From Trueperaceae bacterium (GTDB lineage: Bacteria; Deinococcota; Deinococci; Deinococcales; Trueperaceae): a stretch of DNA of 64,000 nucleotides. The DNA lies in assembly GCA_965215565.1 (NCBI GenBank), contig CBDCDZ010000004.1, positions 1,184,001-1,248,000 of the forward strand. Direction: 5' to 3'. The notes beneath the pieces were generated by a model. It worked only from the letters and a program-made list of their open reading frames with translations, made no database searches and was not told the origin of the DNA. Below, piece by piece: positions 1 through 64,000 of this stretch. How positions within the stretch are numbered: the first letter of the stretch is position 1; the number at the start of each line of letters is the position of its first letter. The translations under genes and the position numbers were made by a program.

Positions 1-1
1 G

Positions 2-91
2 GAGAACTCGAGGATGCTCTTCGGCGACGCAAAGTCCACGGTCTCACAGCTCGTCTCGGAGTTCAAGGACGCGGTGAGAGAAGCGGCATGA
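2..91 (+). CDS. pntB: C-terminal fragment of NAD(P) transhydrogenase subunit beta (runs off window start)
   Basis: Reads ENSRMLFGDAKSTVSQLVSEFKDAVREAA*; MLFGDAK is the typical PntB C-terminal motif. Confidence 0.65.
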   Translation, partial: ENSRMLFGDAKSTVSQLVSEFKDAVREAA

Positions 92-203
92 TAGCAGGTG
101 TGATCCGGTCACAAACGCACTCAGCTAATAATAGCGACGCTTAGCGTGCACGTTAAAAGATGACACCTGCGTCAGTTTCTCTCAGATTATTGAGGAGTTG
201 CTA
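92..203. repeat. Degenerate copy of the TAGCAG-ended intergenic repeat (MITE-like family A)
   Basis: Starts tagcaggtgtgatccggtcacaaacgc, ends ggagttgcta; similar to copies at 13411, 13605, 46586 and 57650. Confidence 0.6.
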
Positions 204-207
204 AGTT

Positions 208-828
208 ATGAACGTCGTCGCGGTTAATGTAGGACTTCCCAAACCCATCCCTGTAGATAACGAGATGGTCTCGACAGGCATTTTCAAAACGCCAGCGGGA
301 GAGCCCGTCACACTCACCCTCGAGGGCTTTCAGGGCGACGACCAAGCCGATAAAAAGAACCACGGCGGCGTAGACCAAGCCGTCTACCTCTACAGCGCGG
401 CGGACTACGCCTGGTGGTCTGAGCAGTTGGGGCGCTCTCTCTCGCCCGGCGCGTTCGGGGAGAACGTAACGCTCTCGGCGTTTCCTGAAGAGGTCAGGAT
501 TGGGGACAGGCTCGAGCTACAAGAGGTCGTTTTAGAGGTCACTGCGCCGCGCTTTCCCTGCCGCGTGTTCGCTGCGAAAATGAACGACCTTTCGTTCGTC
601 AAGAGGTTTCGGCAAGCGGAGAGACCGGGGTTCTATACGCGGGTGATTCAAACCGGCACAGTGCGAGCGGGAGAAGAGGTCACGCATAAGCCCGCTGAGG
701 ACGGGGTGGGGTTGCTCGAGACCTTCGACCTCTACTTTGCGAAAAACCCTGATGCAAGTAGGTTAAAACGCGCTTTGCAAACTCCTTTAGCCAAGAGGTT
801 GAGAAGTACGCTCCAAAGCAAGTTGTAG
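208..828 (+). CDS. MOSC domain protein (YiiM-like)
   Basis: HGGVDQAV, FGEN and PRFPC motifs; C-terminal 3-alpha-like tail. Confidence 0.85.
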   Translation: MNVVAVNVGLPKPIPVDNEMVSTGIFKTPAGEPVTLTLEGFQGDDQADKKNHGGVDQAVYLYSAADYAWWSEQLGRSLSPGAFGENVTLSAFPEEVRIGDRLELQEVVLEVTAPRFPCRVFAAKMNDLSFVKRFRQAERPGFYTRVIQTGTVRAGEEVTHKPAEDGVGLLETFDLYFAKNPDASRLKRALQTPLAKRLRSTLQSKL

Positions 829-846
829 CGGAAAAGAGGTCAAGGT

Positions 847-1302
847 ATGCACCTAGCCCAAATTAACATTGCTCAAGCCCTAGCCGAGATGGATGACCCC
901 ATCATGCACGGCTTCGTCTCGAGATTGGATGAAATCAACGCCTTAGCCGACGACGCGCCCGGCTTCGTGTGGCGACTACAAACCGGTGACGGCGACGCGC
1001 TGAGCCTGCGCGTGTTTGACGATCCGATGCTGATTATCAACATGTCGGTGTGGGAGAACGTCGAAACCTTAAAGACCTTTACCTACAAAACTATGCACGT
1101 CCAAGTCTTCAAAGAGCGCAAGACGTGGTTTACGAAGTTGGGCAGGCCTCACTTGGCGATGTGGTGGGTTCCGGCGGGGCATATCCCTACATTGGACGAG
1201 GCGAAGGAGAAATTAGAGCTTATAGCTGAGCGCGGTCCGACGCCCAAAGCATTTACGTTCAGCAAAGTATTTGCGCCTCCCACTGCTGAACCCGTGGTTT
1301 AG
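847..1302 (+). CDS. DUF3291 family protein
   Basis: HLAQINI..., PGFVWRL, NMSVWE and WWVPAGHIPT motifs. Confidence 0.8.
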   Translation: MHLAQINIAQALAEMDDPIMHGFVSRLDEINALADDAPGFVWRLQTGDGDALSLRVFDDPMLIINMSVWENVETLKTFTYKTMHVQVFKERKTWFTKLGRPHLAMWWVPAGHIPTLDEAKEKLELIAERGPTPKAFTFSKVFAPPTAEPVV

Positions 1303-1427
1303 ACTTTTCTCGAGCTTCGGAACGTTACAGTCCGGGAAGCAAGAGGCCAAGTGACCTCTTGCTCGCTTTAGGCGAAGCCGCTCAGGTAATGCAGCGTCCA
1401 CCCGACGCTCAGACCGCGCTGAACATA

Positions 1428-1600
1428 TATAGCAATTAACCTAAGTACTGATTGGAATAGCGCAAGTCTCAGCCGCAGCCATCCCGCTCTCAGGCAAAGC
1501 CTAGCGGGACGGCTTCGCCTGAGAGCGGGATTTCATTCTCAAATGTGCGTGCTGCTTTCTGAAAGCCTGTAGGGACGAAGTTTTCGCAAAGCGAATGACG
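1428..1600. repeat. Composite intergenic repeat with palindromic core
   Basis: tatagcaattaac..taagtactga is shared with 57782; tcccgctctcaggc...gcctgagagcggga palindrome is shared with 12119-12160. Confidence 0.6.
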
Positions 1601-1719
1601 TAGTTTGCCGTTAAGCAACGGTGTTCTACATCGTGAGAGCGTTTCAAACGAAATGATACTTGCCATAATGAGGTTGACCACATCATGAGGTCATCGCAAG
1701 GTAGCGCGCGAGCCCCTCT

Positions 1720-2634
1720 CTACGCGCCGCTTTCTACCTCCACGAGCCGCGCCGCCTCCTCCGCTACGCTCAGCGCGGCGCGCGTGAAGTTGGCGACGAC
1801 GGGGTAGGGCGAGTCTCGTCGGCTCACCAGACCGAGCCAGGTGGGGAACTCGTGCTCGAGCCGCCTATACACTACCCCCGCTAGGGGCGAGCGCCGCGCC
1901 GAGGCGGGCAAGACCGACACCCCGATGCCGCTCGCCACCAGACTCACGATGGTCTGCAAATGAACAGCCTCTTGCACAATGTTGGGTGTATGCCCGCCCT
2001 GCGCGAAAAGGTCCATCAGGTGCTCGTGCGCCCCCGGCACGAGGCGCTTAGGAAAGGAGATGAGGGGCACGTCGGCGAGGGCGGCTAAGGTGACGGACTC
2101 TTTTTGAGCGAGGGCGTGTTCGGTAGGCAAGGCGGCGAGCAGCGGCTCCGCTAACACTTTCGTCACGGCGAGGTCTTCCGTATTCATCGGCAGGCGCACC
2201 AGCCCCACGTCGATGTCGCCCGCTAGGAGCGCGGCGCGCTGCTCGGCGCTCGTCAGCTCGCGCAAGTTAAGGTCCACGTCCGGGTAGGTGTTGCGAAATT
2301 TGCGCAGCGCCAGCGGCAAGAGGCTCAAGGCGGCGGAGCTGACGAAGCCGATGGTGAGATGACCGATGAGCCCTTGCGCCGCCGCGCCCACCGCGATGCG
2401 GGCGTCTTCGGCGGCCTCTAAGACGCGCTTCGCCTTCGCTAAAAAGACCTCACCGGCTGGGGTGAGTTCGACGCGCCGCGTCGTGCGCGAGAGGAGCGTG
2501 ACGCCAAGTTCGCGCTCGAGCCGCCCGATCTGTGTACTCACAGGCGGTTGACTGCGATGGAGCTTCTCGGCGGCTCGCCCGAAGTGCCCCTCTTCGGCGA
2601 CGGCGATGAAGTAGCGAAGCTGTTTAAGTTCCAT
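1720..2634 (-). CDS. LysR family transcriptional regulator, divergent from the solA operon
   Basis: MELKQLRYFIAVAEEGHFGRAAEKL HTH; start moved to the ATG at 2634. Confidence 0.92.
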   Translation of the reverse strand: MELKQLRYFIAVAEEGHFGRAAEKLHRSQPPVSTQIGRLERELGVTLLSRTTRRVELTPAGEVFLAKAKRVLEAAEDARIAVGAAAQGLIGHLTIGFVSSAALSLLPLALRKFRNTYPDVDLNLRELTSAEQRAALLAGDIDVGLVRLPMNTEDLAVTKVLAEPLLAALPTEHALAQKESVTLAALADVPLISFPKRLVPGAHEHLMDLFAQGGHTPNIVQEAVHLQTIVSLVASGIGVSVLPASARRSPLAGVVYRRLEHEFPTWLGLVSRRDSPYPVVANFTRAALSVAEEAARLVEVESGA

Positions 2635-2844
2635 CAACGTGTCCTGCTTTCGTGCGTAGTTGACTGGCCCTCGAGAGTCTGGTCCAGCGCTACGCAAAGA
2701 ACACCGCATAGAGGTAGTGCGTCATTCACCACAGAAGTATAACAATTGATTCGAAAATCGTTTTAATCTACACCTCAAAAAACTATTGGACTTTCATAAT
2801 GACAGCTTTTACAATGTACAAAGGTTTGGGAGAATATGCGTCTT

Positions 2845-2979
2845 ATACGGATTCCGGTTGACTACTACATAAACTCCTTCGGAGTTTATTCCGTACTCAG
2901 CGAAATCCGTACTTGTTTCTACTCGCTCCGCTCGGGATTAAGTACGCTACTTTGTAGCGTACTTAACCGGAAAGGGTAT
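2845..2979. repeat. Deinococcus SNR-like modular palindromic repeat (family B)
   Basis: ATACGGATTCCG...AATCCGTA module plus CTACTCGCTCCGCTCGGG module; near-identical modules at 63296-63430. Confidence 0.8.
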
Positions 2980-3022
2980 CAGACGTGATTTTTTTATATT
3001 CTCTAGGAGGCGTGTCAAACAT

Positions 3023-4204
3023 ATGAAATATTACGACGTGATCGTAGTGGGCTGTGGCGGCATCGGATCAGCAGCGCTCTACTGGCTCTCGAAGAGCGGC
3101 AAGTCGGTTTTAGGCATCGAGCAGTTCAAGCTGGGTCATAGGGGTGGCGGCTCGCAAGACCACTCGCGCATCATCCGCTTGGCGCAGCATCAGGAGGCGT
3201 ACGCCGCGCTCGCGCCGCACGCTTACGAAGCGTGGCATGAGGCTGAGCGGGACAGCGATGTGCGCATCGTCCTCAAGACGGGCGGGCTCGTCATCGAGGA
3301 CCCCGAGGGGCGCGATCCGGCGAAGGTTGGCTCACGTACCATCGGCGGCTACGTAGAGGCGTTCGAGAAGCAGGGCGTCGACTTCGAACACCTGGACGCG
3401 GCGGGCGTCGTAGCGCGCTGGCCGCAGTTTCATTTACGGGGTCACGAGGAAGCCGTCTACCAGGAGGACTCGGGCATCGTGGATGCGGGCAAGGCGAACG
3501 CGGTGCACATCGCGCTCGCGCGGGCGAACGGCGCGGACCTCTTGACCGAGACGCCCGTGACGTCGCTTCGTCCGGTGGGCGGCGAGGTCGAGGTCACCAC
3601 CGCTACGCAGCGCTTCCGCGCGGGTCACGTGGTGGTGACGAGCGGCGCGTGGACGAACCAGGTGGTGCGTGAGGCGGGCTTAGAACTGCCCCTCACCGTC
3701 ACTCAAGAGCAAGTGACCTACTACGCCACGCCGAACTTGCGCGAATTTTCACCCGGACGGTTCCCCGTCTTCATGTGGCACGGACAGCACAACTTCTACG
3801 GCTTCCCCGTGTACGGCGAGGTTGCGACGAAGCTAGGGCAGCACATGGGCGGGCGCGAGGTCACCACGCAGACGCGCACCTTTACGCCCGATCCAGAGCG
3901 GCAAGCGCGGCAGCGAACCTTTTTGAGCCGCGTCCTACCCGGCTTTTTAGGACCGGAGCACTACACGAAAACCTGCCTCTACACCGTGCCGCCCGATCAG
4001 CACTTCGTCATCGACACCTTGAGGGATGCGCCGCAACTTTCAGTGGCTATCGGCGCGGGGCACGCCTTTAAGTTCGCGGGGCTCATCGGCAAGATTTTAA
4101 GCGAGTTGGCGTTGGCAGGCGGCACGAACTATCCGGTTGAAACCTTTAGCTTAGACCGTCCTGCCTTGACCGATAAAACTTTCGAGAAGAGCTTTCACGC
4201 CTAG
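3023..4204 (+). CDS. solA: Monomeric sarcosine / N-methyl-L-tryptophan oxidase (FAD)
   Basis: GxGxxG, GGSQDHSRIIR, covalent-flavin TCLYT and GHAFKF motifs. Confidence 0.85.
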   Translation: MKYYDVIVVGCGGIGSAALYWLSKSGKSVLGIEQFKLGHRGGGSQDHSRIIRLAQHQEAYAALAPHAYEAWHEAERDSDVRIVLKTGGLVIEDPEGRDPAKVGSRTIGGYVEAFEKQGVDFEHLDAAGVVARWPQFHLRGHEEAVYQEDSGIVDAGKANAVHIALARANGADLLTETPVTSLRPVGGEVEVTTATQRFRAGHVVVTSGAWTNQVVREAGLELPLTVTQEQVTYYATPNLREFSPGRFPVFMWHGQHNFYGFPVYGEVATKLGQHMGGREVTTQTRTFTPDPERQARQRTFLSRVLPGFLGPEHYTKTCLYTVPPDQHFVIDTLRDAPQLSVAIGAGHAFKFAGLIGKILSELALAGGTNYPVETFSLDRPALTDKTFEKSFHA

Positions 4205-4326
4205 CTTCTCGACTCTCAGCAATTCCACACCTCATCACTACATAAGCCGCCACGTCTGTTTCTAGCCGTTTAGCGTTCAAGAACCGTAACTCGGTTGCCC
4301 TGCAATCTCACCAATAAGGATTCACT

Positions 4327-5559
4327 GTGAACAACTTAGCCGACCTCATCGCCACACGCACCGAAAATCACGCGCTCCCGCAGGCTTTTTACTTGAACGA
4401 GGCGGTCTTTCAAGCTGACCTCGAGCGTGTCTTCCGCCAAAGTTGGCTCTTCGCCGGGCACACCTGCGAAGTCGCCGAGCCCGGCGACTACCTGCTTTTA
4501 GAGATTGCGGGCGAGTCCGTCATCGTGGTGCGGGACAGATCGGGGGCGCTCCACGCGCACCTCAACGTGTGTCGGCACCGCGGCTCCAAGCTCATTACGG
4601 ACGGTGCACCGTGCGGTCACGCCAAAGCGCTCGTCTGCCCCTATCACCAGTGGGCGTACAGGTTGAACGGCGAACTCGCCGGAGCGCGGCTCATGGGCGA
4701 GGGATTTCAGAGGGAGACCTACCGCCTCCGCTCCGCTCACGTGCGCGAACTCGCCGGACTGCTCTTCATCTGTCTAGCGGACGCGCCGCCCGACTTTGAC
4801 GAGGCGCACGCCGCTATCGCTCCACAACTCGCGCCGCACCGCCTGGACCAGGCGAAAGTCGTCCACCGCCACCACTACGAGGTCAAGGCGAACTGGAAGA
4901 CGGTCATCGAGAACAACCGCGAATGCTACCACTGCACGGTGACCCATCCCGAATTCTGCTTGTCGAACTACGACTTGGGTCTACCCGGCGACGCGCGCCA
5001 AGACGCGGCGTTTCAGCGAGAGCTAAGTGAGGCGTATGCGCGGTGGGACAAGTTGGGGTTGTCGCCAAAAGAGGTCAACTTCCCCGGCGGCTCCTGGTTC
5101 CGCGTCTCGCGCTACCCCTTGAAAGCGGGCTACCTGACCGAAAGCATGGACGGGGCGCTCACCGCGCCGCTTCTAGGCGATCTGACGGACCCGGACGTCG
5201 GCAGCTTGCGCCTCATCGGTCTGCCGAACTTCTGGGCGCACGCCAACGCCGACTACGCGGTGACCACGCGGCTCACGCCCGTCACGCCTGATGTAACCCA
5301 TATCGACGTAGCGTTCTTGGTGCGCCGTGACGCGGCCGAGGGCACGGACTACGAGCCAGAGAGAGTCGAAGCGGTCTGGAAGGCGACGAGCGAAGAGGAC
5401 TGGGCGCTGTGCGAGAACAACTTCGCGGGCTTGCGCTCGGCTTTTTACGAGCCGGGACCGCTCTCACCTTTGGAGGCGTCTGTAGAGAGTTTTTTCAAGT
5501 GGTACGTGTCGAAACTGCGTCAGGAGCCGACTCACGACGTTCTCAACCGGGCGGCGTGA
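4327..5559 (+). CDS. Rieske non-heme iron oxygenase alpha subunit, glycine betaine/stachydrine demethylase (GbcA-like)
   Basis: CRHRG and CPYHQW Rieske ligands; NWKxxxEN and ECYHC..H iron site; betaine gene context. Confidence 0.85.
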   Translation: MNNLADLIATRTENHALPQAFYLNEAVFQADLERVFRQSWLFAGHTCEVAEPGDYLLLEIAGESVIVVRDRSGALHAHLNVCRHRGSKLITDGAPCGHAKALVCPYHQWAYRLNGELAGARLMGEGFQRETYRLRSAHVRELAGLLFICLADAPPDFDEAHAAIAPQLAPHRLDQAKVVHRHHYEVKANWKTVIENNRECYHCTVTHPEFCLSNYDLGLPGDARQDAAFQRELSEAYARWDKLGLSPKEVNFPGGSWFRVSRYPLKAGYLTESMDGALTAPLLGDLTDPDVGSLRLIGLPNFWAHANADYAVTTRLTPVTPDVTHIDVAFLVRRDAAEGTDYEPERVEAVWKATSEEDWALCENNFAGLRSAFYEPGPLSPLEASVESFFKWYVSKLRQEPTHDVLNRAA

Positions 5560-5604
5560 TCTGGCGTGACCTCTTTCAGGTTATAATACTCGCGAGGAGG
5601 AAAT

Positions 5605-6528
5605 ATGAAAAAGTTGCTTACCCTCTTGGTCTCGTGCGTTCTGCTGACAGGGGTCGCCCTAGCTCAAGACCCCGTGCGCGTCGGCTCGAAGCAGTTCACG
5701 GAGAGCATCGTTTTGGCGAAGCTCATCCTGAGCGCGCTGGAGAACGCTGGCATCCCCACCGCTGATCAAACACCGCTCGGCTCGACGGACGTCAACCGCG
5801 CCGCTCTGGTCAACGGCGAAATCGACGTCTACCCGGAATATACGGGCACCGCGCTCACGAACTTCCTCGCTAACGCGGGCGTCGAGGTGCCCGAGGGAGC
5901 CTCCACCGACGCAGACCAGGCGTATGGGCTCGTCAGCGACTTCGATCAGGAGAACAACAACCTGTGCTGGTTACAGCCCGCCCCCGCGAACAACACCTAC
6001 GCCTTTGCGGTCACTCAGGAGTTCGCCGAGGAAAACGGCACCGAGACCATGGGTGACTTCGCCGAGTACGTGAGTAACGGCGGGCGCGCCATGATGGCGG
6101 TGGGCGACGAGTTCGCGCAGCGCCCGGACGGTCTGCAAGCGTTCGAGGAGACCTACGGCTTCGACCTCACCGAAGACCAACTCCTGATCATCGCCGGAGG
6201 CACGCCCGCGCAGACCGAGCAGGCCCTAGCTGAAGGCGCAAATAACGTCAACGTGGCGATGGCGTTCGCCACCGACGGCGCGCTCATGGCGTACAACTTC
6301 CGCGTCTTAGAAGACCCCGAAGGGGCGCAGCCCGTCTTCCAGCCGACACCCGTATTTCAGTGCGGCGTGCTCGAGACCTACGCCAACATCCCCGACATCA
6401 TCAACCCCATCTTCGATTCGCTCAACGACGAGACGATGCAAGAACTCAACGCTCGCGTCGACGTAGACGGCGAAAACCCTGCAGCGGTGGCGCAGAGCTA
6501 CCTGGAGGAGAACGGCTTTTTAGAGTAG
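5605..6528 (+). CDS. Quaternary-amine/osmoprotectant ABC substrate-binding protein (YehZ/OsmX-like)
   Basis: Signal peptide; VGSKQFTE, YPEYTGT and NNTYA motifs; close paralog of 46947-47876. Confidence 0.9.
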   Translation: MKKLLTLLVSCVLLTGVALAQDPVRVGSKQFTESIVLAKLILSALENAGIPTADQTPLGSTDVNRAALVNGEIDVYPEYTGTALTNFLANAGVEVPEGASTDADQAYGLVSDFDQENNNLCWLQPAPANNTYAFAVTQEFAEENGTETMGDFAEYVSNGGRAMMAVGDEFAQRPDGLQAFEETYGFDLTEDQLLIIAGGTPAQTEQALAEGANNVNVAMAFATDGALMAYNFRVLEDPEGAQPVFQPTPVFQCGVLETYANIPDIINPIFDSLNDETMQELNARVDVDGENPAAVAQSYLEENGFLE

Positions 6529-6629
6529 GTCGCGCCGCTATAAAAAAGCATTGCCCCGAGTCAGGCTTGAGACAAGCCTGACTTCTTCGTTGCTCGCAGA
6601 AAATTCGCGACCGCGCTCTAAGCAAGAGG

Positions 6630-7187
6630 TCAAACAACCTCATATTCGCTCTGCACAAAGCCGCTGGGATAACCCTGCGTCCGAACGTGTCGCAGTTTGA
6701 TGTCTTGCTCAAGAGGTCCGAAGAGCGGAATACCCGTGCCGATAAGGACAGGCATTCTCGTGATGATAAGGCGCTGAATCAGCCCTGCGCGTAAAAACCG
6801 CTGAACCGTCTCGCCGCCATCGATATAGAGGTGCGTCATCCCGCGCTCCGAAAGCCGCGCTACGACCTCTTCCGGTGTGCCGGACATCGCCTCGACAGTT
6901 TCAGTGAGGTGTTCTGGAATCTCTAAAGAACGGCTACTAAGCACGACAACGGGTTTATCCCCGTACGCCCAACCGCCAAAGCTGAGCACCTTGTCAAAGG
7001 TGTTTCGCCCCATCACAAGTACGTCCACGCTGTTCATGAACTCTTTATAGCCGTAGTCTTCGTCCGGGGACTTATCCTTTTGATCGACCTCTTCCCCGCT
7101 GCCCCCCAACCAATCCAAGTCGCCGTTCTCCCTAGCGATGAACCCATCCAAACTTGTCGCGATATAGACAGATGCTCTGGTAGACAT
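6630..7187 (-). CDS. Dihydrofolate reductase / RibD C-terminal family protein
   Basis: YIATSLDGFIA, MGRNTF and YIDGG motifs; leaderless TATCAT-5nt-ATG. Confidence 0.85.
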   Translation of the reverse strand: MSTRASVYIATSLDGFIARENGDLDWLGGSGEEVDQKDKSPDEDYGYKEFMNSVDVLVMGRNTFDKVLSFGGWAYGDKPVVVLSSRSLEIPEHLTETVEAMSGTPEEVVARLSERGMTHLYIDGGETVQRFLRAGLIQRLIITRMPVLIGTGIPLFGPLEQDIKLRHVRTQGYPSGFVQSEYEVV

Positions 7188-7286
7188 AAGACATGATATG
7201 ACGAGTCCCGAAGGGATAGCAGTTGACAATGCCAGAAAAAAAGAGCACACGGAGGCGCGTGCTCTAAAACCTAGCGCTGGCGAGGT

Positions 7287-7568
7287 TTAGTCTTCTTTGC
7301 AGTTGTCTACTCCGAGACTAAAGCCTAGAGTAGAGAGGGTAAAGCCCTCTTCTATGTCGTCTTTCCAACTCTCGAGCTGGACGAAGGACTCATTATCGAC
7401 TCCTTTTAGAAGCATCTCGAGCTTCACCTTTTTGGCTCCTGGCTCTTCACCGAGCAGAGCGGTGACACACGCTCTGGTGTATTGCGTCTGCTGCAAAAAC
7501 AGCAGACTTGTAATTCCAAGCACAGCACCAAATAAAGTACAAGCGACTACCAAAAACTTATTGTTCAT
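7287..7568 (-). CDS. Hypothetical protein with N-terminal TM helix
   Basis: 93-aa AT-richer ORF with hydrophobic N-terminus. Confidence 0.5.
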   Translation of the reverse strand: MNNKFLVVACTLFGAVLGITSLLFLQQTQYTRACVTALLGEEPGAKKVKLEMLLKGVDNESFVQLESWKDDIEEGFTLSTLGFSLGVDNCKED

Positions 7569-7923
7569 CTTTTTGTTTTATGTTCAACATCATAGAATCA
7601 GAGCCGTTGGACACTGAAACTACGCTAGGTCAAGCTTAGCGCTTTACCCGCCCCGATTAACCGTTTGACCTCATAGTTTCGTGGTTCAAAGAGGTGAAGC
7701 CCCCCGAACTAAGCCACTTTTCAAGAGGTCGTCCAAGCGAACCTCCTAGCGTTTTGGATCGTTTCTACAACGTCACCCGCGATAAAAGTAAGTATTTATG
7801 TCGGCGCATGTAAGACAGCAGCGTTGACCTCTTGAACATTCGCCGCTTGCGTTAATGGCTCGAGACCATCCCATCCAAGCTATATTTACACCCCTTCACC
7901 TCTTGCAGTGGTAGCGTAAACTC

Positions 7924-10254
7924 ATGAGTATAGACGCTGCCAGTAAACCCAAAGACGAGCGCACCGTCACCCCGAACTTCATCACCGACATCATCGACGA
8001 GGATGTGGAGGCGGGCAAGGTGCAAGAGGTCGTGACGCGCTTCCCCCCGGAGCCTAACGGCTACGCGCACCTGGGTCACGCGATTGCGAGCTTTATCAAC
8101 TTCGGGATTGCTGGCGATTACGGCGGGCTTTGCAACCTGCGCTTCGACGACACGAACCCGGCGACGGAGCGCATGGAGTTTGCCGAATCTTTAGAGCGCG
8201 ACTTCCGCTGGTTGGGTTGGAACTGGGACGACAGGCTCTTTTTCGCGTCAGACTACTTCGAGCAGCTTTACGGGTTTGCGCTCAGGCTTATCGAAGAGGG
8301 CAAGGCGTATGTAGACAGTCTGTCCGAAGAGGAGATTCAGGCGTACAGGGGCACGGTGACGGAGTCGGGGCGCGAGAGCCCCTATAGAGAGCGCTCGGTG
8401 GAGGAGAATTTAGCGCTGTTTAGAGGGATGCGCCGAGGCGACTTTCCCGAGGGCGCACACGTCTTGCGGGCGAAAATCGACATGGCGAGCCCGAACATGA
8501 AGATGCGCGATCCGCTGCTCTACCGCATCCGCTTTGAAGAGCACTACCGCACCGGGAGCGCGTGGCCCATCTACCCGATGTACGACTTTCAGCATCCCTT
8601 GTCCGACGCCATCGAAGGGGTGACGCACAGCCTCTGCTCCTTGGAGTTCGTCGAGAACCGCGCCGTGTACGACTGGCTCATGAACAACCTCATCGGCTCG
8701 CCGCGCCCCTACCAGTACGAGTTCGGGCGGCGCAGCATCGAGTATACGGTGGTGAGTAAGCGTAAGCTAGTGCAGCTCATCCAGGAGGGTCACGTCACGG
8801 GCTGGGACGACCCGCGTATGCCGACGCTCGCGGGGATGCGGCGGCGCGGCGTGAGGCCGGAGGCGATTCGGGAGTTTGCGTCCCGCGTGGGCATCTCCCG
8901 CACGAACCGCACGGTGGACATCGCCCTCTTAGAGTACGCCGTTCGTGACGACCTTAATACGAGAGCGCCGAGGGTGATGGCGGTTTTAGACCCCGTCAAG
9001 ATCGTCATTACAAATTACTCAGAAGGTGAAGAGGAACAGCTCGAGGCACCCTACTGGCCCCACGACGTGCCGAACGAAGGGTCGCGCAAGGTTCCTTTTG
9101 CCAAAGAACTCTATATCGAACGCGAAGACTTCTCCGAAAATCCCCCCGAAGGGTTCTACCGCCTCTCACCCGGTAGGGAGGTGCGGCTGCGCTACGCCCA
9201 CGTCATCCGCTGCGATGAGGTCATCAAGGACGCCGAGGGCAACGTCACCGAGTTGCGCTGCTCGTATGACCCGGAGACGTTGGGGAGAAACCCGCAGGGA
9301 CGTAAAGTCAAAGGAACGGTGCACTGGGTTTCCGCGAAACACGCGCTAGCAGCCGAGGTGCGCCTCTACGACAGACTTTTCAGCGTCCCTAACCCCGAAG
9401 CTGAAGAAGGCGTATTTACCGACTACCTCAACCCCGGTTCGCTCATCACGCAAAGAGGTTTCGTCGAGCCGAGCGTGGCGGCTGATTCACCTGAGACGCG
9501 CTACCAGTTCGAGCGGCAGGGCTATTTCGTGCAGGACTCGGTGGACTCGGGCGCAGGCCGCCTCGTCTTTAACCGCGTCGTGCCCCTCCGCGACTCCTGG
9601 GCGAAGCAAGAGGAAAGGGAAGAACCGCACAAACGCGAGCCCAAGCCCAAGCGCGTTCAGGTTGCCTCGGCGTTGGGGGAGCCGAAAGACCCCACGCTCG
9701 AGTTCTCCCCCGAGCAGAAAAGGAAGCTCGAGACCTACACGAGCGAACTCAGATTGAGCCGCGACGACGCGCAGATTTTGGCGGGAGACTTGGCGCTAGC
9801 GGCGTACTTCGAAAAGGCGCTAAAAACGCACAACAACCCGCAGAGCGTCGCCAACTGGATCGTCAACGAACTTCTACGCGAGCTTAAAGAGGTCTCCTTG
9901 GCGGACTTGCGCGTGACGCCGCCGCAACTCGCCTCGCTCGCGTCGTTTGTCGACGAAGAGACGATTTCTAAGCGGAGTGCCAAAGAGGTCTTCGAGACGA
10001 TGTTAAAGACGGGCGACAACCCGGCGGAGATTATCGGGCGAGAGGGGCTCGAGCAAGTCACCGATAAGAGCGAGTTAGAACCTATCGTCGACATCCTCAT
10101 CACGGACAACCCCGATAAGGTTAGGGCGTACAGGGACGGCAAAACAGGCTTGATGGGTTTTTTTGTCGGTCAAGTCATGCGTGAGACGAAAGGCACCGCC
10201 AATCCGCAGCTCGTGCAAGACCTCTTGACGAGTAAACTCGCAAAAGGGGACTAA
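7924..10254 (+). CDS. glnS: Glutamine--tRNA ligase with C-terminal Yqey (GatB-like) domain
   Basis: TRFPPEPNG, HLGH and VSKR motifs; C-terminal GFFVGQVMRETKGTANP Yqey domain typical of Deinococcota. Confidence 0.96.
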   Translation: MSIDAASKPKDERTVTPNFITDIIDEDVEAGKVQEVVTRFPPEPNGYAHLGHAIASFINFGIAGDYGGLCNLRFDDTNPATERMEFAESLERDFRWLGWNWDDRLFFASDYFEQLYGFALRLIEEGKAYVDSLSEEEIQAYRGTVTESGRESPYRERSVEENLALFRGMRRGDFPEGAHVLRAKIDMASPNMKMRDPLLYRIRFEEHYRTGSAWPIYPMYDFQHPLSDAIEGVTHSLCSLEFVENRAVYDWLMNNLIGSPRPYQYEFGRRSIEYTVVSKRKLVQLIQEGHVTGWDDPRMPTLAGMRRRGVRPEAIREFASRVGISRTNRTVDIALLEYAVRDDLNTRAPRVMAVLDPVKIVITNYSEGEEEQLEAPYWPHDVPNEGSRKVPFAKELYIEREDFSENPPEGFYRLSPGREVRLRYAHVIRCDEVIKDAEGNVTELRCSYDPETLGRNPQGRKVKGTVHWVSAKHALAAEVRLYDRLFSVPNPEAEEGVFTDYLNPGSLITQRGFVEPSVAADSPETRYQFERQGYFVQDSVDSGAGRLVFNRVVPLRDSWAKQEEREEPHKREPKPKRVQVASALGEPKDPTLEFSPEQKRKLETYTSELRLSRDDAQILAGDLALAAYFEKALKTHNNPQSVANWIVNELLRELKEVSLADLRVTPPQLASLASFVDEETISKRSAKEVFETMLKTGDNPAEIIGREGLEQVTDKSELEPIVDILITDNPDKVRAYRDGKTGLMGFFVGQVMRETKGTANPQLVQDLLTSKLAKGD

Positions 10255-10415
10255 GGTTACATTTTGCCGATAACCTCACACCGTAGGAGGTAGATTACAC
10301 GTCACAGACGGTGTTAAGAACCTGTCAGGATACGTTCAGAGGGTTTGTTACATTCTGTAGTAGATAGCGAAAGCAAATCACACTTGCTCGCTTCAAACTT
10401 ACAGGAGGTACCATT

Positions 10416-10604
10416 ATGCAAAAGCACCAAACCATTTCTGACACCGCAACCCCGCTCAAGCCCACCGAAGTTTGGCAGCAAGACGCCCTGGACGCGGACT
10501 TCTGGCACGGACCGAACAGCATCATCGTCAACACGGCGGCGCTCAAAGAGCGCGAGTTCTACTTTGACATCGTTTGCGTCGAAGCACATGAGCTTGCGTC
10601 ATAA
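10416..10604 (+). CDS. Small hypothetical protein (62 aa)
   Basis: AGGAGG RBS 7 nt before the ATG; downstream hairpin at about 10630-10678. Confidence 0.6.
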   Translation: MQKHQTISDTATPLKPTEVWQQDALDADFWHGPNSIIVNTAALKEREFYFDIVCVEAHELAS

Positions 10605-11198
10605 GTTGACCCAAGAGTTTAACAGTTAGCAGGTCTCATCAGGCGAACAGAACTCGCCAAGGCGAGACCTGCGTTTTTATTAGCAGTCCCACTTATCATT
10701 GCTACACTTCTTCGCAGATATCATCCCTAAAAGTGCGTGCTAGACGATGTTCTTTTTAGTGAGAGCGTTGCTTCGCATGGCTTCGCCCAAGCTGACCAGA
10801 TGATACTTGCTATATATTTTTTAGCGCGACAGTTTTCATTTTTATCTTCTATCAGTTTGAGCGTTCAGCAACTCGCTCGTTTAAGGAAACGCGGTTGCCA
10901 CACAAGCTCAGCGGTAAAATCCTGTTGGTTCTACTCAAGCCTTGCATTTATTCGGCGTCTGTAATAAATTTTAATGTCAAGCTTTTAGTAAGAAACTGCG
11001 TTCAAGACAGCATGACGTAGTTTTCGCAAGACATAAGTTCTACTTGAAGACGCCTGAACAGCACTTTAGAACAGCAGCTCTAACAGTTATCCCATTTGAA
11101 TGTCCGACAGACAAAATCCTAACGCACTCGTCACATCTTCCTAGCCCAACTCGCGATAAAGTTAGGCAGGAAACGGTTATCTAGCCTTTAAGGAGTAT

Positions 11199-11999
11199 GT
11201 GATGAACCTGGGTTACAGCCCCTCCACTGCGGGCGTTTTAGACCTCGAGGACGCCTTTAAGCTCGCCGCCGAGCTAGACTTTACCTTCGTCGAGTTGGCG
11301 TGGGAAATCTTCGAAATTTTGCCAGACGCAGGCCTCTTAGAACGCACCAAGGCGCTGAGTCAGATGACGGGCGTCGGCGTCAGCGTTCACCTCCCCTTCG
11401 TGGACTTAAACCTCGCTTCACTCGTGCCGAGTGCACGTCAAACCGCGGTGGAGCGGGTGCAGCGGGCGCTAGCGGGCGCAGCCGAGCTTAACGCCATCTG
11501 CGGCGTGCTTCACACAGGTCAAAACTCCGTATATCATCCCTTAGCTGTGAACTACGCCATGAAAGCGCTAGATAAGTCATTTGCAGAGTTTAGCGAAGTC
11601 GTGCCTATCGCTGCCGAGAACCTCGCCCTCACCTCACAAGACCTCATCCAAGGACCGGATGCGCTCAGAGACCTCACCGAGCGCGCCGGGTTTCACAACT
11701 GTCTGGACTTCGGTCATGCGTATGTCGAAGCGGGGCGAACAGGCGAACGCGCTCTCACCGAGCGCTACTTTGAAGTTTTGGGCGAGCACATTATCCATTT
11801 GCACGTGCACAGTAATGACGGCCTGACGGACCAACACCGCCCGCTGAGCGAGGGAAGTCTCCCCTATCACCGCTACGCGAACTTCTTACGCGGCTTCTCA
11901 GGAACGGTGTGCTTAGAGGTCACGGGGGGTGCGGAGGGCGTGCGCAGCAGTGCGAAACACCTGCGCACGCTCGTCGAGGGCTTGGCGCACACACCCTGA
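11199..11999 (+). CDS. Sugar phosphate isomerase/epimerase (AP endonuclease 2, TIM barrel)
   Basis: SVHLP, AEN, LDFGH, HLHVHSN and DQH metal-binding motifs. Confidence 0.85.
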   Translation: MMNLGYSPSTAGVLDLEDAFKLAAELDFTFVELAWEIFEILPDAGLLERTKALSQMTGVGVSVHLPFVDLNLASLVPSARQTAVERVQRALAGAAELNAICGVLHTGQNSVYHPLAVNYAMKALDKSFAEFSEVVPIAAENLALTSQDLIQGPDALRDLTERAGFHNCLDFGHAYVEAGRTGERALTERYFEVLGEHIIHLHVHSNDGLTDQHRPLSEGSLPYHRYANFLRGFSGTVCLEVTGGAEGVRSSAKHLRTLVEGLAHTP

Positions 12000-12118
12000 T
12001 CCGTTTGCAAATGAGGTACACTCAGTTACGCCGATCAGATGGACAAAGTCATGCGAAGCAACACCCCTGCTATACAGGGCACTGACTAACCCGCACGATC
12101 AACGGTGAGGTTCCATCT

Positions 12119-12160
12119 TCAGGCGAAGCCGTTCCGCTAGGCTTTGCCTGAGAGCGGGAT
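12119..12160. repeat. Palindromic repeat core, inverted version of the one at about 1489-1530
   Basis: caggcgaagccgttccgctaggctttgcctgagagcggga. Confidence 0.6.
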
Positions 12161-12239
12161 AGCTCTGCAAGCTGAAACCTGCGGTCATTCTCGTTACGTT
12201 ATAGAAACGCTGAATGACCTTCTCAGAGTGAGGTGAAAT

Positions 12240-13229
12240 GTGGCTGATCAACTACGCTGGGGCGTCTTGAGCACCGCCAATATCGGGGTCAAGTCAGTGA
12301 TTCCGGCGCTGCAAGCGTCCTCCAACGGCGAAGTCGTTGCTATCTCGAGCCGCAACCGAGACAAAGCGCGAGAGGTTGCGGACAAGCTCGCTATCGCTGA
12401 GGCTTACGGCTCATACGAGGAGCTGTTGGCATCCGATATAGACGCTGTCTACAATCCTCTCCCTAACAGTTTGCATAAAGAATGGACGCTCAAGGCGCTA
12501 GGGGCGGGCAAACACGTCTTATGCGAAAAGCCTCTGGGCGTTAGCGCTGACGAATGTGAAGAGATGGCGGCGGTCGCTAAAGAGAACGGTGTCTTGCTGA
12601 TGGAAGCGTTTATGTACCGCTTTCATCCGCGCTTCGCCAAGCTCACCGAGTTGCTGGAGCGAGGGACCATCGGCGAACTTATGCTGGTTCGCAGCACCTT
12701 TAGCTTTAAGCTGAGCCGCGAAGACGATATCCGCTGGCAACCGGACTTGGGCGGCGGCGCACTCTACGACGTGGGGTGCTACTGCGTCAGCATGAGCCGA
12801 ACGCTCGCAGGCGAAGAGCCCGTGAGCGTGCAAGCCTACGCGCGCTGGTCAGACACGGGCGTCGATGAGGTTTTAGCGGGTGCGCTGCGGTTTCCGAATG
12901 GCGTTCTGGCGCAGATCGACTGCGGTTTTGCGCTTGATAGGCGTGAATTCGTCGAAGTCGTCGGGAGTGAGGGGCGGCTCGAGCTGACAGACGCCTTCAC
13001 CTCTAAGAACAGAGAAGCGCACATCACCGAAAAACACCCGGGGCAAGAGGACGAGACGCACCGCGTTTCGGGCGAAGACCCTTACAAGAGGATGGCGGAG
13101 CACTTCGCCGCGTGCGTCTTAGACAACAAACCACTCCGCTACCCGGTGAGCGAAGCGGCTGCGAACATGCGCACTATCGAAGCGCTCTACCGCGCCGCTC
13201 GCAAAAGCAGCCCTAGCGCATCATCGTGA
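12240..13229 (+). CDS. Gfo/Idh/MocA family oxidoreductase
   Basis: WGVLSTANI, HVLCEKP and GGGALYDVGCY motifs. Confidence 0.92.
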   Translation: MADQLRWGVLSTANIGVKSVIPALQASSNGEVVAISSRNRDKAREVADKLAIAEAYGSYEELLASDIDAVYNPLPNSLHKEWTLKALGAGKHVLCEKPLGVSADECEEMAAVAKENGVLLMEAFMYRFHPRFAKLTELLERGTIGELMLVRSTFSFKLSREDDIRWQPDLGGGALYDVGCYCVSMSRTLAGEEPVSVQAYARWSDTGVDEVLAGALRFPNGVLAQIDCGFALDRREFVEVVGSEGRLELTDAFTSKNREAHITEKHPGQEDETHRVSGEDPYKRMAEHFAACVLDNKPLRYPVSEAAANMRTIEALYRAARKSSPSASS

Positions 13230-13392
13230 CCGCGATGATGCCTAAGAGCGCCGCCCAGCCCGCCCACTGCGCGTTCTGTTGCAGCTTAGGATAGCGCTCG
13301 TAAAAGGCAGGCACGAAGCGAAAAGCGATAGTGATGAGCCACAGAATCAGGAGTGCAAGGTAAGCGTAGCCCTGCCAAGCTTGTTCGAACAT
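13213..13392 (-). CDS. Small leaderless two-TM membrane protein (59 aa), absent from the ORF track
   Basis: MFEQAWQGYAYLALLILWLITIAFRFVPAFYERYPKLQQNAQWAGWAALLGIIAVTMMR*; TACACT box 5 nt upstream of the ATG. Confidence 0.6.
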   Translation of the reverse strand: MFEQAWQGYAYLALLILWLITIAFRFVPAFYERYPKLQQNAQWAGWAALLGIIAVTMMR

Positions 13393-13410
13393 GCTTTAGT
13401 GTACCTGATA

Positions 13411-13763
13411 TAGCAGGTATCATCTGGTCACAAACGCTCTCACTTCACAAGACACCGTTGCTAGGCAGCAAACTGCGTAACTAGCACGCACATGCGGTGA
13501 TGAAGTTCCGTTACAGCAAAGCTGTGAAATCTGCGTGATTCAAGCTCAGTAGTTGCGACAGTCACTTTATGTGGGTATGCCTCGGTTATAGGGATGCGTA
13601 CGAATAGCAGGTATCATCCGGTCAGAGATACGCTCACTTTATAAAACGATGTCTAACACGCACTTCAAGGGATGAGAGACCCTTGCCGGTTATGAAATTT
13701 TCGCGAATGCGAAAGGCAAAACTTCGTAAGCGCTCAACTGTCTCAATGTATCGTGGAACTGCT
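13411..13763. repeat. Two adjacent family A repeat copies (13411 to about 13515; 13605-13763)
   Basis: Both begin TAGCAGGTATCAT; the second ends GGAACTGCT. Confidence 0.75.
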
Positions 13764-13839
13764 GGAAGATAACATTTTGAGTCCAACCTCATTCAGATGG
13801 AAGGTTTATCAAACCCGCTCGTGCTGCCCGGACGACGAC

Positions 13840-13879
13840 AAAAAAGAAAAGAGGTCAAGATAGACTCCTGACCTCTTTT
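13840..13879 (-). terminator. Intrinsic terminator of the pha operon
   Basis: aaaagaggtca...tgacctctttt inverted repeat with a U-rich tail on the minus strand, just after the phaC stop. Confidence 0.7.
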
Positions 13880-13897
13880 CAATGGTATTGAACGAAC

Positions 13898-15016
13898 TTA
13901 ACTGCGCTTCTCCAACCACTCGGTGATGAGAGGCGGCAAATTGCGCTGCACCTTGCTACTCACATACATGCCGATATGACCAACGGGAAAGGCGTGCTCC
14001 TCAAAGTCATCCGTGCCGATGTACTCACCCAACACTTGCGATGAGGTCGGTGGGACGAGGTGGTCTTGCTCAGCGTAAACGTTGAGAACGGGCACCTTCA
14101 CATCTTTGAGGTTGACCTTTTTGCCACCTAACTCGACTTCACCTTTGATGAACTTGTTGTCCTGGTAGAAGTCTTTGATGAACTGGCGGAACGCTTCGCC
14201 AGCTTGGTCGGGCGAGTCGAAAATCCACTTCTCCATGCGGAGGAAGTTCTCCAACTTGTCCTCGTCGTCCATAAGGTCGATCATGCCGACGTACTTGCCA
14301 AGACCCAGCGAGAAGGGGCGGAGCATCAAGTAGCCGAAGTTCATGAAGCTGCCGCCGACATTGCCTAGCGTGTCTACCATTAGATCGACGTCCATCGCCT
14401 CTGCGCCGAAGCCTTCCGCGCCGGACCACTTGTTGAGGAGCCCCTCTTTGGCGTGAAAGTCAACGGGCGTCACCATCGTGATGAGGTTCTTGACCTTGTC
14501 GGGGTGGAGCGCAGTGTAGCAGAGGCTGAAGGCTCCCCCTTGGCAGATGCCCATGATGTTGATGGCGTCTAGCTCGTGGCGCTCGCGCACAGCGTCCACA
14601 AAGGTGTCCAGGTAGTCGTTGATGTAGTCATCCAGCGTGCGGAAGCGGTCGCCGCGACGGGGGTAGCCCCAGTCAATGAGGTAGACGTCCACGCCGCGCT
14701 CCAAGAGGTTGCGCACCAAGGAGCGGTCCGGCTGCAGGTCCACCATGTAAGGGCGGTTCACCAGCGCGTACGAGATGAGCAGCGGCACGGGGTTCGGATT
14801 TTCGACTATAGGCGTGTACCGGTATAAGGTCATGTTTTCAATACGCATGACCTCTTCTTTAGGCGTTTCGCCTACCTTGATATCCTCTTCGTTCAGCTTG
14901 CCTAAGTTCTCCAAGCCGCTCAAAAACTTCTTGTTGACCTGCGTGAACTCGCGGGTCATCTCGGCGGGGTCGAAAGGGGCAGGGTTTGTAGTGTTATAGG
15001 GCGCGGGACCGGGCAT
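13898..15016 (-). CDS. phaC: Class III poly(hydroxyalkanoate) synthase subunit PhaC
   Basis: Lipase box GICQGG; YALVNRPY, FLRMEKWIFD, DHLVPP and GHIG motifs; about 370 aa. Confidence 0.95.
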   Translation of the reverse strand: MPGPAPYNTTNPAPFDPAEMTREFTQVNKKFLSGLENLGKLNEEDIKVGETPKEEVMRIENMTLYRYTPIVENPNPVPLLISYALVNRPYMVDLQPDRSLVRNLLERGVDVYLIDWGYPRRGDRFRTLDDYINDYLDTFVDAVRERHELDAINIMGICQGGAFSLCYTALHPDKVKNLITMVTPVDFHAKEGLLNKWSGAEGFGAEAMDVDLMVDTLGNVGGSFMNFGYLMLRPFSLGLGKYVGMIDLMDDEDKLENFLRMEKWIFDSPDQAGEAFRQFIKDFYQDNKFIKGEVELGGKKVNLKDVKVPVLNVYAEQDHLVPPTSSQVLGEYIGTDDFEEHAFPVGHIGMYVSSKVQRNLPPLITEWLEKRS

Positions 15017-16355
15017 CTGCGCCTCCTTCCTCGTTGTTGGGCGCGTCGCTCAGATACTCGAGGATGTTCCTCGCGCGGCTAGGTCCAATACCGTTGAGCG
15101 CGACGAGTTCTTCCTCGGTGGTCGGCACAGCCTCGAGCGTGGCGACGCCCGCCGCAAGCAAGAAGTCACGCTCGGGCAGGTCGTCAGGCAGAGGCGTGCT
15201 GTTGTCACCAGTAGGCGCGTCTGCAGGTGCGTCCGTAATTGCAGGTTGCGTGAGAAAAGCGTTTACTTCGCGGAGCTGCCGCTTCACAGCGCGCAACTCC
15301 TTGCGGAGTTCGTAGATATTTTGGTGCGCTTCGTCCACTTCGGTGCGTGTAGGCAAGCCGCGCGACTCCAAAAACGCCTCTTGCAGCGCCTCTTCGCGCT
15401 TGCGGTAGAGCATTGTCGCGCTCAGCAGTTTGCCCTGCGCGCGGATGTACTCGGGCGAGCGGAACTCTTCGACGAAGACCTTGTCCGCCACCGTGATCCA
15501 CTTTTGGATCAGCGTCTGGTAGCTCGAGATACTCTCACCGCGCTGCGAGAGAGCAAGCATCTCGTCCATGATAGCGCTAAACGCTTTGCTCGAGATGCTC
15601 GCCATCTGAGCGCCGTAGTCAGCGCCCGAGCGCTGCACATCCACCCAAGCGTCGAAGCTTTGCAGGAGCTTTTGATTCGTCTCGCGGGTATAGCCTAACG
15701 TCGGGCTCGAGGCGTAACGTCCCACGGTCTTCTCAAAAGCGTCCCAGAAGACGTTGCTGAGTCCTATCATGTTGCCGCTCATCACGTTCTCTAACGACCT
15801 ATTTTCTAAAGACGTGGAGGAAGGCATTTCCTTAAAGGGCTCCATCCAGAGCTGCATGACGTTCTGGCTCTCTTCTAAGTAGGCTTGCCACAGCTCCATG
15901 ACGCTTTGCGATTCCTGAAAACCGCGCGAGGCGGCGTCCATCCACTGTGACTGCACCTCTTGGGTATATTGCGCAAGCGCCTCAGACCAGTTACCAGATG
16001 TCATCTGCGGCGCGAGGTCTTGCCACGCCTTCGAGGTCATCTCCAAGAGTTGCAGCATCATGTTTTGACCAGAGATTGCGCCTTCGGCAGTGCTCCGGGC
16101 GGTGCTGCTTGCGCTCACTGCGTCACCCGATACGCCCTCAGACCAAGCTTGCAAGCTCTGCTCGGTCAACTCGCGCCACTTTTCAGTCGCCTCGAGGTAG
16201 GGGTTCATGTATGGATTGGACGCGGACATCGTTTTCGCCGCGTCCATCCAGCCGTCCCACAAGTTCTTCTGCATCTCGACCTGCATCTGAGTCCAGGCAC
16301 CCAACATGCCGCCCTGACCGTTCGTCATCGGATTCGTAGGAATTCTAGTCGCCAT
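14994..16355 (-). CDS. phaE: Class III PHA synthase subunit PhaE with C-terminal helix-hairpin-helix extension
   Basis: PTLGYTRE, WI..AD..F and LPTRTEVDE motifs; overlaps phaC; tail LVALNGIGPSRARNI. Confidence 0.85.
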   Translation of the reverse strand: MATRIPTNPMTNGQGGMLGAWTQMQVEMQKNLWDGWMDAAKTMSASNPYMNPYLEATEKWRELTEQSLQAWSEGVSGDAVSASSTARSTAEGAISGQNMMLQLLEMTSKAWQDLAPQMTSGNWSEALAQYTQEVQSQWMDAASRGFQESQSVMELWQAYLEESQNVMQLWMEPFKEMPSSTSLENRSLENVMSGNMIGLSNVFWDAFEKTVGRYASSPTLGYTRETNQKLLQSFDAWVDVQRSGADYGAQMASISSKAFSAIMDEMLALSQRGESISSYQTLIQKWITVADKVFVEEFRSPEYIRAQGKLLSATMLYRKREEALQEAFLESRGLPTRTEVDEAHQNIYELRKELRAVKRQLREVNAFLTQPAITDAPADAPTGDNSTPLPDDLPERDFLLAAGVATLEAVPTTEEELVALNGIGPSRARNILEYLSDAPNNEEGGADARSRAL

Positions 16356-16356
16356 G

Positions 16357-16890
16357 TTACTTCGCAGCTTTAGCTGTTTTTTGACCCGCTTCGGCGGTCT
16401 TTTGCGCCATGTCCTTCTGGGCATCGCTCACCTGTTTCGCGGCGTTTTGCCAAGTCTCCATCGTGCGCTGACCCTGCTCTTGCCAACTCTCCATACTCGC
16501 GCCACTACCGTAGTTACGCGCTATCTCAAAGTACATGTGCGCGAGGCTCTTCTGTGAGGCGGTGGCGTTCATAACGATCTCTTGGAGCTGCTTCGCACCT
16601 TCGTTCATGGGGTCGGGCAGACGCATCATGTTCATCATGTTCTGCAAGTACATGCGCGTCATCTCGGCCTGGAAGTCGAAGCCTTTTGCGACGGAATTTT
16701 CCATGATGTCGAGCGCTTTTTTGCGGTCGCCCTCCAGCTCAGATGCGCTGCTCTTTGTACCCATGCCCATCATCGTTTGCACGATCTGCGTATAATTGTC
16801 GAGCATCTGCTTTTGGGTGTCCATCCAGGTTTTCGTGAGTTGCTCGCCCTGTTTCATCGTGTCCTGTGCTTGCTTGTTAAAGTCGCTCAT
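16357..16890 (-). CDS. Phasin-like / PHA granule-associated helical protein
   Basis: Q/M-rich amphipathic helices; AGGAGG RBS; stop 1 nt before the phaE start. Confidence 0.6.
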   Translation of the reverse strand: MSDFNKQAQDTMKQGEQLTKTWMDTQKQMLDNYTQIVQTMMGMGTKSSASELEGDRKKALDIMENSVAKGFDFQAEMTRMYLQNMMNMMRLPDPMNEGAKQLQEIVMNATASQKSLAHMYFEIARNYGSGASMESWQEQGQRTMETWQNAAKQVSDAQKDMAQKTAEAGQKTAKAAK

Positions 16891-17146
16891 CAAGAGCCTC
16901 CTTCTGTGCGGGTTCTGCTGTTTAGGTTGACCAGTGTGTTTTGGGGTATTCCAAAGTTCGATTAATAGTTGGTCGGCAATAAGAACTATTACCTGCTTTC
17001 TAGCATAACGATTTTTTCACACATTGCAAGTAGCCAAGACGCAATTTCAGCGATAAGAGGGACGAAAAGAGCCCAAATGCTCGTTTTTTCGTGCTGCAAG
17101 GCATCTTTAGCGGTCTCAAAAAGCCGGTTAGACCCTTTTATCTAAT

Positions 17147-17656
17147 TTAGCGCTCATCTTCTTTTTCCCCATCAACTCCTTGACCCGGTTGACTCATCCG
17201 CGACCACGACCTCCACCACGCGCTCTGCGCTTCTAACGTCTTCTGCACCGTATCCTCCCACGTTTTAAGCACCTCTCTGGTTTGCTCGCCGCTCATCGCC
17301 TGCCCCGTGCGGAGTGCCTGCACGGTGCGCTCGGACTCCTTGAATTTCTCCAGAAGTTCTTCGTACTTCGCCTCTAAAGCGTCGTAGCGCGACTTAGGCA
17401 CCATCCCAAAGGACGCCAGCCACGCCTCAGTCATTTGGTTGAACATTTCAGGCTGACCTGCTAGGTTCGTAGGTAGGGCGTCAGGTGAATAAAACTGCGT
17501 CATCATCTCTGCGAAGTTCGGCGGCTTGCTCGCGTTCGGGCTTCCTTGTGCGGTTCGCTGAAACATCTCGTTCGCGCTGCTGCTCGCCTTGGTCGCCTCT
17601 GCCATAAAGCGGAACCACGCCTCGAGAAGCTTAGGGTCGTAAGGGTTGGAGGTCAT
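17147..17656 (-). CDS. Hypothetical coiled-coil protein, probably PHA-associated
   Basis: FGMVPKSRYDALE..YE.L resembles PhaE/PhaR-type segments; leaderless TACACT-6nt-ATG. Confidence 0.55.
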   Translation of the reverse strand: MTSNPYDPKLLEAWFRFMAEATKASSSANEMFQRTAQGSPNASKPPNFAEMMTQFYSPDALPTNLAGQPEMFNQMTEAWLASFGMVPKSRYDALEAKYEELLEKFKESERTVQALRTGQAMSGEQTREVLKTWEDTVQKTLEAQSAWWRSWSRMSQPGQGVDGEKEDER

Positions 17657-17945
17657 GGGCTTAGTGTATAGGTTTATCTTTGTCAAAGATGGACGAAATG
17701 GCTGAGTAAAAACACAAGTGAGAGGGAACGTCGCGCTTTCCTCATGCTACCGCTAGTCGCCTCTGGAGATAGCCCCGCAGGTAGTCCCTATAGCCTGCCA
17801 TAAGCCTTGCTAAGCGGCGCGGTCTGCTATCTTAACGTTTATATCTGTAACTACCGAGGGGCGCATGGTTGACCCCCTGTCCCCCTCCAAGACGACGTTC
17901 TAACGCCACCACTACGCAGCTTGTAGCGAGATACGAGAGGTCACT

Positions 17946-18953
17946 ATGCAACGACGCCATCTTCTTCTTCTGCTCCTCCTCTTGACCGCTTGCGGAAATC
18001 CGAGCGCCAGCACTTCGGAAGGAGAAACCGCTACAGGTGAAAGCGCAACGCTGATAGAACCAGCGTGCACAGGTCCTGTCGACATTCCCGATGAGGCGCT
18101 CCGGCGCTACCTTCGCGCTGAGCTTGGGAGAGAGGAAGGGGAGTTGACCTGCGCGGACTTGGCGAGTTTGACCTGGCTGGAATACGGCTTCGAAGCTGAG
18201 GAACCCGTCAGAAGTTTAGAAGGGCTGCAGTACGCTGTCAATTTGGAGAGCGCGCGGTTTGTAGCTGACCTTTTCGAGCCCGCTCACCTCATCGAGGATT
18301 TGTCACCGCTCGCTGACCTTACGAACCTCAAGTCAGTTGAAGTCGTCAACGACAAGAACCTCGACCTCTCCCCATTAGCCAACCTCAGCAGTCTGAATAC
18401 GCTCACGCTGAACGTTGCAACGTTAGGCGATCTGACGCCAATCGCGAATCTGAAGAACCTCGAGTTCCTCAGCCTGTCCAGCCCAAACACGGGCAGTCTC
18501 GGCATCAGCGACCTCTCTTTCGCGGCGAACTTAACCGAACTAACTGCGCTTAATCTGGCTTACAACCAAATTAGCGACCTCACACCTTTGGTGAACCTCA
18601 CCAAGCTGGAGTCGTTGGTCCTCGCTGAAAACCAGGTGGGCGACCTCGCGCCTCTGACGAATCTAACCCAGCTAGAGCAACTCGTGCTTTACGACAACCG
18701 GGTTGCTGACCTGACCCCGCTGCGGAACCTAACCTCTCTCAAGTCTATCGACCTCGCCGATAACCAAATCAGCAACCTCGCACCGTTAGCCGAGAACGAG
18801 GGGCTGATGGAAGACGAGTTTCTTCCAGTCAGCGTCCGTCTGGGCGGAAATCCCCTCAACACCTGCCCCGGTAGCGAAGCGAGAGCGGCGATCCAAACAC
18901 TCATAGAGCGCGGTGTGGAGGTCAGCTTCAGCGAAGGTGAGAACTGCGGTTAG
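17946..18953 (+). CDS. Internalin-like leucine-rich-repeat lipoprotein
   Basis: Lipobox LTAC; 22-aa LxxLxLxxNQISDLxPL repeats. Confidence 0.88.
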   Translation: MQRRHLLLLLLLLTACGNPSASTSEGETATGESATLIEPACTGPVDIPDEALRRYLRAELGREEGELTCADLASLTWLEYGFEAEEPVRSLEGLQYAVNLESARFVADLFEPAHLIEDLSPLADLTNLKSVEVVNDKNLDLSPLANLSSLNTLTLNVATLGDLTPIANLKNLEFLSLSSPNTGSLGISDLSFAANLTELTALNLAYNQISDLTPLVNLTKLESLVLAENQVGDLAPLTNLTQLEQLVLYDNRVADLTPLRNLTSLKSIDLADNQISNLAPLAENEGLMEDEFLPVSVRLGGNPLNTCPGSEARAAIQTLIERGVEVSFSEGENCG

Positions 18954-19131
18954 ATAGGAGTGTTGCGTTCACTGAACGGGGCGCTCGAAAAGCCACACTC
19001 AACTTCCTCATTAAACTTTAATTAATGTGCAAAAAACCTTACATTTTTGCCCTTAGGTTGTTATGGTGACTTTGTCCACACCACCTAACAAGTGGCACAA
19101 CTCGGGTCTCATTTCAGGAGGACTATTCGTT

Positions 19132-21660
19132 ATGCAACCACGTACTATTACGCTATCTCTTTTGCTCCTCTTCCTTACAGCTTGTAATCAGCTCGAGGAC
19201 GCGAGCACAACCTCACCGGGCAGCGGCGGCAGCGACACGCTCGCCCCAACAGGCACGTTCGGCGTTAGCGAAAGCTACGGCGGACCCTATCAGAACGACG
19301 CGGCGGGTTCTATCGAAGACAGCGCTGACGCCCGTATCATCAACGTCGCACCGGGGGGCAAGTTCTTCGTACAGGTGAATTACGAAGACACCAGCGGCGT
19401 CACTGATATCGAGGTGAACCTAGTCAACAGCAGCCCCGAAGGTCTCGCGGGCACCTTGGACCCGAGCCGGAGCTTCTTCACCTTAGGAGAGCCGACGGGC
19501 GTCAGTGAGCCCAACGGCTGTGACCTCTCGGGCAGCCCTAAAGAGGTCTCGTGTATCTATGAGGTGCGCGTGGCTGAGGACGCGGTGAATATCGGTGCGT
19601 TAGAGAGCGCAGAAGGCGAGTTCGCCTACGTCTTTCGCACGAAGGTGACGGACGCGGCGGGGAACACCTCGGAGGAGGCAGAGAGGGGTTACGTCGTCGT
19701 GACGGGTGAAGAACCTGGCGATAAGGGCGATGAGGTGGTAGACGTTCCTGACCCGGTGCTCGAGCGCGTTATCCGCGAAGAGGTCAACAAATCTGACGGC
19801 GCTTTGACAGAGCAAGATTTGGCGAAGGTTAAAGAGCTTTTCAATGACGCGCCCTTCGACAGTGGGGTTCGGAGCCTAGAGGGTCTGCAATTCGCGGTGA
19901 ACTTAGAAAACCTAGGGCTCCCTTTCAACTCCGTGAGTGACCTTTCGCCGCTAGAGGACTTGGCGCAACTCGTAGACCTCAACTTCATTGCAAATCCGAT
20001 TACCGACCTCTCACCACTCGTGAGAAACGAGGATTTCGCCGAAGGTGATTTTCTCGATGTCACCGAAATCCGTATGCTCGACACGTGCCCTGGTAGTGGA
20101 GCACGTGAGGATATCGAAACGCTAACCGAGCGCGGCGCGAATGTTGATTTCGACGAACCCACAAACTGCAAGGTGGATGGAGGCAGCGGCGACGGCACCA
20201 TCACCGTCACCTCTGCCTCGGGCGCAGCCTCTTTAGAAGGCGAATGTACCCTGCGAGCAGCAATTACTGCGGCGAATATGGACACCGCTGTGGGTGGCTG
20301 CCCAGCAGGAAAGGGCGCGGATACTATTGTTTTAACCCGTGGCGCAACCTACACCCTAAGCGAAGTAGATAACATGGTGGCTGCGTCTAGCGGACTACCC
20401 GCTGTCACCAGTGAGATAACGGTTGAAGGCAACGGCGTAACAGTTGAGCGTAGCGCCGCAAACGCGACACCCGATTTTCGACCCCTTTACATTGCTGGAA
20501 CGGGTATGCTCACGCTCAAAGATGTAATCATACAAGGTGGCTACCTGTTGGATAACGGGCCGATTGACGGTGACTATACTGCGTATAGCGGCGGCGGTAT
20601 TTACAACGAGGGTAGGTTGACGCTCGAGGAGGTCACTGTCCAAGGTAATGTAGGCGTTGGTGGTGGCGGACTCAGTAACGCGGGCACAGCCCTTGTGAGT
20701 AATTCTCGTATTGAGAACAACACAACTCAGCTCGACTCTCCAAACAATGAGGGCGGTGGGGTCCGTAACACAGGTGAGCTAGAGCTGCGAAACAGTATTG
20801 TTAGCGGCAACACTTCAGTTGTAGGGGCTGGCATTGGCAATTTCGGCTCCATGAAGATTATCAGGAGCGCTATTGATAACAACGACGGAGAGAACACGGG
20901 CGGCCTCTACAACACTGGAACGGTGAACTTGGAGCAGAGTTCCATTTCAGACAATCTTACCGACAGCTCGAGAGGGGCGCTGTTCAACGCTAAAGCAGGC
21001 ATCATCACCGCTACGGACACGGTCATCTCGGGGAATAACGATGACGGCAACACACTCGACAATCAAGGTGACATCCGCTTTGACCGAGTGACCTACACGG
21101 GTAACGGCAGAGAAATTCTAAACAGCGGCACAATGACCATCACTCGCAGCATTCTGAGTAACAACGCTGACGGCATAGACAACTTCGGCGCGATGGAGAT
21201 AACGAACAGCACAGTGAGCGGCTTTCTCCTCGGTATTCTTAACCGCGACCGCGAGAATGCCACCCTCACGGTTGCTTACAGCACCATTGCCCGGAGCGGG
21301 ACGCTTCAAAATAACGGCGACGCTGACGCATTCACCTTGGTGGGCAGTATCATCGCTTATGCTGAAAGTGACGGCGAACCCGTGCCCAACTGCTCGGGAC
21401 CTGTCTCTTCTCAGGGCTACAACCTGAGCAGCGACGCCTCCTGTGATTTAAGCCAGGAGACCGACCTTTTGGACACGGACCCGCGACTCGGCGCGTTGCA
21501 AGGTAGCGGTGGACCAACACGAACCCTTGCTCCACAAGAAAGCAGTCCTGCCATTGACGCCATCCCTACCGACACCTGTGAAGTTGAGACTGACCAGCGC
21601 GGCGTAGCGCGTCCACAGGGCGAAGCGTGCGACATCGGCGCGTTTGAGTTAGAGCAGTAG
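19132..21660 (+). CDS. Large surface lipoprotein: N-terminal domain, short LRR, CSLREA/beta-helix and choice-of-anchor-Q-like C-terminus
   Basis: Lipobox LTAC; CTLRAAI; GGGIYN repeats; SPAIDA...DQRG...CDIGAFE. Confidence 0.85.
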   Translation: MQPRTITLSLLLLFLTACNQLEDASTTSPGSGGSDTLAPTGTFGVSESYGGPYQNDAAGSIEDSADARIINVAPGGKFFVQVNYEDTSGVTDIEVNLVNSSPEGLAGTLDPSRSFFTLGEPTGVSEPNGCDLSGSPKEVSCIYEVRVAEDAVNIGALESAEGEFAYVFRTKVTDAAGNTSEEAERGYVVVTGEEPGDKGDEVVDVPDPVLERVIREEVNKSDGALTEQDLAKVKELFNDAPFDSGVRSLEGLQFAVNLENLGLPFNSVSDLSPLEDLAQLVDLNFIANPITDLSPLVRNEDFAEGDFLDVTEIRMLDTCPGSGAREDIETLTERGANVDFDEPTNCKVDGGSGDGTITVTSASGAASLEGECTLRAAITAANMDTAVGGCPAGKGADTIVLTRGATYTLSEVDNMVAASSGLPAVTSEITVEGNGVTVERSAANATPDFRPLYIAGTGMLTLKDVIIQGGYLLDNGPIDGDYTAYSGGGIYNEGRLTLEEVTVQGNVGVGGGGLSNAGTALVSNSRIENNTTQLDSPNNEGGGVRNTGELELRNSIVSGNTSVVGAGIGNFGSMKIIRSAIDNNDGENTGGLYNTGTVNLEQSSISDNLTDSSRGALFNAKAGIITATDTVISGNNDDGNTLDNQGDIRFDRVTYTGNGREILNSGTMTITRSILSNNADGIDNFGAMEITNSTVSGFLLGILNRDRENATLTVAYSTIARSGTLQNNGDADAFTLVGSIIAYAESDGEPVPNCSGPVSSQGYNLSSDASCDLSQETDLLDTDPRLGALQGSGGPTRTLAPQESSPAIDAIPTDTCEVETDQRGVARPQGEACDIGAFELEQ

Positions 21661-21689
21661 ACCAGCAACCCAAACGAAGTTGAGTGACG

Positions 21690-21716
21690 AGAGCTGCCTA
21701 TTAAGGCAGCTCTTTT
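21690..21716 (+). terminator. Intrinsic terminator
   Basis: agagctgcc-tattaa-ggcagctct followed by T run. Confidence 0.75.
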
Positions 21717-21814
21717 CTCGTGCTATGCAGATTGAAAAAGATTCAAGAGGTGCAGTGAAGATTTCATCACAGCAGAAACGCTAGGAGGAGTGATAAGGTA
21801 GCGAAGTTGAAATT

Positions 21815-22468
21815 ATGTCTATTCCTATGATCATCAAACGCCTCATCGACATCGTAGGAGCCGCCTCGGTGCTGCTCGTTCTCTCTCCGCTTCTCCTCGC
21901 GACGATGCTTTGTATTGTGCTCGAGGACGGCTTTCCCATCTTCTTCACGCAAAAGCGGGCGGGGCAAAAAGAGCGGGAGTTCGACATCTTGAAGTTCCGC
22001 AGCATGAGGGTCAACACCGAAGCCGCTGAGACGATGGGCACGGTGACGGGCTCACACCCGCTCGTCACGCGCACGGGCCGCTTCATCCGCCGCTTCAAAA
22101 TTGACGAGTTGCCGCAGATCATCAACGTCCTTAAAGGCGACCTCAGCCTGGTAGGTCCGCGCCCGACGCTGCTCGCACAGGTGAAAGAATATAGCGACTT
22201 CGAACGCCGCCGCCTGGAGATGAAACCGGGTATGACGGGCTGGGCGCAGGTGAACGGCAACATCAACCTGTCCTGGGAAGAGCGCATCGCCTTGGACGTA
22301 TGGTACGTCGAGAATTGGTCACTTATTTTGGATTTCAAGATTTTACTGCGAACGGTGGGTGTGGTTCTCTTCGGCGAGACGCCTAACCCCCACGCTTTAG
22401 AGGAGGCTCACGCCCATGCAAGCCACTATGCAAACCACCCTAAAAACCGTGCTCATCGGCGCGGTTGA
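21815..22468 (+). CDS. Bacterial sugar transferase (priming phosphoglycosyltransferase)
   Basis: KRLIDI, KFRSM, DELPQ, VGPRP and KPGMTGWAQVNG motifs. Confidence 0.92.
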   Translation: MSIPMIIKRLIDIVGAASVLLVLSPLLLATMLCIVLEDGFPIFFTQKRAGQKEREFDILKFRSMRVNTEAAETMGTVTGSHPLVTRTGRFIRRFKIDELPQIINVLKGDLSLVGPRPTLLAQVKEYSDFERRRLEMKPGMTGWAQVNGNINLSWEERIALDVWYVENWSLILDFKILLRTVGVVLFGETPNPHALEEAHAHASHYANHPKNRAHRRG

Positions 22469-23414
22469 GAGCACTGAAACCGCCCTGAAATGTCTGGCGG
22501 AGCGCGGCACCCCGCCCGCCGCCCTCGTCACGCTCCCGTTAGGGAAAGCCTTTCGCCACTCCGACTTCGTGGACTTGCGCCCCTTGGCGCAGCAGCACGG
22601 CGTGGAGGTCATCGAGGCGGCGAACGTCAACAAGCCGGATATCTTGGAGCAACTCCGCGAGATCGCCCCGGACTACATCCTCGTCATCGGCTGGTCGCAA
22701 ATTCTCAAAGAGGAACTCTTCGCTGCTGCCAAGGAAGATTTGATCGGCTATCACCCCGCCGTTATCCCCGAAAATAGGGGGCGCGCGGTGATTCCCTGGA
22801 CGATCTTGCAGCGTAAGCGCACGGCGGGCGCGACGCTCTTCTGGCTCGATCAGGGGATGGACACAGGTGACATTTTGGTGCAAGATTCTTTTCCTATTGA
22901 CGAGGACGAGACTGCTTACACGCTCTACTATAAGCAGCTCGAGCTGTTAGAGAGAATGCTCCACGACGCCCTATGCCACATCGAAGCGGGCGATCCGCCG
23001 CGCATCAAACAAGATCACAGTCAAGCTACCTATTGCGCCAAGCGCACTAAAAATGACGGGCTCATCGACTGGAGTAAGAGCGCCGAAGAGGTCTGGACGC
23101 TCATTCGCGCCGTGACCCGCCCCTATCCAGGCGCGTTTACCTTTGACGGCGACAGACGGTTGACGATTTGGAACGCCGAACTTGTCGGCGAAGCGCCGTA
23201 CTGGGGCAAGCCCGGACAGGTGCAAGCCTTTACGGACGAGGGCGCGCTGATTCAGTGCGGCGACGGCGAGCATATTTTGGTAACGGAGATGCAAGAGGGA
23301 GATGACGCGCTTAAGCATCCGAGCGATATATTTAAGATGCACACGACGTTAGGGATTGACGTGCTCAAACTCTATACCCAACTTCAAAAGTTACAAGAGG
23401 TCAAAAGTGAGTAA
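22416..23414 (+). CDS. Formyltransferase (Fmt/ArnA-like), probably a sugar N-formyltransferase
   Basis: HPAVIPENRG, DTGDIL and RAVTRPYPGAFT motifs; glycan operon context. Confidence 0.85.
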   Translation: MQATMQTTLKTVLIGAVESTETALKCLAERGTPPAALVTLPLGKAFRHSDFVDLRPLAQQHGVEVIEAANVNKPDILEQLREIAPDYILVIGWSQILKEELFAAAKEDLIGYHPAVIPENRGRAVIPWTILQRKRTAGATLFWLDQGMDTGDILVQDSFPIDEDETAYTLYYKQLELLERMLHDALCHIEAGDPPRIKQDHSQATYCAKRTKNDGLIDWSKSAEEVWTLIRAVTRPYPGAFTFDGDRRLTIWNAELVGEAPYWGKPGQVQAFTDEGALIQCGDGEHILVTEMQEGDDALKHPSDIFKMHTTLGIDVLKLYTQLQKLQEVKSE

Positions 23415-24081
23415 CACCGCCCTTATCCTAGCGCCCCACCCCGACGATGAGGTCTTAGGCTGCGGCGGCACGATGGCGAAGTTGGCGCAAGAGGGCTGGA
23501 ACGTCGTCGTCCTCATTCCGACAAGGGGTGCCAAACAGCTTTACAGCGACGAGCAAGTCGCGACGGTGCGCCGCGAAGCGAAAGAGGTACACGACTTTCT
23601 GGGCGTCGCCGACACGCTCTTTCTGGACGACTTTCCAGCGGCTTACCTCGACACCGTGCCCCAAGCTGAGGTCAACATCGCGCTCTCTAAAATCGTACAA
23701 GAGGTGAAGCCAGACGCGCTCTACTTGCCCTTTCTAGGTGATATTCACGACGATCACCAGCGCTTTTTCCACGCGGGGATGGTGGCCTCGAGACCCAACG
23801 GCAACTACGCACCGGGGCGCATCTACGCCTACGAAACGCTGTCTGAAACGAACTGGAACGCGCCACTGCTCACGCCCAGCTTCGTTCCCAACTCGTTTTA
23901 TGACATTTCTGAGACGCTCGAGACCAAACTCCAAGCCATGGAGATGTACGGCAGTCAAATCCGCCCCTTTCCCAATGAAAGGTCATTAGAATCTCTACGC
24001 GCCTTGGCCATGCTGCGCGGCTCGACGGTAGGTTTTCACGCAGCGGAGGCGTTTGTGATGGTGAGAGAGACAAGAAGTTAG
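23407..24081 (+). CDS. PIG-L/LmbE family de-N-acetylase
   Basis: APHPDDE and DIHDDH motifs. Confidence 0.9.
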   Translation: MSNTALILAPHPDDEVLGCGGTMAKLAQEGWNVVVLIPTRGAKQLYSDEQVATVRREAKEVHDFLGVADTLFLDDFPAAYLDTVPQAEVNIALSKIVQEVKPDALYLPFLGDIHDDHQRFFHAGMVASRPNGNYAPGRIYAYETLSETNWNAPLLTPSFVPNSFYDISETLETKLQAMEMYGSQIRPFPNERSLESLRALAMLRGSTVGFHAAEAFVMVRETRS

Positions 24082-24110
24082 CAGTGAGAGGGAGTAAGTT
24101 ACTAAAAGAT

Positions 24111-24170
24111 AGCAATGAGCAATGAGTAGCGAGCAATGAGTGAAAATCTTGAGGCTCATTGCTCATTGCT
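24111..24170. repeat. Short AGCAATG tandem/inverted heptamer array
   Basis: agcaatgagcaatgag...agcaatgag...ctcattgctcattgct. Confidence 0.55.
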
Positions 24171-24373
24171 TCTTGCAGACACCCCTTCACCAATCCCTTA
24201 GACTTCTGAAATTTGCCGAACCAGATCATATAGGTATTATTCTTAAACGCGCGTGCTGGACGACATTTTTCTACATAAAGAGTCTATGACTAAATGATAC
24301 CTGCTGTATTTTGGAGTATCTCGCAAAGATATACACCACCGACAAAAAATGTGATGTTTTCTATACTTGAGAT

Positions 24374-26167
24374 ATGGCAGCGACTACAATAGGACAGCTC
24401 GAGCCGCCCACACCGCAACCTAAATCGGGACCTCTTACAGACAGCCGCCGCGCCACAATCGGCGCTGAGCGCGTCTACGAGGCGTTTCGGACCTATAGAG
24501 ACAAATTCGAAAGCGTTACCGCGCGCGCTCAGTACCGCTTCGAGCGGCGCGACTGGCAGGGCTGGCGCACCGACTCGGCGCACCGGCTTTCGCTGCGCAA
24601 GGAGGCGGTGGCAAAAATCGTCGCGGAGATTCAGGACCTCTTAGGCGAAAGGCTGCACGACAAAATGCTCTGGACGGGGCTCAAGGCGGTGTTCTCGAGC
24701 CGCATCGCCGAGTCCCCCGACTGGGAACTCGCCGAGACCTTTTTCAACTCGCTGACAAGGCGCATTTTTACAACCGTAGGCGTGGACGAGCAAATAGAAT
24801 TCGTCCGCACCGACTTCTCTGAACCGCCGACGCCCGCCACTATCCAGGCGTTTCGGCGCTACTCTTGCGCCGATTTGGGACCGAACTGCGTGGCGACGGC
24901 GGTCACACATATCTTACGCGACGTGCCTATAGAAGCGACGTGCCAAGACATCGTGCGCGACGCGGAGCGGGTCGCGGCGAGGTTGCAAGAGATAGCGGGG
25001 GACATCCTACATCTAGACATCGCCGCCGAAGTTTTTTATAGAGGCAAAGCTGCTTACTTGGTAGGGCGCGCCGTTACCGAGAGCGGGCGCGTGCCGGTTG
25101 CGCTCGCGCTGCTCCACGAACCGGACGGACTTCTCATCGACGCGCTCATCTCCGGCGAAGACTGCGTCGGCGTGCTTTTCAGCTACACGCACTCGTACTT
25201 TCACGTGGCGGCGTCGCGACCTTTTGACCTCGTGAGCTTCTTGCGCGAACTCGTCCCTCACAAGAAGCTGAGCGAACTCTACATCGCGCTCGGCTACCAC
25301 AAGCACGGCAAGACGGAGATGTACCGTGAGCTTTTGGCGCATTTGGAGGAAAGTAGTTTCACCGACGATCACGCCTTTAAGCCCGCCCCCGGCGTTCCCG
25401 GCATGGTCATGACGGTCTTCACCGCGCAGGACTACGACCTCGTCTTCAAGCTCATCAAAGACCGCTTCGATCCGCCCAAAGACACCAGCCGCGAGCGCAT
25501 CAAGGGGCGCTACGACCTCGTCTTCCATCACGACAGGGCGGGGCGGCTCATCGACGCGCAGGAGTTCGAGCACCTCGCTTTCGACAGACGCCACTTCAGC
25601 CCGGAGCTTTTAGAAACGCTCACCGAGCTTGCCTCGAAGACGCTAAAGGTCTCGGGCAACGCGGTCATCACCGAGCACCTCTATATGGAGCGGCGGGTCA
25701 CCCCTCTTAACCTCTACTTGGGCGGAGCGTCGCAAGAGGCGGCGGAGGCGGCAGTCGTCGAATACGGGCAAGCCATCAAAGACCTCGCGTACAGCAACAT
25801 CTTCCCCGGCGACATGCTCGTCAAAAACTTCGGCGTGACGCGCTTAGGGCGCGTGGTGTTCTACGATTACGACGAACTTTGCCTCTTAGAAACCTGCAAC
25901 TTTCGCCGTGTCCCCGAAGCGAAAACGCACGAGCAGGAGATGGCGTCCGAGCCCTGGTACTACGTCGGACCCGATGACGTGTTTCCCGAGCAGCTTCTGC
26001 CCTTTTTAGGAATTCCCAAGCCGCTCCGCCCCGCCTTTACGAGCGCGCATGGGGATTTGCTCGAGCCCAAATTCTGGAGCGGGATACAAGAGCGGCTAGC
26101 CGAGGGAGAGTTTATCGGCATTCTGCCGTATGGAGAGAGAAGCCGTTTAGCAACAGGTCAACCGTAA
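24374..26167 (+). CDS. aceK: Isocitrate dehydrogenase kinase/phosphatase
   Basis: ELAETFFNS, KHGKTE.YR, APG..GMVM.VF, HDRAGR and NIFPGDMLVKNFG.TR.GRVVFYDYDE motifs. Confidence 0.93.
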   Translation: MAATTIGQLEPPTPQPKSGPLTDSRRATIGAERVYEAFRTYRDKFESVTARAQYRFERRDWQGWRTDSAHRLSLRKEAVAKIVAEIQDLLGERLHDKMLWTGLKAVFSSRIAESPDWELAETFFNSLTRRIFTTVGVDEQIEFVRTDFSEPPTPATIQAFRRYSCADLGPNCVATAVTHILRDVPIEATCQDIVRDAERVAARLQEIAGDILHLDIAAEVFYRGKAAYLVGRAVTESGRVPVALALLHEPDGLLIDALISGEDCVGVLFSYTHSYFHVAASRPFDLVSFLRELVPHKKLSELYIALGYHKHGKTEMYRELLAHLEESSFTDDHAFKPAPGVPGMVMTVFTAQDYDLVFKLIKDRFDPPKDTSRERIKGRYDLVFHHDRAGRLIDAQEFEHLAFDRRHFSPELLETLTELASKTLKVSGNAVITEHLYMERRVTPLNLYLGGASQEAAEAAVVEYGQAIKDLAYSNIFPGDMLVKNFGVTRLGRVVFYDYDELCLLETCNFRRVPEAKTHEQEMASEPWYYVGPDDVFPEQLLPFLGIPKPLRPAFTSAHGDLLEPKFWSGIQERLAEGEFIGILPYGERSRLATGQP

Positions 26168-26212
26168 AGATTGCATCTCGGATGAACTCGAGCGGGGCGA
26201 ACAGAATTCGCA

Positions 26213-26557
26213 CTAAAGCTGTTTTACATCCTTCGCCAACTTCTGCGCTACCAGCGCGTTCAAGCTGATACCCGCTTGCGCCGCTTCGAGGGCTAAAGCG
26301 CGGTGAATACGCTTGTCAATTCGCACATTGAATTGACCGCTATAATTCTTCTTAGCAGGCGCTACGGGGATAGGCTCTCCTGCCTCTTTGTAGCTTTCTT
26401 TGACCAGTGCCCAAGCTGTTCTCAGCTCCTCTACAGCCTCGTTCGGTGCGTCGGCAAAAGCTGAGACGTGCGGCAGCTCAACGAAGTGCGCGAGCCACTC
26501 CCCGTCCTCGTCGAGGAACACATTGACCGTAAATCCGTCAAACTCTTGTGCTGTCAC
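26213..26557 (-). CDS. hicB: HicB antitoxin
   Basis: YSGQFNVRI...HR.LA..A...GISLN RHH tail; overlaps the hicA stop. Confidence 0.88.
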   Translation of the reverse strand: MTAQEFDGFTVNVFLDEDGEWLAHFVELPHVSAFADAPNEAVEELRTAWALVKESYKEAGEPIPVAPAKKNYSGQFNVRIDKRIHRALALEAAQAGISLNALVAQKLAKDVKQL

Positions 26558-26793
26558 GCGCTCTCCTCCTCATAAATCGTGAGAAACTGTCCAACTTGAT
26601 ACCCTTTAGCTTTGCCGCTCTTCCCTTCCTGTATTGGTAAACGTGCGCCCCTAGTAGAAATCCATATCCGGTGACTCCCGCGTTGCCTGTCGAGCGTCCA
26701 GTTACAGCGCTGTAACAACGTCTCGAATTCGCTAAACCGCAACCCTCCAGGGTTACGCCTAGCCTTCTCTAACAGCTTATCCGTTCGTGTCAT
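26554..26793 (-). CDS. hicA: HicA toxin (mRNA interferase)
   Basis: LRFSEF..LL, RGSH and K.YQV motifs; leaderless TATAGT box. Confidence 0.85.
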   Translation of the reverse strand: MTRTDKLLEKARRNPGGLRFSEFETLLQRCNWTLDRQRGSHRIWISTRGARLPIQEGKSGKAKGYQVGQFLTIYEEESA

Positions 26794-26876
26794 ACTGTGA
26801 CTATATCTGGTTACACATGTGTAACCCTGAAAGCGTTGATGTTACCTCAGATGAGATTACTTTAAGGGAGAAGCTC

Positions 26877-27815
26877 TTGAAAGTTTTTATCAGTTGGTCT
26901 GGTTCACCTAGCAAAGAGGTTGCTGAGCTTTTAAGCGAGAACCTTCCTTCAATTATCAATGTGATTGAGCCGTTCATGTCTCAGCGTGATATAGGGTCAG
27001 GTGAACAGTGGAGCCGGAGAATTTCGGCAGAACTCGATGAAACAAGTTTTGGTATCTTTTGTCTGACGCGCGATAATATTGACGCACCTTGGCTTCATTT
27101 TGAAGCTGGTGCAGTTTCAAAGCTAGGTGGTAGGGTAGCAGGTCTCCTTATTGGCGACCTCTCCCCAACTGACATCAACAATCCTTTGACTCAGTTTCAG
27201 CATCGGTATTTTAATGAGAGGGATTTTGAGAAGTTGATTTTAGACATCAACCAAACAACCGATTTCAAGGACGAGATTATCCGCAAGAGTTTACGTGCTC
27301 AATGGGGAGAAGTAGAGCAGCAGTACAAAGATATTTTGAAGACAAAGTACACTAATTCACCTGTGAAGCGAAGGTCGGTGGACGATTTTATGAAAGAGGT
27401 ATTGCTGAGAATAAGAAATGTAGAGAAAGAGGTCTCAAGTATTAGTAAACCTGTTAGCAAACTGGCTAGTAAACCATCTAACGTACACACCCGTATAAAA
27501 AAGTCTTGGTTTGATAGCCATCCCACTTTCGATCCCGAAAAGACCACATATGGTTTCACAGTTTACTACTCGAATCTTTCTTCTACCGACGCAGAAGCAT
27601 TTGCCAAGGTAGCTACTAAAACGTTCAGGGATATGTCTGTGCAAATTTTTGCTCATTCCATCAACCATTACCAAGCTGGTCGCTCTTTCCATGTCACCTG
27701 TCAGGTAGATAACGGTAGTGGTAAGAGCGTTGCCTCCATTGAGCAGTTATTGAGAAATGCTCTTGAGAACGCAGCTCTACAGTACTTTGATGAGTCTGGC
27801 TACTACGTAGATTAG
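26877..27815 (+). CDS. TIR domain protein with unknown C-terminal region (AT-rich)
   Basis: KVFISWSG...DIGSGEQW...WLHFEAGA; probable TTG start after GGGAG (ORF open from 26787). Confidence 0.8.
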   Translation: MKVFISWSGSPSKEVAELLSENLPSIINVIEPFMSQRDIGSGEQWSRRISAELDETSFGIFCLTRDNIDAPWLHFEAGAVSKLGGRVAGLLIGDLSPTDINNPLTQFQHRYFNERDFEKLILDINQTTDFKDEIIRKSLRAQWGEVEQQYKDILKTKYTNSPVKRRSVDDFMKEVLLRIRNVEKEVSSISKPVSKLASKPSNVHTRIKKSWFDSHPTFDPEKTTYGFTVYYSNLSSTDAEAFAKVATKTFRDMSVQIFAHSINHYQAGRSFHVTCQVDNGSGKSVASIEQLLRNALENAALQYFDESGYYVD

Positions 27816-28102
27816 TCGCCAAGTAACGGCTCAACTCTTGTAAGCGTCAATCCCTACCTCTTCGGTTTATGAGGTTTCACGACTTCATCATTTGTTTGCT
27901 GTGGCAAAGTGCTTAGATAAGTGGGTGCGCAAAGAACATATCAAAACTCAAAGATAGCCCGCACGTTCAGCGTCCAACCAGGTACGACCTCATCGCCCTC
28001 TAAAATGTCATCACGCTGTCAACACTACTACATCTACTCGAGACATACGAACCAGCACCTCTTTCATCTTCAAATTGACCACGGTGACGGTGCGGCAGCC
28101 TA

Positions 28103-30133
28103 CTACAATACGCTCTGCAACGCTTCTAAAGTCTCCGTTAAGCTCTGCGACTCGAGGGGCGAAAGTTTGCCCTCACCGAAGACGCGCAGACACGCTTGGG
28201 CGACGCGCGGGTCAAAATGGCGTCCGCTTCCGCGTGCAATCTCCGCGAGCGTCGCCTCGACGGACCAGGCCTCTTTATAGGGTCTTTCGTGCGTCAGCGC
28301 GTCCAACACGTCAGCGACGGCGACGATGCGCGCCGCTTCGGGGATGGCGTCACCGGCGAGCCCGTAGGGGTAGCCTTGCCCGTCGTAGTGTTCATGATGG
28401 GAGAGCGCGATCTCTTCGGCGACTTGCAAGAGGCGCGAGCGCCCGTCCGACAAAATACGCGCGCCGATCACCGTGTGGTGGCGGATGAGTTCGAACTCGC
28501 CCTGCGTGAGCTTGTCGGGCTTGAGCAAGACCGCGTCACTGATGCCGATCTTGCCGACGTCGTGAAGTCTTGCGGCGGTGTAGAGGAGTTTGACCTCGTC
28601 GTCGGGGTAGCCGAGCGCGTAGGCGATGGCGGCGGCGTTTCTACCGACGCGCCGCGTGTGCTCACCCGTGATGTCGTCACGGTATTCGGCGGCCAGCGCT
28701 AGGCGCGTGACTACCTCGAGCTGCGACTCCTCGAGTTCCAGGGTACGTTCCGCGACGGCGGCTTCGGCTTCGCGCCGCGCTCTCTGCGCGACTTGGGTGC
28801 GCAAACGGTACGTTTCGGCTTCGTGGCGAGCGCGTTCGACCTCGAACTGCACAGTGAGCTGGCGCGTCTTCTCCTCGCTCTCGCGGTTGAAAAGCGCTCT
28901 TTCTAGGCGGTGGAATTCGCGCTGATGAGAGAGAGCGTTCGCCAAATCGCCGTTCGCCTCGTAAGCCCTAGCGAGAAGTTCGTGCGCCTCGTAAACGGAT
29001 TTCAGGCGCTCTAAGTTCTCAGCGAGCGAGAGCCCTTCGGCTAAAGCGCGCGCGGCGCGTTCGGGAAGATTCAGCTCGAGGTAGTCCCGCCCCAAGTTGA
29101 GTAGGGCGTCCATCTCGCCTCCTCTATCGCCGACATCCTTGGCGATAGAGAGCGCTGACCTATGCGTTTTAAGCGCGTTCTCGAAATGTCCTAGTGCAAC
29201 TTGTACCTGTCCCAGACCGTCTAAGTTGTCGATTTCGTAAGCCCGGTTGTTGACGCAACGAGAAAGCTCCAGCGCCTCCTCGAAGAGCGTTTGCGCGTCG
29301 CGCCACTGCTTTCTGTCGTAATGGAGGTTGGCTAAGTTGTTGAGCGCCGCCGCCTCCATGATGGCATCCCCCGCCGCGCGGCTGATCTTCCGCGCACGCT
29401 GCAGAAAGGTGAGCGCCTGCTCGTCTTGTCCCATGACCTGATAGAGGTTGCCTAGGTTGATGAGGTTGGCAATCGCACTTCGCGAATTTGGCGCGACGCT
29501 TTGGAGCAAGTCGTACGCTCCCTTCAAAGACACCAGAGCGCTCGGATAGTTGCCGAGGAAGCATTCTATCTGTCCGCTATAGTCGAGGATATTCGCTTGA
29601 CGTTCACGTAAACCGTGGCGTTGGGCGATGGGGAGCGCATCTTTGAGATACTCGAGCGCGCGCCCATACTCTCCCTGCTCAGCCACTACACCCGCTAAGA
29701 GGTTAAGGGCTTCGGCTTCTAAAGGGTTGCCCACTTTCCGACTCAGTACTAAAGCTTTAGCTAACCAGTCGGAGGCGTCGCCGAACTGAGCGAGGTCACG
29801 GTAGACGCGCCCTAGCATAAGAGCGCACTCGAGCGCACTTGGGGAGCTTTGCGCGGCTTGCGCGTTCTCAGCCCTCAGCAGCGCATAAGCTTCAAGGAGT
29901 GAACGCAGCGCTTCGGCTGAATACCCCTTTTGATAGTACGCTTTGCCGATGAGTAGCGAGGCTTCCGCTGCCACTATGAGGTTCGCCGATACACCGAGTA
30001 CGCCGTGAGCAAGCTCTAACGCCCGCGCTGGGTCCTGTTCAAGCACCGCCGCCGCGTCAGCGAGCGACGCTTCGACTTCAGCTCCGGGCGCAGATAGAGA
30101 GTTGGCAGCAGGGTTGTGACTTAGCGCGGACAT
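28103..30133 (-). CDS. TPR-repeat / HD-GYP cyclic-dinucleotide phosphodiesterase
   Basis: Multiple TPRs (ALNNLA.LHY.., LDGLG.V); [17 protein letters not shown] and VADVLDAL motifs; no signal peptide or TM. Confidence 0.92.
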
Positions 30134-30164
30134 AGTTTCTCCTCCTTAACTAATAAGGTGTTTT

Positions 30165-31837
30165 TTACTCTTTGCTCATTGGGGCGAGCGGTCCGCCAAG
30201 GCTCTCGCCAGAGACCACTTCGAAGTTCTTCTCAACCGATCCAGGACCAACGGGTTTCTTGCAGTCAGTACGCAACTTGCCGCGCTTTTTATCGTCCTCA
30301 TAAAGGGTCGATCTCTTTGCCCATCGTGTCATCACCGTTCTTACCCGTAAAAGAGAAGGTCTTACCAGGGTCCACTTCCCCCTCGAAGAGAACCGCCTTG
30401 CCGTCCTTTTGCACCACGCGGATGTCCTCGTCATCCGAGCCCGTGTAGCGCAGCGTCAGGCGCGTTACGCCTCCTTCACAGGAAAGAACTGCTTTATCTT
30501 TCTTACCTTTGCCCTTCTTCTGCTTGACGACCTCTTCCAAAAAGACAGCGAGGTCTAGACGCCCCTCGCCTAACTGACCGACGTAGTCTGCGTTGCCTTC
30601 CTCTGCGTAGAGGTTAAAGCTTTGCGCCTTGAGCGCTTCGGCGAGTTCTTTGCGCTTGACATTGAGTTTTTCACCGAGCGCGAGCGCCAGCGCACCAGAC
30701 GCCATCGGCGCAGCCATCGAGGTGCCGCTCCAAGCCGCTAGGCGCTCCCCCGGAGCCGGGCTGTAGACATTCTCACCGGGCGCGGAAAGTTCGACCTCAG
30801 CGCGGTACGTCGCGAAGTCGGACTTGACGTCCGCGCTGTCCACGCTCGTTACGCTGAGCCGCCCCGGAGCCGTTTTTGCCCGCGTCGCCGAGCGCGCCGG
30901 ATAGGACACGGCCGTGTCGCCCGTGTTGCCCGTAGAGGCGACGACGAGCACGCCTTTTTTCACCGCCGTATCAATGACCTCTTCGATCGCCTTGACCTCT
31001 TCGTTGCTCCCCAAACTCAAGTTGATCACGTCCGCTTTCATCTTCACCGCCCAGTGAATCGCCGAGGCGACGTCGGTCAGGTTGCCGCCGCCACCAGGTC
31101 CAAGCACGCGGATAGGGAGAATCGTGGCGCGCGGCGCGACTTGGCGGACGATGCCCGCAACGTTAGTGCCGTGTCCGTAGCCTCCCTCGCCCAAAACGCC
31201 CTCTTCTTGGGGTGTGGCGTCGCCATCATAGAAGTCCCACCACTCTTTCTCCGGGGCTAGCGCCTCTACGAGAGCGGGGTGCTCCAGATCAATCCCCGTG
31301 TCAATAACGGCAACTTTGACACCCTGGCCCAAGTTGCTCGCTACTGCGTGCCCTTCTTCTAAGCGGACTTGTCGCCACAAAGAGGTGTTCTCGGGCATCC
31401 AGGCGTACTCACCACCCGCCCATACATTAGAGCGACCTCCCGCCCACACGTTCGAACGTCCGCCAGCCCATACGTTAGAGCGACCTCCTGCCCACACGTT
31501 GGAGCGCCCTTCCATCTGCGCCCGCTCACCGCCGAGTAAAAAAATGTCGTCGTTGGCCTCGAGTAATCCCTCTACTTTTTCGTTCACCTCCTATAACCGC
31601 AAACGTCCCCGGCTCCCATACGAGCACCTTGCCGTTATATTCCGCTTCAACACTGGCGAGCGTATCCTCAGCGCTGAGGGCGACGGTAAGCGCGTACTCG
31701 GGATCGGGGACATCAGCGCCGAGTGGACGGGCGTCCTCACTTGGAGAGAGACTGCACCCGCCGAGCGAGAGCGCAAGCGTAGTCGCTAAGAGCACGCGCC
31801 TTGTATAGGAAGTTGACAAGATGAGATGGTTGAACAT
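30165..31837 (-). CDS. Subtilisin-like S8 lipoprotein protease with (GRSNVWAG)4 pro-region; two apparent single-base frameshifts (about 31588 and about 30305)
   Basis: Lipobox LGGC in ORF 31526-31837; triad IDTG / HGT / GTSMA in ORF 30298-31587; C-terminal domain continues in ORF 30165-30434. Confidence 0.8.
31414..31509 (-). repeat. Four coding tandem copies of GRSNVWAG (24-nt unit, synonymously diverged)
   Basis: Unit 1 GGG CGC TCC AAC GTG TGG GCA GGA; unit 2 GGT CGC TCT AAC GTA TGG GCT GGC; unit 3 GGA CGT TCG AAC GTG TGG GCG GGA; unit 4 GGT CGC TCT AAT GTA TGG GCG GGT. Confidence 0.95.
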
Positions 31838-31956
31838 AGAGCGCTCCTAGAGGCAGAGGCTTGGTTTCAAGCTATCCCCCTACCCGATACTTCTGCCCTA
31901 TTACCCTAGAGCACACCCTCTTACAAAAAACTCACACATCAGCCGTGTGGTTCAAA

Positions 31957-32066
31957 AAAGGTTGCCGTGCGCTAAGTTTGTGAACTTTTTTATTTTTGCG
32001 AGAGTGAAAAAAGCAACCTTTTGCCCCTTTTTTGGCAACCCTTTGGCAACCTTTGCTCTTTAAGAT
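31957..32066. promoter_or_regulatory. Repeated (G)GCAACC(T/C)TT boxes and putative -10 (TAAGAT) in the divergent promoter region
   Basis: Copies at 31957-31966 (reverse), 32013, 32034 and 32045; TAAGAT at 32061. Confidence 0.45.
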
Positions 32067-32111
32067 AAGAACAAGCCAGGGAAGAAATCCCGGCACGAAA
32101 AGGAGAGAATT

Positions 32112-32240
32112 ATGAAAAAGAAGATGCTCGTTGCCCTCACCGTCAGCCTTTTAAGCCTCGGATTCAGCACCAGCGTCGCGGGAAAGTACCAGGGCTCGTC
32201 ACCCACGACCGACGGTAGAAGCAACGTCTGGGCTGGCTAA
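32112..32240 (+). CDS. Small secreted peptide precursor (42 aa) ending in GRSNVWAG, absent from the ORF track
   Basis: AGGAG RBS; MKKKMLVALTVSLLSLGFSTSVA|GKYQGSSPTTDGRSNVWAG*; followed by a terminator. Confidence 0.9.
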   Translation: MKKKMLVALTVSLLSLGFSTSVAGKYQGSSPTTDGRSNVWAG

Positions 32241-32267
32241 CCCATACAGCATATTTATACGGTAAAC

Positions 32268-32295
32268 AAAGAGCGACCTTAGTAGGTCGCTCTTT
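32268..32295. terminator. Intrinsic (bidirectional) terminator
   Basis: aaagagcgacct-tagt-aggtcgctcttt perfect hairpin. Confidence 0.8.
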
Positions 32296-32383
32296 ATTAG
32301 TGGCTCGAGCCTATCGCCGAGCCAGGCCGCTCCGCCTCAACCTCTTCTGGTAGAGACAAAGCGATCAAACACCTCACCGTGGG

Positions 32384-33007
32384 TCACCGCGCCCTCAAGA
32401 CCTCTTCGGTGGGCGTGTCGCCCTCTAAAATCTCAAAGGTTTGACCAATGGTGTTAGGTAGCTCGAGCGCCGCCACGAGCACTCTAGCGACGTCTTCTCT
32501 CGTGATGGAGCCCCACTCGTCAAACTGCTCCGCCGCTTTAATCTTCCCCGTCGCCGCGTCGTCGGTGAGTTGTCCTGGGCGGATGATGGTGTAGTCCAAA
32601 TCGCCCTTCTGCAGCCGTTCGTCCGCCTCCCCTTTCGCCTCGAGGTAAGGACGTAGCGCCTCGGGTCCGCGCTCTGGGTCGCCCGCGCCCATTGAACTGA
32701 GCATCACGAAACGCTTCACACCCTGACGCTCAGCCTCTTCCATGAGCTTGATCGCGCCGTCACGGTCTACGCCTTCAACATCATCACCCGAGGAACCCGC
32801 CGCAAAGACGATAGCGTCGCAACCTCTTACGGCGTGCGCCACGTCCTCCGTCAAGTCAGCGACGACGACCTCGGTGCTCGAAGGCTCGAGTTCCGGCACT
32901 TGCGCCTCTTCACGCACCATCGCGCGAACTTCATGTTCGCTTTTATTCAGTAACGCCATGATGTGTTGCCCCACTTTTCCATGAGCCCCTGCGACGAGTA
33001 CGCGCAT
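32384..33007 (-). CDS. NAD(P)H-binding atypical SDR oxidoreductase
   Basis: VAGAHGKVG, YLEAK and YTIIRPG motifs. Confidence 0.88.
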   Translation of the reverse strand: MRVLVAGAHGKVGQHIMALLNKSEHEVRAMVREEAQVPELEPSSTEVVVADLTEDVAHAVRGCDAIVFAAGSSGDDVEGVDRDGAIKLMEEAERQGVKRFVMLSSMGAGDPERGPEALRPYLEAKGEADERLQKGDLDYTIIRPGQLTDDAATGKIKAAEQFDEWGSITREDVARVLVAALELPNTIGQTFEILEGDTPTEEVLRAR

Positions 33008-33201
33008 GATTCACCTCCTGAGAATGCCTCACTATAAATGTCTAACCGATACCTGAAAGTGCCTCTAGATGATACAACCCTGCTAAGACCTCTTTGTAAA
33101 CATCAACGCGGTGTGGTCCCGCAAACGTCAAGCAGCACCCAAAATCTGTTCAGGACGTGCGCTATGCTCTAAGTGAAATATTCCACACCGTGAGGAGTCT
33201 T

Positions 33202-34434
33202 ATGAGATTTGTCCTTTGGTTAGGCGTCCTAGTCCTTTTAGGGAGCGTCCACGCGCAAACCATCACTGTCGCAACCCACTATCCGCCCGAAAGCATCGCG
33301 ATTCTGGAGCCCTGTTTCGCCACCTACGAGGAGCAAAACGGCGTTCAGATCGAGCATCAGCAGATCACATACGGCGACTATCTGCAAACGATTTTGACCT
33401 CTCGCCTGGGCGGACAGTCGCCCGACGTGTACCACGTCTACTCCATTTGGGGCGCACAGCTCGTCGAGAACAACATCTTGGCCGAGCCGCCCGAAAACAT
33501 CATCAATTTTGTCCAGAACAGCTATGTGAATAACACGGTCGACGCCGCCACGATTCAGGATCAACTGTGGGGCGTCCCTACCGAGGTCAGCAATTACATG
33601 CTGATTTACAACAAGAAGCTCCTGCAAGAAGCGGGCTTTGAGGAGCCGCCGACTACTTGGGCGGAGGTACAAGAGGTCGCGAAGGCTGCCACGAAGACGA
33701 ACGACCAGGGGCAGATTACCCAAGCGGGCTTTGCGGCAGGCGAGACCACCGCCGAAGTTGTCCACCCCTTCTTGACGCTTCTCTACTCCAAAGGTTTAGA
33801 CCTCTTCACCGAGGACTTCTCCGCGACGAACCTGAACACGCCCGAGGCGTTGGAGGCGCTGCAACAGCAGGTCAGCCTCTTCGAAGAGAACGCCGCCACG
33901 CCAAGCCTGACCGTGGACGACTTCAACAGCGGTCTGGTGGCAATGGAGATTCAACCGGTGTGGTTGGAGTCGCAACTCCAAGCCGCCTTCGGCGATCAGT
34001 TCGAGGAGACCGTGGGCGTCGCGCACATCCCGCAAGGGGAGAACTGGCAGAGCCTCCAGTACGCCTTTTTTTACGCGGTGGATAACAACAGCGACGTGCA
34101 GGACGAGGCGTGGGCGTTCTTGGAGTGGCTCAACACCTCGCAAGCAGAGGGTGAGCCCTCTTGCATGGGGCAGATGCTCGTGGACTTGGGCGCACTGACC
34201 GCGAACCAGACGGACATTCAGAACGCGCAAGAGGAACTCGGCGACTTCTTCACCGCGCCCTTCGTCGAAGCACTGGACCGCTCCATCACCGAGCCCAATG
34301 TGGTGCAGGCGAGCGAGATCGAGCGGATTTTGCAGACCTACATCGAGCGGGCGTGGCGCGGCGAGTTAGCGCCGGAAGAAGCGCTCTCGAGGGCGGACAG
34401 CGAAATCAGCAACATCCTAGCGGAATACTACTAA
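33202..34434 (+). CDS. CUT1 (sugar-type) ABC substrate-binding protein
   Basis: Signal peptide; LIYNKKLL..AG...PPTTW motif; GAGGAG RBS. Confidence 0.9.
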   Translation: MRFVLWLGVLVLLGSVHAQTITVATHYPPESIAILEPCFATYEEQNGVQIEHQQITYGDYLQTILTSRLGGQSPDVYHVYSIWGAQLVENNILAEPPENIINFVQNSYVNNTVDAATIQDQLWGVPTEVSNYMLIYNKKLLQEAGFEEPPTTWAEVQEVAKAATKTNDQGQITQAGFAAGETTAEVVHPFLTLLYSKGLDLFTEDFSATNLNTPEALEALQQQVSLFEENAATPSLTVDDFNSGLVAMEIQPVWLESQLQAAFGDQFEETVGVAHIPQGENWQSLQYAFFYAVDNNSDVQDEAWAFLEWLNTSQAEGEPSCMGQMLVDLGALTANQTDIQNAQEELGDFFTAPFVEALDRSITEPNVVQASEIERILQTYIERAWRGELAPEEALSRADSEISNILAEYY

Positions 34435-34574
34435 CGCATTGAAACGCACGCCAAGAGGTCTCGAGCCCAAACTCGAGACCCTCAACTACACCCTCTTTTG
34501 CCATGTGAATTACCATGTGAACTCACCTCTTTAGAAGACTCGAGCGAGGTCACGCTTATGTCCATCCGTGTATT

Positions 34575-35522
34575 ATGACAACGAAGCCAGCCACCGACGC
34601 GGCAAAAGACGCTAATGTCACCGTAGCGTCTAAACGACGCCCGAAGCGCCGCATTCAACAAAAAGACTGGGCTCCCTATGTCTTTCTCGCGCCTACGTTT
34701 ATCTTTTTCGTTATCTTCTTTCTGCTCCCTATCGGCTTTTCGCTCTACCTCACCTTCACCCGCTGGAACCCGCTCTCCGCGCCGAACTGGATCGGCTTGG
34801 ACAACTTCACCTTCCTCTTTAGCGACGCGACGTTCCTCTTGTCGCTCCGGCATACGCTCGTCTTCGCGTTCGGTACGGTGCTCGTCGGCGTACCGCTGGC
34901 TCTCGTCATCGCCTTCGTTTTTACGCAGAGCCGTTACCGAGCGTTGTGGCGCTCGCTCTTTTTCCTGCCAATGATTACCAACGTCGCCGCCATCGGCTTT
35001 TTGTGGCAGTTCATCTTGGACGGTAACGGCGGGCTCATCAACCGCGTCTTGGGCTGGGTCGGCGTCAATGGACCGAACTGGCTCAGTGACCCGTCCGTGG
35101 CGATGTGGGCGGTCATCATCGTGGCGGTTTGGTACTACATGGGACAAAACATGATTCTCTTCTCGGCGGGGTTAGAGGGAATTGACGATGCGTTTTATAA
35201 CGCAGCCAAGGTAGACGGCGCAAACACCTTGCAGATGTTTTGGCACGTCACCGTGCCGCTGATTCGTCCGACGCTGCTCTTCGTCAGCATCACGAGCTTC
35301 ATCTCCGCGATGGGAGCCTCGTTCGCGCTCATCTTAGTGTTGACCGGAGGCGGTCCGGTGCAGAGCACGAACGTGACCGCGCTCTATATGTACCAGATGG
35401 CCTTTACGGACTTGCGCATGGGCCGTGCGGCGGCGGCAGCGTTTATACTCTTCGTTATTATTTTCCTGATCACGCTGGTGCAACTGCGGATTTTTAGGCG
35501 GGGCGGCATTGAATCTTACTAG
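34575..35522 (+). CDS. Carbohydrate ABC permease (MalF-like)
   Basis: EAA-loop variant YNAAKVDGA; multiple TMs. Confidence 0.92.
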   Translation: MTTKPATDAAKDANVTVASKRRPKRRIQQKDWAPYVFLAPTFIFFVIFFLLPIGFSLYLTFTRWNPLSAPNWIGLDNFTFLFSDATFLLSLRHTLVFAFGTVLVGVPLALVIAFVFTQSRYRALWRSLFFLPMITNVAAIGFLWQFILDGNGGLINRVLGWVGVNGPNWLSDPSVAMWAVIIVAVWYYMGQNMILFSAGLEGIDDAFYNAAKVDGANTLQMFWHVTVPLIRPTLLFVSITSFISAMGASFALILVLTGGGPVQSTNVTALYMYQMAFTDLRMGRAAAAAFILFVIIFLITLVQLRIFRRGGIESY

Positions 35523-35534
35523 AGAGGAATCGCG

Positions 35535-36410
35535 ATGACAAGCAACCGAGTAGGCAGCGTAATCAAATATGCACTTCTTGTGTTGGGCGGCGCGATCATG
35601 CTCCTGCCCTTTTTCGAGATGTTCGTGGGCGCACTGCGCACCCCCGCCGAACGGTTCGCGCAGCCGCCCGTCTTCTGGCCCTCCGACCCGCAGTGGAGCA
35701 TCTATAGAGAGGTCTTTCAAAGTTTGCCTATACAGAAGTGGTACGTCAACAGCGTCATTGTCACGGTCATCATCACCTCTTTGCAGCTCCTAACGAGCAC
35801 GATGGCGGGTTTTGCACTCGCCAAATACCAGTTCTGGGGGCGCAATTGGTTTTTCCGGGGCGTCTTGTCCGCGCAGATGTTTCCCTTTTTCCTCTTTCTC
35901 ATCCCGATGTTTTTCATCATGCGCTTCTTTCCACTAGCGGGTGGCAACGGTATTTTGGGTCAGGGGGGCACGGGGCTTTTAGGGACGTACGCGGCGCTCA
36001 TTCTGCCCTTTCTCATCACCTGGTACGGCATCTTTATGATGCGCCAATTCATGGTGAATATCCCGACGGAACTGCTCGAGGCCGCCCGCATCGACGGTTG
36101 CAGCGAGTTCCGCATCTTCGCGCAGATCGTCCTGCCGCTGGTCAAGCCTGCGCTGGCGACTTTGGGTATCTTCGTCTTCGTCTACCAGTGGAACGAGTTT
36201 ATCTGGACGCTGACCATCACCCGCTCCGCGCCCGAGCTTGAAACGCTGCCCGTCGGCATCTACCTCTTGCGCGGCGCGTTCGGCAACATCGAGGATGAAT
36301 CGCTGCAGCAAGCAGCGTTGGCGGTCAGCACCGTGCCGCTTGCCATCCTCTTTTTGATGTTGCAGCGCTACTACGTCAAAGGGCTCACGATGTCGGGGAT
36401 CAAGGGGTGA
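35535..36410 (+). CDS. Carbohydrate ABC permease (MalG-like)
   Basis: LEAARIDGC motif; QRYYVKGL.MSGIKG terminus. Confidence 0.92.
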   Translation: MTSNRVGSVIKYALLVLGGAIMLLPFFEMFVGALRTPAERFAQPPVFWPSDPQWSIYREVFQSLPIQKWYVNSVIVTVIITSLQLLTSTMAGFALAKYQFWGRNWFFRGVLSAQMFPFFLFLIPMFFIMRFFPLAGGNGILGQGGTGLLGTYAALILPFLITWYGIFMMRQFMVNIPTELLEAARIDGCSEFRIFAQIVLPLVKPALATLGIFVFVYQWNEFIWTLTITRSAPELETLPVGIYLLRGAFGNIEDESLQQAALAVSTVPLAILFLMLQRYYVKGLTMSGIKG

Positions 36411-37891
36411 CGCTCCGAGTATCACCCAAACTCAGGGAGGTCGCGGCGCACTACAAAGCGGCACTACCCGAGGGGACGTTCTTCCACTTTCCTATTACCG
36501 CGTTCGACGACCTTTTGACCTCCACGGGAGTGCGCGCCTGGACAAGCCTCTTCTTACCCGGTCCGCTGGGCGGCGGTGACGGCTACGGTCTTGGTGACGA
36601 GGAAGCCGAGGTCGGCTCGCTCGGCGAACTGCACGAACGCTTGCAGAGTTTGTGGGTGGTGCCGAAGCTCAAGACCGAACGAGGCTCTTACCACGATTTG
36701 GTCACGACTTATGGTGCGGACGCGGTGGTTGACCCTGTCACGCTCGCTCTGGACGCAGGTTGCGGCTACCACGCGGATATGACCCGTTTTTGGGTCTCTA
36801 TGCAGCGTTACCCGGAAGGTCGCAAATGGGTGCTTTTGGAGGCTGCCGCCTCGAGTCCCGCCGAACTCCCCGAAGGCTACGAACCTCTTTTTCTGCCAGT
36901 TTCCAACGGTCTCGGCGCAGGCCTTAGCGTCACAAGAGGTCTCTGCCACGGCGCTTTAGAGATTTTGCAGCGCGACGGCAACAGCGTGAACTACAGGGCG
37001 CTCGACCAAGGGCGTGTGCTCGACTTCTCGGGCGGTGTGCCCGACACCGCCCGAGAGGTTCTGGGACGTTTGCAGAACGCAGGGCTCACGGTCAACGTCA
37101 AACTCGTCGCGACCGACTTTGGTCTTGTCAACCTCTATGTGAACGGTTATGGACTAAACGACACACCGCAGATCAAACTTGCAGCGGGCGGCGAAGCGTG
37201 CGACTTGGACCGCGCGGCGGCACTCCGTAAAGCGCTTCTGGAGTTTGCCTTTTCAAGAGCACGTCTAGCCTTTAGCCACGGACCTCTTGCAAACGTTGCA
37301 GAGGGTTCACCCGAAGGCTATTTAGAGGCCCACTTTGCCCACGCCCAAAACGTTACCGAGGAGCAAAGAACCCTCGAGACTATGAAACGCTGGCTCGCCC
37401 TATCCCCTGCCGAGTTGAAAGCAGAACTCGAGCCCATCTACGGAGAACGAGAGCGTACCCCTTTTGCCACACTACCCGAACGTCCCGACTTGGCAAACGC
37501 AACCCCTGAAACGCGGCTGCAAGAGGTCGCTGAGCGCTTAAAAGGTTTCGATATTCTGTATCTCGAGCTAGCCACCCCCCGAGCGCAAGAACACGGCGTC
37601 AGAGCGGTCAAAGTGGTGATCCCCGGTTTAGAAGTCGAAACCGCCTCTTACGGGCGCATCGGCGAGCGCAACGTGCGCCGACTCTTGGAGCGAGAGAGCC
37701 CGCTCGTCGGACTAGGCGCACCGCCTCCAGGCGCGAAACGCATTCATTTAACCGAAGCAGCCGAGGCTCGTTTGGGCGATAAGGCTTGGTTTGATGCCAA
37801 AAAACTGAAAGAGGTCGTGGGCAACCTCTACCCTCTCTACCGAGAACCCGCACGACACGCAGTACGCTACGCACTCGGTGAAAAGCCGTAA
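36407..37891 (+). CDS. YcaO-family protein
   Basis: GELHER, SNGLGAG..., LEILQRDG, ALLE and VKVVIPGLE motifs; GTGA overlap with the permease. Confidence 0.8.
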   Translation: MTLRVSPKLREVAAHYKAALPEGTFFHFPITAFDDLLTSTGVRAWTSLFLPGPLGGGDGYGLGDEEAEVGSLGELHERLQSLWVVPKLKTERGSYHDLVTTYGADAVVDPVTLALDAGCGYHADMTRFWVSMQRYPEGRKWVLLEAAASSPAELPEGYEPLFLPVSNGLGAGLSVTRGLCHGALEILQRDGNSVNYRALDQGRVLDFSGGVPDTAREVLGRLQNAGLTVNVKLVATDFGLVNLYVNGYGLNDTPQIKLAAGGEACDLDRAAALRKALLEFAFSRARLAFSHGPLANVAEGSPEGYLEAHFAHAQNVTEEQRTLETMKRWLALSPAELKAELEPIYGERERTPFATLPERPDLANATPETRLQEVAERLKGFDILYLELATPRAQEHGVRAVKVVIPGLEVETASYGRIGERNVRRLLERESPLVGLGAPPPGAKRIHLTEAAEARLGDKAWFDAKKLKEVVGNLYPLYREPARHAVRYALGEKP

Positions 37892-37895
37892 AGGA

Positions 37896-38957
37896 ATGGA
37901 CTCAGATGACCTCATTCAAAACGCTGAGAGTTACGCCGAACGTCTCGCCAAGCGCGTCTATTCTAGAGAGGGCGTCGAGATGGTCTTGGCGCTCGAGAAT
38001 CTAAGAGACTCGAGCAAAGAGATACAAGCCAACAAAACGGTTAAAGAAGCAGATGACCTCTTAGCTAACGCGGTCCAAAAGCTCGCGGCGCGTCTTTTGA
38101 CCTCTCGTTTAACGTCTGAGCCCGCCAGGGCCTTGCAGTTGGCGCTCGAGCTAGTCGCTTTTCACGACTTTGGTCAGGACGCTGCACTTCTTGACGTTAC
38201 GCCGCTCGAACGTCGCCGCTTTACCTCTTCAACTTCGGCAGAACCGGAGAACACGCTAGCCTCGGATGGTGACGCGGATACCACATACATTACACGAGCG
38301 CTCCGCAATGGGCGCTTTGTCCGCTCGGTCAACTTTCACAATACGTTTGCTGAGGATAGAGCCAAACTCAGCGCGCAACTCGGGGCGCTTGCAGAGCGAT
38401 TTAAGAGCATCGGCATATCGGATTTGGAGAAGCTCGTAGCAGGCGAACCTTGGACGGATGAGCGTCCGCCCATTTTGCTCGTGTTTTACGAAGGAACGCG
38501 CAACCACGTTGACGTCGCCGCGCCGCTCCTCAGCGAACTAGGCTCAACGGGGATATTCTGCCTTATTCCGGGCTTCATCGACACGCCTATTTCTGAGCAA
38601 GCCAGTTTCGCCGCCGCGCATAAGATCGACGTGGACCCGCTCGAGTACAAAGGCGGACGTCTCGCCATGACCTGGAATGAGGTGCGCGCTCTAGCGGCGC
38701 AAGGTCACGCTTTCACCTGTCACACCATGACGCACGCCGACCCGTACGACGCGGGGAACGATTTGCGGCTCGAGAGCTTGGGCGCGGTAAAGAGGTTGGA
38801 GGACGAGTTGGCTCAAGAGATAACCTCTTTCGTGTGGCAGCGCGGCGTCGCTTGGGGTGCACTGCCTCACGCCGACGCCTACTTGCAAGAGGGCGGTATC
38901 CGCCTCCTCATCAGCGCCGTCAAGGTGACGCGGTTGCCCTTGCCGAACCTCATGTAG
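37896..38957 (+). CDS. Polysaccharide deacetylase (CE4/NodB-like) with N-terminal helical extension
   Basis: VNFH, VFYEG (variant of TFDDG), MTWNEVR.L and CHTMTH motifs. Confidence 0.7.
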   Translation: MDSDDLIQNAESYAERLAKRVYSREGVEMVLALENLRDSSKEIQANKTVKEADDLLANAVQKLAARLLTSRLTSEPARALQLALELVAFHDFGQDAALLDVTPLERRRFTSSTSAEPENTLASDGDADTTYITRALRNGRFVRSVNFHNTFAEDRAKLSAQLGALAERFKSIGISDLEKLVAGEPWTDERPPILLVFYEGTRNHVDVAAPLLSELGSTGIFCLIPGFIDTPISEQASFAAAHKIDVDPLEYKGGRLAMTWNEVRALAAQGHAFTCHTMTHADPYDAGNDLRLESLGAVKRLEDELAQEITSFVWQRGVAWGALPHADAYLQEGGIRLLISAVKVTRLPLPNLM

Positions 38958-39113
38958 CGATACTTCCTATGGTCCCCGCAGTGCCTTCTTACACAACCCT
39001 TATACCTCGCCGCTAAAATCCTAATATACTAGGTGGGTTTGGCGCTGCGGATGCGCCGCTGTGGTTTCGCCGGGTCAACCCGGCGAGAACCGCAAAGAAG
39101 GGATTGTATAGGT

Positions 39114-40070
39114 ATGGACCCGATTATGATTCAACTGGGACCGCTCGCGGTCCGCTGGTACGGCTTTTTGATCGCGTTAGGCGTGCTGATTGGCTCGAGC
39201 TGGGCGCTGAGAGAAGCGGAGCGGCGCAATCTTGATACGGAGAAGCTTTTAGATATGACCCTGTGGCTCGTTGTCGCAGGTCTTATCGGCGCGCGCCTCA
39301 TCTACGTCATCACGAGCCCGAGCGCGTACTTCGGACCGAACGGCAACCCCTTAAACGCCTTCGCGATTTGGCAGGGCGGCGGCAGTATTCACGGGGGCGT
39401 GTTGGGTATTTTCGTCGCAGTCTGGATTTACTCGCGCATCCATAACCTCAACATGTGGTCCTATCTGGACACGCTCGCGCCGGTGGGCGCACTGGGTGTC
39501 ATTGGCGGGCGCATCGGCAACTTCATGAACGGCTCGGACACCACCGGACGCTTGACGGGCTGGCCCATCGGCTATACTTGGCCGGAGCCGGGCACGGACA
39601 CCTTCGGCGCGTTCGGGCGTTTCTTCTTCGGCGACAACTTGTGGGCAGCGTATCCGGGGACGTGTAGTATCTCGGGCGTCAGCCTCTCGCAGTGTATCCA
39701 ACAGGGCGGCGAAATCCTGCGCGGACCTGTTCACCTCACGCAGATTTACGGCGCGGTCATCGGCGTCATCTTAGTCGGTATCGTCTGGTGGTCGTTTCGC
39801 AGGAGCCGCACGCCGGGCTTCGCTTGGTGGCAGTTCATCTTGTGGTACTCGGTCTTGCGCTCGGTCCTCGAGGAGCCTTTCCGCGACAACCCGCTCTTCT
39901 GGCAGGTCTACCTCTCCGAAGGCGTCAATGCGCCGGGCGTAGGTCTCTTCACGCTGACGCAGCTCGTCAGCATCCCGCTGGTGCTCATCTCCGTGTACTT
40001 CCTCCTTATCTTGAACCCCGACGAGGTGGAGAAAAAAGAGCGGCTTTCGATGAAGGCGAGAGGTCGCTGA
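39114..40070 (+). CDS. lgt: Prolipoprotein diacylglyceryl transferase
   Basis: RWYG, GARL.Y, SIHGG and GRIGNFMN motifs. Confidence 0.93.
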   Translation: MDPIMIQLGPLAVRWYGFLIALGVLIGSSWALREAERRNLDTEKLLDMTLWLVVAGLIGARLIYVITSPSAYFGPNGNPLNAFAIWQGGGSIHGGVLGIFVAVWIYSRIHNLNMWSYLDTLAPVGALGVIGGRIGNFMNGSDTTGRLTGWPIGYTWPEPGTDTFGAFGRFFFGDNLWAAYPGTCSISGVSLSQCIQQGGEILRGPVHLTQIYGAVIGVILVGIVWWSFRRSRTPGFAWWQFILWYSVLRSVLEEPFRDNPLFWQVYLSEGVNAPGVGLFTLTQLVSIPLVLISVYFLLILNPDEVEKKERLSMKARGR

Positions 40071-40071
40071 G

Positions 40072-40803
40072 TTGCACTTAGCAGTCGTAATTTTAGCGGC
40101 GGGTCAGGGCACGCGGATGAAGTCTGACCTGCCCAAAGTGCTCCACAAAGCGGCGGGGCACTCGCTTGTGGAGCACGTTATTAAGGCGGTTACGCCGTTA
40201 GAACCCGAACACATCGTCGTCGTAACGGGGTACAAAGCGGAAGAGGTCGAAGCGGAGCTAGCCGACGAGCCCATCAAGTTCGCCCGTCAGACGGAGCAGT
40301 TGGGCACAGGGCACGCACTTCTGCAAACAAAAGAGGTGTTGCAGGGGTTCGGCGGCGCGGTGATGGTCTTAAATGGCGACGGACCGCTTCTTAAAACGGA
40401 GACGCTAGAAAAGTTAGCGCGAACGCAGCAAGACTCAGGCGCAGGTATGACTTTAGTCACATGTGATGTGAGCGACCCGCAAGGTCTAGGGCGCATCATC
40501 CGCAAGGAAGACGGCAGCGTCGCCAAAATTGTCGAGGAGAAAGACGCAACGGATGAAGAGCGCCGGGTAAACGAAATCAATCCTGGTATCTATATTTTTG
40601 ACAAGAGCGTCCTCGAGATTGCCGAAGGGCTCTCCAACGACAATGCCGCAGGCGAATACTACATCACCGATTTGGTGGACCTCTACTTGCAAGCGGGGCG
40701 CAGTGTGCAGGCGGTTGTGGCGGAGGACGAGACGGAGATTTTGGCGGTGAACGACCGGGAGCAGCTTGCGGCGGTGGAGCGGATTTTGCAAGCTCGAGAT
40801 TGA
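40072..40803 (+). CDS. glmU: GlmU-like N-acetylglucosamine-1-phosphate uridyltransferase (N-terminal domain only)
   Basis: LAAGQGTRMKS..PKVLH, QLGTGHA, EYYITD and AVNDREQL motifs; stops before the left-handed beta-helix. Confidence 0.75.
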   Translation: MHLAVVILAAGQGTRMKSDLPKVLHKAAGHSLVEHVIKAVTPLEPEHIVVVTGYKAEEVEAELADEPIKFARQTEQLGTGHALLQTKEVLQGFGGAVMVLNGDGPLLKTETLEKLARTQQDSGAGMTLVTCDVSDPQGLGRIIRKEDGSVAKIVEEKDATDEERRVNEINPGIYIFDKSVLEIAEGLSNDNAAGEYYITDLVDLYLQAGRSVQAVVAEDETEILAVNDREQLAAVERILQARD

Positions 40804-40858
40804 GTGATGGTGTCTGCCCTAATTGAACAATTATTTGGAGGAGCAAAATCGTTCAACG

Positions 40859-41605
40859 TTAGAGACGCTGATTGTTCTCTACTTCAAACAACGATTGGTC
40901 CACAGGTTGATTGAAGAGGTAGCGTTGACGCTGGTCTGAGAAGAGAAAACCCTCTTCCTTCCACGCTGTATATATCCTTGTTGTAACGTCCATCTGCAGA
41001 CCATTTGGAGCAACCTCGATGTCATAAAGAATAATGTCATCATCGGATAGGAATCCGTCGTTGACAACTGCGGCAAGAGGTTTGCCCAGCACATCAAAGA
41101 TAAATTTTCCCTCTGCATTCCCATTAAATAGCGTCGTATAGCGCAGCGTTACTTGTTCACCTTCAACAGCGTCGCCGTACCTCTTGAAACCGTCGTAGCT
41201 AACGATATTGTAGTCTTTAGGGATAACACCGAAACCTCCCTGCAACCGAGCTGAAAGCTCCTCCGCAATACCCCAAGAACCATCCCGGTAAGTTTTTGTG
41301 TATCCCGCTATCTCCATGCTCGTCACACCGTCAACATAGCGAAGGACAAATTCAACGTCATCGCTTTCAGCTTCGATGTACAAGCGCTGGCGTAAGAGGT
41401 CGATAACTCTGTGAGTCTTTTCTGGTCCCTCTTCAATAGTAGAGGTTTGTTTTGTAGACGTAACGTCGATAGTACGAAGGGGTGGCAAAGCGCGCGCTGC
41501 GGACCCAAGCAGCTCCTCAGCTCGCTCTAATTCCTGCGCACCTGCACTTGCAGTCAAGATTAGGATCAAACTCAAAAGGATCGTTTTCACGTCAAAAGCC
41601 TCCAA
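40859..41605 (-). CDS. Hypothetical secreted protein (AT-richer)
   Basis: Signal-peptide-like N-terminus (SAGAQ); start uncertain. Confidence 0.6.
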   Translation of the reverse strand: MEAFDVKTILLSLILILTASAGAQELERAEELLGSAARALPPLRTIDVTSTKQTSTIEEGPEKTHRVIDLLRQRLYIEAESDDVEFVLRYVDGVTSMEIAGYTKTYRDGSWGIAEELSARLQGGFGVIPKDYNIVSYDGFKRYGDAVEGEQVTLRYTTLFNGNAEGKFIFDVLGKPLAAVVNDGFLSDDDIILYDIEVAPNGLQMDVTTRIYTAWKEEGFLFSDQRQRYLFNQPVDQSLFEVENNQRL

Positions 41606-41659
41606 CAGATAGGGCTGTTAATGGTAGAGCTTTTGCGTGACCGGGTGGGATGAAGTTAC

Positions 41660-42550
41660 TTACTGCACCTCTAGACTCACCACCTCATGCAACAAACTCG
41701 TAAAGGTCTCCGGGTCGTCCAGCCAGGGATAATGCCCGGCATCTAACAGGCTCGTCAGGGCGTGTGGCATCGCGGATAAGATGCGCTCGGCTTGGTCGGG
41801 GTAGCAGGTTTTGTCATCCTTGCCGATGAGGATAACCGTAGGGTGGCTTATGCCTGAAGGGTCAACCTTTAGGTTCCAAATATTCGCGTCGCCAGGGGCG
41901 GTGGCGACGCTCTCGCTCAGGCCGGCGAAGGACTCGGCGTCACTGTGCTCGAGCCGCAACCGACTCCCCACTTTCGGAAACTCCATCGCGTCGAAGAGCT
42001 GTTTCGCCCCCAACCAAGAGGTCGCTTGCTCTACGCGCTCGGCCGGCGTCATCTCTACAAGCTCGTCCTCGTTGCCCGTAAGCCGCGCCGCTTCGCGCTG
42101 CATGGCGAGCGCTAAAAGCGACATATCCACCCAAGGATTGACCAAGAGGAGGCGCGTCACGCGCCCTGGATGCTGGGCGGCGACGCCGAGCGCGATCATG
42201 GCACCGAAGCCGTGAGCGAGTAACGTGGTGCGCTCCAACTCCAACCCATCTAAAATCTCGGTGACGTCGTCAGCAAGTCTTTCTAAGTCTAGCGCGTTAC
42301 TCAGTCCACTCAGCGACGGACTCCGCCCCGCACCGCGTTGGTCGGCGTAAATCATGCGGTAGCGCTCTAACTCGTCACCCATGAGGTCACGGAAGGAGTA
42401 GCTGTTGTAGCCGGGACCGCTGTGTAAATAGAGGAGGGGCGGCGCGTCTCGCGGTCCGACAACCTCGAGGTAAAGCTCGGCGTCTTCGGTTTCCAGGCGG
42501 TACGCCGTGTCGATAAAAGAGGTTTGTTCTTTTGTACTTGGGTCAGCCAT
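41660..42550 (-). CDS. Alpha/beta hydrolase fold protein (proline-iminopeptidase-like)
   Basis: LHSGPG, DQRGAGRS and AGHYPW motifs; nucleophile elbow reads AHGFG. Confidence 0.8.
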   Translation of the reverse strand: MADPSTKEQTSFIDTAYRLETEDAELYLEVVGPRDAPPLLYLHSGPGYNSYSFRDLMGDELERYRMIYADQRGAGRSPSLSGLSNALDLERLADDVTEILDGLELERTTLLAHGFGAMIALGVAAQHPGRVTRLLLVNPWVDMSLLALAMQREAARLTGNEDELVEMTPAERVEQATSWLGAKQLFDAMEFPKVGSRLRLEHSDAESFAGLSESVATAPGDANIWNLKVDPSGISHPTVILIGKDDKTCYPDQAERILSAMPHALTSLLDAGHYPWLDDPETFTSLLHEVVSLEVQ

Positions 42551-42595
42551 AGGCGTACTTTAAGGGCTCGAGCAAAAGGGCGCTGTAGCGTACCC

Positions 42596-42832
42596 TTAAC
42601 CGCCAGCGACCTCTTCAACCTCGCGAAAAACCCAGAGCTTCGTCCCCTGCGGTGCGGTGGGCGGCTCACTTCTAAGCGTCCACATACTTACGAGCAGATA
42701 GAGTCCGGCCTGCTGCGCACTCTCCAAAAGCTTAACCTCTTGGCATCCTTCTACATTCATAAGCGTCGAGCGAAACGCCTCTAAGACCTCTTTGGCACCG
42801 TCGCCTGAGCGTTCAAAAAAGATGGTTTGCAC
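42596..42832 (-). CDS. Small ABM/Dabb-like protein
   Basis: 78 aa; GLYLLVSMW; leaderless TACACT box. Confidence 0.55.
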   Translation of the reverse strand: MQTIFFERSGDGAKEVLEAFRSTLMNVEGCQEVKLLESAQQAGLYLLVSMWTLRSEPPTAPQGTKLWVFREVEEVAGG

Positions 42833-42927
42833 AACGCTCAGTGTAGCTTAAAAGAGTGTCAGCCAGCCAGATTTGCTGGTTTTACCTGACCTGCTGAAAC
42901 GCCGACGAGCTGACAGGTTCTTCTGTG

Positions 42928-43049
42928 AGCAGTTCCAAGACATACTGAGACGGGTGAGCGCAGATATCATCTCGGAATATGCGCGCTAGACGCCGTTTCA
43001 TCTAGTGAGCGTGTTGCTTCGCACAACTTCGTACACTCAAACCAGATGA
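42928..43049. repeat. Family A repeat, left part, interrupted by IS110 (remainder at 44174-44184)
   Basis: agcagttccaagacatactgagacgg...ctcaaaccagatga matches the intact copy at 57650-57783. Confidence 0.85.
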
Positions 43050-43065
43050 ACTTAGTATAGAGTTG

Positions 43066-44004
43066 TCAAGCCCCCTTCCACCTCTGTGGGTGCTGCTGAG
43101 TGACTTGCAGCATGAAACGAAAGAGTTCTCTTGCGAGATAGGTTTTGAGACTTCTTAGAGCAGCCCGGCGGGTCTTGCCTTGCTGCTGTTTCTTGTCGAG
43201 ATAGGCTCTTGTCGGTTCGCTGTGGCGCAGTCTGACTTGGGCAATCATGTGAAAGGTGCGGTTGAGCCGACGGTTGCCGCCGATGTTGAGTTGCCTTCTC
43301 TTCTGACCACCAGAAGAGCGCTCGACAGGCGCACAACCTGAATACATGGCAAAGGCGTGTTGTGAACGAAAGCGTCGGATGTCACCTGCTTCAGCAAGTA
43401 GCGTGGCGGCGTGAACGACGCCGACGCCAAAGACCTCTAAGAGTTCAGGCATCAGTTCGTCAACGAGGGCTTTCATCGCCTGCTCGAGCGTCTTGAGTTG
43501 TTCTTTAAGCACTGCAATAACGGCTTCGACGGCTTGGCGAGCCACCTCTAGCTCAAGGCTCGCTAAGCTCAGCTTGTGCGCTGTAAGCTGTTTAGCTAGC
43601 GCTTCTCGGGTGCGGGTCAGATGTTTGAGGTCTTCAACCGCTTGCCGAGGTGCAAACGTAGTCAGCTCAGGATTAGCCAAAGCAGCCCGAGCTACGTTTT
43701 CAGCGTCTACCTCATCACTCTTCTTGCGTCCTCTTTTGCTGCGGTACTGACTCGTCAGACTCGGACTAATGTCCACAACCTTATGGTCCTGCCCGAGCAA
43801 CGCTTGACTCAACCTCCGAGCAAAGGGGTTATTCGCCCCTTCAATAGCGCACCGCTGAACGTCATAGCGCTTTATCCAGTGCTCCAAAGTTGCCAAGCCC
43901 TCAGCCGTATTCGTAACGGTGCAGTGACCTAATACCTTGCCCTGTTTATCTAACGCTGCTGCGGTATGGCTCTGCGGATGTGGATCAACCCCTATAATGA
44001 CCAT
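43066..44004 (-). CDS. IS110 DEDD recombinase/transposase
   Basis: IIGVD, AIEG and KSDEVDA (DEDD); GVGVV.AA.LLAEAGD; ERSSGG catalytic Ser; GNRRLN. Confidence 0.95.
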   Translation of the reverse strand: MVIIGVDPHPQSHTAAALDKQGKVLGHCTVTNTAEGLATLEHWIKRYDVQRCAIEGANNPFARRLSQALLGQDHKVVDISPSLTSQYRSKRGRKKSDEVDAENVARAALANPELTTFAPRQAVEDLKHLTRTREALAKQLTAHKLSLASLELEVARQAVEAVIAVLKEQLKTLEQAMKALVDELMPELLEVFGVGVVHAATLLAEAGDIRRFRSQHAFAMYSGCAPVERSSGGQKRRQLNIGGNRRLNRTFHMIAQVRLRHSEPTRAYLDKKQQQGKTRRAALRSLKTYLARELFRFMLQVTQQHPQRWKGA

Positions 44005-44019
44005 ACAACCTCCTTAGGT

Positions 44020-44162
44020 TGCTGCTCACGGTAGCTGCTTATCCGTCTATGAGGCTACTAAGCGTCTTAGTATCAGGCAAGCTCCGTGTAGCTTAGTGAG
44101 CGAGGTGTGCAGTTCATCTGTTAGCCCTAAAGCTGATACTTGCTGGGCATCACCTCGCTTCT
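44020..44162 (-). ncRNA. Predicted IS110 bridge RNA (target- and donor-binding loops)
   Basis: Stem 44099-44107/44151-44159 encloses AGCAAGUAUC and CAGAUGA, which match the insertion target; second domain has donor-like ACUAAG and ACGGA. Confidence 0.75.
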
Positions 44163-44370
44163 CTTAATATACGGATACCTGCTATGTGAACCATCTTAAA
44201 CAGTGCGAGAAGAAATATGCTACCTTGAACTATGTAACCCTTACATCTTCACCGCTTACGGCAGCGCGCTGCTCTTCGATGTTCGCCCGAATGAGCACAA
44301 ACCGGGGGAAACGCGAGCGAAGAGTAGGTGCTTTTTCCAAACGTACATATTCCTCATTGCGGAGGAACAC

Positions 44371-44796
44371 ATGAAAACTAACAAGCCCAGGGTGCGTACA
44401 CTCCAGGAGCTTCAGCCTTTGGTCAAGCGCGGCGATTACCGCATCTGCGCCCACGCCGTCAAGCACGCCGCCTGTGAGGGCTTCACCGAGCGTGACATCG
44501 TCGGCACGCTGCTCTACGGGCGCGAACTGCTGCGCTACGTTCACGACGAGCGGCTCTTAGTCTTAGGCTATATCCGCCCTAGCGTAGAGGTGCAGATTCC
44601 CTTGCACGTGGTGCTCGAGTACGCCAAGCCGAGGTGGGTGGACGTTGTGACCGCTTTTATCCCCAAAGACGCCCATCACGCCATCTCGCGCGAACGCCTC
44701 GCGCAGATGCTGCGCTACGACCGCGCGCCCAAAGAGCGCGAGGGGAGAGAGCGTCGGGAGAACGTCAAGTTAGTCGGGCGTGAGCTGAGGTCTTAG
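44371..44796 (+). CDS. DUF4258 domain protein
   Basis: Y...HA.K....EG, PLHVV and VVTAFIP motifs; GGAGG RBS. Confidence 0.7.
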   Translation: MKTNKPRVRTLQELQPLVKRGDYRICAHAVKHAACEGFTERDIVGTLLYGRELLRYVHDERLLVLGYIRPSVEVQIPLHVVLEYAKPRWVDVVTAFIPKDAHHAISRERLAQMLRYDRAPKEREGRERRENVKLVGRELRS

Positions 44797-44863
44797 TTAG
44801 AGTTCGCGGATTCAAACTGCCCACGGTGCGTTTTGCCTCGCATGTAAGAATAATGGGTAGCGA

Positions 44864-44966
44864 CTCTCTGGAATGGCACTGGTACCACAACAAGGGGTTG
44901 CAACCCCTTGTTCATTGCACGGCGACGGTAGAAGGAACGCGCGGCGGCATTCGACTTAGAACCGCC
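44864..44966. repeat. REP-like repeat (family C), CAAGGGGTT-CAACCCCTTG hairpin
   Basis: Similar to 52526-52645, including gcggcattcgacttagaacc. Confidence 0.6.
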
Positions 44967-45059
44967 TCCTCCGTATGACTTTCAACTCGGCGGCGTGTCC
45001 ACTGCAATATGTCATACTTACCTCTTGGGGCGACGATTCGCATGAGACACGGAGGGACG

Positions 45060-46268
45060 ATGCCAGGAATTGCAATGATCGGTGCGCAGTGGGGTGACGA
45101 GGGCAAGGGCAAGGTGGTGGACGCGCTCGCCGCGGACGCCGACGTCGTCGTGCGCTATTCGGGTGGCGCGAACGCGGGTCACACCGTCGTCGCGGGCGGC
45201 GATATCTTTAAGCTCCATCACCTGCCCTGCGGCGTGCTCCACGAGAAACCTGTTTCGGTATTGGGCGCGGGCATGGTCATCGATCCTTGGGACTTTAGGG
45301 CGGAGTACGCCGCCTTCGCCGAGCGCCAGTCGCCCGGCGAGGTGGTCATCTCAGATGAGGCGCATCTCGTCTTGCCACACCACCGCAGAAACGACGAGGG
45401 CGGCGGCTTCGTCGGCACGACGGGGCGCGGCATCGGTCCCTGTTATTCGGACAAGGCGCGCCGGGTGGGGCTGCGTTTCGGCGATTTAGCGGATGAAGCG
45501 ACGCTCCGCGAGCGTCTAGAACGACTTTTAGCCGCCAAACCGAACTCGACGGCTAGGGTGGGCTGGACAGATGTGGATACGGCGTTTGACGCGCTCCAAG
45601 AGGTCCGCGCCTTCGTTCTTCCGTTTATTCGAGATACAGGAGCATTCGTGCGCAGCGCGCTCAAAGAGGACGAGCGCGTCTTGTTCGAAGGCGGACAGGG
45701 CACGATGCTCGATCTCACCTACGGTACGTACCCTTACGTCACGAGCAGTCACCCGACGGTGGGCGGCATCTTGGTGGGCGCGGGCGTGAGTCACAAGGCG
45801 CTCGGCGGCGTGTACGGCGTGGTCAAGGCCTTTACGAGCCGCGTGGGGCACGGTCCTTTCATAACCGAAGTCCAGGGCGAAGCCGCCGCGCGGCTACGCG
45901 GCACCGGCTCGAACCAGTGGGACGAATTCGGCACGACTACGGGTAGAGCGCGCCGCGTCGGATGGCTCGACTTGGTGCAACTCAAGTACGCCTGTGAGGT
46001 CAACGGTTTCGACGGGCTCGTCGTCACGAAGTTGGATGTGCTTTCAGGGCTCGAATGCGTGAACGTCTGCACTGCTTACGAACAGGGGCAACCCGTCTAC
46101 ACCTCTTTGCCCGGCTGGGGCGAACTCAAAGGGCTCGGCGAGCGCGAGGCGCTACCCAAGGAGGTCACGGACTACTTGGAACTCATCGAAGCGTTCACCG
46201 AAACGCCGGTGAACATGTTCTCGACGAGCCCTGACAGAGAGGACACGTACGGGGAGATTTCTTGGTGA
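45060..46268 (+). CDS. purA: Adenylosuccinate synthetase
   Basis: QWGDEGKGK, GGANAGHT, GTTGRGIGP, GTYPYVTSS and GTTTGRARRVGW motifs. Confidence 0.97.
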   Translation: MPGIAMIGAQWGDEGKGKVVDALAADADVVVRYSGGANAGHTVVAGGDIFKLHHLPCGVLHEKPVSVLGAGMVIDPWDFRAEYAAFAERQSPGEVVISDEAHLVLPHHRRNDEGGGFVGTTGRGIGPCYSDKARRVGLRFGDLADEATLRERLERLLAAKPNSTARVGWTDVDTAFDALQEVRAFVLPFIRDTGAFVRSALKEDERVLFEGGQGTMLDLTYGTYPYVTSSHPTVGGILVGAGVSHKALGGVYGVVKAFTSRVGHGPFITEVQGEAAARLRGTGSNQWDEFGTTTGRARRVGWLDLVQLKYACEVNGFDGLVVTKLDVLSGLECVNVCTAYEQGQPVYTSLPGWGELKGLGEREALPKEVTDYLELIEAFTETPVNMFSTSPDREDTYGEISW

Positions 46269-46397
46269 ATGGGTCAATTGGGTCTTCAAAGAGGAGCGGT
46301 TCTCGGCAAGGTGCAGCCTCGGGTGAGGTGAACTCGAGCACGACGACATCGACCGGGAGCAGGCGGCGGTTCTGAAGCGCCTTTGAGTTTTGCTCTA

Positions 46398-46552
46398 ATA
46401 CAGATTCCGATTGATTACTACATAAACCCCATTATGAAACTTTGCTTTCCCGGAGGAAAACTTCGTGACCAGCAAACACTGCGTGCTTCGTTAAAGCCGG
46501 AGTTTCTTCCGCTTTTGTGAGTGGGAACAAAGATATGAACTCGGAGCGGTAT
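46398..46552. repeat. Divergent family B (SNR-like) repeat
   Basis: Begins atacagattccgattgattactacataaac, like 2845 and 63364. Confidence 0.55.
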
Positions 46553-46585
46553 GGACGATGACCGAATACCTTTTTCAGTGATATA

Positions 46586-46812
46586 TAGCAGGTATCAAAG
46601 TCTGTCTCGCAAAGCTCGGTTCACGTCAGTACTCGCGCAGCGATGGTGGTTTGAGTGCTCTGCAAGCTCGGACCTTCCGAGACGAAGTACGCCATTAGGC
46701 ACGCTCTCACTTTGAACAGCACACTCTAGCACGCACTTTACGAGATGAAATCCCGCTAGTCCTTGCGGACAGAGGTCTGCGGCATTTTGTCTCAGTATGT
46801 CGTGGAACTGCT
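46586..46812. repeat. Family A repeat, long variant (inverse of 62265-62444)
   Basis: TAGCAGGTATC...GGAACTGCT; extended identity to the reverse complement of 62265-62444. Confidence 0.8.
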
Positions 46813-46946
46813 GATGGAATTGAGCTGAATTCGTATAGGACGGCAACGTTAATCTAGCGCTCATAACATATAGCAAACCTTTAGATTTTACGCTAATAAT
46901 TTTGTTAAAGGTGTGAGATGGGTTATAGTGTTTTCCAGGAGGATTC

Positions 46947-47876
46947 ATGAAAAAATTGCTTGCACCTTTTCTCACGTCTTTTTTGCTGCTAGCTGGCGGT
47001 CTCGCGTTCGCGCAAGACCCGGTTCGTGTCGGCTCCAAACAGTTCACAGAAAACGTCGTTTTGGCGAAGCTCATCATTACGGCGCTGGAAAACGCAGATA
47101 TTCCCACTGCTGATCAAACGCCTTTAGGCGCGACGGACGTCAACCGCTCCGCGCTCGTCAATGGCGAAATTGATGTCTACCCTGAGTACACGGGCACGGC
47201 GATCAGCAACTTTTTGATCAACGAAGGCGCGGACGTACCTGAAGGTGCCTCGAGCGACGGTGAGCAGTCGTACCAGATCGTCAGCGAGTACGACCAGGAA
47301 AACAACAACGTGTGCTGGCTCGAGCCTGCGCCTGCGAACAACACCTACGCCATCGCCGTGACCGAGTCGTTTGCTGAAGAGAACAGCTTAGAGACGCTCG
47401 CCGACTACGCCGAATACGTCAACAATGGTGGCGAAGTCATGATGCCTGTCGGCGACGAGTTCGCGCAACGCCCGGACGGTCTGCAAGCGTTCGAGGAGAC
47501 CTACGGCTTCGACCTTACCCAAGACCAACTCCTTGTCATTGCTGGCGGCCAGCCCGCGCAAACCGAGCAGGCTCTAGCCGAGGGCGCAAACGGTGCGAAC
47601 GCGGCGATGGCATACGGCACGGACGGCGCGCTCATGGCGTACAACTTCCGCGTCTTAGAGGACCCCGAAGGGGCGCAGCCCGTCTTCCAGCCGACGCCTG
47701 TGTTTCGCTGCGGCGTGCTCGAGACCTACGCTGATATCCCCAACATCTTAAATCCCATCTTCGAAACGCTCGACAACGAAACCTTGCAAGAACTCAACGC
47801 CCGCGTGGATGTAGACGGAGAAAACCCCGCAGCGGTAGCGCAGAGCTACCTGGAGGAGAACGGCTTTTTAGAGTAA
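46947..47876 (+). CDS. Osmoprotectant ABC substrate-binding protein (YehZ/OsmX-like)
   Basis: Signal peptide; VGSKQFTE and YPEYTGT motifs. Confidence 0.92.
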   Translation: MKKLLAPFLTSFLLLAGGLAFAQDPVRVGSKQFTENVVLAKLIITALENADIPTADQTPLGATDVNRSALVNGEIDVYPEYTGTAISNFLINEGADVPEGASSDGEQSYQIVSEYDQENNNVCWLEPAPANNTYAIAVTESFAEENSLETLADYAEYVNNGGEVMMPVGDEFAQRPDGLQAFEETYGFDLTQDQLLVIAGGQPAQTEQALAEGANGANAAMAYGTDGALMAYNFRVLEDPEGAQPVFQPTPVFRCGVLETYADIPNILNPIFETLDNETLQELNARVDVDGENPAAVAQSYLEENGFLE

Positions 47877-48277
47877 GCGAGTTCGCGCACCCTCTCTGTC
47901 CCTTCTTGGAGCCGCGTACATCCTACCCGGCTCCATACGTTTGTCTCCCGGACCCTTTTCTCACACTCTTTCGAACCGCGTCATCACAGCGGTGAAGATG
48001 AACCGCGAGACCCAACGAGAAGAGACGTCCTTAGCTCGCGCATCTCACCTCACACGGAAGATTATGTATATACTGACGCTTATCTGCTACACCCTCTTAT
48101 AGTTGGTCCGAAGATGTCATTCTACGCAAAGAGGTGAACGCGGATTTGCCGGTTGCATATTCATAAAGTAACGAGCATAAAGTAAAGGGTACAAGGCAAC
48201 GGACGCAGAATCACTGAAGCTAGCTTCGAGCCTCGAACAGCCCCTATTAGGTGACTCAGCATTAGCAATTTTAGGAG

Positions 48278-49909
48278 GTGGTTTTTATCGTCAACCGCAT
48301 CGCTATATTGGGCGGACTCACGACAGCACTGGGCTTTTTCTTTTTGCCCCTCATCGAACTTAAACCGAACCGGCTCGCCTCCGGGCTCTCCTTTCAGCTC
48401 CTGGAGCTAGAGGGCGACCTCCGCTATCCGTTTCTCTTTCTCTTAGCGATCATCGCTGTCGCGGCGGCGCTGCGCCCTCCGTCCAGCACACGCGGCTGGA
48501 CCCTCGTTTTACTCGGCAACGCGCTCCTCTATCTGACGCTCTTTTTACCGGCTGTCGCCGGACAAAGCTTCATCGATAACGCGAGCGACCTCTTAGACGA
48601 AAACGTGCGCGTGAGCAACCCGCGCCTGTTGCCCTCGGGTGCGCTGGTCGTGGGTCTCATCGGCAGCTACGTCGTCCTCTTCGGCGGGCTGCGAGACCTC
48701 ATCAACCAAGAGGTGTCGGGCGTTGCGCGCTTCATCGCGGCGTGGGGCGGTGTGGCGCTGGTCGCGCTCGGGTTTATAGGTGGGCAGTTCGACGTGTATT
48801 CGGTCATGGTAGAACTAGAGGCGCGGGGCGAGCAGCTCGGGCAACGCACGACTGAACACATCATGTTCGTGGGCGTGTCCCTCTTTATCGGTTTCGTCCT
48901 CGGCGTTGGCTTAGGGCTCTGGGCACACCGCGACGAAGCGATCTCTCCAATTGTGCTCTACGCGGTAGGGATCATCCAGACTATCCCGAGTCTGGCGCTG
49001 TTCGGTGTGCTTCTAGAGCCGCTGGCGCGGCTCGGCTCCCAGCGGGCCCTGAGCGTCGGGCTCTTCTTTCTGATTTCGCTCGCGCTCGCCGCCGCTTTTA
49101 TCACCGCCTACCGCCGCTTCGCAGCGAACCTCTCCGGGAACTTGCGGCAGGTGCTCCTCATCGCCAGCGCGCTCGCCGCCGCCGTGCCGCTATCCCTCTT
49201 TACGGTTGTGCTAGCGAGCTTTCTCTTCCGCGTGAGCTTGGTGGCGTTTACCTCCAACGCGGACCTCTTAGCGACGCTTCGCACCGTGATGCTCGTCGCG
49301 CTCTTCGTCGGCTTCGGCCTCTGGATAGGTTCACGCTATCTTAGCGGCGCGGTAGGGCGGGTTTTGCGCTACGGCTCGTGGTTCGGCGGCAGCGTGCTGG
49401 CTACCGCACTTCTCATCGCGCTGGTGCAGGGCGGAAATCAGTTCTTGGGCAACGTAGGCGCGAACCTCACCATGCGCAATTTGGGCGTGTCGGGCATCGG
49501 CACCGCGCCCGCCGTGATCGCGCTGACGCTCTATTCGCTCCTGCCCCTCGTAAGAAACACCTATGCGGGGCTCAACAACGTGGACGCCGCCATCGTCGAT
49601 TCGGGACGCGGTATGGGCATGAACGCAGGCCAGCGCTTTTTCCAGATCGAGCTGCCCATAGCCCTGCCCGTTATCATGGCGGGGGTGCGCAACGCGGCGG
49701 TGGCGCTCGTCGGCATCGGCACGGTGGCGACGATCATCGGCGCGGGCGGCTTGGGCGACTTCATCATCGGCGGCGTCGTCAATACCTCCATCGATCAGAT
49801 TCTTCTAGGCGCAGTGCCGGCGGTCCTCTTAGCCGTCGCACTAGACGCAGGCCTGAGAGGGTTGGAGCGATTAGTGGTGTCGCCAGGCATTCAGCAGCTC
49901 GAGGATTGA
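48278..49909 (+). CDS. Osmoprotectant ABC permease (YehY-like, with extra TM insert)
   Basis: KPNRL.SG N-terminus; QTIPSLALFG, RNTYAGL and GRGMGM motifs. Confidence 0.88.
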   Translation: MVFIVNRIAILGGLTTALGFFFLPLIELKPNRLASGLSFQLLELEGDLRYPFLFLLAIIAVAAALRPPSSTRGWTLVLLGNALLYLTLFLPAVAGQSFIDNASDLLDENVRVSNPRLLPSGALVVGLIGSYVVLFGGLRDLINQEVSGVARFIAAWGGVALVALGFIGGQFDVYSVMVELEARGEQLGQRTTEHIMFVGVSLFIGFVLGVGLGLWAHRDEAISPIVLYAVGIIQTIPSLALFGVLLEPLARLGSQRALSVGLFFLISLALAAAFITAYRRFAANLSGNLRQVLLIASALAAAVPLSLFTVVLASFLFRVSLVAFTSNADLLATLRTVMLVALFVGFGLWIGSRYLSGAVGRVLRYGSWFGGSVLATALLIALVQGGNQFLGNVGANLTMRNLGVSGIGTAPAVIALTLYSLLPLVRNTYAGLNNVDAAIVDSGRGMGMNAGQRFFQIELPIALPVIMAGVRNAAVALVGIGTVATIIGAGGLGDFIIGGVVNTSIDQILLGAVPAVLLAVALDAGLRGLERLVVSPGIQQLED

Positions 49910-50113
49910 GGAGCGTCACTATATGCGTCACCGAAGAGGTGAGCGGCGTCTGCTCGTCAGTAAGAGGTTATTTAGGACGCTGCCGGTTAGCGTGTTCGTG
50001 CACAAGTCAGTTCGGCTAGTCAGCGTTCAGCTAAAAACAAGGTTAAACCGGCGAAGCCAGACGAGAACGCAGCGGGTAAGAACAGTTTAGATACTTGGCA
50101 GAAATGAGGACCT

Positions 50114-51259
50114 ATGATTGAATTTGACAACGTCGTCAAACAGTACCCCAACGGTTTCAAGGCGGTGGACGGGCTCAACCTCAACGTCCCCGAGGGAGAA
50201 ATCTGCGTCTTTATCGGTCCTTCGGGCTGCGGCAAGACCACCACGATGCGCATGGTCAACCGCCTCATTCCGATTACCAGTGGGCGCATCACCATCGAGG
50301 GGCGCGACAACCGCGACATCCCCGCCGAGGAACTGCGCCGCAAGATTGGCTACGCCATCCAGCAGATCGGGCTCTTTCCGCACATGACGATCTTCGACAA
50401 CGTCGCAGTGGTGCCGCGCCTGCTCAATTGGGAGGAGAACCGCATCAGCAAGCGGGTGGACCGGCTTTTGGAGCTGGTGGGCTTAGACCCCGACGTGAAC
50501 CGCGACAAGTTCCCGCGTCAGCTTTCGGGCGGTCAGCAGCAGCGCGTCGGGGTGGCGCGCGCGCTCGGCGCGGACCCGCCTATCATGCTCATGGACGAGC
50601 CTTTCGGCGCGGTCGATCCGATTACCCGAGAGGTCTTACAAGAGGAGTTTTTGGGGATTCAAAAGGAGATCAGTAAAACTATTATCTTCGTCACGCACGA
50701 TATCGACGAGGCGATCAAGATGGGTGACCGCATCGCCATCTTGCGCGAAGGAAAGCTCGTGCAGTTCGACACGCCCGACACGCTCTTGGCGCACCCCAAG
50801 AACCACTTCGTGCGCGACTTTGTAGGAGCGGACAGGCAACTCAAGCGGCTCGGCTTGGTACGCGTCTACGACATTATGGATACGGACCCTCCCGTCGTGC
50901 AGTTCGAGGGCAAAGCGGAGGAGGCGCGGCGCGCCATCGAGCGGCGCGACGTCAAGAACGCCTTTGTAGTCGACCGCGAGGGCAAGCTCAAAGGCTGGGT
51001 GGACAAAAGGGCGCTCGAGGAAAGTAGCTCCCTCACAGAAGCGATGTACGAGGCTGACTACCGCGACATCTCCGTCAAGGAGACAGCGACGGTGCGCGAC
51101 GCGCTCTCCGCGATGGTCACGCGCGGCTTCCGGGTGACGCCCGTCGTTGACAGCAACGGACTTTTAGCCGGGTCCATCACGCTCAAGGCGCTGCAAGAAC
51201 TCGTCGAAAGGAGCGACGTAGAAGCGGAGCGGCCCGAGGCTAGGGAGGTGGAGGCGTGA
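50114..51259 (+). CDS. Osmoprotectant ABC ATPase with CBS pair
   Basis: GPSGCGKT, LSGGQQQR and DEPF motifs; C-terminal CBS domains. Confidence 0.94.
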   Translation: MIEFDNVVKQYPNGFKAVDGLNLNVPEGEICVFIGPSGCGKTTTMRMVNRLIPITSGRITIEGRDNRDIPAEELRRKIGYAIQQIGLFPHMTIFDNVAVVPRLLNWEENRISKRVDRLLELVGLDPDVNRDKFPRQLSGGQQQRVGVARALGADPPIMLMDEPFGAVDPITREVLQEEFLGIQKEISKTIIFVTHDIDEAIKMGDRIAILREGKLVQFDTPDTLLAHPKNHFVRDFVGADRQLKRLGLVRVYDIMDTDPPVVQFEGKAEEARRAIERRDVKNAFVVDREGKLKGWVDKRALEESSSLTEAMYEADYRDISVKETATVRDALSAMVTRGFRVTPVVDSNGLLAGSITLKALQELVERSDVEAERPEAREVEA

Positions 51260-52296
51260 CGGCGCGTTTAGAACGCAACCTCCCCTTTTTAGTCTCGGGT
51301 GCGGCGCTCGCCTGGCTGGGTTTTGCGCTGCTCATGTTCATTCTGAGCTTCATCCCCTTTGACCTCAAGGACTTGCCGCAGGAGACCGGCACGCTCGTGC
51401 CGACCTTATGGCTACCTACGTTAGGCGTCAGCGCGACGACCATCATCAAAGTGGACGCGCTCAATACGGGCCTCACCCTCATCCCCTTTCTCGTCCTTTT
51501 CGGGCTCGCTGAATGGGGGCTCGCTTACCTCTACAGAGACCGCGACGAGAAGCTCGTGCGCCCCCTGTTTCGCACGGCGGCGATCTTTCTCACCTTTTGG
51601 TCCTTTTTCGGTCACTTGCCCCTCTGGGACATCTTCCTCAGTTGGCTCTTTCCCAATAGCCCGCGCATCCTCTATCCCCAAGGGAGTGTCATCGGACTCA
51701 CGGCTGACCACCTGGAACTGGTGCTGCTCTCTTCGGTCATCACCGTGACCACCGGGCTCGCCCTGGGTATCCTCGTCACCCGCGAGCAGTTCCGCGAGTT
51801 CTTACCCTTGGTGAGCGACTTCGTGAACGCCGGGCAGACGCTGCCGACGCTCGCTATCGTCGCGATCATGGTGCCGATTATCGGTTTAGGTTTTTGGCCC
51901 GCTATCGTCGCCCTGATCCTCTACGGGCTCTTGCCCGTCGTGCGCAATACAATTGCGGGTTTAGAGGCGGTGAACGCTTTTATGATCGACTCGGCGCGCG
52001 GCATGGGAATGACCGCCGGGCAGATTCTCTGGCAGATCGAGTTGCCTAACGCGAGCAGCATTATCTTAGCGGGCATCCGCACGAGCGTGGTCATCAACAT
52101 CGGCACGGCGGCGCTCGGCGCGTACGCGGGCTCGAGCGGCTTAGGACGCCCTATCGCGGGCGGGCTCTCGCAAAACATCGTCCCTTACGTCATCTACGGG
52201 GCATTGCCCGCCGCGATGCTCGCGATTTTGGTGGATTACGTCTTAGAGCGCGTAGAGTACGTGGTGACGCCTAAAGGGTTGCAGATTGAGAGCTGA
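51256..52296 (+). CDS. Osmoprotectant ABC permease (YehW-like)
   Basis: GQTLP.LA, RNTIAGL and ARGMGM motifs. Confidence 0.9.
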   Translation: MTARLERNLPFLVSGAALAWLGFALLMFILSFIPFDLKDLPQETGTLVPTLWLPTLGVSATTIIKVDALNTGLTLIPFLVLFGLAEWGLAYLYRDRDEKLVRPLFRTAAIFLTFWSFFGHLPLWDIFLSWLFPNSPRILYPQGSVIGLTADHLELVLLSSVITVTTGLALGILVTREQFREFLPLVSDFVNAGQTLPTLAIVAIMVPIIGLGFWPAIVALILYGLLPVVRNTIAGLEAVNAFMIDSARGMGMTAGQILWQIELPNASSIILAGIRTSVVINIGTAALGAYAGSSGLGRPIAGGLSQNIVPYVIYGALPAAMLAILVDYVLERVEYVVTPKGLQIES

Positions 52297-52525
52297 CGTA
52301 GCGCCGAGCAGATGAAGGGGGTCATTTTGAGCGCAACGCTGACTTAGACGTTGTCCAGAATAGGCCCGCGCAAAATTCTCACATTTGCCCTTGTGCAGAA
52401 GAACGTTCAAGCCGCAAATTTTGACAGTAGCGCTGAGAATGGAACTGAACCCAAAAAAGTCGCCACACAACGTGGCGACTTTCTATTTTCATCTTGGTGT
52501 TGCGCGGTTTTTTAGGGGTAGTGGC

Positions 52526-52645
52526 TCTGTTTGGAATGACAGTGGTAGCAAAGCAAGGGGTGTCAAAGCAAGGGGTTGAAACCCCTTGTTCATCCACATG
52601 GAGACGTCAGAAGGGGTGGGTAGCGGCATTCGACTTAGAACCTCC
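52526..52645. repeat. REP-like repeat (family C)
   Basis: gcaagggg duplicated; caaggggttgaaaccccttg hairpin; matches 44864-44966. Confidence 0.6.
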
Positions 52646-52683
52646 ACCTTTTTAGGTCCCAGACCTCGTAACATTCCAACAAC

Positions 52684-52809
52684 TTAGCGGTTGACTCTGA
52701 AAATATTGGTTGCAGGTGCGTCCTTGGTCACGTTCTTCCCGGCTGACGCCACGCCGAAGCCGGTGAACGAGAGTGCAACGATCAAGACTTTAACGGTGAA
52801 TGCTTTCAT
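52684..52809 (-). CDS. Small secreted peptide precursor (41 aa), absent from the ORF track
   Basis: AGGAGG RBS; MKAFTVKVLIVALSFTGFGVASA|GKNVTKDAPATNIFRVNR*. Confidence 0.85.
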   Translation of the reverse strand: MKAFTVKVLIVALSFTGFGVASAGKNVTKDAPATNIFRVNR

Positions 52810-52865
52810 AAACGCCTCCTAGAGCGTTCGCCCGAAGGCGAAAAGATGTTCCGGGAGGGTTTCCC

Positions 52866-52929
52866 GGCCGGTTGCGCTACTCGCTCCCTCTACTCCAAGC
52901 GCCCAGGAGAGTCTTCAGCAGGACGTACC
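52866..52929 (-). promoter_or_regulatory. Cyclic di-GMP-II-like riboswitch aptamer
   Basis: GGUACGUCCUGCUGAAGACUCUCCUGGGCGCUUGGAGUAGAGGGAGCGAGUAGCGCAACCGGCC; UGGGC(A/G)CUU...GAG..AGUAG(U/C)GCAACCG core with compensatory GCGCU/AGCGC pseudoknot. Confidence 0.7.
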
Positions 52930-53106
52930 ATGTCGCTAATGACACGCTGGTATGACCGGATGTTACTTGCTGAAAACTCCTAAAGAGTAGAGATCATCAC
53001 GTCCGTAGAGGCTCATCTGCCTCGAACTACACTGTAGCAGCCCCGAGCTTTTTAGGGCGGGAAATTTTTACACCTCAGATATTGTGAACGGCATGTGTAA
53101 CGTTGC

Positions 53107-54024
53107 TTACGCGGCGTTGGTATGTCTACCAAGCGCCGAAACGAACGCGGCGACGACCTCTTTGGGATAGTGGTGTCCGGCGTAGCGCTCGAGTTCGCGA
53201 AACGCCTCTTCAGGGCGCAACGCCCGCCGGTAAGGGCGGTCCGTCGTCATCGCGTCGTAGGTGTCTGCCACCGCAACGATCGAGGACTCCACTAAAATGT
53301 CGTCGCCGGCCAGCCCATGAGGGTAGCCGCTCCCGTCTAAGCGTTCGTGATGTTGCTCGACGATGGTGCCCGCGTCACTCAGAAAGGTAGTTTCCAGTAG
53401 CTCGCGCCCAAACGTCGGGTGCTGTTTAACGATCTGCCACTCGCTCGCGTTCAAGGCGGCAGGTTTCTGTAAAATCTCTAAAGGCACCTTGATCTTGCCT
53501 ATGTCGTGGAGGTACGCGCCGTAGTCGAGCAGATGGAGCCGCTCGGACGAGAGACCTAGCTCTTGCCCTGTCGCGTATGCGAGCGTCTGTAAACGCTCAC
53601 AGTGCTCGGCAGTGTAGCCGTCTCTCACTTCGACATCGACGGCTAAACGCATAAGTTGACTCAGTTCTTGGCTGAGTCTATGAAAGATGGGCTGCGTGGT
53701 GATGTACAAAAAGCGCACTTCGCTGGAGGCGGAGAGTGTCGTCGCCTCGCTCAGCCCGGACGTGACGATGTAGTCGCCCGCGCCTAGCTTCGCGGAGCCG
53801 TGACGCAAGGTGCCCTCTAAGATGTAGTACGTTTCTACCGCTCGCCCTGTAGAGACCAGCGTCATGCGCTCACCCTGACCCAACACGCCCTCGAGCACCT
53901 CTGTGCCCTGCCCCGAGACCAGCAGTTGCACCTCGACCGCTTTGGACGCGACCCGCTCTAAACTCTCACCTCGTTGATAAAAGGTTAAACCTGGAGGTGT
54001 GTTTGCTCGGCGCGCGCTGCTCAT
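53107..54024 (-). CDS. Cupin-like + HD-GYP phosphodiesterase
   Basis: ETYYILEG cupin-like N-terminus; LHDIGK, HHERLDGSGYP and VADTYDAM.TDRPYR motifs; leaderless TACTGT box. Confidence 0.9.
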   Translation of the reverse strand: MSSARRANTPPGLTFYQRGESLERVASKAVEVQLLVSGQGTEVLEGVLGQGERMTLVSTGRAVETYYILEGTLRHGSAKLGAGDYIVTSGLSEATTLSASSEVRFLYITTQPIFHRLSQELSQLMRLAVDVEVRDGYTAEHCERLQTLAYATGQELGLSSERLHLLDYGAYLHDIGKIKVPLEILQKPAALNASEWQIVKQHPTFGRELLETTFLSDAGTIVEQHHERLDGSGYPHGLAGDDILVESSIVAVADTYDAMTTDRPYRRALRPEEAFRELERYAGHHYPKEVVAAFVSALGRHTNAA

Positions 54025-54231
54025 TTCTCACAGTATGGCACCCTCATGTGAATAGGCGCGTTGAATACTTCGTGTCGCCTGAAATTCTTAACATTTAGCA
54101 GGTCTAGCGGACCAGTGGGAACGAAGTGTTACGCAGTTTTCGCTTTTGCGAAACGCGGGACCACGCGACTTCATCTAGTTTAGAACAGTCCCACTTTAGA
54201 AAACAATGTTTCCTTTTGCTTCGCAAAAACT

Positions 54232-54411
54232 GTCGCCATCTCCGCCGACCTCTATCTAGCGGGCGAGGCAACGATGGGCGACGTGCGCTTCTGGTCTTCG
54301 CTCACCGTGTCGTTGACGTTGGGGCTCTTGGCGGCATATCCCGTGAATGCGCTGCTCATCGGCTTCGGCGTGAAAGAGGGGATGGGTAGCCCTAAGATGC
54401 AGTCAGCTTAG
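54232..54411 (+). pseudogene. 3' remnant of a DUF4396-like membrane protein gene
   Basis: VAISADLYLAGEATMGDVRFWSSL..SLTLGLLAAYPVN.LLI.FGVKEGM; no 5' portion. Confidence 0.5.
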
Positions 54412-54418
54412 GGGCGGC

Positions 54419-54718
54419 TTAGGGGCTGACCTTTTCGCCGCGCCGCAACGCCTCGGCGACGCCTAGTGGGTTCGAGAGCGCGTGTCTAGCTCTCGCCCAC
54501 ACCTCTTTAAGCCTGCGTTCGTCCGCGCTTAGCGTGTGCGGGTCAGCTTCCGCGTACACTTCGACCTCTTCCGCTTTCTCGTTGAGTAGATCGTTGAGCA
54601 CGCGGTGCAGCGCGTCGCGGACGACGAGCCCTTCGCGGAGCATATCCTGAAGTTCCAGGACCCTCGAGACGAGTTCTGCGTGCTCCATATTGGAGAGTTC
54701 CTCTTTGGTGCGCTGCAT
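54419..54718 (-). CDS. Conserved hypothetical protein
   Basis: 99-aa helical ORF with typical codon usage. Confidence 0.7.
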   Translation of the reverse strand: MQRTKEELSNMEHAELVSRVLELQDMLREGLVVRDALHRVLNDLLNEKAEEVEVYAEADPHTLSADERRLKEVWARARHALSNPLGVAEALRRGEKVSP

Positions 54719-54806
54719 TCAAAGCCCCTTTCCACCCTCGCTGCGCCGTTTGGGTCAGCTTACCATCCCTACGGGGTGCGCCGCAGACTGATAATCGAAT
54801 GCCTGT

Positions 54807-55901
54807 TCAGTCACGGGGCGGCGCGACGAGCAGCGCCTCTAAGATCGCCTCCAATTCGTCTTCGGGCATGACGCGCAGCATCCGCTCGTGAGGGCTCGTC
54901 TCATCCTGGACCCACGCGCTCGAGCCGTCAGGCGCGACGTCTAGGCGCTCCTCGGTATCCGCCAGCGCGAAGTACGTCCCGTACTCGGGGTCAGAGAGAC
55001 CTCTCACCGCGTAGAGCGTCACGCAGAGGTCCCAGGAGGTGCGCCCCACTCCCGGTCCATTAAAGAGTTCGTAGCCTCTGCGCACCGGGTTGGTAGGCGG
55101 CGTCTCTTCTGAGAGCGTGTCGCCATTTCGGATGCCGTCGCACACGTTTTCGTTGCCCGGCGAAAAGACCGTGAGGGTGGGCCACCCTCCTACCACCTGC
55201 CGGGCGGCTTGCGCGTCCATATCTCTGCCGCCCGCCAGGTAGAGTTCGCCTCTGTGACCGGGGTAAAAGCCGGCCATCACGACGAGCTTCGCGACCTTCT
55301 GGCGGATCAGGTCCATACCGCTTAGCTCGCTGTATTCGTCGGGGGCGGAGTCCATCAGGTCCGCCAAATTCTGCATGAAGCCCAGCGACACCACGGTGAC
55401 GCTGCCGTCGGGCTGCGCGGCTAGCGTCTCCCGGTAGACATCCACGGCGGGCGTGAGCGCGTCGCGGTCCGTGTCGTTGGGGAACTGGGCCATCACTTCG
55501 ACGAAGTGCGGGACGTCGCGCCAGTAGGGGGTGGCCACGGGATAGTGTTCGGGGTTCGGGTTGCGCCCGGTAGGGATGTCGGGACGGCCGTAATAGGTGT
55601 TGATCGCGTCTATCGCGGCGAGCGCGTAAGGGTCATAGACGTTCGACACCGTCGCTAAAATCGTCGCCTCGTCCCGGTCCGCTAGCGTGTGAAGCACCGC
55701 CAGCGCGCCCGCGTCGTCAACGTCGATGCCCAAATCGGTGTCGACGATAATAGGCACGCTCGTTTGAGGTGTCACGACCGGATCGGGGTCAGGGACAGGA
55801 CTGGGCGTGGGTTCGGGAACAGGGGTGGTATCCACGCTCGAGCAAGCCGCTAGCAGAACCAAGCTCAGAACGAGTAGACTGCGCAAAAGATGGTGAATCA
55901 T
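54807..55901 (-). CDS. Nucleoside hydrolase-like lipoprotein
   Basis: Lipobox LAAC; Pro-rich linker; DTDLGIDVDDAGAL and SWD motifs. Confidence 0.85.
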   Translation of the reverse strand: MIHHLLRSLLVLSLVLLAACSSVDTTPVPEPTPSPVPDPDPVVTPQTSVPIIVDTDLGIDVDDAGALAVLHTLADRDEATILATVSNVYDPYALAAIDAINTYYGRPDIPTGRNPNPEHYPVATPYWRDVPHFVEVMAQFPNDTDRDALTPAVDVYRETLAAQPDGSVTVVSLGFMQNLADLMDSAPDEYSELSGMDLIRQKVAKLVVMAGFYPGHRGELYLAGGRDMDAQAARQVVGGWPTLTVFSPGNENVCDGIRNGDTLSEETPPTNPVRRGYELFNGPGVGRTSWDLCVTLYAVRGLSDPEYGTYFALADTEERLDVAPDGSSAWVQDETSPHERMLRVMPEDELEAILEALLVAPPRD

Positions 55902-56098
55902 AGTAGCCCTCCAAAAGATCATGGTAAGCCAGATAGCCCGGGGGGAGGGAGCTACAGGCAACAGAGGTGCCGAGAAAGGCGTTCGGTCACCGCGTGTGAC
56001 GCGCCGCTCGCACCTTCTCTTTCATTTTCTTTTTCGTTGCGCTCGAGCCGGTTCGCCGTCACGCACGAGCCGGTCGGAATCCGTATTAAACTACCCTG

Positions 56099-56644
56099 AT
56101 GGCAGATAAGACCCACCAGAGCGCGCTCGTTGTCATTCCACCTAAAAGTGTGTGGGAGCCCATCCAGAACATCCGGCGCGAGCACGACAAGAGGTCGCGG
56201 CGCTGGATGCCCCACATCACGCTGCTCTACCCCTTCTTCCCTAAGCCCAAATTCACCGAAGCGGCGGGGCGGCTCGCCCCCGTCGGCTGGGGCGTCGCGC
56301 CGTTCGAGGTGACCTTGAAGACGTTCGGCACCTTTCGGCACGGCAAGGGCAGCTTCAGCGTGTGGCTGCGCCCCGAGCCCCAAGACGCGCTCATCGCCTT
56401 GCAGACGGAACTGTGGCGCGCTGTTCCTGCGTTCAGCGAGACGCGCTCCTTTAGCGGCGGTTTCACGCCGCACCTGAGCGTCGGACAAGTGCAGGGACGC
56501 GGCGCGAAGGACGCGCTCCTCGAGCGGCTGCAGTCGACGTGGGAGCCGCTCACGTTCACGGTATCGGCGGTGAGTTTCGTCTCGAGAGGCAAACCCCCAA
56601 ACGACGTCTTTCAAGTGGACAGGCGCATCGTTTTAGAGGGCTAG
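56099..56644 (+). CDS. 2H phosphoesterase (2'-5' RNA ligase family)
   Basis: PHITL and PHLSV motifs. Confidence 0.88.
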   Translation: MADKTHQSALVVIPPKSVWEPIQNIRREHDKRSRRWMPHITLLYPFFPKPKFTEAAGRLAPVGWGVAPFEVTLKTFGTFRHGKGSFSVWLRPEPQDALIALQTELWRAVPAFSETRSFSGGFTPHLSVGQVQGRGAKDALLERLQSTWEPLTFTVSAVSFVSRGKPPNDVFQVDRRIVLEG

Positions 56645-57454
56645 CCCAGGCGCACGGAGTTCCGAACGCAGCAGGTCCAGGAACGCCTCATGACCCTGAC
56701 CATACATTTTGATGACGTCGTGGTCGCCGCTGAATTCGCGCAACGTGACAGGTCCGCCGAGCTTCACGACGAGTTGGCGCGTATGTTCAGGCGTCACCGT
56801 CGTATCCTGAAAGCCTTGAAAAATGAGCGTAGGCGCGTCCACACGCGGCGCCACCTTGTACGCCGCGCGCCCGAGCTTGCGCAGTTCGTCCACCGAAGAG
56901 GTGGGCAAGACGATGTCTCGGCGCAACCGCGCCTGGAGCGTAGGATCGTCTAGATCGGCGTCCGGCAGCATCCGCCCGAAGCGCTCACGGACGCCTGCGT
57001 CGCTGAAGTCCGCCTTCTCAAAGGGTCTCAGCGTGGGCTTGAGAAGACGAGCGACGGGCAAGAGGTGGGCGCGGGGGTCGGTCATGCGCCAAAACGGGGC
57101 GATGAGTACGAGCATACTGGGCGGGTGCACCGCCGCTAAGTGGAGCGCCAACGCGCCGCCCATCGAGAAGCCGACGAGCAACGTTCTATGCGCCTCCCCT
57201 AAACGCCGCCAATCGCTTAGGGCAGCGTCGCGCCAGTCTCCCCAGCGCTTGTCGCCTAGCGTCGGCAGACCGACGCCGAAACCGGGCAAGAGCGGCGCAC
57301 TCGCCTGCCAACCCTCCTCTCGGAGCGCGGCAGCAACTTCGCGCAGCTCGGCGGGGGTGCCGGGAAAGCCGTGCAGGAGGAGCGCTTTTTTGGGGCTTTC
57401 CCCCAAGGTGAAGGGCCGATGCTCAGGTGAGCCGTAAAAGGTCGAGGCGTCCAT
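56633..57454 (-). CDS. Carboxylesterase/monoacylglycerol lipase-like alpha/beta hydrolase
   Basis: LHGFPG, GFSMGG, QD..V and DH motifs. Confidence 0.88.
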   Translation of the reverse strand: MDASTFYGSPEHRPFTLGESPKKALLLHGFPGTPAELREVAAALREEGWQASAPLLPGFGVGLPTLGDKRWGDWRDAALSDWRRLGEAHRTLLVGFSMGGALALHLAAVHPPSMLVLIAPFWRMTDPRAHLLPVARLLKPTLRPFEKADFSDAGVRERFGRMLPDADLDDPTLQARLRRDIVLPTSSVDELRKLGRAAYKVAPRVDAPTLIFQGFQDTTVTPEHTRQLVVKLGGPVTLREFSGDHDVIKMYGQGHEAFLDLLRSELRAPGLAL

Positions 57455-57649
57455 AGCGCCAGCGTGACATAGTTTTAAGGGTGCGAGCTTTAGGGGTGCG
57501 ACAGCGAGCGTACGCTCGGTTCGCTAGTTTCAAAGGGACGCTCGAGCCGCCGCGCGGCGCAGCAAGGATAGTAAGAGGGCCTCTTCTAGTAGAAAGGGAG
57601 CAAGAGGTTGGAGGAAAACGCAACGCTACTCCCTCTTTTTTGTATATAG

Positions 57650-57900
57650 TAGCAGTTCCAAGACATACTGAGACGGATGAGCGCAAGTAGCATCATCGAA
57701 TGTGCGTGCTAGTTAGGCACTTTTCGCAAAGCGAAACGTCGTTTCATCTAGTGAGCGTGTCTCAAACCAGATGATACCTGCTATAGCAATTAACTAACGT
57801 AAGTACTGAGCTTGAATCACGCAAGTATCATCACAATTAAGTGCGCGCTAGAGCGTGCGCTCTCTTCTCAGACTGGCTCAAACCAAATGAAGTTCCGCTA
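57650..57900. repeat. Intact family A repeat (57650-57783) abutting a related unit (57782-57900)
   Basis: TAGCAG...CTGCTA terminal inverted hexamers; contains the empty IS110 target CAGATGATACCTGCTA. Confidence 0.85.
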
Positions 57901-58206
57901 GGCTCCGCCTGAGACTTGCTATACTTTCGTTTAAGATGAACACACGATGTGAATCTCTACTGTCCATCTGCCGCGGTGAGGCACCTTCGGCGCGGTCTGC
58001 TCAGGAGGACTACCGTTTAATTTATCACCTGGGTAGGGCACTTCAGCGCCTATACTCTCCTGGAAGGGTGGACGCGGTTTCGCCGAGAGGATGAAGATTT
58101 CTTTAGCCAACTCCAGGGTTCATTATAAATCTGCTTGCTACCATAAGCTCATGATGGTTTATGCCCTCGCGACTCGTTTTATACTCTCCTCTTCGAAGGG
58201 TACACT

Positions 58207-58647
58207 GTGACTGACATTCTTCTATGGTTCTGTTTGAGCCAAACGTTGGCGAGCCTGCCGGCGATGACGCCCGGCACCGAAGTGAAGCTCGTTCACCCTG
58301 ACCTCGTGTCTGTTTTTGACACCGCCGTAGTCGAGGACGGCCAGCTCGCCTTTTCGGAGCGGCTCGAGCCCGACACCGAGCTGCGGCTGCTCTTCCTCAC
58401 CCCCGACACCGACGCCAGACAGAGCGTCGACTCAGTCGCTGACGCGCCCTCTGGACGTATCAGCTCGCGCGGCAGCGATATCTTGGTGCAGTTCGCGGGC
58501 TACGAAGCGCCTGTTTCGTTCAGGCGTTGGTTGGACGAAGAGCGCGATATCGAACTTATCTTGCCCGAGCCCGAAGAGGACGGGGCGAATAACACTCAGG
58601 ACCAGCAGCGGCCTGAAGACGAAGCAGGTGATACCGATGAAAGATAA
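58207..58647 (+). CDS. Hypothetical protein upstream of the two-component system
   Basis: 146-aa ORF overlapping the response regulator start. Confidence 0.6.
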   Translation: MTDILLWFCLSQTLASLPAMTPGTEVKLVHPDLVSVFDTAVVEDGQLAFSERLEPDTELRLLFLTPDTDARQSVDSVADAPSGRISSRGSDILVQFAGYEAPVSFRRWLDEERDIELILPEPEEDGANNTQDQQRPEDEAGDTDER

Positions 58648-59305
58648 ACACATCCTTATCGTTGAAGACGATCTCGACATCAGCCGACTCCTCAGCCTGG
58701 AGCTGGAGGAGGCGGGTTTCTCGGTGAGCGCGTGCGACACGGGGATGCGCGGCTTAGCTGCCGTGCGCGAAGGCGATCCTGACCTCATCGTTCTGGACTT
58801 GGGCTTGCCTGACCTTAACGGCGCAGAGATCGCGCGCCGCGTGCGCAAAACGAGCGAGACGCCCATCATCATCCTGACGGCGGCGGATGACGTCGAGACC
58901 AAAGTGGATTTGCTCAACTCGGGTGCGGATGACTACCTCGCCAAGCCCTTCCACGCCGAAGAACTCATCGCGCGCGTCAAGGTGCAACTGCGCCACCGCA
59001 GCGCGGGCGCGGCCCAGACCATCGGCGACATGGTGCTCGATCCGGCGCGGCGGCAGCTCTTTTGGGACAACCAGGAGGTGCGCCTCTCACCGCGCGAGTT
59101 CGATTTGCTCGTCTACTTGTGCAACGCGCCGGGGCGCGTCTATAGCCGCCACGAAATCGAACACAACGTGTGGGGTGAGGACCTGCCCCCCTCGAGCAAC
59201 GTCGTCGACGTGCACATCGCCAACATCCGCTCCAAGCTGCGCGACGCGGGCGGTTACGGTTTGATTCGCACCGTGCGCGGCATCGGCTACGCGATCAAGA
59301 GCTAA
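58637..59305 (+). CDS. OmpR-family response regulator
   Basis: VEDD, LDLGLP, GADDY.AKPF and IRTVRGIGY motifs. Confidence 0.94.
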   Translation: MKDKHILIVEDDLDISRLLSLELEEAGFSVSACDTGMRGLAAVREGDPDLIVLDLGLPDLNGAEIARRVRKTSETPIIILTAADDVETKVDLLNSGADDYLAKPFHAEELIARVKVQLRHRSAGAAQTIGDMVLDPARRQLFWDNQEVRLSPREFDLLVYLCNAPGRVYSRHEIEHNVWGEDLPPSSNVVDVHIANIRSKLRDAGGYGLIRTVRGIGYAIKS

Positions 59306-59499
59306 CGGGCGCGCGCTAGGGTATTCTGACGTGTGTTCACGCGGCTCGTCATCCGCACTGTCGGTTTAAGTTTGCAGCGCAGCGCAGCGCGCGCTGAGAT
59401 GGGGACGTTCTCGCGTCTGCTAAACGCCGCGACGCCGCGCTTTATGGTTCTACGCACAGTCCTACACATAGTATTTAGACGAGCTGCACCGGAAGTACG

Positions 59500-60945
59500 G
59501 TGCAGCTCGTCCGAGGTTTACCGCACCTATACCTTTGGACGTGCCCCGTGATCGTCCGGGGCGGTATTCCGCTGCGGTGGCGCATTGCCATCTTGAGCAG
59601 TTTAGCCGTCGCGCTCCTCAGCATCATCGCGGCGCTCATCGCCTTCGCGGTGGTTCGCTCATCTCTCACGGGCGATCTGCAGCGCTCTCTACGCGAAGAC
59701 GTGGCGCGAGTCGCTAGGGATTACGGCGGCGACCTCGAGACACCCGACACAGAATCGGAGGGCGAAAGCGCCCAAACCCAGGACGACACAACCCTCCAGC
59801 TTCCCCCGACGGGTCCGACGGGCGGCGTAACCATCCAGCTTTACAACGCGGCGGGCACGTTCATCGCCGCTTCCGACGACGACGTACAAGACTACGAGAA
59901 CGGGAATAACCTCATCCCTCAAGAGACCGTCGTCACCGCGACAGAGGACATTCTCGACTGGCGCGGCACGTTAGGCAGCGGACCCGTCCGCGCTGCGCTC
60001 GCGCCCGTCAGCTTCGGCGTTGTCGCGGTGATTTCGCCCTCCACGTACATCGGCACCGCGCTCAACCAGTTGGCGCGGGCTCTGGCGATTACGGGCACGG
60101 CGCTCATCTTGCTCAGCAGTTTAATCGGCTACCTAGTCGCAGCGGCGGCGATGCGCCCTATCACCCAGCTCGCCAACCTCGCCGCGCAGCTCGACCCCGA
60201 GCACTTAGCGCCCATCGACTACCGGGGACCTAAAGACGAGGTAGGGCAGCTCAACTACGTTCTCAACGACCTCATCTTGCGGCTGAGGGCGTCGGTAGAC
60301 GCGCAGCGGAGCTTTTTAGCCGAGACCAGTCACGAACTCCGCACGCCGCTGACGAGCTTGCAGGGGTTTTTAGACCGCGCTGTGCGGCGCGCGCCGCCCG
60401 AAGTGCGCAGCGACTTAGAGGACGTCCGGCGCATCGCCCGGACCATGTCGCGCCTCGTCGCGGACATTTTACAGCTTTCGCGCGGTCAGCTCGTGCGCGA
60501 ATACGTGCCGCACCTCCTCGATCCTTATACCGATATCTTACAACCCGTCGCTGAAGAGTTCCCCGGCGTCCGCTTGGACGCTCAGCCTGGCGCGTTGCTG
60601 CTCGGCGACCCTGAGCGGTTGCGGCAACTTCTTCGCAACCTCACCGCCAACGCCGTGCGCGCGGCGGGCAGCCCCGAAAAGGTGGTGCTGGCGCTCACTC
60701 AGTCGGACAACTCACTCGTCTTGAGTGTTTACGACAGCGGTCCCGGCATTCCCCCGGACATCCTCCCCCACATCTTCGACAAATTTTATAAGGGCGCGGG
60801 CGGCGGCGCGGGGCTCGGGCTCGCCATCGCAAAACAGATCGCCGAGGTGCACCAAGGTGACATCGAGGTGGAGAGCGTTTACGGCCAGAGCACGACGTTC
60901 CGCGTTACCCTACCCACGTTCGCCGACGCCGTGCTGGACGAATGA
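59500..60945 (+). CDS. HAMP sensor histidine kinase (true start probably further downstream)
   Basis: Two TMs; SHELRTPL, NA, DSGPGI and GLGLAI motifs. Confidence 0.9.
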   Translation: MQLVRGLPHLYLWTCPVIVRGGIPLRWRIAILSSLAVALLSIIAALIAFAVVRSSLTGDLQRSLREDVARVARDYGGDLETPDTESEGESAQTQDDTTLQLPPTGPTGGVTIQLYNAAGTFIAASDDDVQDYENGNNLIPQETVVTATEDILDWRGTLGSGPVRAALAPVSFGVVAVISPSTYIGTALNQLARALAITGTALILLSSLIGYLVAAAAMRPITQLANLAAQLDPEHLAPIDYRGPKDEVGQLNYVLNDLILRLRASVDAQRSFLAETSHELRTPLTSLQGFLDRAVRRAPPEVRSDLEDVRRIARTMSRLVADILQLSRGQLVREYVPHLLDPYTDILQPVAEEFPGVRLDAQPGALLLGDPERLRQLLRNLTANAVRAAGSPEKVVLALTQSDNSLVLSVYDSGPGIPPDILPHIFDKFYKGAGGGAGLGLAIAKQIAEVHQGDIEVESVYGQSTTFRVTLPTFADAVLDE

Positions 60946-60959
60946 ACCTACGACACTGC

Positions 60960-61595
60960 TCAGGGAGACTGCGCGAAGCTCATCTGGAGCCCGTCCACGA
61001 TGAACTGTACAGCGAGCGCCGCGAGCAGCACGCCGAGCACGCGGCTCACGACGCCCGAGCCCGTCACGCCGATGAGCTTCATCAAGCGTCCCGTAAGCAG
61101 GAGAGACAGCAGTGCGAGCAGCAGCACGATCATGAGCACGCCGAGGAGCGCGAGCGTCACCCAGATGTCGCTACTGCGCCCGTTCAAGAGGAGCATCGTC
61201 GTGATCGCGCCCGGACCGCCGATGAGCGGAATCGCGAGCGGGAAAACGGAGATGTCTTGGCGCTGCGCCGCCTCCGCCTGCTCACGCACCGTCGTCGAAC
61301 GGAGCCCGGAGTCGCGCACGAGCACCATGTCGATGGCGAGTAAAAAGAGCAGCACGCCCCCCGCGACGCGGAACGCGGACAAGCTGATGCCGAGCACGCT
61401 CAGGAGCGGGTTGCCGATAAAGGTAAAGACCACGAGCACGGCGGCGGCGATGGCCACCCCCCGAAAGGCGATGCGGCGTCTTTCCGCCTCCGTCTCCTTC
61501 TGCGTGAGCGCCCCGAAAATAGGCACGAGGCTCACCGGGTCAACGACGACGACGAGCGTCACAAAAGCGTTGAGAAGAAGGTCCAAGGTGTTCAC
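60960..61595 (-). CDS. MarC family membrane protein
   Basis: VVDP, AFRVAGG and FPLAIPLIGGPGAI motifs. Confidence 0.9.
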   Translation of the reverse strand: MNTLDLLLNAFVTLVVVVDPVSLVPIFGALTQKETEAERRRIAFRGVAIAAAVLVVFTFIGNPLLSVLGISLSAFRVAGGVLLFLLAIDMVLVRDSGLRSTTVREQAEAAQRQDISVFPLAIPLIGGPGAITTMLLLNGRSSDIWVTLALLGVLMIVLLLALLSLLLTGRLMKLIGVTGSGVVSRVLGVLLAALAVQFIVDGLQMSFAQSP

Positions 61596-61679
61596 CGCGC
61601 CAGCTCCCGACTGAAACTAAGCATGAATGAGTTGACAGTGAAAGGGGTGTCTCGCAACCGTCCCGTCCACATCCGCAGC

Positions 61680-62138
61680 TTACTCGAGAAACTCCTCGAA
61701 GTCCGTCAGTATCGTTTCAGCGTCGGCGCTGCTTCGAGCGATGACCATGATCGTATTTTGCCCCGCCAAGGTGCCGACGACCTCTTCACGCTCGAGCTTG
61801 TCGATGACGTAAGCGATGCCCGAGGCGTGCCCCTCGTCCGTGTTGATGACGATGATGTTTTCGCCCCTGTCGATATCGCGCACGAAGAGCTTGAAACGCT
61901 GCTTCAGCTCGCCCTCTACGTCCTCTTGGGCAGCTAGAGGCGTAGAGCGGTAGCGGTGCTGTCCGTTGCCCGCAGGCAGCCGCACCAGTCTCAGTTCGTT
62001 GACGTCGCGACTGACGGTTGCCTGCGTCACCTTGACGCCGCGATCCGCGAGGTGCTCGGCGATTTCAGACTGCGTCGCGATGAATTCGTTTTCGACTAGT
62101 TCTTCGATCAAGCGTTGTCTATACTCTTTACTTGGCAT
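61680..62138 (-). CDS. argR: Arginine repressor
   Basis: TQ.EI, VTQATVSRD and GTLAG motifs. Confidence 0.93.
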   Translation of the reverse strand: MPSKEYRQRLIEELVENEFIATQSEIAEHLADRGVKVTQATVSRDVNELRLVRLPAGNGQHRYRSTPLAAQEDVEGELKQRFKLFVRDIDRGENIIVINTDEGHASGIAYVIDKLEREEVVGTLAGQNTIMVIARSSADAETILTDFEEFLE

Positions 62139-62176
62139 ATTTATTCATTATACATGAATTTCGTTTTGTATACATC
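62134..62176 (-). promoter_or_regulatory. argR leaderless promoter overlapped by an ARG-box-like sequence
   Basis: Minus strand TATAATGAATAAATATG: -10 box plus TGAATAAATAT ARG-box-like motif. Confidence 0.5.
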
Positions 62177-62264
62177 GGCGCTTCGGTTGTGTGGTCTACT
62201 GTTTGTACACTGAACGTTTAGCTTATCAGTTCGCAATATACTTCAATTTTGCGGTTATCAAAAA

Positions 62265-62444
62265 CAGTTCCAAAACATATTGAAACAGATGAGCGCAAGC
62301 CTCTGTCCGCAAGGACTAGCGGGATTTCATCCCTGAATGCGCGTGCTAGGCGATGTTCTCAAAAGTGAGAGCATCTCAAACCACCATCGCTGCGCGAGTA
62401 CTAACGTGAACCGAGCTTTGTGAGACAGACTTTGATACCTGCTA
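62265..62444. repeat. Family A repeat, long variant
   Basis: cagttccaaaacatattgaaac...gatacctgcta; inverse of 46586-46812. Confidence 0.8.
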
Positions 62445-62445
62445 C

Positions 62446-62558
62446 AAGAAGAAGCCCCCGCGAGAGGAGACGCGGGGGGCCCTAGGAGGGAAGAGGGGCA
62501 GGGCGTAGGTGGTGATGCACGACGTTATGCAGATTGGTTCACGGTGTCGCCCTGCCTA
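62446..62558 (-). ncRNA. Candidate small RNA (about 110 nt) with anti-SD CU-rich segments
   Basis: TAAAGT -10 at 62565-62570; GGCAGGGCG/CGCCCUGCC stem; CCCCUCUUCCCCUCCU linker; GC terminator hairpin with U-rich tail. Confidence 0.5.
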
Positions 62559-62675
62559 GAGATACTTTAGACGGTAGGGTATGACGGGATTCTTACAGCT
62601 ACGTCGTAGCACGCATATGCAGCTTCAGGTGATGATGAACCCTTAAAGAGGAAGGAGGAGGTACGGGGCGCGTCT

Positions 62676-62913
62676 ATGCGCGTCTATATCAACAGGACGC
62701 AGTATTTTGAGGGCGTACCGACTGAGGTGTGGAACTTCTATGTGGGCGGCTATCAGGTGCTACACAAGTGGCTCAAGGACCGCAAGGGACGCGAGAGCTT
62801 TGACGACTTGCGGCATTACAGCTTTATCGTGTCGGCGTTGCTTGAAACTATTGGGACGATGAAAGAGGTTGACGAGGTGATAGAAGAAAGCAGGGGGGTG
62901 GCCGCTCGAGTAA
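62676..62913 (+). pseudogene. C-terminal remnant of a type ISP-like restriction-modification enzyme
   Basis: VYIN..QYFEGVP.EVWNFYVGGYQVL.KWLKDRKGR; a +1 base at about 62892 hides the terminal GGWPLE*. Confidence 0.65.
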
Positions 62914-63287
62914 TGCCTGAGTTTGAAATGGTCAGCACGGTGGAAGAGGCTAACGCACAAACGCTTGATGTACCCGAGTACGACGGGTGGTTCGCGTTTG
63001 CGCACCTCTTGAATGGGTATGACGTAGCGGACGAGTTGGGGCTCGAGCTGGGCACGTTTAGTAACGAAAAGTCTAAGCTTTATGGCCGAACAGGGATGTG
63101 GGAGGGGACGCTGCTCGAGCTTAGGATGGTGCTCTTTTTTGAGGCTCGAGCGCTCCGTATGGCGGGTGCACCAAGCTATGACCCAACCAATGACCCAAAC
63201 TACCGCGAACATATTCGAGGGTTGCTAGGGGTGATAAAGCAAAAGGCTGCAAACGAGGGAAGGCTTGCTATCACGGATAGTTTATAG
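62913..63287 (+). CDS. Hypothetical protein (124 aa)
   Basis: TAATG coupling with the restored stop of the upstream remnant. Confidence 0.55.
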   Translation: MPEFEMVSTVEEANAQTLDVPEYDGWFAFAHLLNGYDVADELGLELGTFSNEKSKLYGRTGMWEGTLLELRMVLFFEARALRMAGAPSYDPTNDPNYREHIRGLLGVIKQKAANEGRLAITDSL

Positions 63288-63295
63288 AGAGTGTA

Positions 63296-63430
63296 ATACC
63301 CTTTCCGGTTAAATACGCTACTTTATAGCGTATTTAACCCCGAGCGGAGCGAGTAGAAATAAGTACGGATTCCGGTTGATTACTGCATAAACTCCTTCGG
63401 AGTTGATTCCGTACTCACCGGAATCCGTAT
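63296..63430. repeat. Family B (SNR-like) repeat
   Basis: Same two modules as 2845-2979 in a different relative orientation. Confidence 0.8.
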
Positions 63431-63463
63431 AAAAAGTAAAGCCCACTCTCGTGAGGAGGCGCT

Positions 63464-63703
63464 GTGTTCTGTAGAGCTTTCAAGCAGCGCGAGCTTGCGC
63501 GCCTCCGAAGTGGCGAGCTGTTCCCTAAAATTCGCCTACACGACCTCAGACACCTTCACACCTCAGTGCTCACCGTGAAGCACCGAATGAGCCCGGTAGA
63601 GGTAGCAGACCGTTTAGGACATACAAACCCGAGCTTTACCCTTAACGTCTACACGCACCTCTTTGACGAACAGGGACAGGGTGAGACGGTATCCCCCACT
63701 TGA
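63464..63703 (+). pseudogene. Tyrosine integrase C-terminal remnant
   Basis: RLHDLRH...LGH......TLNVYTH; N-terminus missing; next to the tRNA 3' end. Confidence 0.8.
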
Positions 63704-63814
63704 CTTTCTACCCAGGACAGGCGCGGTCAATCAGGTTCATAGCTGTAAGATAGCTGTCAAAGGCAAAAAAGAACTCGCTTTCCTGAGTCACCGAAAAGCG
63801 AGCTTTTGCGTCTG

Positions 63815-63906
<92 letters not shown>

Positions 63907-64000
63907 AAAAACCTCTAGGAGTATACCGCATGACGCAGCATTTGTCACGCCTCAGCAGGGGATTTGAAGAGGTGCACTTCAAGGTTGAAGGTGCTGGACT

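Follow-up and report, generated by a model that had tools for sequence, protein, structure and literature searches.

The Trp-containing octapeptide of this locus is likely an undescribed cell-to-cell signal of the Deinococcus group, which would control c-di-GMP through the adjoining sensor enzyme. We consider it probable that the octapeptide GRSNVWAG is a pheromone cut from the zymogen of a subtilase as its main precursor, with a small gene as an accessory second source and a TPR-HD-GYP protein as the predicted receptor. The anatomy of the locus is clear, the pairing of the protease gene with a TPR gene is conserved among relatives, and peptide and repeat match each other genome by genome at the protein level.

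Anatomy of the locus

The window is a stretch of 64,000 nucleotides from the genome of a Trueperaceae bacterium, denoted G000; G001 and G002 are its congeners. The features of the locus are as follows.

28103-30133, minus strand: TPR + HD-GYP protein, putative receptor/phosphodiesterase (Pfam), 676 aa, predicted cytoplasmic
30165-30309, minus strand: C-terminal end of the protease, a DUF7467-like extension that is out of frame in the G000 assembly
30298-31587, minus strand: S8 subtilase, repeat linker and catalytic domain (Pfam Peptidase_S8, 1.8e-44)
31414-31509, minus strand: octapeptide in four exact tandem copies, between pro-domain and catalytic domain
31526-31837, minus strand: protease N-terminus with lipoprotein signal and pro-domain, reading frame interrupted near 31589
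31960-32055, no strand assigned: divergent intergenic element with GCAACC hexamers, putative regulator site, kept in G001 and G002
32112-32240, plus strand: 42-aa pro-peptide gene with predicted signal peptide, spacer, Asp, octapeptide (32214-32237) and stop
32268-32295, plus strand: 12-bp hairpin, from its folding energy a likely terminator, possibly bidirectional

The preliminary description of this DNA held that an octapeptide shared by two neighbouring genes was very unlikely to be due to chance. The number expected by chance was calculated as about 2e-6 per 10 kb, and a six-frame search of the whole 4.49-Mb G000 genome gave only five complete occurrences, which bears out the claim. Four of these are the exact copies already reported in the protease, upstream of its catalytic Asp, and the fifth is in the small ORF.

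The small ORF does have its own ribosome-binding site, as proposed, with AGGAG located 6 nt before the ATG, and it ends in Asp, the octapeptide and a stop codon. Judged from the sequence, its N-terminus is Lys-rich and then hydrophobic, a predicted Sec signal; the same basic-then-hydrophobic beginning was seen by inspection in 13 of 13 aligned small peptides. The terminator assigned to this gene is present as a hairpin (-21.7 kcal/mol, z -3.97), but a consensus terminator scan gave no call there. The hairpin is kept in G001 and absent as a conserved feature in G002, and it could equally serve the convergent gene. The GCAACC hexamers follow an 11/22-nt period with one inverted copy, and G000 has two further copies of the element, one ahead of another secreted-peptide gene and one ahead of a decayed gene of this kind. 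A scan for sigma-70 promoters gave nothing relevant at the locus.

The small peptide matches none of the Pfam or NCBIfam families and belongs to a family of about 20 proteins. In comparison with G001, its 42 codons contain 10 synonymous changes and 6 replacements. The octapeptides of the small ORF and of the protease repeat have the same residues in different codons, and this use of different codon boxes indicates that selection acts at the protein level. It would be hardly tenable to regard the repeats as a flexible linker only and the small ORF as a duplicate without function or an ORF arisen by chance. The linker is Gly-rich and predicted to be disordered, and the protease is broken in G000, as such a reading would have it; however, the different codon boxes, the concerted replacements, the conserved ribosome-binding site and stop and the existence of the family largely refute it.

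Distribution and gene neighbourhood

The protease clade was found in 162 of 363 Deinococcales genomes. The expectation that TPR-HD-GYP or TPR-GGDEF neighbours would be conserved is well supported: a TPR gene lies within 1.2 kb in 124 of 144 fetched protease copies, mostly with HD-GYP or GGDEF output, and in 114 of the 144 it is directly downstream on the same strand. The remaining 20 proteases have no TPR gene within 1.2 kb, and several of them are located at contig ends. As many as 93 distinct repeat units occur among 118, which is expected if the units are specificity codes.

Only 19 genomes yielded a stand-alone peptide gene, and among 145 loci searched for micro-ORFs (6-15 aa) one case was convincing (G232) and another doubtful. 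Since the protease-TPR pair is conserved and the peptide gene is confined to so few genomes, the protease's own repeats are more likely to be the main source of the signal. They had been proposed as a possible extra source; the role as a source is retained, and the emphasis is reversed. The peptide gene is directly beside the receptor gene in G120 and G170, while in the window the protease gene stands between them. In G170 a peptide gene with a W-containing tail immediately precedes a TPR-EAL gene, and no protease lies within 14 kb. G111, assembled as a single contig, has two peptide genes and lacks both a protease of the clade and a close TPR receptor. No cognate small ORF turned up for any of the three paralogous repeat proteases of G000.

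The protease and its reading frame

The protease was initially regarded as a single intact gene. This does not hold for G000, in which the lipoprotein N-terminus and the catalytic ORF are in different frames. The reading frame from signal through pro-domain to mature enzyme has two breaks in G000 and is intact in G001 and G002. The first break is one extra base near 31589, between the N-terminal part and the catalytic ORF; the second is an extra base near 30309, by which the C-terminal tail is severed. The 31-nt gap given between the protease and TPR genes is correct only with the second break read through. In runs X1 and X2, the entire contig depth is without one base at 30306/30309. Programmed frameshifting at the first break was rejected because the proteases of relatives are in frame. 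A general assembly-error rate was also rejected as a full explanation, since 28 of 29 other compared ORFs are unbroken and the remaining one has its event at the alignment end. If the first break is real, the strain would be without a protease-borne signal source and would rely on the small gene or on its neighbours.

The catalytic triad, Asp (about 31300), His (about 31171) and Ser (about 30718), is invariant in 23 relatives, and so is the lipobox Cys (about 31754; 23 of 23). The triad, the oxyanion Asn and the subtilisin fold place the enzyme in S8A, and the pro-domain aligns with that of pro-subtilisin E (3whi). The protein therefore resembles pro-subtilisin E, BPN' and thermitase (S8A, I9-type pro-domain) in pro-domain, catalytic fold and intact triad, but differs from them in its lipoprotein anchor and in a Trp repeat of two to five copies between pro-domain and enzyme. 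In contrast to subtilisins, Ser and Thr/Ser are read at what we take to be positions A152 and G166 of subtilisin numbering, which suggests a smaller S1 pocket. In a predicted model of the intact G001 orthologue, the repeats are disordered (pLDDT about 30) and located at the pro-domain junction. Atlas matches for the pro-region were all below 0.9 and serve as leads only. A search for relatives with the full protease alignment was set aside; it recovered generic S8 patterns, and most of the at least 160 loci were ordinary subtilases.

Co-variation of peptide, repeat and predicted receptor

The C-terminus of the small peptide was predicted to co-vary with the protease repeat across genomes, and this is what was found. 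Across 17 genomes, peptide and repeat agree at 54 of 68 variable positions; shuffling gave a mean of 16.5 and, in 100,000 rounds, no more than 39. With one genome per clade the match is 30-33 of 40, reached at worst by 1 of 2000 shuffles. Seven of the 17 cognate pairs are exact, ten (these included) match at 7 or more of 8 positions, and seven match at 5-6 of 8 only. Five unlinked peptide genes also match a protease of their own genome, four of them exactly (G095, G108, G066 and G096) and one at 7 of 8 (G113, where the protease match was looked up after the peptide had been found). The peptide of G069 fails to match the adjacent protease. The predicted signal-peptidase site immediately precedes the unit in G096 and G192, and the N-terminal Gly of the unit is thereby fixed.

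The inexact pairs, ten of the 17, could mean that the small genes serve interference or cheating: their variant units would jam or trigger the receptors of neighbours and would not supplement the cell's own signal. The peptides of G115 and G120 are closer to another genome's protease unit than to their own, and the peptide genes are patchy and in part decayed (G156; G000 C4:4392705). Such a role is nevertheless highly improbable in view of the seven exact pairs, that of G000 included, four of which are unlinked.

The TPR groove positions, which we assumed from the general TPR literature, co-vary with the unit more than matched random columns do (partial r 0.108, 8 of 1000), while outer TPR positions do not (447 of 1000); the groove effect is a small one. 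Protease subsite columns co-vary with the unit about equally (r 0.117, 28 of 1000). A column-by-column scan was discarded as noise, with HD-GYP and protease columns as high as TPR columns. Only 2 of the 39 receptor differences between G000 and G001 are in the 54 groove positions, so no enrichment was found there.

The co-variation of the protease subsites would also suit a peptide acting in trans on the protease, be it as an inhibitor resembling a substrate, as a decoy or as a folding aid that mimics the pro-region linker, with the TPR protein sensing something else. The repeats are located where the pro-peptide tail meets the active site, and the protease units of different genomes have a hydrophobic residue at position 5 and a small one at position 7, in agreement with the P4 and P2 preferences of subtilisin. 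However, this reading, mentioned earlier as the inhibitor alternative, has been weakened and is unlikely. It leaves unexplained the tight protease-TPR linkage, the groove co-variation, the 93 different units and the peptide genes without a protease nearby (G170) or in the assembly (G111); a linear 8-mer would also probably inhibit weakly.

The TPR-HD-GYP protein

The assignment of TPR and HD-GYP domains to the gene adjoining the protease is upheld by Pfam (TPR_12, 1.7e-32; HD_5, 4.8e-31). The protein consists of about nine TPR helix pairs, a coiled linker and a C-terminal HD-GYP domain, which aligns to PDB 4mcw with E 7.7e-48 and contains all of the HD, HHE and GYP motifs. It shares the metal-binding and GYP motifs with the HD-GYP phosphodiesterases (PDB 4mcw, 4r8z and 5z7c) and is a predicted phosphodiesterase, with c-di-GMP or cGAMP as candidate substrate, but differs from these in having a TPR array as the sensor. 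The gene is unbroken in frame compared with G001. Tyr185, where the family has Asn, was considered as a sign of decay and rejected because G001, G002 and G282 have the same residue. The receptor profile matches RapH (3q15) and RapJ (4gyo) with E about 1e-15, while eukaryotic GPSM2/PINS TPRs score far higher. A profile search gave no HTH family match in the receptor, whose output is the C-terminal HD-GYP domain.

It is quite improbable that the octapeptide is sensed outside the cytoplasm by some other receptor encoded elsewhere, with the TPR-HD-GYP protein as a co-regulated downstream effector. No membrane segment is apparent in the sequence of the protein, its TPR part has a conserved Asn ladder (N144/N266), and its relatives swap the output domain (GGDEF, EAL or CHAT) and keep the TPR part.

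In the proposed pheromone mechanism, the lipoprotein zymogen would be exported and would process itself, and the Gly-bounded repeats would be cut into two to five free octapeptides. The product of the small gene would leave the cytoplasm by way of Sec, and either a cut after Asp or signal peptidase itself would reduce it to the octapeptide. The octapeptide may then re-enter the cell through an Opp/Dpp-type importer; six SBP_bac_5 importers are present in the G000 genome. It would bind to the Asn-lined TPR groove and switch the HD-GYP domain, or GGDEF, EAL or CHAT in relatives, and c-di-GMP would be changed.

Relation to known systems

In the RRNPPA systems (Rap-Phr, NprR-NprX, PlcR-PapR, AimR-AimP), as outlined in excerpts of one article (PMC11343458), a small Sec-type pro-peptide contains a C-terminal or internal pheromone of 5-10 aa, sometimes duplicated; extracellular proteases mature the pheromone, Opp returns it to the cell and a TPR receptor in the cytoplasm senses it. 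The cassette presented here is similar in its small pro-peptide with a C-terminal short unit and in its TPR protein. For RRNPP(A) members, excerpts of another article (PMC10075063) list a pro-peptide of 10-100 aa, Sec secretion, a receptor of 250-500 aa with TPRs, genes that are direct neighbours and a peptide-controlled N-terminal effector portion binding DNA or protein. The 42-aa pro-peptide and the TPRs agree with this list, whereas the receptor has 676 aa, the genes are not adjacent and there is no N-terminal effector.

The cassette also differs in its host phylum, Deinococcota instead of Bacillota, and in its proposed pheromone, which is embedded in a protease zymogen, the pro-peptide gene being optional and often unlinked. 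RRNPPA receptors have an N-terminal HTH or helix-bundle effector; in the cassette the TPRs are N-terminal and the enzyme output is C-terminal. It would seem to work like RRNPP quorum sensing, yet it falls outside that family in architecture and phylum.

For most c-di-GMP enzymes, no input signal is known. No description of the present arrangement was found in the literature. A review of Deinococcus, in the portion available, gives only AHL and AI-2 for quorum sensing (PMC6300522), and the RRNPP surveys, in theirs, cover Firmicutes (PMC9765709, PMC10075063).

We lean slightly toward a broader view, that of a peptide language outside Bacillota which is spread across the phylum and so far undescribed. 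The exported protease would be its own multi-copy precursor, so that the signal would report protease maturation; there would be at least 93 dialects, with TPR sensors wired to enzymes that make or break c-di-GMP and stand-alone genes gained secondarily, yet tracking the dialect even when unlinked. If true, this would provide Deinococcota with a peptide signalling system in which a protease zymogen doubles as pheromone precursor and the stand-alone gene delimits the mature signal, and more than 100 orphan TPR-HD-GYP/GGDEF enzymes would gain an exactly known ligand sequence.

Organization of the locus

The preliminary description had placed in the window a small secreted-type peptide gene, an S8 protease carrying four copies of the octapeptide GRSNVWAG and a gene for a putative TPR-HD-GYP receptor. 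The small ORF with its ribosome binding site (RBS), the repeats and the receptor gene are all located where it put them:

32112-32240, + strand, ORF of the 42-aa peptide, with its own RBS
31414-31509, - strand, four octapeptide repeats in the protease (from the sequence)
28103-30133, - strand, TPR-HD-GYP gene (from the sequence and a domain search)

The complete octapeptide was found in the source genome (G000) at these five sites only by a genome-wide search, and a match of eight residues is as improbable by chance as had been claimed (expectation about 2e-6 per 10 kb). The Arg and Ser codons are AGA/AGC in the peptide gene versus CGN/TCN in the repeats, so the match is maintained at the protein level and is not copied DNA. 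Named relatives belong to Trueperaceae, Deinococcus and other Deinococcales. Downstream of the receptor gene, at 26213-27815, are a HicB-family gene and a TIR-domain gene; this slot is variable, with a different 1,240-aa gene in the congeners G001 and G002.

The protease gene is indeed present beside the peptide gene, but it is not one ORF in the assembly, being broken near 31589 and near 30309. The frames in G001 and G002 are open (561 and 530 aa), no internal stop occurs among the clade matches listed (150 of 438), and 28 of 29 other compared ORFs are unbroken. Contig depths were taken from two public runs, X1 and X2, which represent one sample. Contigs without the extra base make up the full depth at 30306/30309 (7.56 of 7.56 in X1, 31 of 31 in X2) and part of it at 31589 (4.9 of 9.9 and 28.9 of 38.8). 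Judged from depths only, the break near 30309 may be an error or private to the G000 strain, while that near 31589 may be a real segregating allele.

Conservation of the protease and TPR genes

A profile built from the pro-domain, the repeats and the start of the catalytic domain detected the clade of repeat-bearing proteases in 162 of the order's 363 genomes, with 438 matches. The best-scoring matches and the peptide hits supplied 150 regions for closer analysis, and these, together with the window, yielded 144 proteases by pattern. The expected conservation of TPR neighbours is borne out, since a TPR gene lies within 1.2 kb of 124 of these proteases, directly downstream on the same strand in 114. 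The outputs by motif of these 124 genes are HD-GYP in 102 (41 also with GGDEF), GGDEF only in 7, CHAT only in 1 and other in 14. At least two identical units (the repeated Trp 8-mers) are found in 118 proteases, with 93 distinct units and the consensus G-x-x-x-(A/I/V/M/L)-W-(A/S)-G. There are 2-5 copies per protease, and Gly follows the last copy in 113 of 116.

The catalytic motifs of the protease and of the HD-GYP domain are intact. In an AlphaFold2 model of the intact G001 protease the pro-domain and catalytic domain are predicted confidently and the repeat linker is disordered; its Foldseek alignment with unprocessed pro-subtilisin E spans 420 columns.

Three paralogous repeat proteases of G000 (contig C4: 941726, 3638815 and 4208229) have different units and are located beside TPR-CHAT or TPR-GGDEF genes; no peptide gene was detected for them. 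A related Trp repeat is also found in S8 proteases of Acidobacteriota (loci L037-L039, L042-L044, L046, L048, L049, L117 and L125), mostly located just after genes of about 940 aa, eight of them with a CHAT motif, and ahead of a conserved 700-790-aa gene.

The peptide gene family

Iterated profiles over the 363 genomes, with scans of fetched loci, revealed peptide genes in at least 19 genomes, a floor because scoring was limited to about 20 candidates per genome. Protein searches gave 21 and 17 hits, of which a few close to the cut-off are unrelated. The unit is C-terminal in 16 of the 19 genomes and is preceded by Asp in all 13 aligned peptides. It directly follows the predicted signal-peptidase site in G096 and G192; in G232 the gene is a 15-aa micro-ORF with no signal peptide, and the syntenic position in G156 has a decayed copy. 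The pro-peptides of L416 (G111) and P0028 contain two non-identical units, resembling duplicated Phr pheromones. A signal-peptide ORF without Trp (L290:7115-7240, G165), immediately preceding a long ORF of helical appearance, is possibly another peptide class.

Co-variation of peptide and repeats

The peptide was compared with the protease unit of the same genome in 17 genomes, leaving out G232 and G111, where a genome search found no clade protease. The two are identical in 7 of the 17 and agree at 7 or more of 8 residues in 10. The proposed co-variation is clearly seen: 54 of 68 variable positions agree, versus a shuffle mean of 16.5 and a maximum of 39 in 100,000 shuffles. When each of 10 visually defined clades is represented by a single genome, agreement is 30-33 of 40 positions, a level reached at worst by 1 of 2000 shuffles. 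These values use the best-matching of several proteases for G069, G108 and G113 and the one seen of two for G066 and G095; they include the G192 peptide gene, which was found via its match to the unit. Across the analysis, G035, which is marked as unpublished, was counted in tallies only. The suggested flank scan, run unselected over 145 loci, found an RBS-bearing small ORF matching at least 6 of 8 residues in 9, versus 0.9 with foreign units. G000 and G001 differ by two residue replacements that are shared by the peptide and each of the four repeats and arose via different mutational routes.

Five matching peptide genes are unlinked to the protease: they lie on other contigs or at distances of about 96 and 105 kb. 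In G170 a W-tailed peptide gene directly precedes a TPR-EAL gene with no protease there, and its tail does not match the single clade protease of that genome. It is very unlikely, given the exact matches, that the small genes encode interference signals.

The possible partner of the unit

The groove (inner face of the TPR array) and the protease subsites (substrate-binding positions) are predicted position sets. Overall distances were regressed out before correlation; the test covers four position sets with small effects, and kinship was controlled in part. In 86 non-redundant pairs the 54 groove positions track the unit with r 0.108 (8 of 1000 matched random sets), and a 45-position groove set does so at 26 of 1000. 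Outer TPR positions do not track it (447 of 1000). That the signal is read by another receptor seems quite improbable. In G111, two peptide genes occur with 11 other S8 proteases and only a divergent TPR-like HD-GYP protein. The protease subsites also track the unit (28 of 1000), as might be expected if the small peptide were a regulator of the protease, a role we regard as unlikely; G111 keeps its peptide genes with no clade protease found. The co-variation pattern fits, though it does not prove, a unit that would be cut by the protease and read by the TPR protein.

Further peptide genes in the source genome

A GCAACC repeat element precedes the peptide gene and is kept in both congeners; a search of three other genomes of the family did not find it. 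The element also precedes a second 42-aa secreted-type peptide ORF (C4:982404-982532, - strand), flanked by a cupin-HD-GYP gene and a 120-aa ORF. This ORF has a duplicated 6-aa unit led by Asp-Gly, unlike the octapeptide, and the tail of its G002 orthologue (L479:1289-1414) differs. At C4:4392705-4392970 a third element is followed by a decayed peptide-like gene, a transposase-like ORF and the contig end. From these elements we infer a shared regulator.

At C4:3312936-3313330 there is a tandem pair of secreted-type peptide genes with tails resembling each other; upstream of the pair is a 324-aa gene with an N-terminus like that of the cupin-HD-GYP protein near C4:982404. Small signal-peptide ORFs at C4:2808488, 1578082 and 1422816 adjoin proteins of 810-980 aa and are possible additional peptide-receptor pairs; the neighbouring proteins at C4:2804284 and 1423036 give TPR-profile hits, and a 466-aa lipoprotein additionally precedes the small ORF at 2808488.

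Proposed mechanism

The protease zymogen and the small-gene product would be exported, free units would be released, and the peptide would be taken back into the cell, where it would bind the TPR-HD-GYP protein and alter c-di-GMP. Six peptide-importer binding proteins are present in G000. Taken jointly, we consider these steps probable on the sequence evidence. RRNPPA signalling, as described in the portions covered of PMC11343458, PMC9765709 and PMC10075063, works in a similar way; however, the present system differs in receptor length, gene adjacency and effector position, and is therefore not classed as RRNPPA. The arrangement is not described in the covered portions of PMC4007540 or PMC6300522, and HD-GYP, tetratricopeptide and c-di-GMP do not occur in that of the latter. 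No description appears in the titles and abstract openings that the literature searches covered, in which subscription papers are thinly represented; such peptides could be listed in the supplements of PMC10075063 and PMC4007540.

The arrangement is real and under selection. It is apparently a previously undescribed variant of peptide signalling, in which the small gene pins down the predicted mature signal.

Follow-up and report, generated by a model that had tools for sequence, protein, structure and literature searches.

Tandem octapeptides in the zymogen linker of a Deinococcota lipoprotein subtilase as candidate signals for an adjacent TPR-HD-GYP protein

Intracellular peptide signalling has been described for Bacillota, where its outputs are transcription factors or Rap proteins. 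The locus reported here resembles the RRNPP(A) systems of Bacillota (Rap-Phr, NprR-NprX, PlcR-PapR and AimR-AimP) in its small precursor with a putative Sec-type N-terminus and a C-terminal candidate signal, in its cytoplasmic TPR protein and in holding repeated copies of the candidate signal within one precursor, and it would likewise need extracellular proteolysis and re-import, both of which are proposed here. Duplicated pheromones that are processed from a single precursor into several active peptides are, for example, described for Rap-Phr (PMC11343458). The locus is unlike RRNPP(A) systems in its Deinococcota host, in a 676-aa receptor with N-terminal TPRs and a c-di-GMP enzyme as output, and in that a dedicated protease zymogen contains most copies of the candidate signal, with a peptide gene that is optional and often unlinked. 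In addition, the closest solved sequences to the receptor TPRs are those of peptide-binding Pins/LGN, behind which the similarity to Rap is marginal (RapH, E 6.5e-4).

Five criteria for an RRNPP quorum-sensing system are set out in PMC10075063. Among those given there, TPRs in the receptor and a propeptide of 10-100 aa (here 42 aa) are found, whereas the receptor, at 676 aa, exceeds the range of about 250-500 aa, and the protease gene separates the receptor and propeptide genes, which by that scheme are direct neighbours; they adjoin in only two (G170 and G120) of the 20 peptide-bearing genomes. Because two of the five criteria, receptor size and gene adjacency, thus differ, we do not class the module as a member of RRNPP.

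The protease itself shares the pro-domain, catalytic fold and intact triad of pro-subtilisin E, pro-Tk-subtilisin and thermitase; unlike these S8A subtilases, it has a predicted lipoprotein anchor, two to seven Trp-containing repeats before the mature N-terminus, a fixed TPR-c-di-GMP neighbour and matching peptide genes. A further parallel is offered by cyanobactin-type RiPP precursors and ComX, with their repeated short cores associated with a subtilase and a Trp near the C-terminus, although here no tailoring enzymes are found among the neighbours, the cores lie within the protease, and the neighbour is of receptor type. The following features were assigned in the window, that is, the whole stretch of 64,000 nucleotides analysed, which belongs to a Trueperaceae genome (G000 below):

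28103..30133, minus strand: gene for a 676-aa TPR plus HD-GYP protein (candidate receptor and c-di-GMP phosphodiesterase), immediately following the protease gene in the same direction
30165..31837, minus strand: lipoprotein subtilase gene (S8), about 557 aa, split into three ORF pieces by single extra bases, very likely assembly errors, near 31587 and 30309
30532..31413, minus strand: catalytic S8 domain with Asp/His/Ser triad and oxyanion Asn motifs (Pfam PF00082, E 1.8e-44; thermitase best)
31414..31509, minus strand: four tandem GRSNVWAG units in the linker joining pro-domain to catalytic domain of the subtilase
31486-31509, 31462-31485, 31438-31461 and 31414-31437, minus strand: the individual units of that array
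31528..31708, minus strand: subtilisin-type pro-domain ending E-A-N-D-D-I-F-L-L-G-G (family consensus end E-P-N-R-D-V-F-S-G-G)
31754..31837, minus strand: predicted lipoprotein signal peptide ending L-G-G-C, from sequence; the Cys column is nearly invariant in 98 homologs
32008..32095, plus strand: upstream element with GCAACCYTT repeats, also present in G000 before a further small secreted-type ORF and before a decayed ORF
32112..32240, plus strand: gene for a 42-aa peptide precursor, divergent from the protease gene, encoding a basic-hydrophobic N-terminus, a polar spacer and T-D-GRSNVWAG-stop
32214-32237, plus strand: fifth GRSNVWAG copy, with AGA/AGC codons, forming the last 8 codons of the 42-aa ORF before TAA
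32268..32295, plus strand: perfect 12-bp hairpin, terminator-like, 3' of the peptide gene; seen in the sequence, absent from the consensus scan

An earlier note on this DNA had regarded the protease as a gene in need of frame repair, but the broken frame is very likely not real. The reading frame is open in the orthologues of two same-genus relatives (G001 and G002), and alignment to G001 places single extra bases in the window gene near 31587 and 30309. Logan contigs of 144 and 141 nt have one base fewer at each of these places and no other letter different from the window; they come from runs X1 and X2, which are one sample, possibly the source of the assembly, and are thus evidence of the error and not of a second population. 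We consider both frameshifts very likely to be assembly errors, and a true pseudogene and a programmed frameshift were rejected on the strength of the Logan contigs.

The anatomy of the zymogen was taken from the G001 orthologue, modelled from 98 sequences (pLDDT 89.7); a single-sequence fold of the same protease was unusable (pLDDT 35). In this model, an ordered pro-domain (residues 1-60) is followed by a disordered stretch (65-99, pLDDT<50) that holds the repeats, and then by the ordered catalytic domain, giving the features of an S8A zymogen: an S8 domain with intact triad and a folded pro-domain N-terminal to it. Over residues 1-391 the model superposes on pro-subtilisin E (PDB 3whi; Z 42.5, rmsd 2.2, 325 aligned), which together with pro-Tk-subtilisin (2e1p) and thermitase (1thm) makes up the structural matches at Z 40.7-42.5. 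Plain subtilisins match the catalytic domain over about 261-266 residues, residue 1 of the mature enzymes falling at model residue 99, the Gly after the last WAG, with which the catalytic domain begins. By sequence, the pro-domain profile gave no propeptide match in PDB or Pfam and no Pfam I9, and an ESM Atlas search returned generic S8 clusters only. The cut register is, therefore, derived from the place at which the mature start aligns structurally and from the parallel between the motifs. The 8-mer units end [AMIVL]-W-A-G and are followed by G, and the pro-domain consensus ends V-F-S-G and is followed by G, which suggests a common cut pattern of a hydrophobic, an aromatic and a small residue, Gly, and then Gly; the window protease's own pro-domain end (I-F-L-L) deviates from the F-S-G consensus. 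The Gly-Gly junctions that the note had likened to polyprotein precursor spacers fit the fold model and the pro-domain-end consensus, cleavage there being putative.

Searched for with a degenerate pattern, GRSNVWAG turns up exactly five times in the window, where chance would give 0.03. Units of the array differ from one another by 3-6 bases, and in the codon-level comparison every difference falls at a third codon position, so that the claim of protein-identical, synonymously diverged units is confirmed, as is the claim that the peptide-gene copy encodes the same eight residues with other codons. The reported mixture of CGN with AGA for Arg and of TCN with AGC for Ser is found across the five copies taken together; in the protease array Arg is always CGN and Ser always TCN, and AGA/AGC are confined to the peptide gene, as they are in the peptide genes of G001 and G002. 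A second strain in run X2 differs at window position 31453, within unit 3, and this difference is synonymous too.

Purifying selection acts on the octapeptide word, as the earlier note had proposed. At least 11 changes are needed within the array (31414..31509) and 11/11 are synonymous, although synonymous changes make up only 76/288 of the possible single-base changes; pure neutral slippage as the origin of the array was rejected on this count. Between G000 and G001, whose catalytic domains are 95% identical, the word has shifted from SA to NV in each of the four units and, together with them, in the peptide gene. The accompanying argument against recent slippage or DNA copying holds for recent slippage in the window array, in which units share 12/42 codons, below the 16.5 expected from the gene's codon usage. 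It does not extend to the family. Over 97 arrays, amino-acid-identical units share 1066/1845 codons (58%) against 39% expected, which rejects an absence of DNA copying; units identical in DNA occur in 4/97 arrays, and the G001 array shows an ABAB duplication pattern. Codon identity exceeds random in 74/97 arrays and falls below it in 21/97, and selection for codon scrambling as a family rule was rejected accordingly. At the same time, the catalytic region keeps 252/333 codons between G000 and G001 and position-matched units keep 6/20, and such a codon deficit relative to the orthologous background recurs in most close genome pairs. Given the family-wide copying signal together with this deficit, the arrays turn over by duplication or conversion, through which new words are spread, and selection retains the protein word. 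The window array is more scrambled than the orthologous background.

The 42-aa peptide has no Pfam match. Its family comprises 34 distinct sequences, all with a basic N-terminus and a hydrophobic stretch (11-residue hydropathy 2.45), in which W is invariant, G stands five before W in 32 and D six before W in 26; the shared architecture is a signal-type N-terminus, a spacer and D-G-x4-W-A-G-stop. Where databases name these peptides, they are hypothetical or uncharacterized, save for one automatic 'Spy/CpxP family' label. Iterated profiles, with 19-59 candidates scored per genome, found peptide genes in the window genus, in its three genomes, and in at least 17 of 125 Deinococcaceae genomes (20 genomes as a lower bound), and no family member in other families among 364 phylum genomes. 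Profile matches that covered the signal-peptide part alone were dropped as chance; eight borderline candidates were fetched with a few neighbours, and two of them (G110 and G105) are members of the family.

The setting of the peptide gene varies. In G170 a TPR-GGDEF-EAL gene starts about 180 bp downstream of it and no protease gene intervenes, and in G120 it is convergent and follows the receptor gene. G111 has two peptide genes, one of them internally duplicated, and neither the protease nor the receptor of the clade was found in that genome. In G156 the peptide gene is decayed, and the repeats are changed relative to G057. Other small secreted-type ORFs stand near c-di-GMP or TPR genes in G000. 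At C4:982404-983704, an HD-GYP gene is followed by a 42-aa ORF with GFKISN twice at its C-terminus and with the upstream element seen at 32008-32095; a third copy of that element (C4:4392700-4392900) precedes a decayed-looking peptide gene, next to a transposase where the contig ends. At C4:3311360-3313330 (L208), and likewise on contig C9 of G002 (L205), two tandem small secreted-type ORFs follow an HD-GYP gene that has a sensor-like region at its N-terminus and is similar to the one at C4:982404-983704; these ORFs end Q-K-[FY]-R-V-N-[CR] and form a second candidate peptide/c-di-GMP module. A 59-aa secreted-type ORF at C4:1422816-1422995 lies near a TPR gene (match 1423315-1424118).

Peptide tails generally track the word of the protease in their own genome. 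Across the 19 genomes with both parts, and for the proteases fetched, the tail agrees with its own unit at 8/8 positions in six genomes, 7/8 in three, 6/8 in seven and 5/8 in one; the non-matching tails are those of G170 (3/8), where the protease in question is the genome's only one, and G069 (2/8). Own-word agreement averages 2.68 of 4 variable positions against 1.18 +/- 0.21 after shuffling (p 1e-4, for genomes that are not independent). In 11 of the 19 pairs the genes are linked and some of these were first spotted by matching, which makes the unlinked eight, with the peptide gene on another contig or about 100 kb away, the cleaner test: three of them match at 8/8 and two at 7/8, and the mean is 2.88 against 1.87 shuffled (p 7e-4, again for non-independent genomes). 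Controls for ancestry weaken this tracking without abolishing it. Among nine disjoint closest pairs, the own word beats the swapped one in seven, ties in one and loses in one (30 versus 4 positions), and in two other closest pairs (95% and 88%) peptide and unit do not co-vary. Set against the three nearest foreign proteases, the own protease wins 12 comparisons, ties 2 and loses 5 (2.68 versus 2.21), so that part of the match is due to shared ancestry. Free variation of the units in homologs, independent of any neighbouring peptide, had been named as the outcome that would speak against selection on the peptide. The units do vary widely between homologs, and a peptide gene is present in only 16/87 protease-bearing Deinococcaceae genomes, yet where one exists it usually tracks the unit.

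The protease is found in 26/61 relatives and in 87/125 Deinococcaceae genomes searched, and also in annotated Deinococcus replicons including that of D. radiodurans, in which a TPR gene and an HD gene follow it, separated in that isolate by a transposase (L102). The analysis covered 118 proteases under 84 genome labels, which are the matches with the best scores; 102 of them have a TPR gene within 1.5 kb (58 with HD, 14 with GGDEF, 24 cut by the locus edge and 6 other). Typical arrays hold two to seven Trp-containing units between pro-domain and mature N-terminus; at least two such units at 7- or 8-residue spacing were called, a few of them loosely, in 109/114 first-pass proteases. Fully protein-identical arrays number 46/118 and A-B-A mixtures 28/118, with one unit or none called in 5/118. 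G000 itself encodes three paralogous subtilases with 7-residue Trp units (C4:941726-946732, 3638815-3642137 and 4206213-4211253), each near a TPR gene (two TPR-GGDEF, and one TPR with a C-terminus that is CHAT-like by eye), and no peptide genes were found beside them. Further peptide/protease classes may exist besides the W-A-G class. A protease in L020 has I-V-R-D-[FD]-W words, and a secreted-type ORF in L215 (G124 C1:2038493) ends T-N-G-I-R-D-F-G-F.

The candidate receptor matches Pfam TPR_12 (E 1.7e-32) and HD_5 (E 4.8e-31), and its HD and HHExxDGxGYP motifs are intact in translation, which predicts a phosphodiesterase; no signal peptide was seen in its 676-aa sequence. Complete receptors of the family are mostly about 560-910 aa long. 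Asn, Asp and Tyr are conserved at groove-type TPR positions, the groove Asn across 70 receptors, and no significant tracking of the repeat word by groove positions was detected (p 0.09). G000 also encodes six family-5 peptide-binding transport proteins. The TPR-HD-GYP gene, a TIR-domain protein, an NAD(P)-binding protein and a sugar ABC transporter are the neighbours of the locus, and no modifying enzyme adjoins it among the neighbouring genes examined. Just past the receptor gene, a lower-GC stretch (26213-27815) holds a HicB/HicA-like gene pair, recognized by eye, and the TIR-domain gene.

One and the same word recurs in the linker of a zymogen and in a separate peptide of secreted type, each tied to TPR-c-di-GMP genes, and the simplest account of this would make the word a pheromone and the protease its maturase and main precursor. 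With the zymogen's anatomy in place, a word under purifying selection that co-varies with stand-alone peptide genes, and a conserved TPR-c-di-GMP neighbour, we judge it somewhat probable that the repeats are extra copies of a signalling octapeptide, cut by the protease from itself and sensed by the adjacent TPR-HD-GYP protein. The zymogen would be exported and lipid-anchored, and would process itself at the pro-domain end and after each W-A-G (W-A-G|G), the last cut making the mature N-terminus and freeing GRSNVWAG units. An optional source under separate regulation would be the 42-aa precursor, which, once secreted, would yield the same octapeptide by a cut at D|G. An oligopeptide transporter would then re-import the octapeptide, which may bind the Asn-lined TPR groove and alter phosphodiesterase activity, in either direction. 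The W-A-G end, which is constant, would be there for the protease, and the receptor would read residues 2-5, which vary, as an address; duplication or conversion carries new words through the array, and selection retains them.

It could instead be that the word acts on the protease, with the repeats copying the processing site as pseudo-substrates or autoinhibitors and so setting the time of activation, the secreted peptide as an inhibitor in trans or a decoy, and the TPR protein sensing some other product. The unit end does mirror the pro-domain end, peptides track the protease of their own genome, the receptor does not detectably co-vary with the word, and the majority of loci have no peptide gene. 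We nonetheless hold this to be unlikely: unit residues 2-4 are homogenised and matched even though, at 5-7 positions before the cut, they fall outside the usual subtilisin subsites, and the G170 peptide, which stands at a TPR-GGDEF-EAL gene, does not match its genome's only protease. More doubtful still is that the stand-alone gene is the sole pheromone source, with the protease as maturase or degrader and the repeats as a cleavable linker (cf. the IS1 insertion of pro-Tk-subtilisin) homogenised by DNA copying. Such copying is common in the arrays, the best structural matches are pro-subtilisins with an insertion at the same site, and units differ freely between homologs; however, about four fifths of the protease-bearing genomes show no peptide gene and yet keep repeats and receptor, and copying within the protease cannot account for the match to a separate gene with other codons or on another contig.

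Finally, the units might not be linear pheromones; they could be an amyloid-type templating motif, or the cores of a peptide that is modified or cyclic. Gly-to-Gly units would permit head-to-tail closure, multi-core precursors are handled by subtilases in the case of cyanobactin PatA/PatG, and ComX has its Trp three residues from the end, much as here. This is nevertheless very improbable, as no modifying enzyme adjoins the locus, nothing follows the unit in the peptide gene, the catalytic domain is matched structurally by plain subtilisins, and the constant neighbour is a c-di-GMP enzyme.

In the openly accessible literature searched, no description of a protease-repeat/TPR/peptide module was found. 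If the repeats are indeed signalling octapeptides sensed by the TPR-HD-GYP protein, exact ligands (GRSNVWAG, for instance) could be named for a large orphan class of TPR-HD-GYP/GGDEF proteins, and the proposal is cheaply testable with synthetic octapeptides, Deinococcus species being genetically tractable. The linker of a protease zymogen would be a new source of signals, one that couples signalling to protease activation. It is tempting to speculate, at roughly even chances, on a phylum-wide peptide communication in Deinococcota in which the protease is the main pheromone precursor, its activation frees a burst of octapeptide, TPR-fused HD-GYP/GGDEF enzymes convert that burst into c-di-GMP, and optional stand-alone peptides amplify, jam or eavesdrop. 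Intracellular peptide signalling would then extend to Deinococcota and be linked directly to c-di-GMP.

Follow-up and report, generated by a model that had tools for sequence, protein, structure and literature searches.

An IS110 element with a TC core in the terminus of a MITE-like repeat of a Trueperaceae bacterium, a likely bridge recombinase of the IS621 type

The closest described systems are the bridge recombinases IS621 (PMC11208160, PMC11208158, PMC13626964) and ISCro4/IS622 (10.1101/2025.05.14.653916), and what we state about them is drawn from the accessible parts of these sources. The left donor guide of IS621 consists of the 8 nt A123-C130 that precede the inner hairpin, its right donor guide has a bulge (U159/U160), and its left-target position 4 is non-canonical (PMC11208158). 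Mismatches at left-donor position 7 are tolerated, the left end of the element begins with CT-TGTAT (PMC11208160), and handshake pairing after strand exchange favours insertion over excision (PMC13626964). ISCro4/IS622 uses a 14-nt target, a 14-nt donor and handshake guides. Several further IS110/IS1111 elements (ISPpu10, ISPpu9, ISPa11, ISEc21, ISKpn4) have all their insertions in one conserved multicopy sequence, which is an IS3-family transposase gene for ISEc21, an attC site for ISKpn4 and a REP for ISPa11 and ISPpu9. In the literature consulted, the characterised bridge recombinases use a CT core, and the alternatives examined were limited to AT, GT and TT (PMC11208158, available text); the core is CT also in ISCro4/IS622 and ISPpu10 (10.64898/2026.03.19.712850). 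A 2026 preprint, in the part that could be consulted, describes that orthogonal cores are needed against cross-talk of two bridge RNAs and that GT lost efficiency (10.64898/2026.04.29.721476).

Here, we analysed the window, i.e., the whole stretch of 64,000 nucleotides from a Trueperaceae bacterium, which carries an IS110 element similar to these systems (Table 1). The element shares with IS621 the DEDD RuvC and Ser Tnp domains, the long left end and the predicted two-loop RNA, the 7+2+5 register with an 8-nt left donor guide, a bulged right donor guide and a post-exchange handshake, as well as the non-canonical left-target position 4, the predicted junction promoter, the YGTAT right donor and a multicopy intergenic repeat as target. 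In contrast to IS621, its core is TC, its natural right target guide has 7 nt, the RNA lacks the 5' accessory stem-loop, left donor position 8 is unpaired, and the target is a MITE terminus instead of a REP. With ISCro4/IS622 it shares the 14-nt target and donor and the handshake guides, and with ISPpu10, ISPpu9, ISPa11, ISEc21 and ISKpn4 the insertion into a single multicopy sequence, but no MITE terminus was seen among the targets of these five elements.

Table 1 Features of the IS110 element and of the interrupted repeat (positions of the window)
Feature	Position	Strand	Basis or remark
IS110 element with both TC cores	43048..44175	-	same exact ends in 7 full copies; predicted circle 1126 bp
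Left TC core	44174..44175	-	junction sequence, copy comparison
Right TC core	43048..43049	-	junction sequence, copy comparison
Left terminus of interrupted MITE-like repeat (TAGCAGGTA)	44176..44184	-	genome repeat copies
Rest of interrupted MITE-like repeat, 132-bp variant	42927..43047	-	ACA duplicated at 44187-44185 and 42926-42924
Recombinase, 312 aa; D7/E55/D97/D100 + S231	43066..44004	-	Pfam, PDB-chain matches, conservation
Predicted target-binding loop domain	44099..44159	-	outer stem 44159-44151 / 44107-44099; closing helix changes in relatives
Left target guide GCAAGUAUC	44135..44143	-	8/9 to target, mismatch at position 4; covariation
Right target guide CAGAUGA	44114..44120	-	7/7; covariation
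Target-loop handshake guide AC	44112..44113	-	complementary to donor positions 7 and 6 (GT)
Predicted donor-binding loop domain	44024..44092	-	constrained fold; compensatory changes in inner helices
Left donor guide ACUAAGAC	44064..44071	-	match at positions 1-6, none at 7-8
Right donor guide AU[AG]ACGGA	44042..44050	-	7/7 with 2-nt bulge; alignment; bulge as IS621 U159/U160
Donor-loop handshake guide UA	44040..44041	-	complementary to target positions 7 and 6 (TA)
Hairpin that would mask ribosome-binding site AGGAGG	44005..44022	-	predicted folds
-35 hexamer TTGACA, right end	43064..43069	-	overlaps stop codon; 18-nt spacing across junction in most relatives
-10 hexamer TATATT, left end	44166..44171	-	promoter whole only on circle

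The recombinase frame indeed translates to the 312 aa given in the initial annotation, but calling the protein compact does not set it apart, as the PDB construct of IS621, with a chain of 328 residues, is hardly larger. It consists of an N-terminal PF01548 (DEDD_Tnp_IS110) and a C-terminal PF02371 (Transposase_20) domain (Pfam), and the only solved relatives found by sequence were the distant IS621 (E 3e-16) and ISCro4 (E 3e-14) chains. In an alignment of 72 homologues from 120 listed, D7, E55 and D100 were conserved in 72/72 sequences, and D97 and S231 in 71/72; the DEDD domain at the N-terminus and the conserved serine in the C-terminal domain are those of the IS110 family. H252, M253 and Q256 correspond to the wedge positions of IS621, an equivalence that, like all others to IS621 residues given here, was taken from sequence alignment only. 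At least 200 related proteins were found at E <= 1e-40. The close loci with names belong to Trueperaceae (63-69% identity) and Deinococcus (~50%); these loci were found by alignment query of genome contigs, whereas a single-protein query gave no match.

The initial annotation had placed the element at 43048..44184. An element is present there, but its proper end is position 44175, since the nine bases 44176-44184 belong to the host repeat. The left junction on the minus strand reads ...TAGCAGGTA-TC-CGTATAT (core 44175-44174), and the right one reads ...ATACTAAGT-TC-ATCTGG (core 43049-43048). Both junctions were recovered on the minus strand at the positions first reported for them, as were the 9-bp stem and the four segments resembling guides that are described below. 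The left end is 169 nt long, only 16 nt separate the stop codon from the right core, and terminal inverted repeats are absent. TC is the only sequence common to both junctions in 7/7 copies. A long left end, a short right end and a short shared core in the absence of terminal inverted repeats are features of the IS110 group.

The search for further copies that had been proposed as a check revealed seven full copies in the genome, six identical and one with a single substitution, and all seven are inserted at GCAGGTA-TC-ATCTG in the context TAGCAGGTA-TC-ATCTGGTTTGAG, with unrelated sequence upstream. The exact 14-mer target occurs empty at 234 further sites. Exact left junctions were found 11 times (the seven full copies and four short remnants), and exact right junctions nine times. 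The sister species has a 92%-identical copy with the same guides at the same site, and the contigs from a biofilm run of another study (X4) contain a ~90% relative whose match stops at the same repeat terminus. In runs X1 and X2, read depth on the element was ~6 to 9.5 times that of its surroundings; the two runs represent one sample, from which the assembly may have been made. No circle joint was seen in the contigs of four sequencing runs, in which rare forms are dropped. We conclude that the IS110 element is real and recently active, that it probably works like IS621, and that it belongs to the IS110 group outside the CT-core subgroup.

Besides the full copies, the genome contains a degraded partial copy (G000:C4:3452692-3453285) between two direct ~76-bp MITE copies. 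Its alignment has 105 gap positions in 646 columns, with many small deletions and no substitutions, and it is possibly a long-read assembly artefact. Four MITE copies retain 8-27 bp of the left end of the element and one retains ~11 bp of the right end (G000:C4:687469, 3341778, 269802, 160181 and 695976); these are old insertion scars, apparently left by short-homology deletion rather than by clean excision. A paralogue with 56% identity and an internal TAA stop (G000:C4:420850-421990) has its own bridge RNA for a different target; its left guide is UGGUUCAUC, and its right flank does not fit its right guide.

That the element interrupts a host repeat family was correctly recognized: it is inserted into a MITE-like repeat, 11 bp from the left end. 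The repeat had been likened to REPs, a comparison that we had to abandon. Its modal length is 111 bp (62/153 copies with both ends), its termini are the inverted repeats TAGCAG...CTGCTA, and a 3-bp duplication flanks 106/153 copies (shuffled mean 5.2, maximum 12). About 385 left ends with no more than two mismatches are present in the genome, the repeat occurs in 3/3 genomes of the genus, and one copy splits an IS630-like gene with duplication of CTA. Terminal inverted repeats, target-site duplication, the lack of coding capacity and many dispersed copies are the features of MITEs, i.e., of non-autonomous DDE-type miniature elements; the host repeat corresponds to them in its size of ~111 bp, its termini, the 3-bp duplication and its hundreds of copies, and differs from them by variable internal hairpin modules. 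In view of the inverted repeats and the duplications, the REP/RAYT identity was rejected. REPs are short palindromes that go along with a Y1 transposase of the RAYT type and lack target duplications. The only Y1_Tnp match was to a domain within a 1319-aa frame that resembles restriction-modification proteins (G000:C4:3784707-3788666, minus strand), and the repeat motif is absent within C4:3780000-3795000. A TA-duplicating IS630-type MITE was rejected as well because the duplication comprises 3 bp; the 2-bp test gave 26/153 versus 17 for shuffled sequences, and the TA belongs to the element. Terminus scans of the host genome revealed no autonomous partner, and the ends of four of the nine DDE_Tnp_4 matches and of two IS630-like regions, which were inspected, did not fit the MITE ends. 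The repeat is modular: forms of 111, 132, 153 and 207 bp, with inserted hairpin units, exist among the copy in the window (42927-43047) and the ~385 genome copies. Its internal 13-bp inverted repeat has compensatory changes between subfamilies A and B, which suggests a conserved RNA or DNA hairpin.

The IS621-type bridge-RNA architecture, proposed from the left end of the window copy, was borne out by a predicted two-loop fold with compensatory stems in relatives. The 170-nt left-end region folds with a z-score of -4.07, and 0/200 shuffles were as stable; it contains the 9-bp stem AGCGAGGUG/CACCUCGCU (44159-44151 / 44107-44099). In the alignment of 15 left ends, the target loop is closed by an 11-pair helix and encloses an inner hairpin, and the donor loop is built likewise. 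In the closing helix of the target loop, 9/11 pairs are changed on both sides among the 15 relatives. Over all stems, 96% of the cells are paired and 15/21 pairs are changed on both sides; 0/500 shuffles reached this pairing score and slid structures were also far below it, the consensus stem structure being partly derived from the same 15 sequences. The predicted structure thus has the two stem-enclosed loops of IS621-type RNAs, each with the order guide-hairpin-guide. The minimum-energy fold of the free RNA sequesters the donor guides, and opening all guides would cost 8.1 kcal/mol. Rfam gave no match at E <= 1. An alternative hairpin between the left donor guide and CUUAGUA is possible on paper here and in the sister species; it is absent from other relatives, and we did not accept it as functional. 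Five relatives (L040, L046, L049, L064, L066) have insertions of 20-70 nt within the donor loop, with both donor guides intact.

The two target guides had been read as AGCAAGUAUC at 44144-44135 and CAGAUGA at 44120-44114 (minus strand). When the left end was shuffled by mononucleotides 20,000 times, the two target-guide matches coincided in 8 shuffles, and the full set of four guide-like matches in 0. We compared guides and insertion sites in 43 of 64 loci (those with usable ends) and, in addition, in the window, L002, L004, L005 and the paralogue; L032 and L042 (duplicates) and L033 (shortened locus) were left out. We used anchors to parse the guide windows and read several rows again manually; in L031 and L034, the left target guide was moved by one base. 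Over 29 unique combinations, the left guide forms 168/203 Watson-Crick pairs with site positions 1-7, compared to a mean of 83 and a maximum of 115 after shuffling. The right guide forms 94/110 pairs with positions 10-14 over 22 unique combinations, compared to a mean of 40 and a maximum of 63, the significance being overstated by these shuffle controls because the relatives are not independent. There are 24 distinct left and 16 distinct right guide forms, and the guides follow their insertion sites. The guide readings thus hold beyond this locus, as in relatives the guides change along with the sites, and this natural covariation suggests that the recombinase would be programmable. The occupied sites all mismatch the left guide at position 4, the position that is non-canonical in IS621 and tolerant in ISPpu10 according to the visible text of 10.64898/2026.03.19.712850. 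The two guide-perfect sites and the 52 subfamily-B sites (9/9 with the left guide, including one G-T wobble) are all empty, which with seven events is not significant alone. Upstream of L079 (Trueperaceae), the left target guide, GGUAUCAUC, is likewise similar to the MITE-like repeat family but is 3 nt out of register, as though its aim had moved to the second TC.

The donor segments AUACUAAG (44073-44066) and UAGACGGA (44049-44042, minus strand) had been left with an ambiguous register, which could be resolved by the comparison with IS621 and with relatives. The left donor guide corresponds to the 8 nt preceding the inner hairpin, ACUAAG(AC), and the right one to AU[AG]ACGGA with a bulge as in IS621. 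Among relatives, positions 1-6 of the left guide match in 92/96 cells and position 7 in 3/16, which agrees with the tolerance described for IS621. At position 8, the more distant elements all match (28/28), compared to 1/7 of the nearest group, the window included; the guide of the window is unpaired at both positions 7 and 8, whereas IS621 pairs position 8. In the right guide, AU is conserved and the bulge is variable; read without a bulge, it is weak at positions 12-14 (49/80 versus 41 for shuffled sequences). Compared with the joined ends including the core, the right guide spans the core and the left one matches at positions 1-6 only. The donor varies little, and covariation is visible only at positions 3, 5 and 10. 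The extra AU in AUACUAAG faces a short subterminal inverted repeat of the kind described for IS110 ends in the accessible part of PMC11208160. In the Deinococcus loci L081-L091, joining of the ends yields a perfect inverted repeat of 9 bp (TTGACATAC...GTATGTCAA), similar to the longer subterminal repeats of IS1111.

As in IS621, the handshake guides fit the non-cognate DNA once the strands are exchanged: 0/4 pairs are possible before the exchange and 4/4 after it. In relatives, the target-loop handshake base is complementary to donor position 7 in 6/6 unique combinations (A-T, U-A, G-C) and to its own target in 2/14; for the donor-loop handshake base, the corresponding values are 11/13 with target position 7 and 1/8 with its own donor. 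When the ends are joined, they create the predicted promoter TTGACA-18-TATATT, whereas no promoter match was found on the linear element. The 18-nt spacing recurs in most relatives, except for the Deinococcus subgroup (L081-L091), in which the right end is 6 nt shorter and the spacing is 12 nt.

To summarize, an IS110 element, of which seven near-identical copies occupy the left terminus of a MITE-like repeat, very probably moves as an IS621-type bridge recombinase, with a left-end RNA predicted to pair with the target and with the joined ends around TC. In this mechanism, rare excision or copy-out would join the right to the left end (ACTAAGT-TC-CGTAT) and thereby complete the TTGACA-18-TATATT promoter. 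Transcription from it would yield a two-loop RNA of ~140 nt that begins at about position 44160 and lacks the 5' accessory stem of IS621, and also the recombinase mRNA, with its ribosome site within a hairpin. The target loop would pair with GCAGGTA-TC on the bottom strand and TC-ATCTG on the top strand, and the donor loop with ACTAAG and TC-CGTAT, as judged from pairing on paper and covariation. By analogy with IS621, the DEDD/Ser composite sites would then cut and exchange strands at the core. Since both handshake dinucleotides pair only after exchange, they would drive insertion and disfavour excision, and a non-autonomous repeat of ~385 copies as target would provide many non-coding landing sites.

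The TC core proposed for the window copy was confirmed in relatives. Among 42 loci, with cores read freely beside independent anchors, the right ends have TC in 35/36 cases and TT in the remaining one, and TC was also read at each of the 35 left ends for which an anchor existed, four of these having two candidate anchors. The nearly invariant T at position 9 that characterizes the CT-core IS621 subgroup is not present. As the right donor YGTAT is common to the element and IS621, the register is fixed as T8-C9 here versus C8-T9 in IS621. In IS621, G63 reads T9, and a preference for C or G at position 8 comes from A61 and N84 (PMC11208158, accessible part); G63, A61 and N84 align here to N58, G56 and S80, respectively. 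E-G-A is invariant in 72/72 homologues, and position 58 varies across the wider clade. We infer from these alignments that the protein may set the TC core. N58 as the single reader of C was rejected, as this position varies among TC-core relatives. For the Streptomyces relatives (33% identity), no identical copies were found from which the core could be read.

It is possible, if on the doubtful side, that TC is set by the RNA guides alone; the protein would then also recombine CT and not be orthogonal to IS621. Indeed, IS621 accepts AT, GT and TT cores when the guides match and reads its core mostly via main-chain atoms (both PMC11208158, in the text available), and the residue aligned to its G63 is N, G, A or S among TC-core relatives. 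However, the target guides vary freely, whereas the core is TC in 35/36 right ends of elements whose proteins have 42-71% identity, which points to a constraint outside the guides, and all three core-reading positions of IS621 are replaced. It is about as likely as not that the protein sets the core; the clade (at least 200 proteins from Trueperaceae, Deinococcus and scattered hosts) would then be a natural TC-core branch, with E-G-A-x-N versus E-A-T-G in IS621, that is efficient and orthogonal to the CT-core IS621/ISCro4, and whose nearest members lack core pairing in the left donor guide and are aimed at a MITE end.

The choice of the insertion site within the repeat family could have a second layer. 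Here, guide pairing would be necessary, but the protein or the DNA structure would read beyond the 14-nt window, with GTTTGAG after the site or the internal 13-bp inverted repeat of the MITE as candidate features. We consider this unlikely, although all seven full copies and the degraded copy are in the GTTTGAG subfamily, to which 70/234 of the empty sites belong (Fisher p = 2.8e-4), the target lies in one arm of the inverted repeat with compensatory changes between subfamilies A and B, and a target stem-loop raises the efficiency of ISPpu10 (10.64898/2026.03.19.712850, accessible part). Two of the occupied MITEs are identical over 70 nt, so that at most six events are independent; the sequence after the copy of the sister species is GTTAGAG, and that after an old right-end remnant is GTCAAAA. 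No guide pairing explains the preference beyond one possible A-T pair at position 16. Finally, a single insertion followed by spread of the MITE::IS composite through the MITE transposase or recombination, in which case 7/7 would say little about guide specificity, is very improbable: the copies at C4:2531372 and 3105968 do share an identical 70-nt MITE flank absent among the empty sites, and 4/7 composites retain the MITE ends with the 3-bp duplication, but the other flanks of the occupied MITE copies differ, with agreement at only 25-59/70 positions, in contrast to the identical IS copies. Moreover, an empty MITE has the same sequence as one of the occupied ones, the host genome revealed no autonomous partner with such ends, and the covariation across relatives is independent of the seven copies.

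Recombination by a bridge recombinase whose RNA is predicted to pair with both target and donor is the reading that we retain. Its mechanism is already known, so the element itself is unsurprising; it varies from the known systems in its TC core, in a left donor guide without core pairing and in having a MITE as target. Neither a characterised TC-core system nor a MITE-terminus-targeting bridge-RNA element was found in the literature, including the accessible portions of PMC11208160, PMC11208158, PMC13626964, PMC11187229, 10.64898/2026.03.19.712850, 10.1101/2025.05.14.653916, 10.1101/2025.10.25.684509, 10.64898/2026.04.29.721476 and PMC13604230, whose supplements were partly visible; the visible part of the PMC11208160 supplement contains no Deinococcota IS names and no TC cores. 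As the published surveys span thousands of IS110s, the clade may be in their tables, and a TC-core orthologue may be among the 72 screened in 10.1101/2025.05.14.653916 (partly accessible). The locus is an unusually clean natural example, with seven recent copies, 234 empty sites, a full handshake, a natural 7-nt right guide and a different core, in which a probably RNA-guided IS parasitises a MITE end. A TC enzyme of natural origin would extend the range of possible targets and could serve as a second channel beside CT systems, i.e., as a second, possibly non-cross-reacting genome-editing enzyme, and the contrast between TC and CT makes the question of what sets the core testable by swapping a few residues.

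The frame adjoining the element (44203-44796, plus strand) is divergent from the IS and unrelated to it, with a weak DUF4258 match (E 5e-4) below the cut-off. A second dispersed repeat family (TACGGATTCCG...GAATCCGTA) occurs in the window at 2846-2911, 46399-46464 and 63364-63429. In the sister genome (G002), this repeat flanks copies of another IS110 with 32% identity (L020, L028), which suggests a second repeat-targeted element.

Follow-up and report, generated by a model that had tools for sequence, protein, structure and literature searches.

Cupin–HD-GYP genes paired with short secreted peptides in Trueperaceae: a likely peptide signal feeding into c-di-GMP control

Peptide signaling systems of the RRNPP(A) group (Rap-Phr, NprR-NprX, PlcR-PapR and AimR-AimP) place a small gene for an exported pro-peptide beside the gene for a cytoplasmic regulator, and the released peptide is re-imported through Opp, as described in PMC13220807. 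HD-GYP phosphodiesterases with sensor domains, such as PmGH (4MCW), PA4781 (4R8Z) and RpfG, carry an N-terminal GAF, REC or PAS domain. Class II c-di-GMP riboswitches (RF01786, clan CL00127) are built from helices P1–P4 with a pseudoknot, a kink-turn motif and a set of core nucleotides. Features of all three groups meet at a locus within a 64,000-nucleotide stretch of a Trueperaceae genome (GCA_965215565.1, contig CBDCDZ010000004.1, positions 1,184,001 to 1,248,000), referred to here as the window.

The locus resembles RRNPP(A) cassettes in its layout, in the conserved short C-terminal part of the peptide and in the presence of several paralogous pairs per genome. It differs from them in that the regulator has a cupin-barrel sensor and no TPR, and because the receptor lacks a TPR, the cassette falls outside RRNPP. 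Its proposed output is c-di-GMP hydrolysis rather than transcription or response-regulator dephosphorylation, a c-di-GMP riboswitch precedes the peptide gene, and some precursors are long (~100 aa) and folded. The enzyme has the fold and the metal and substrate motifs of known HD-GYP phosphodiesterases, but its N-terminal domain is a cupin and not GAF, REC or PAS. The aptamer shares its helices, pseudoknot, kink-turn motif and core nucleotides with RF01786, and orthologs pass the family cut-off; it departs from RF01786 in a ~75-nt repeat-derived insertion in loop L3, in controlling a micro-peptide and in scoring below the cut-off. The HD-GYP architecture review contains 0 instances of the word 'cupin' in its main text (tables and supplements aside), and a full-text literature search, with a minority of subscription papers in its coverage, returned no cupin-HD-GYP with a peptide partner. 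The cupin-HD-GYP/peptide cassette is real, conserved and apparently undescribed.

The gene at 53107–54024 (minus strand) encodes a 305-aa protein composed of a cupin barrel (residues ~23–109), long helices and an HD-GYP domain. The initial annotation had placed a cupin-HD-GYP gene upstream of the peptide, and this assignment holds: the HD-GYP domain matches Pfam HD_5 at E = 3e-35, Pfam cupin hits are weak (E 0.085 and 0.12), and the all-beta domain of residues 23–109 matches cupins by fold in a structure model with a mean pLDDT of 87.9. The same model matches the fold of PmGH (4MCW) at E = 1e-13. The HD, HP, HHE, GYP, Asp and RxY[K/R] motifs are all present, with Arg in RxY[K/R], and the KPG motif has Ala instead of Gly; the meaning of the metal and substrate motifs follows bioRxiv 10.1101/2021.11.05.467447. 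With neither a signal peptide nor a membrane segment seen in its 305 residues, the protein is predicted to be a cytoplasmic c-di-GMP phosphodiesterase. Metal-binding cupin enzymes carry His-rich motifs 1 and 2. In an alignment of 16 proteins no His was found at the cupin metal positions, and the domain has invariant glutamates, E42 and E64. TPR domains gave no match in the window protein, and its model shows a beta-barrel cupin. We infer that this protein is the receptor of the peptide.

Downstream on the minus strand, the ORF at 52684–52809 encodes a predicted secreted pro-peptide of 41 aa and is preceded by a Shine-Dalgarno sequence, AGGAGG, at 52820–52815. Sequence and hydropathy divide the product, much as first proposed, into a 23-aa signal, basic at its start, hydrophobic in its core and closed by Ala-x-Ala (residues 21–23), and an 18-aa mature part; it looks like a Sec substrate that would be cut after Ala23. 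The ORF and its AGGAGG had been reported earlier, and orthologs of equal length are found at the syntenic position in 2/2 same-genus genomes. In the last 8 codons the closer of these orthologs differs by four synonymous changes and one non-synonymous change. Judged from these comparisons, the ORF is real and conserved. Its conserved C-terminal decapeptide region (52687–52716, minus strand) has Pro at position −10, an aromatic residue at −5, a hydrophobic residue at −3 and Asn at −2, and would correspond to the mature signal. The family had been defined by cleavage at A|GK, which does not stand, as this site is absent in one of the two same-genus orthologs and residue 24 is altered in an independent strain; by sequence comparison, the conserved part of the family is the C-terminal tail. 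For the 41-aa peptide and the other partners, matches above cut-off were found in neither Pfam nor NCBIfam. A terminator-like hairpin (52456–52482, both strands) separates the peptide gene from a convergent ABC permease gene.

Searches of the phylum with the cupin profile detected the domain in 34/364 genomes, all of them in the Trueperaceae. The analysis covered 52 loci with a full single-cupin HD-GYP gene, with duplicates, tandem-cupin proteins and truncated loci left out. A secreted ORF downstream of the enzyme gene passed our filter at 39 of the 52 (38 without the spurious-looking L071), and the same filter passed 12/55 non-cupin HD-GYP control loci, which came from other taxa. Five further loci have a partner that the filter missed, upstream or divergent, so that 43/52 are partnered, counts that overstate independence because the loci are related. 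No partner was found at eight of the 52 loci (L041/42/44/45, L066/67/71 and L068), and one more has a degenerate fused partner. The genome under study (G000) has five cupin-HD-GYP genes; four adjoin a secreted partner and one has none, and at one paralog the full arrangement is found again, its aptamer being followed by two peptides. Enzyme and partner remain linked where gene order or orientation differs, and across genera no further gene was seen to accompany the pair. At 12/52 loci, distributed over five clades of a quick tree (built without bootstrap, with deep branches poorly fixed), a class II aptamer separates enzyme and partner; such aptamers are absent at 40/52.

Several neighborhoods have features of their own. 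In the partnerless clade of L066, L067 and L071 the enzyme gene is adjoined by an opposite-strand gene that resembles, by look, a family-5 peptide-binding protein. At L058 and L069, long fusions of the TPR/GGDEF-cupin-HD-GYP type are followed by a GAG-like class II aptamer and a long partner, and the L069 aptamer passes RF03169. A 38-aa secreted peptide (G000:C4:1578082-1578198) lies beside an 805-aa regulator-like protein and at a distance of 3 kb from the one cupin-HD-GYP gene of this genome that has no partner, and a 32-aa secreted peptide (G000:C4:2808488-2808586) lies beside an 869-aa protein resembling a large transcriptional regulator.

Beyond the family, the cupin profile retrieved 232 representatives at E ≤ 0.001, and a word-indexed homolog search found 12 close relatives only. 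Nearly all full-length profile matches carry HD-GYP motifs, and some are fused to GGDEF, GAF or TPR domains; examples of cupin-HD-GYP proteins come from Bacillus infantis, Pontibacillus sp., Peptoclostridium acidaminophilum and two clostridial genomes. Among Bacillales, the cupin domain is present in 37/251 genomes, and a partner was detected at 22 of the 30 loci examined and recognized by eye at two more (24/30), with none within 3.4 kb at the other six. Class I c-di-GMP riboswitches precede the pair at at least 3 of the 30 Bacillales loci and at 2/2 clostridial loci (1.5-kb flanks). At the clostridial loci L097 and L100, the partner and the enzyme flank what we take to be a nucleotidyltransferase-like gene, presumably with a HEPN-like gene behind. 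The gene pair thus recurs in two bacterial phyla, Deinococcota and Bacillota.

The partners range from under 30 to 243 aa and fall into short (41–49 aa), tandem-repeat and long (~93–120 aa, one of 243) classes. The tail is retained across these sizes, including in ORFs of 28–30 aa, and is present in some partners in tandem, in 2 or 7 copies; tandem copies of the signal can occur in pheromone precursors. Read by eye, position −5 is aromatic or aliphatic in most tails, position −3 hydrophobic and position −2 Asn or Ser, with L022, L075 and most Bacillales off the pattern. Tails are similar within receptor clades and different between them, as read by eye from the quick tree. Long partners of both phyla align with one another, with an invariant Tyr and an Asp-Pro before the tail, and a structure model of a long partner shows a small beta-alpha-alpha-beta-beta core from which the tail extends as an unstructured free end. 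A fold search with this model found no clear structural match (best Z 3.1), sequence searches found no relative of solved structure, and atlas look-ups gave leads below 0.9 or the protein's own cluster only. Short and long partners show no significant profile match to each other (probability 3.5%), the tail alone linking them. A lipoprotein-type Cys is present in several long partners, for which uptake would require prior proteolysis; no conserved protease was seen in the cassette.

The initial annotation had also grouped the 41-aa peptide with a second one at 32112, credited with the same architecture, and had taken the two peptide/HD-GYP pairings as mutual support. Neither claim survived. 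The 32112 ORF, on the plus strand, is similar to the 41-aa peptide in the signal region alone (34% over 35 aa), and its tail is unrelated, ending in a Trp-containing motif that is repeated in a neighboring subtilase beside a TPR-HD-GYP gene. It was not matched by the 41-aa peptide or its profile, the reverse search was also without a match, and no class II aptamer was found at the 32112 locus; a single family of the two peptides was rejected on these grounds, together with the unshared motif of the mature part. The cluster at 28103–32240 comprises the TPR-HD-GYP gene, the subtilase with four copies of the Trp octapeptide and the divergent 42-aa secreted peptide with the same end, and it is kept in both same-genus genomes (G001 and G002). 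Subtilase repeats are also found beside TPR-HD-GYP genes in G005 and at a second G002 locus. In the window the subtilase (30298–31837) is split into ORFs of 103 aa and 429 aa, which form a single 558-aa ORF in G001, by a frameshift or an assembly error. Like the cupin cassette, this cluster has a short secreted peptide beside an HD-GYP gene, but it differs in its TPR sensor, its subtilase with motif repeats, its unrelated tail and its lack of a class II aptamer. It is a candidate for a separate peptide-to-c-di-GMP system, closer to RRNPP. The pairings at 32112 and 52684 belong to two distinct systems, and neither is a replicate of the other; it is the paralogs and orthologs of the cupin-HD-GYP gene that replicate the pairing.

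The gene pair is likely an undescribed peptide signal that feeds into second-messenger control. As a mechanism we lean towards a peptide-pheromone cassette: after release and re-import, the tail would bind the metal-free cupin and tune c-di-GMP hydrolysis, with the riboswitch likely repressing translation of the peptide when c-di-GMP is high. The cassette is laid out as enzyme gene, class II aptamer and peptide gene, in that order, with intact HD-GYP motifs, complete aptamer helices and a conserved tail. The peptide would be transcribed from its own promoter near 53023, exported by Sec and cleaved after Ala23, trimmed outside the cell to a tail of 5–10 residues and taken up by an Opp/Dpp-type transporter; this genome encodes six family-5 solute-binding proteins. 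The tail may then bind in or on the cupin barrel, and the signal may pass through the long helices to the HD-GYP domain.

A different reading, which we consider unlikely, treats the peptide as an output of the c-di-GMP regulon with a role in the surface, matrix or adhesion (the alternating tail forming a beta-strand), while the phosphodiesterase sets local c-di-GMP and the cupin senses a small metabolite. Other class II aptamers of this genome do precede secreted proteins, and class II switches in Clostridia control adhesins and pili; the folded beta-alpha-alpha-beta-beta core of the long partners would also suit such a role, and cupins commonly bind small molecules, the fold neighbors being enzymes and sensors. 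Against it, most pairs lack a riboswitch and stay paired all the same, short forms down to the 28–30-aa ORFs keep the tail alone while others duplicate it in tandem, and the control HD-GYP genes lack a similar partner rate. Extracellular sensing of the pheromone by a membrane receptor of its own (a kinase, GGDEF or MASE-type protein), with only an indirect effect on the phosphodiesterase, would fit the lipoprotein-type long partners, which would sit on the cell surface, the 27 GGDEF-core ORFs of the genome and the lack of a conserved importer in the cassette, but no conserved membrane sensor was seen beside the pair in either phylum and the tail type tracks the cupin-HD-GYP clade, which makes this quite unlikely.

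The 214-nt leader of the peptide gene had been annotated as holding a c-di-GMP-II-like aptamer, and this is borne out by a complete set of helices and core nucleotides at 52865–53005 (minus strand): P1, P2, the kink-turn motif, P3 and the P4 pseudoknot are all formable and every core nucleotide is kept, with loop L3 interrupted. The proposed check with the Rfam model succeeded in part. RF01786 gives a partial match at 52857–52913 with 30.9 bits (E = 4.5e-4), under the gathering cut-off of 53.5, so that a scan of the leader at the gathering threshold returned no passing match. The missing 5′ half was located 100 nt upstream of the partial match, and a 5′-truncated aptamer was rejected on that account. 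Syntenic same-genus orthologs score 69.1 bits without the insertion and 47.5 bits with a short remnant of it, and the low score of the window copy is most likely due to a dispersed palindromic repeat copy in L3. As the window copy has the helices and core of RF01786 without reaching its 53.5-bit score, it is filed as a putative insertion variant that would work like class II, not as a curated RF01786 member. In an alignment of 17 aptamers, 94.4% of the cells at helix positions are paired and two-sided changes occur at 14/22 pairs, figures that apply to a structure set by eye and to related rows with paralogs included; 0/500 shuffles scored as high, and slid controls gave 29–41%.

The insertion of ~75 nt (52906–52984, minus strand) has a 13-bp closing stem, 52968–52980 with 52908–52920, and extends the 5′ side of loop L3 to 81 nt, compared with 6–9 nt in canonical copies. 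It aligns end to end, reversed, with a free-standing genomic palindromic repeat at a score of 101 (shuffle maximum 46), a repeat present genome-wide in 264 exact core copies and 544 profile hits. The repeat sits in L3 of class II aptamers in both orientations, in the window and at L008/L009, L011 and L032, with remnants at L005 and L018, and it is also seen just downstream of other class II aptamers. A second aptamer within L3 was rejected, as the insertion matches the dispersed repeat and no other Rfam family was found there; an assembly artefact was rejected because a contig of an independent strain, from another study, carries the insertion. Among the class II hits in this genome, 7/11 are below the Rfam cut-off, and five of those seven have an L3 insert. 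Class II aptamers thus appear to tolerate repeat insertions in L3, and because of such insertions Rfam misses these copies. Elsewhere in the genome, L001 (G000:C4:2483145-2484498) has two tandem class II aptamers and, 1 kb away, a third; all three score above the cut-off and precede secreted proteins, the one scanned being without a Pfam match; the aptamer-plus-gene segments at G000:C4:2505947 and 4293659 are identical, a recent duplication.

A separate question is whether the repeat disabled the aptamer in this lineage, leaving the peptide unregulated or silent while the cassette functions in relatives. The score of 30.9 bits against a cut-off of 53.5, a minimum-energy fold without P1 (z-score −0.21) and a kink-turn/P2 region unlike that of the ortholog would agree with such a loss. 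We regard it as rather improbable, since the change in P2 relative to the ortholog is compensatory and the core is intact, an insertion at the same site recurs in other aptamers, one of which passes the RF03169 cut-off (42.4 vs 40), and in the independent strain changes avoid the core (6 in 47 inner insertion bases vs 1 in 99 core and closing-stem bases, p = 0.005).

Expression signals flank the aptamer. A short 5′ hairpin common to related leaders (53008–53023, minus strand) lies ahead of it, and a predicted extended −10 element (53031–53039, minus strand) would place the transcription start near 53023. A generic sigma-70 scan found no promoter at the leader; TAnnnT stands 7 nt ahead of the shared hairpin in 10/10 leaders examined, with a preceding TG in 8/10, and because of this recurrence the peptide is likely on its own transcript from ~53023. 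Behind the aptamer, a predicted switch hairpin (52851–52867, minus strand) takes the 3′ strand of P1 and hides an anti-Shine-Dalgarno sequence, an arrangement suggestive of translational OFF control. Antitermination at this hairpin, which would make an ON switch, was rejected, as related leaders have no U-tract there. On folding 10 leaders, accessibility of the Shine-Dalgarno sequence decreased in five and was unchanged in five; in the window leader it is predicted to be paired in both states (0.06 vs 0.00). That c-di-GMP shuts off peptide translation here, by stabilizing P1 and freeing the anti-Shine-Dalgarno sequence, is weakly predicted from these folds.

With an HD-GYP gene next to a peptide that is predicted to be secreted and lies behind a class II riboswitch, the c-di-GMP feedback loop suggested in the initial annotation is plausible. 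If the peptide activates the enzyme, the loop would be autoinducing, as low c-di-GMP would raise peptide output and thereby lower c-di-GMP further; an inhibitory peptide would make it a homeostat. Activation is favored only slightly. We see it as evenly balanced whether the metal-free cupin represents a new class of intracellular peptide-pheromone receptor, one that would read the tail of its secreted partner and directly switch a c-di-GMP phosphodiesterase in Deinococcota and Bacillota, with the loop closed twice, by class II and class I riboswitches.

To our knowledge, an input signal is known for only a minority of c-di-GMP enzymes. In this cassette a candidate ligand is encoded next door and is short enough for synthesis; as each genome has several cognate pairs, both binding and specificity are open to direct tests. 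If the proposed cassette is confirmed, it would provide a second receptor fold for re-imported peptide signals and extend such signaling to the Deinococcota. Quorum sensing would then act directly on c-di-GMP turnover through a receptor fold other than that of RRNPP, and population sensing would be tied to the switch between motility and biofilm in one step.
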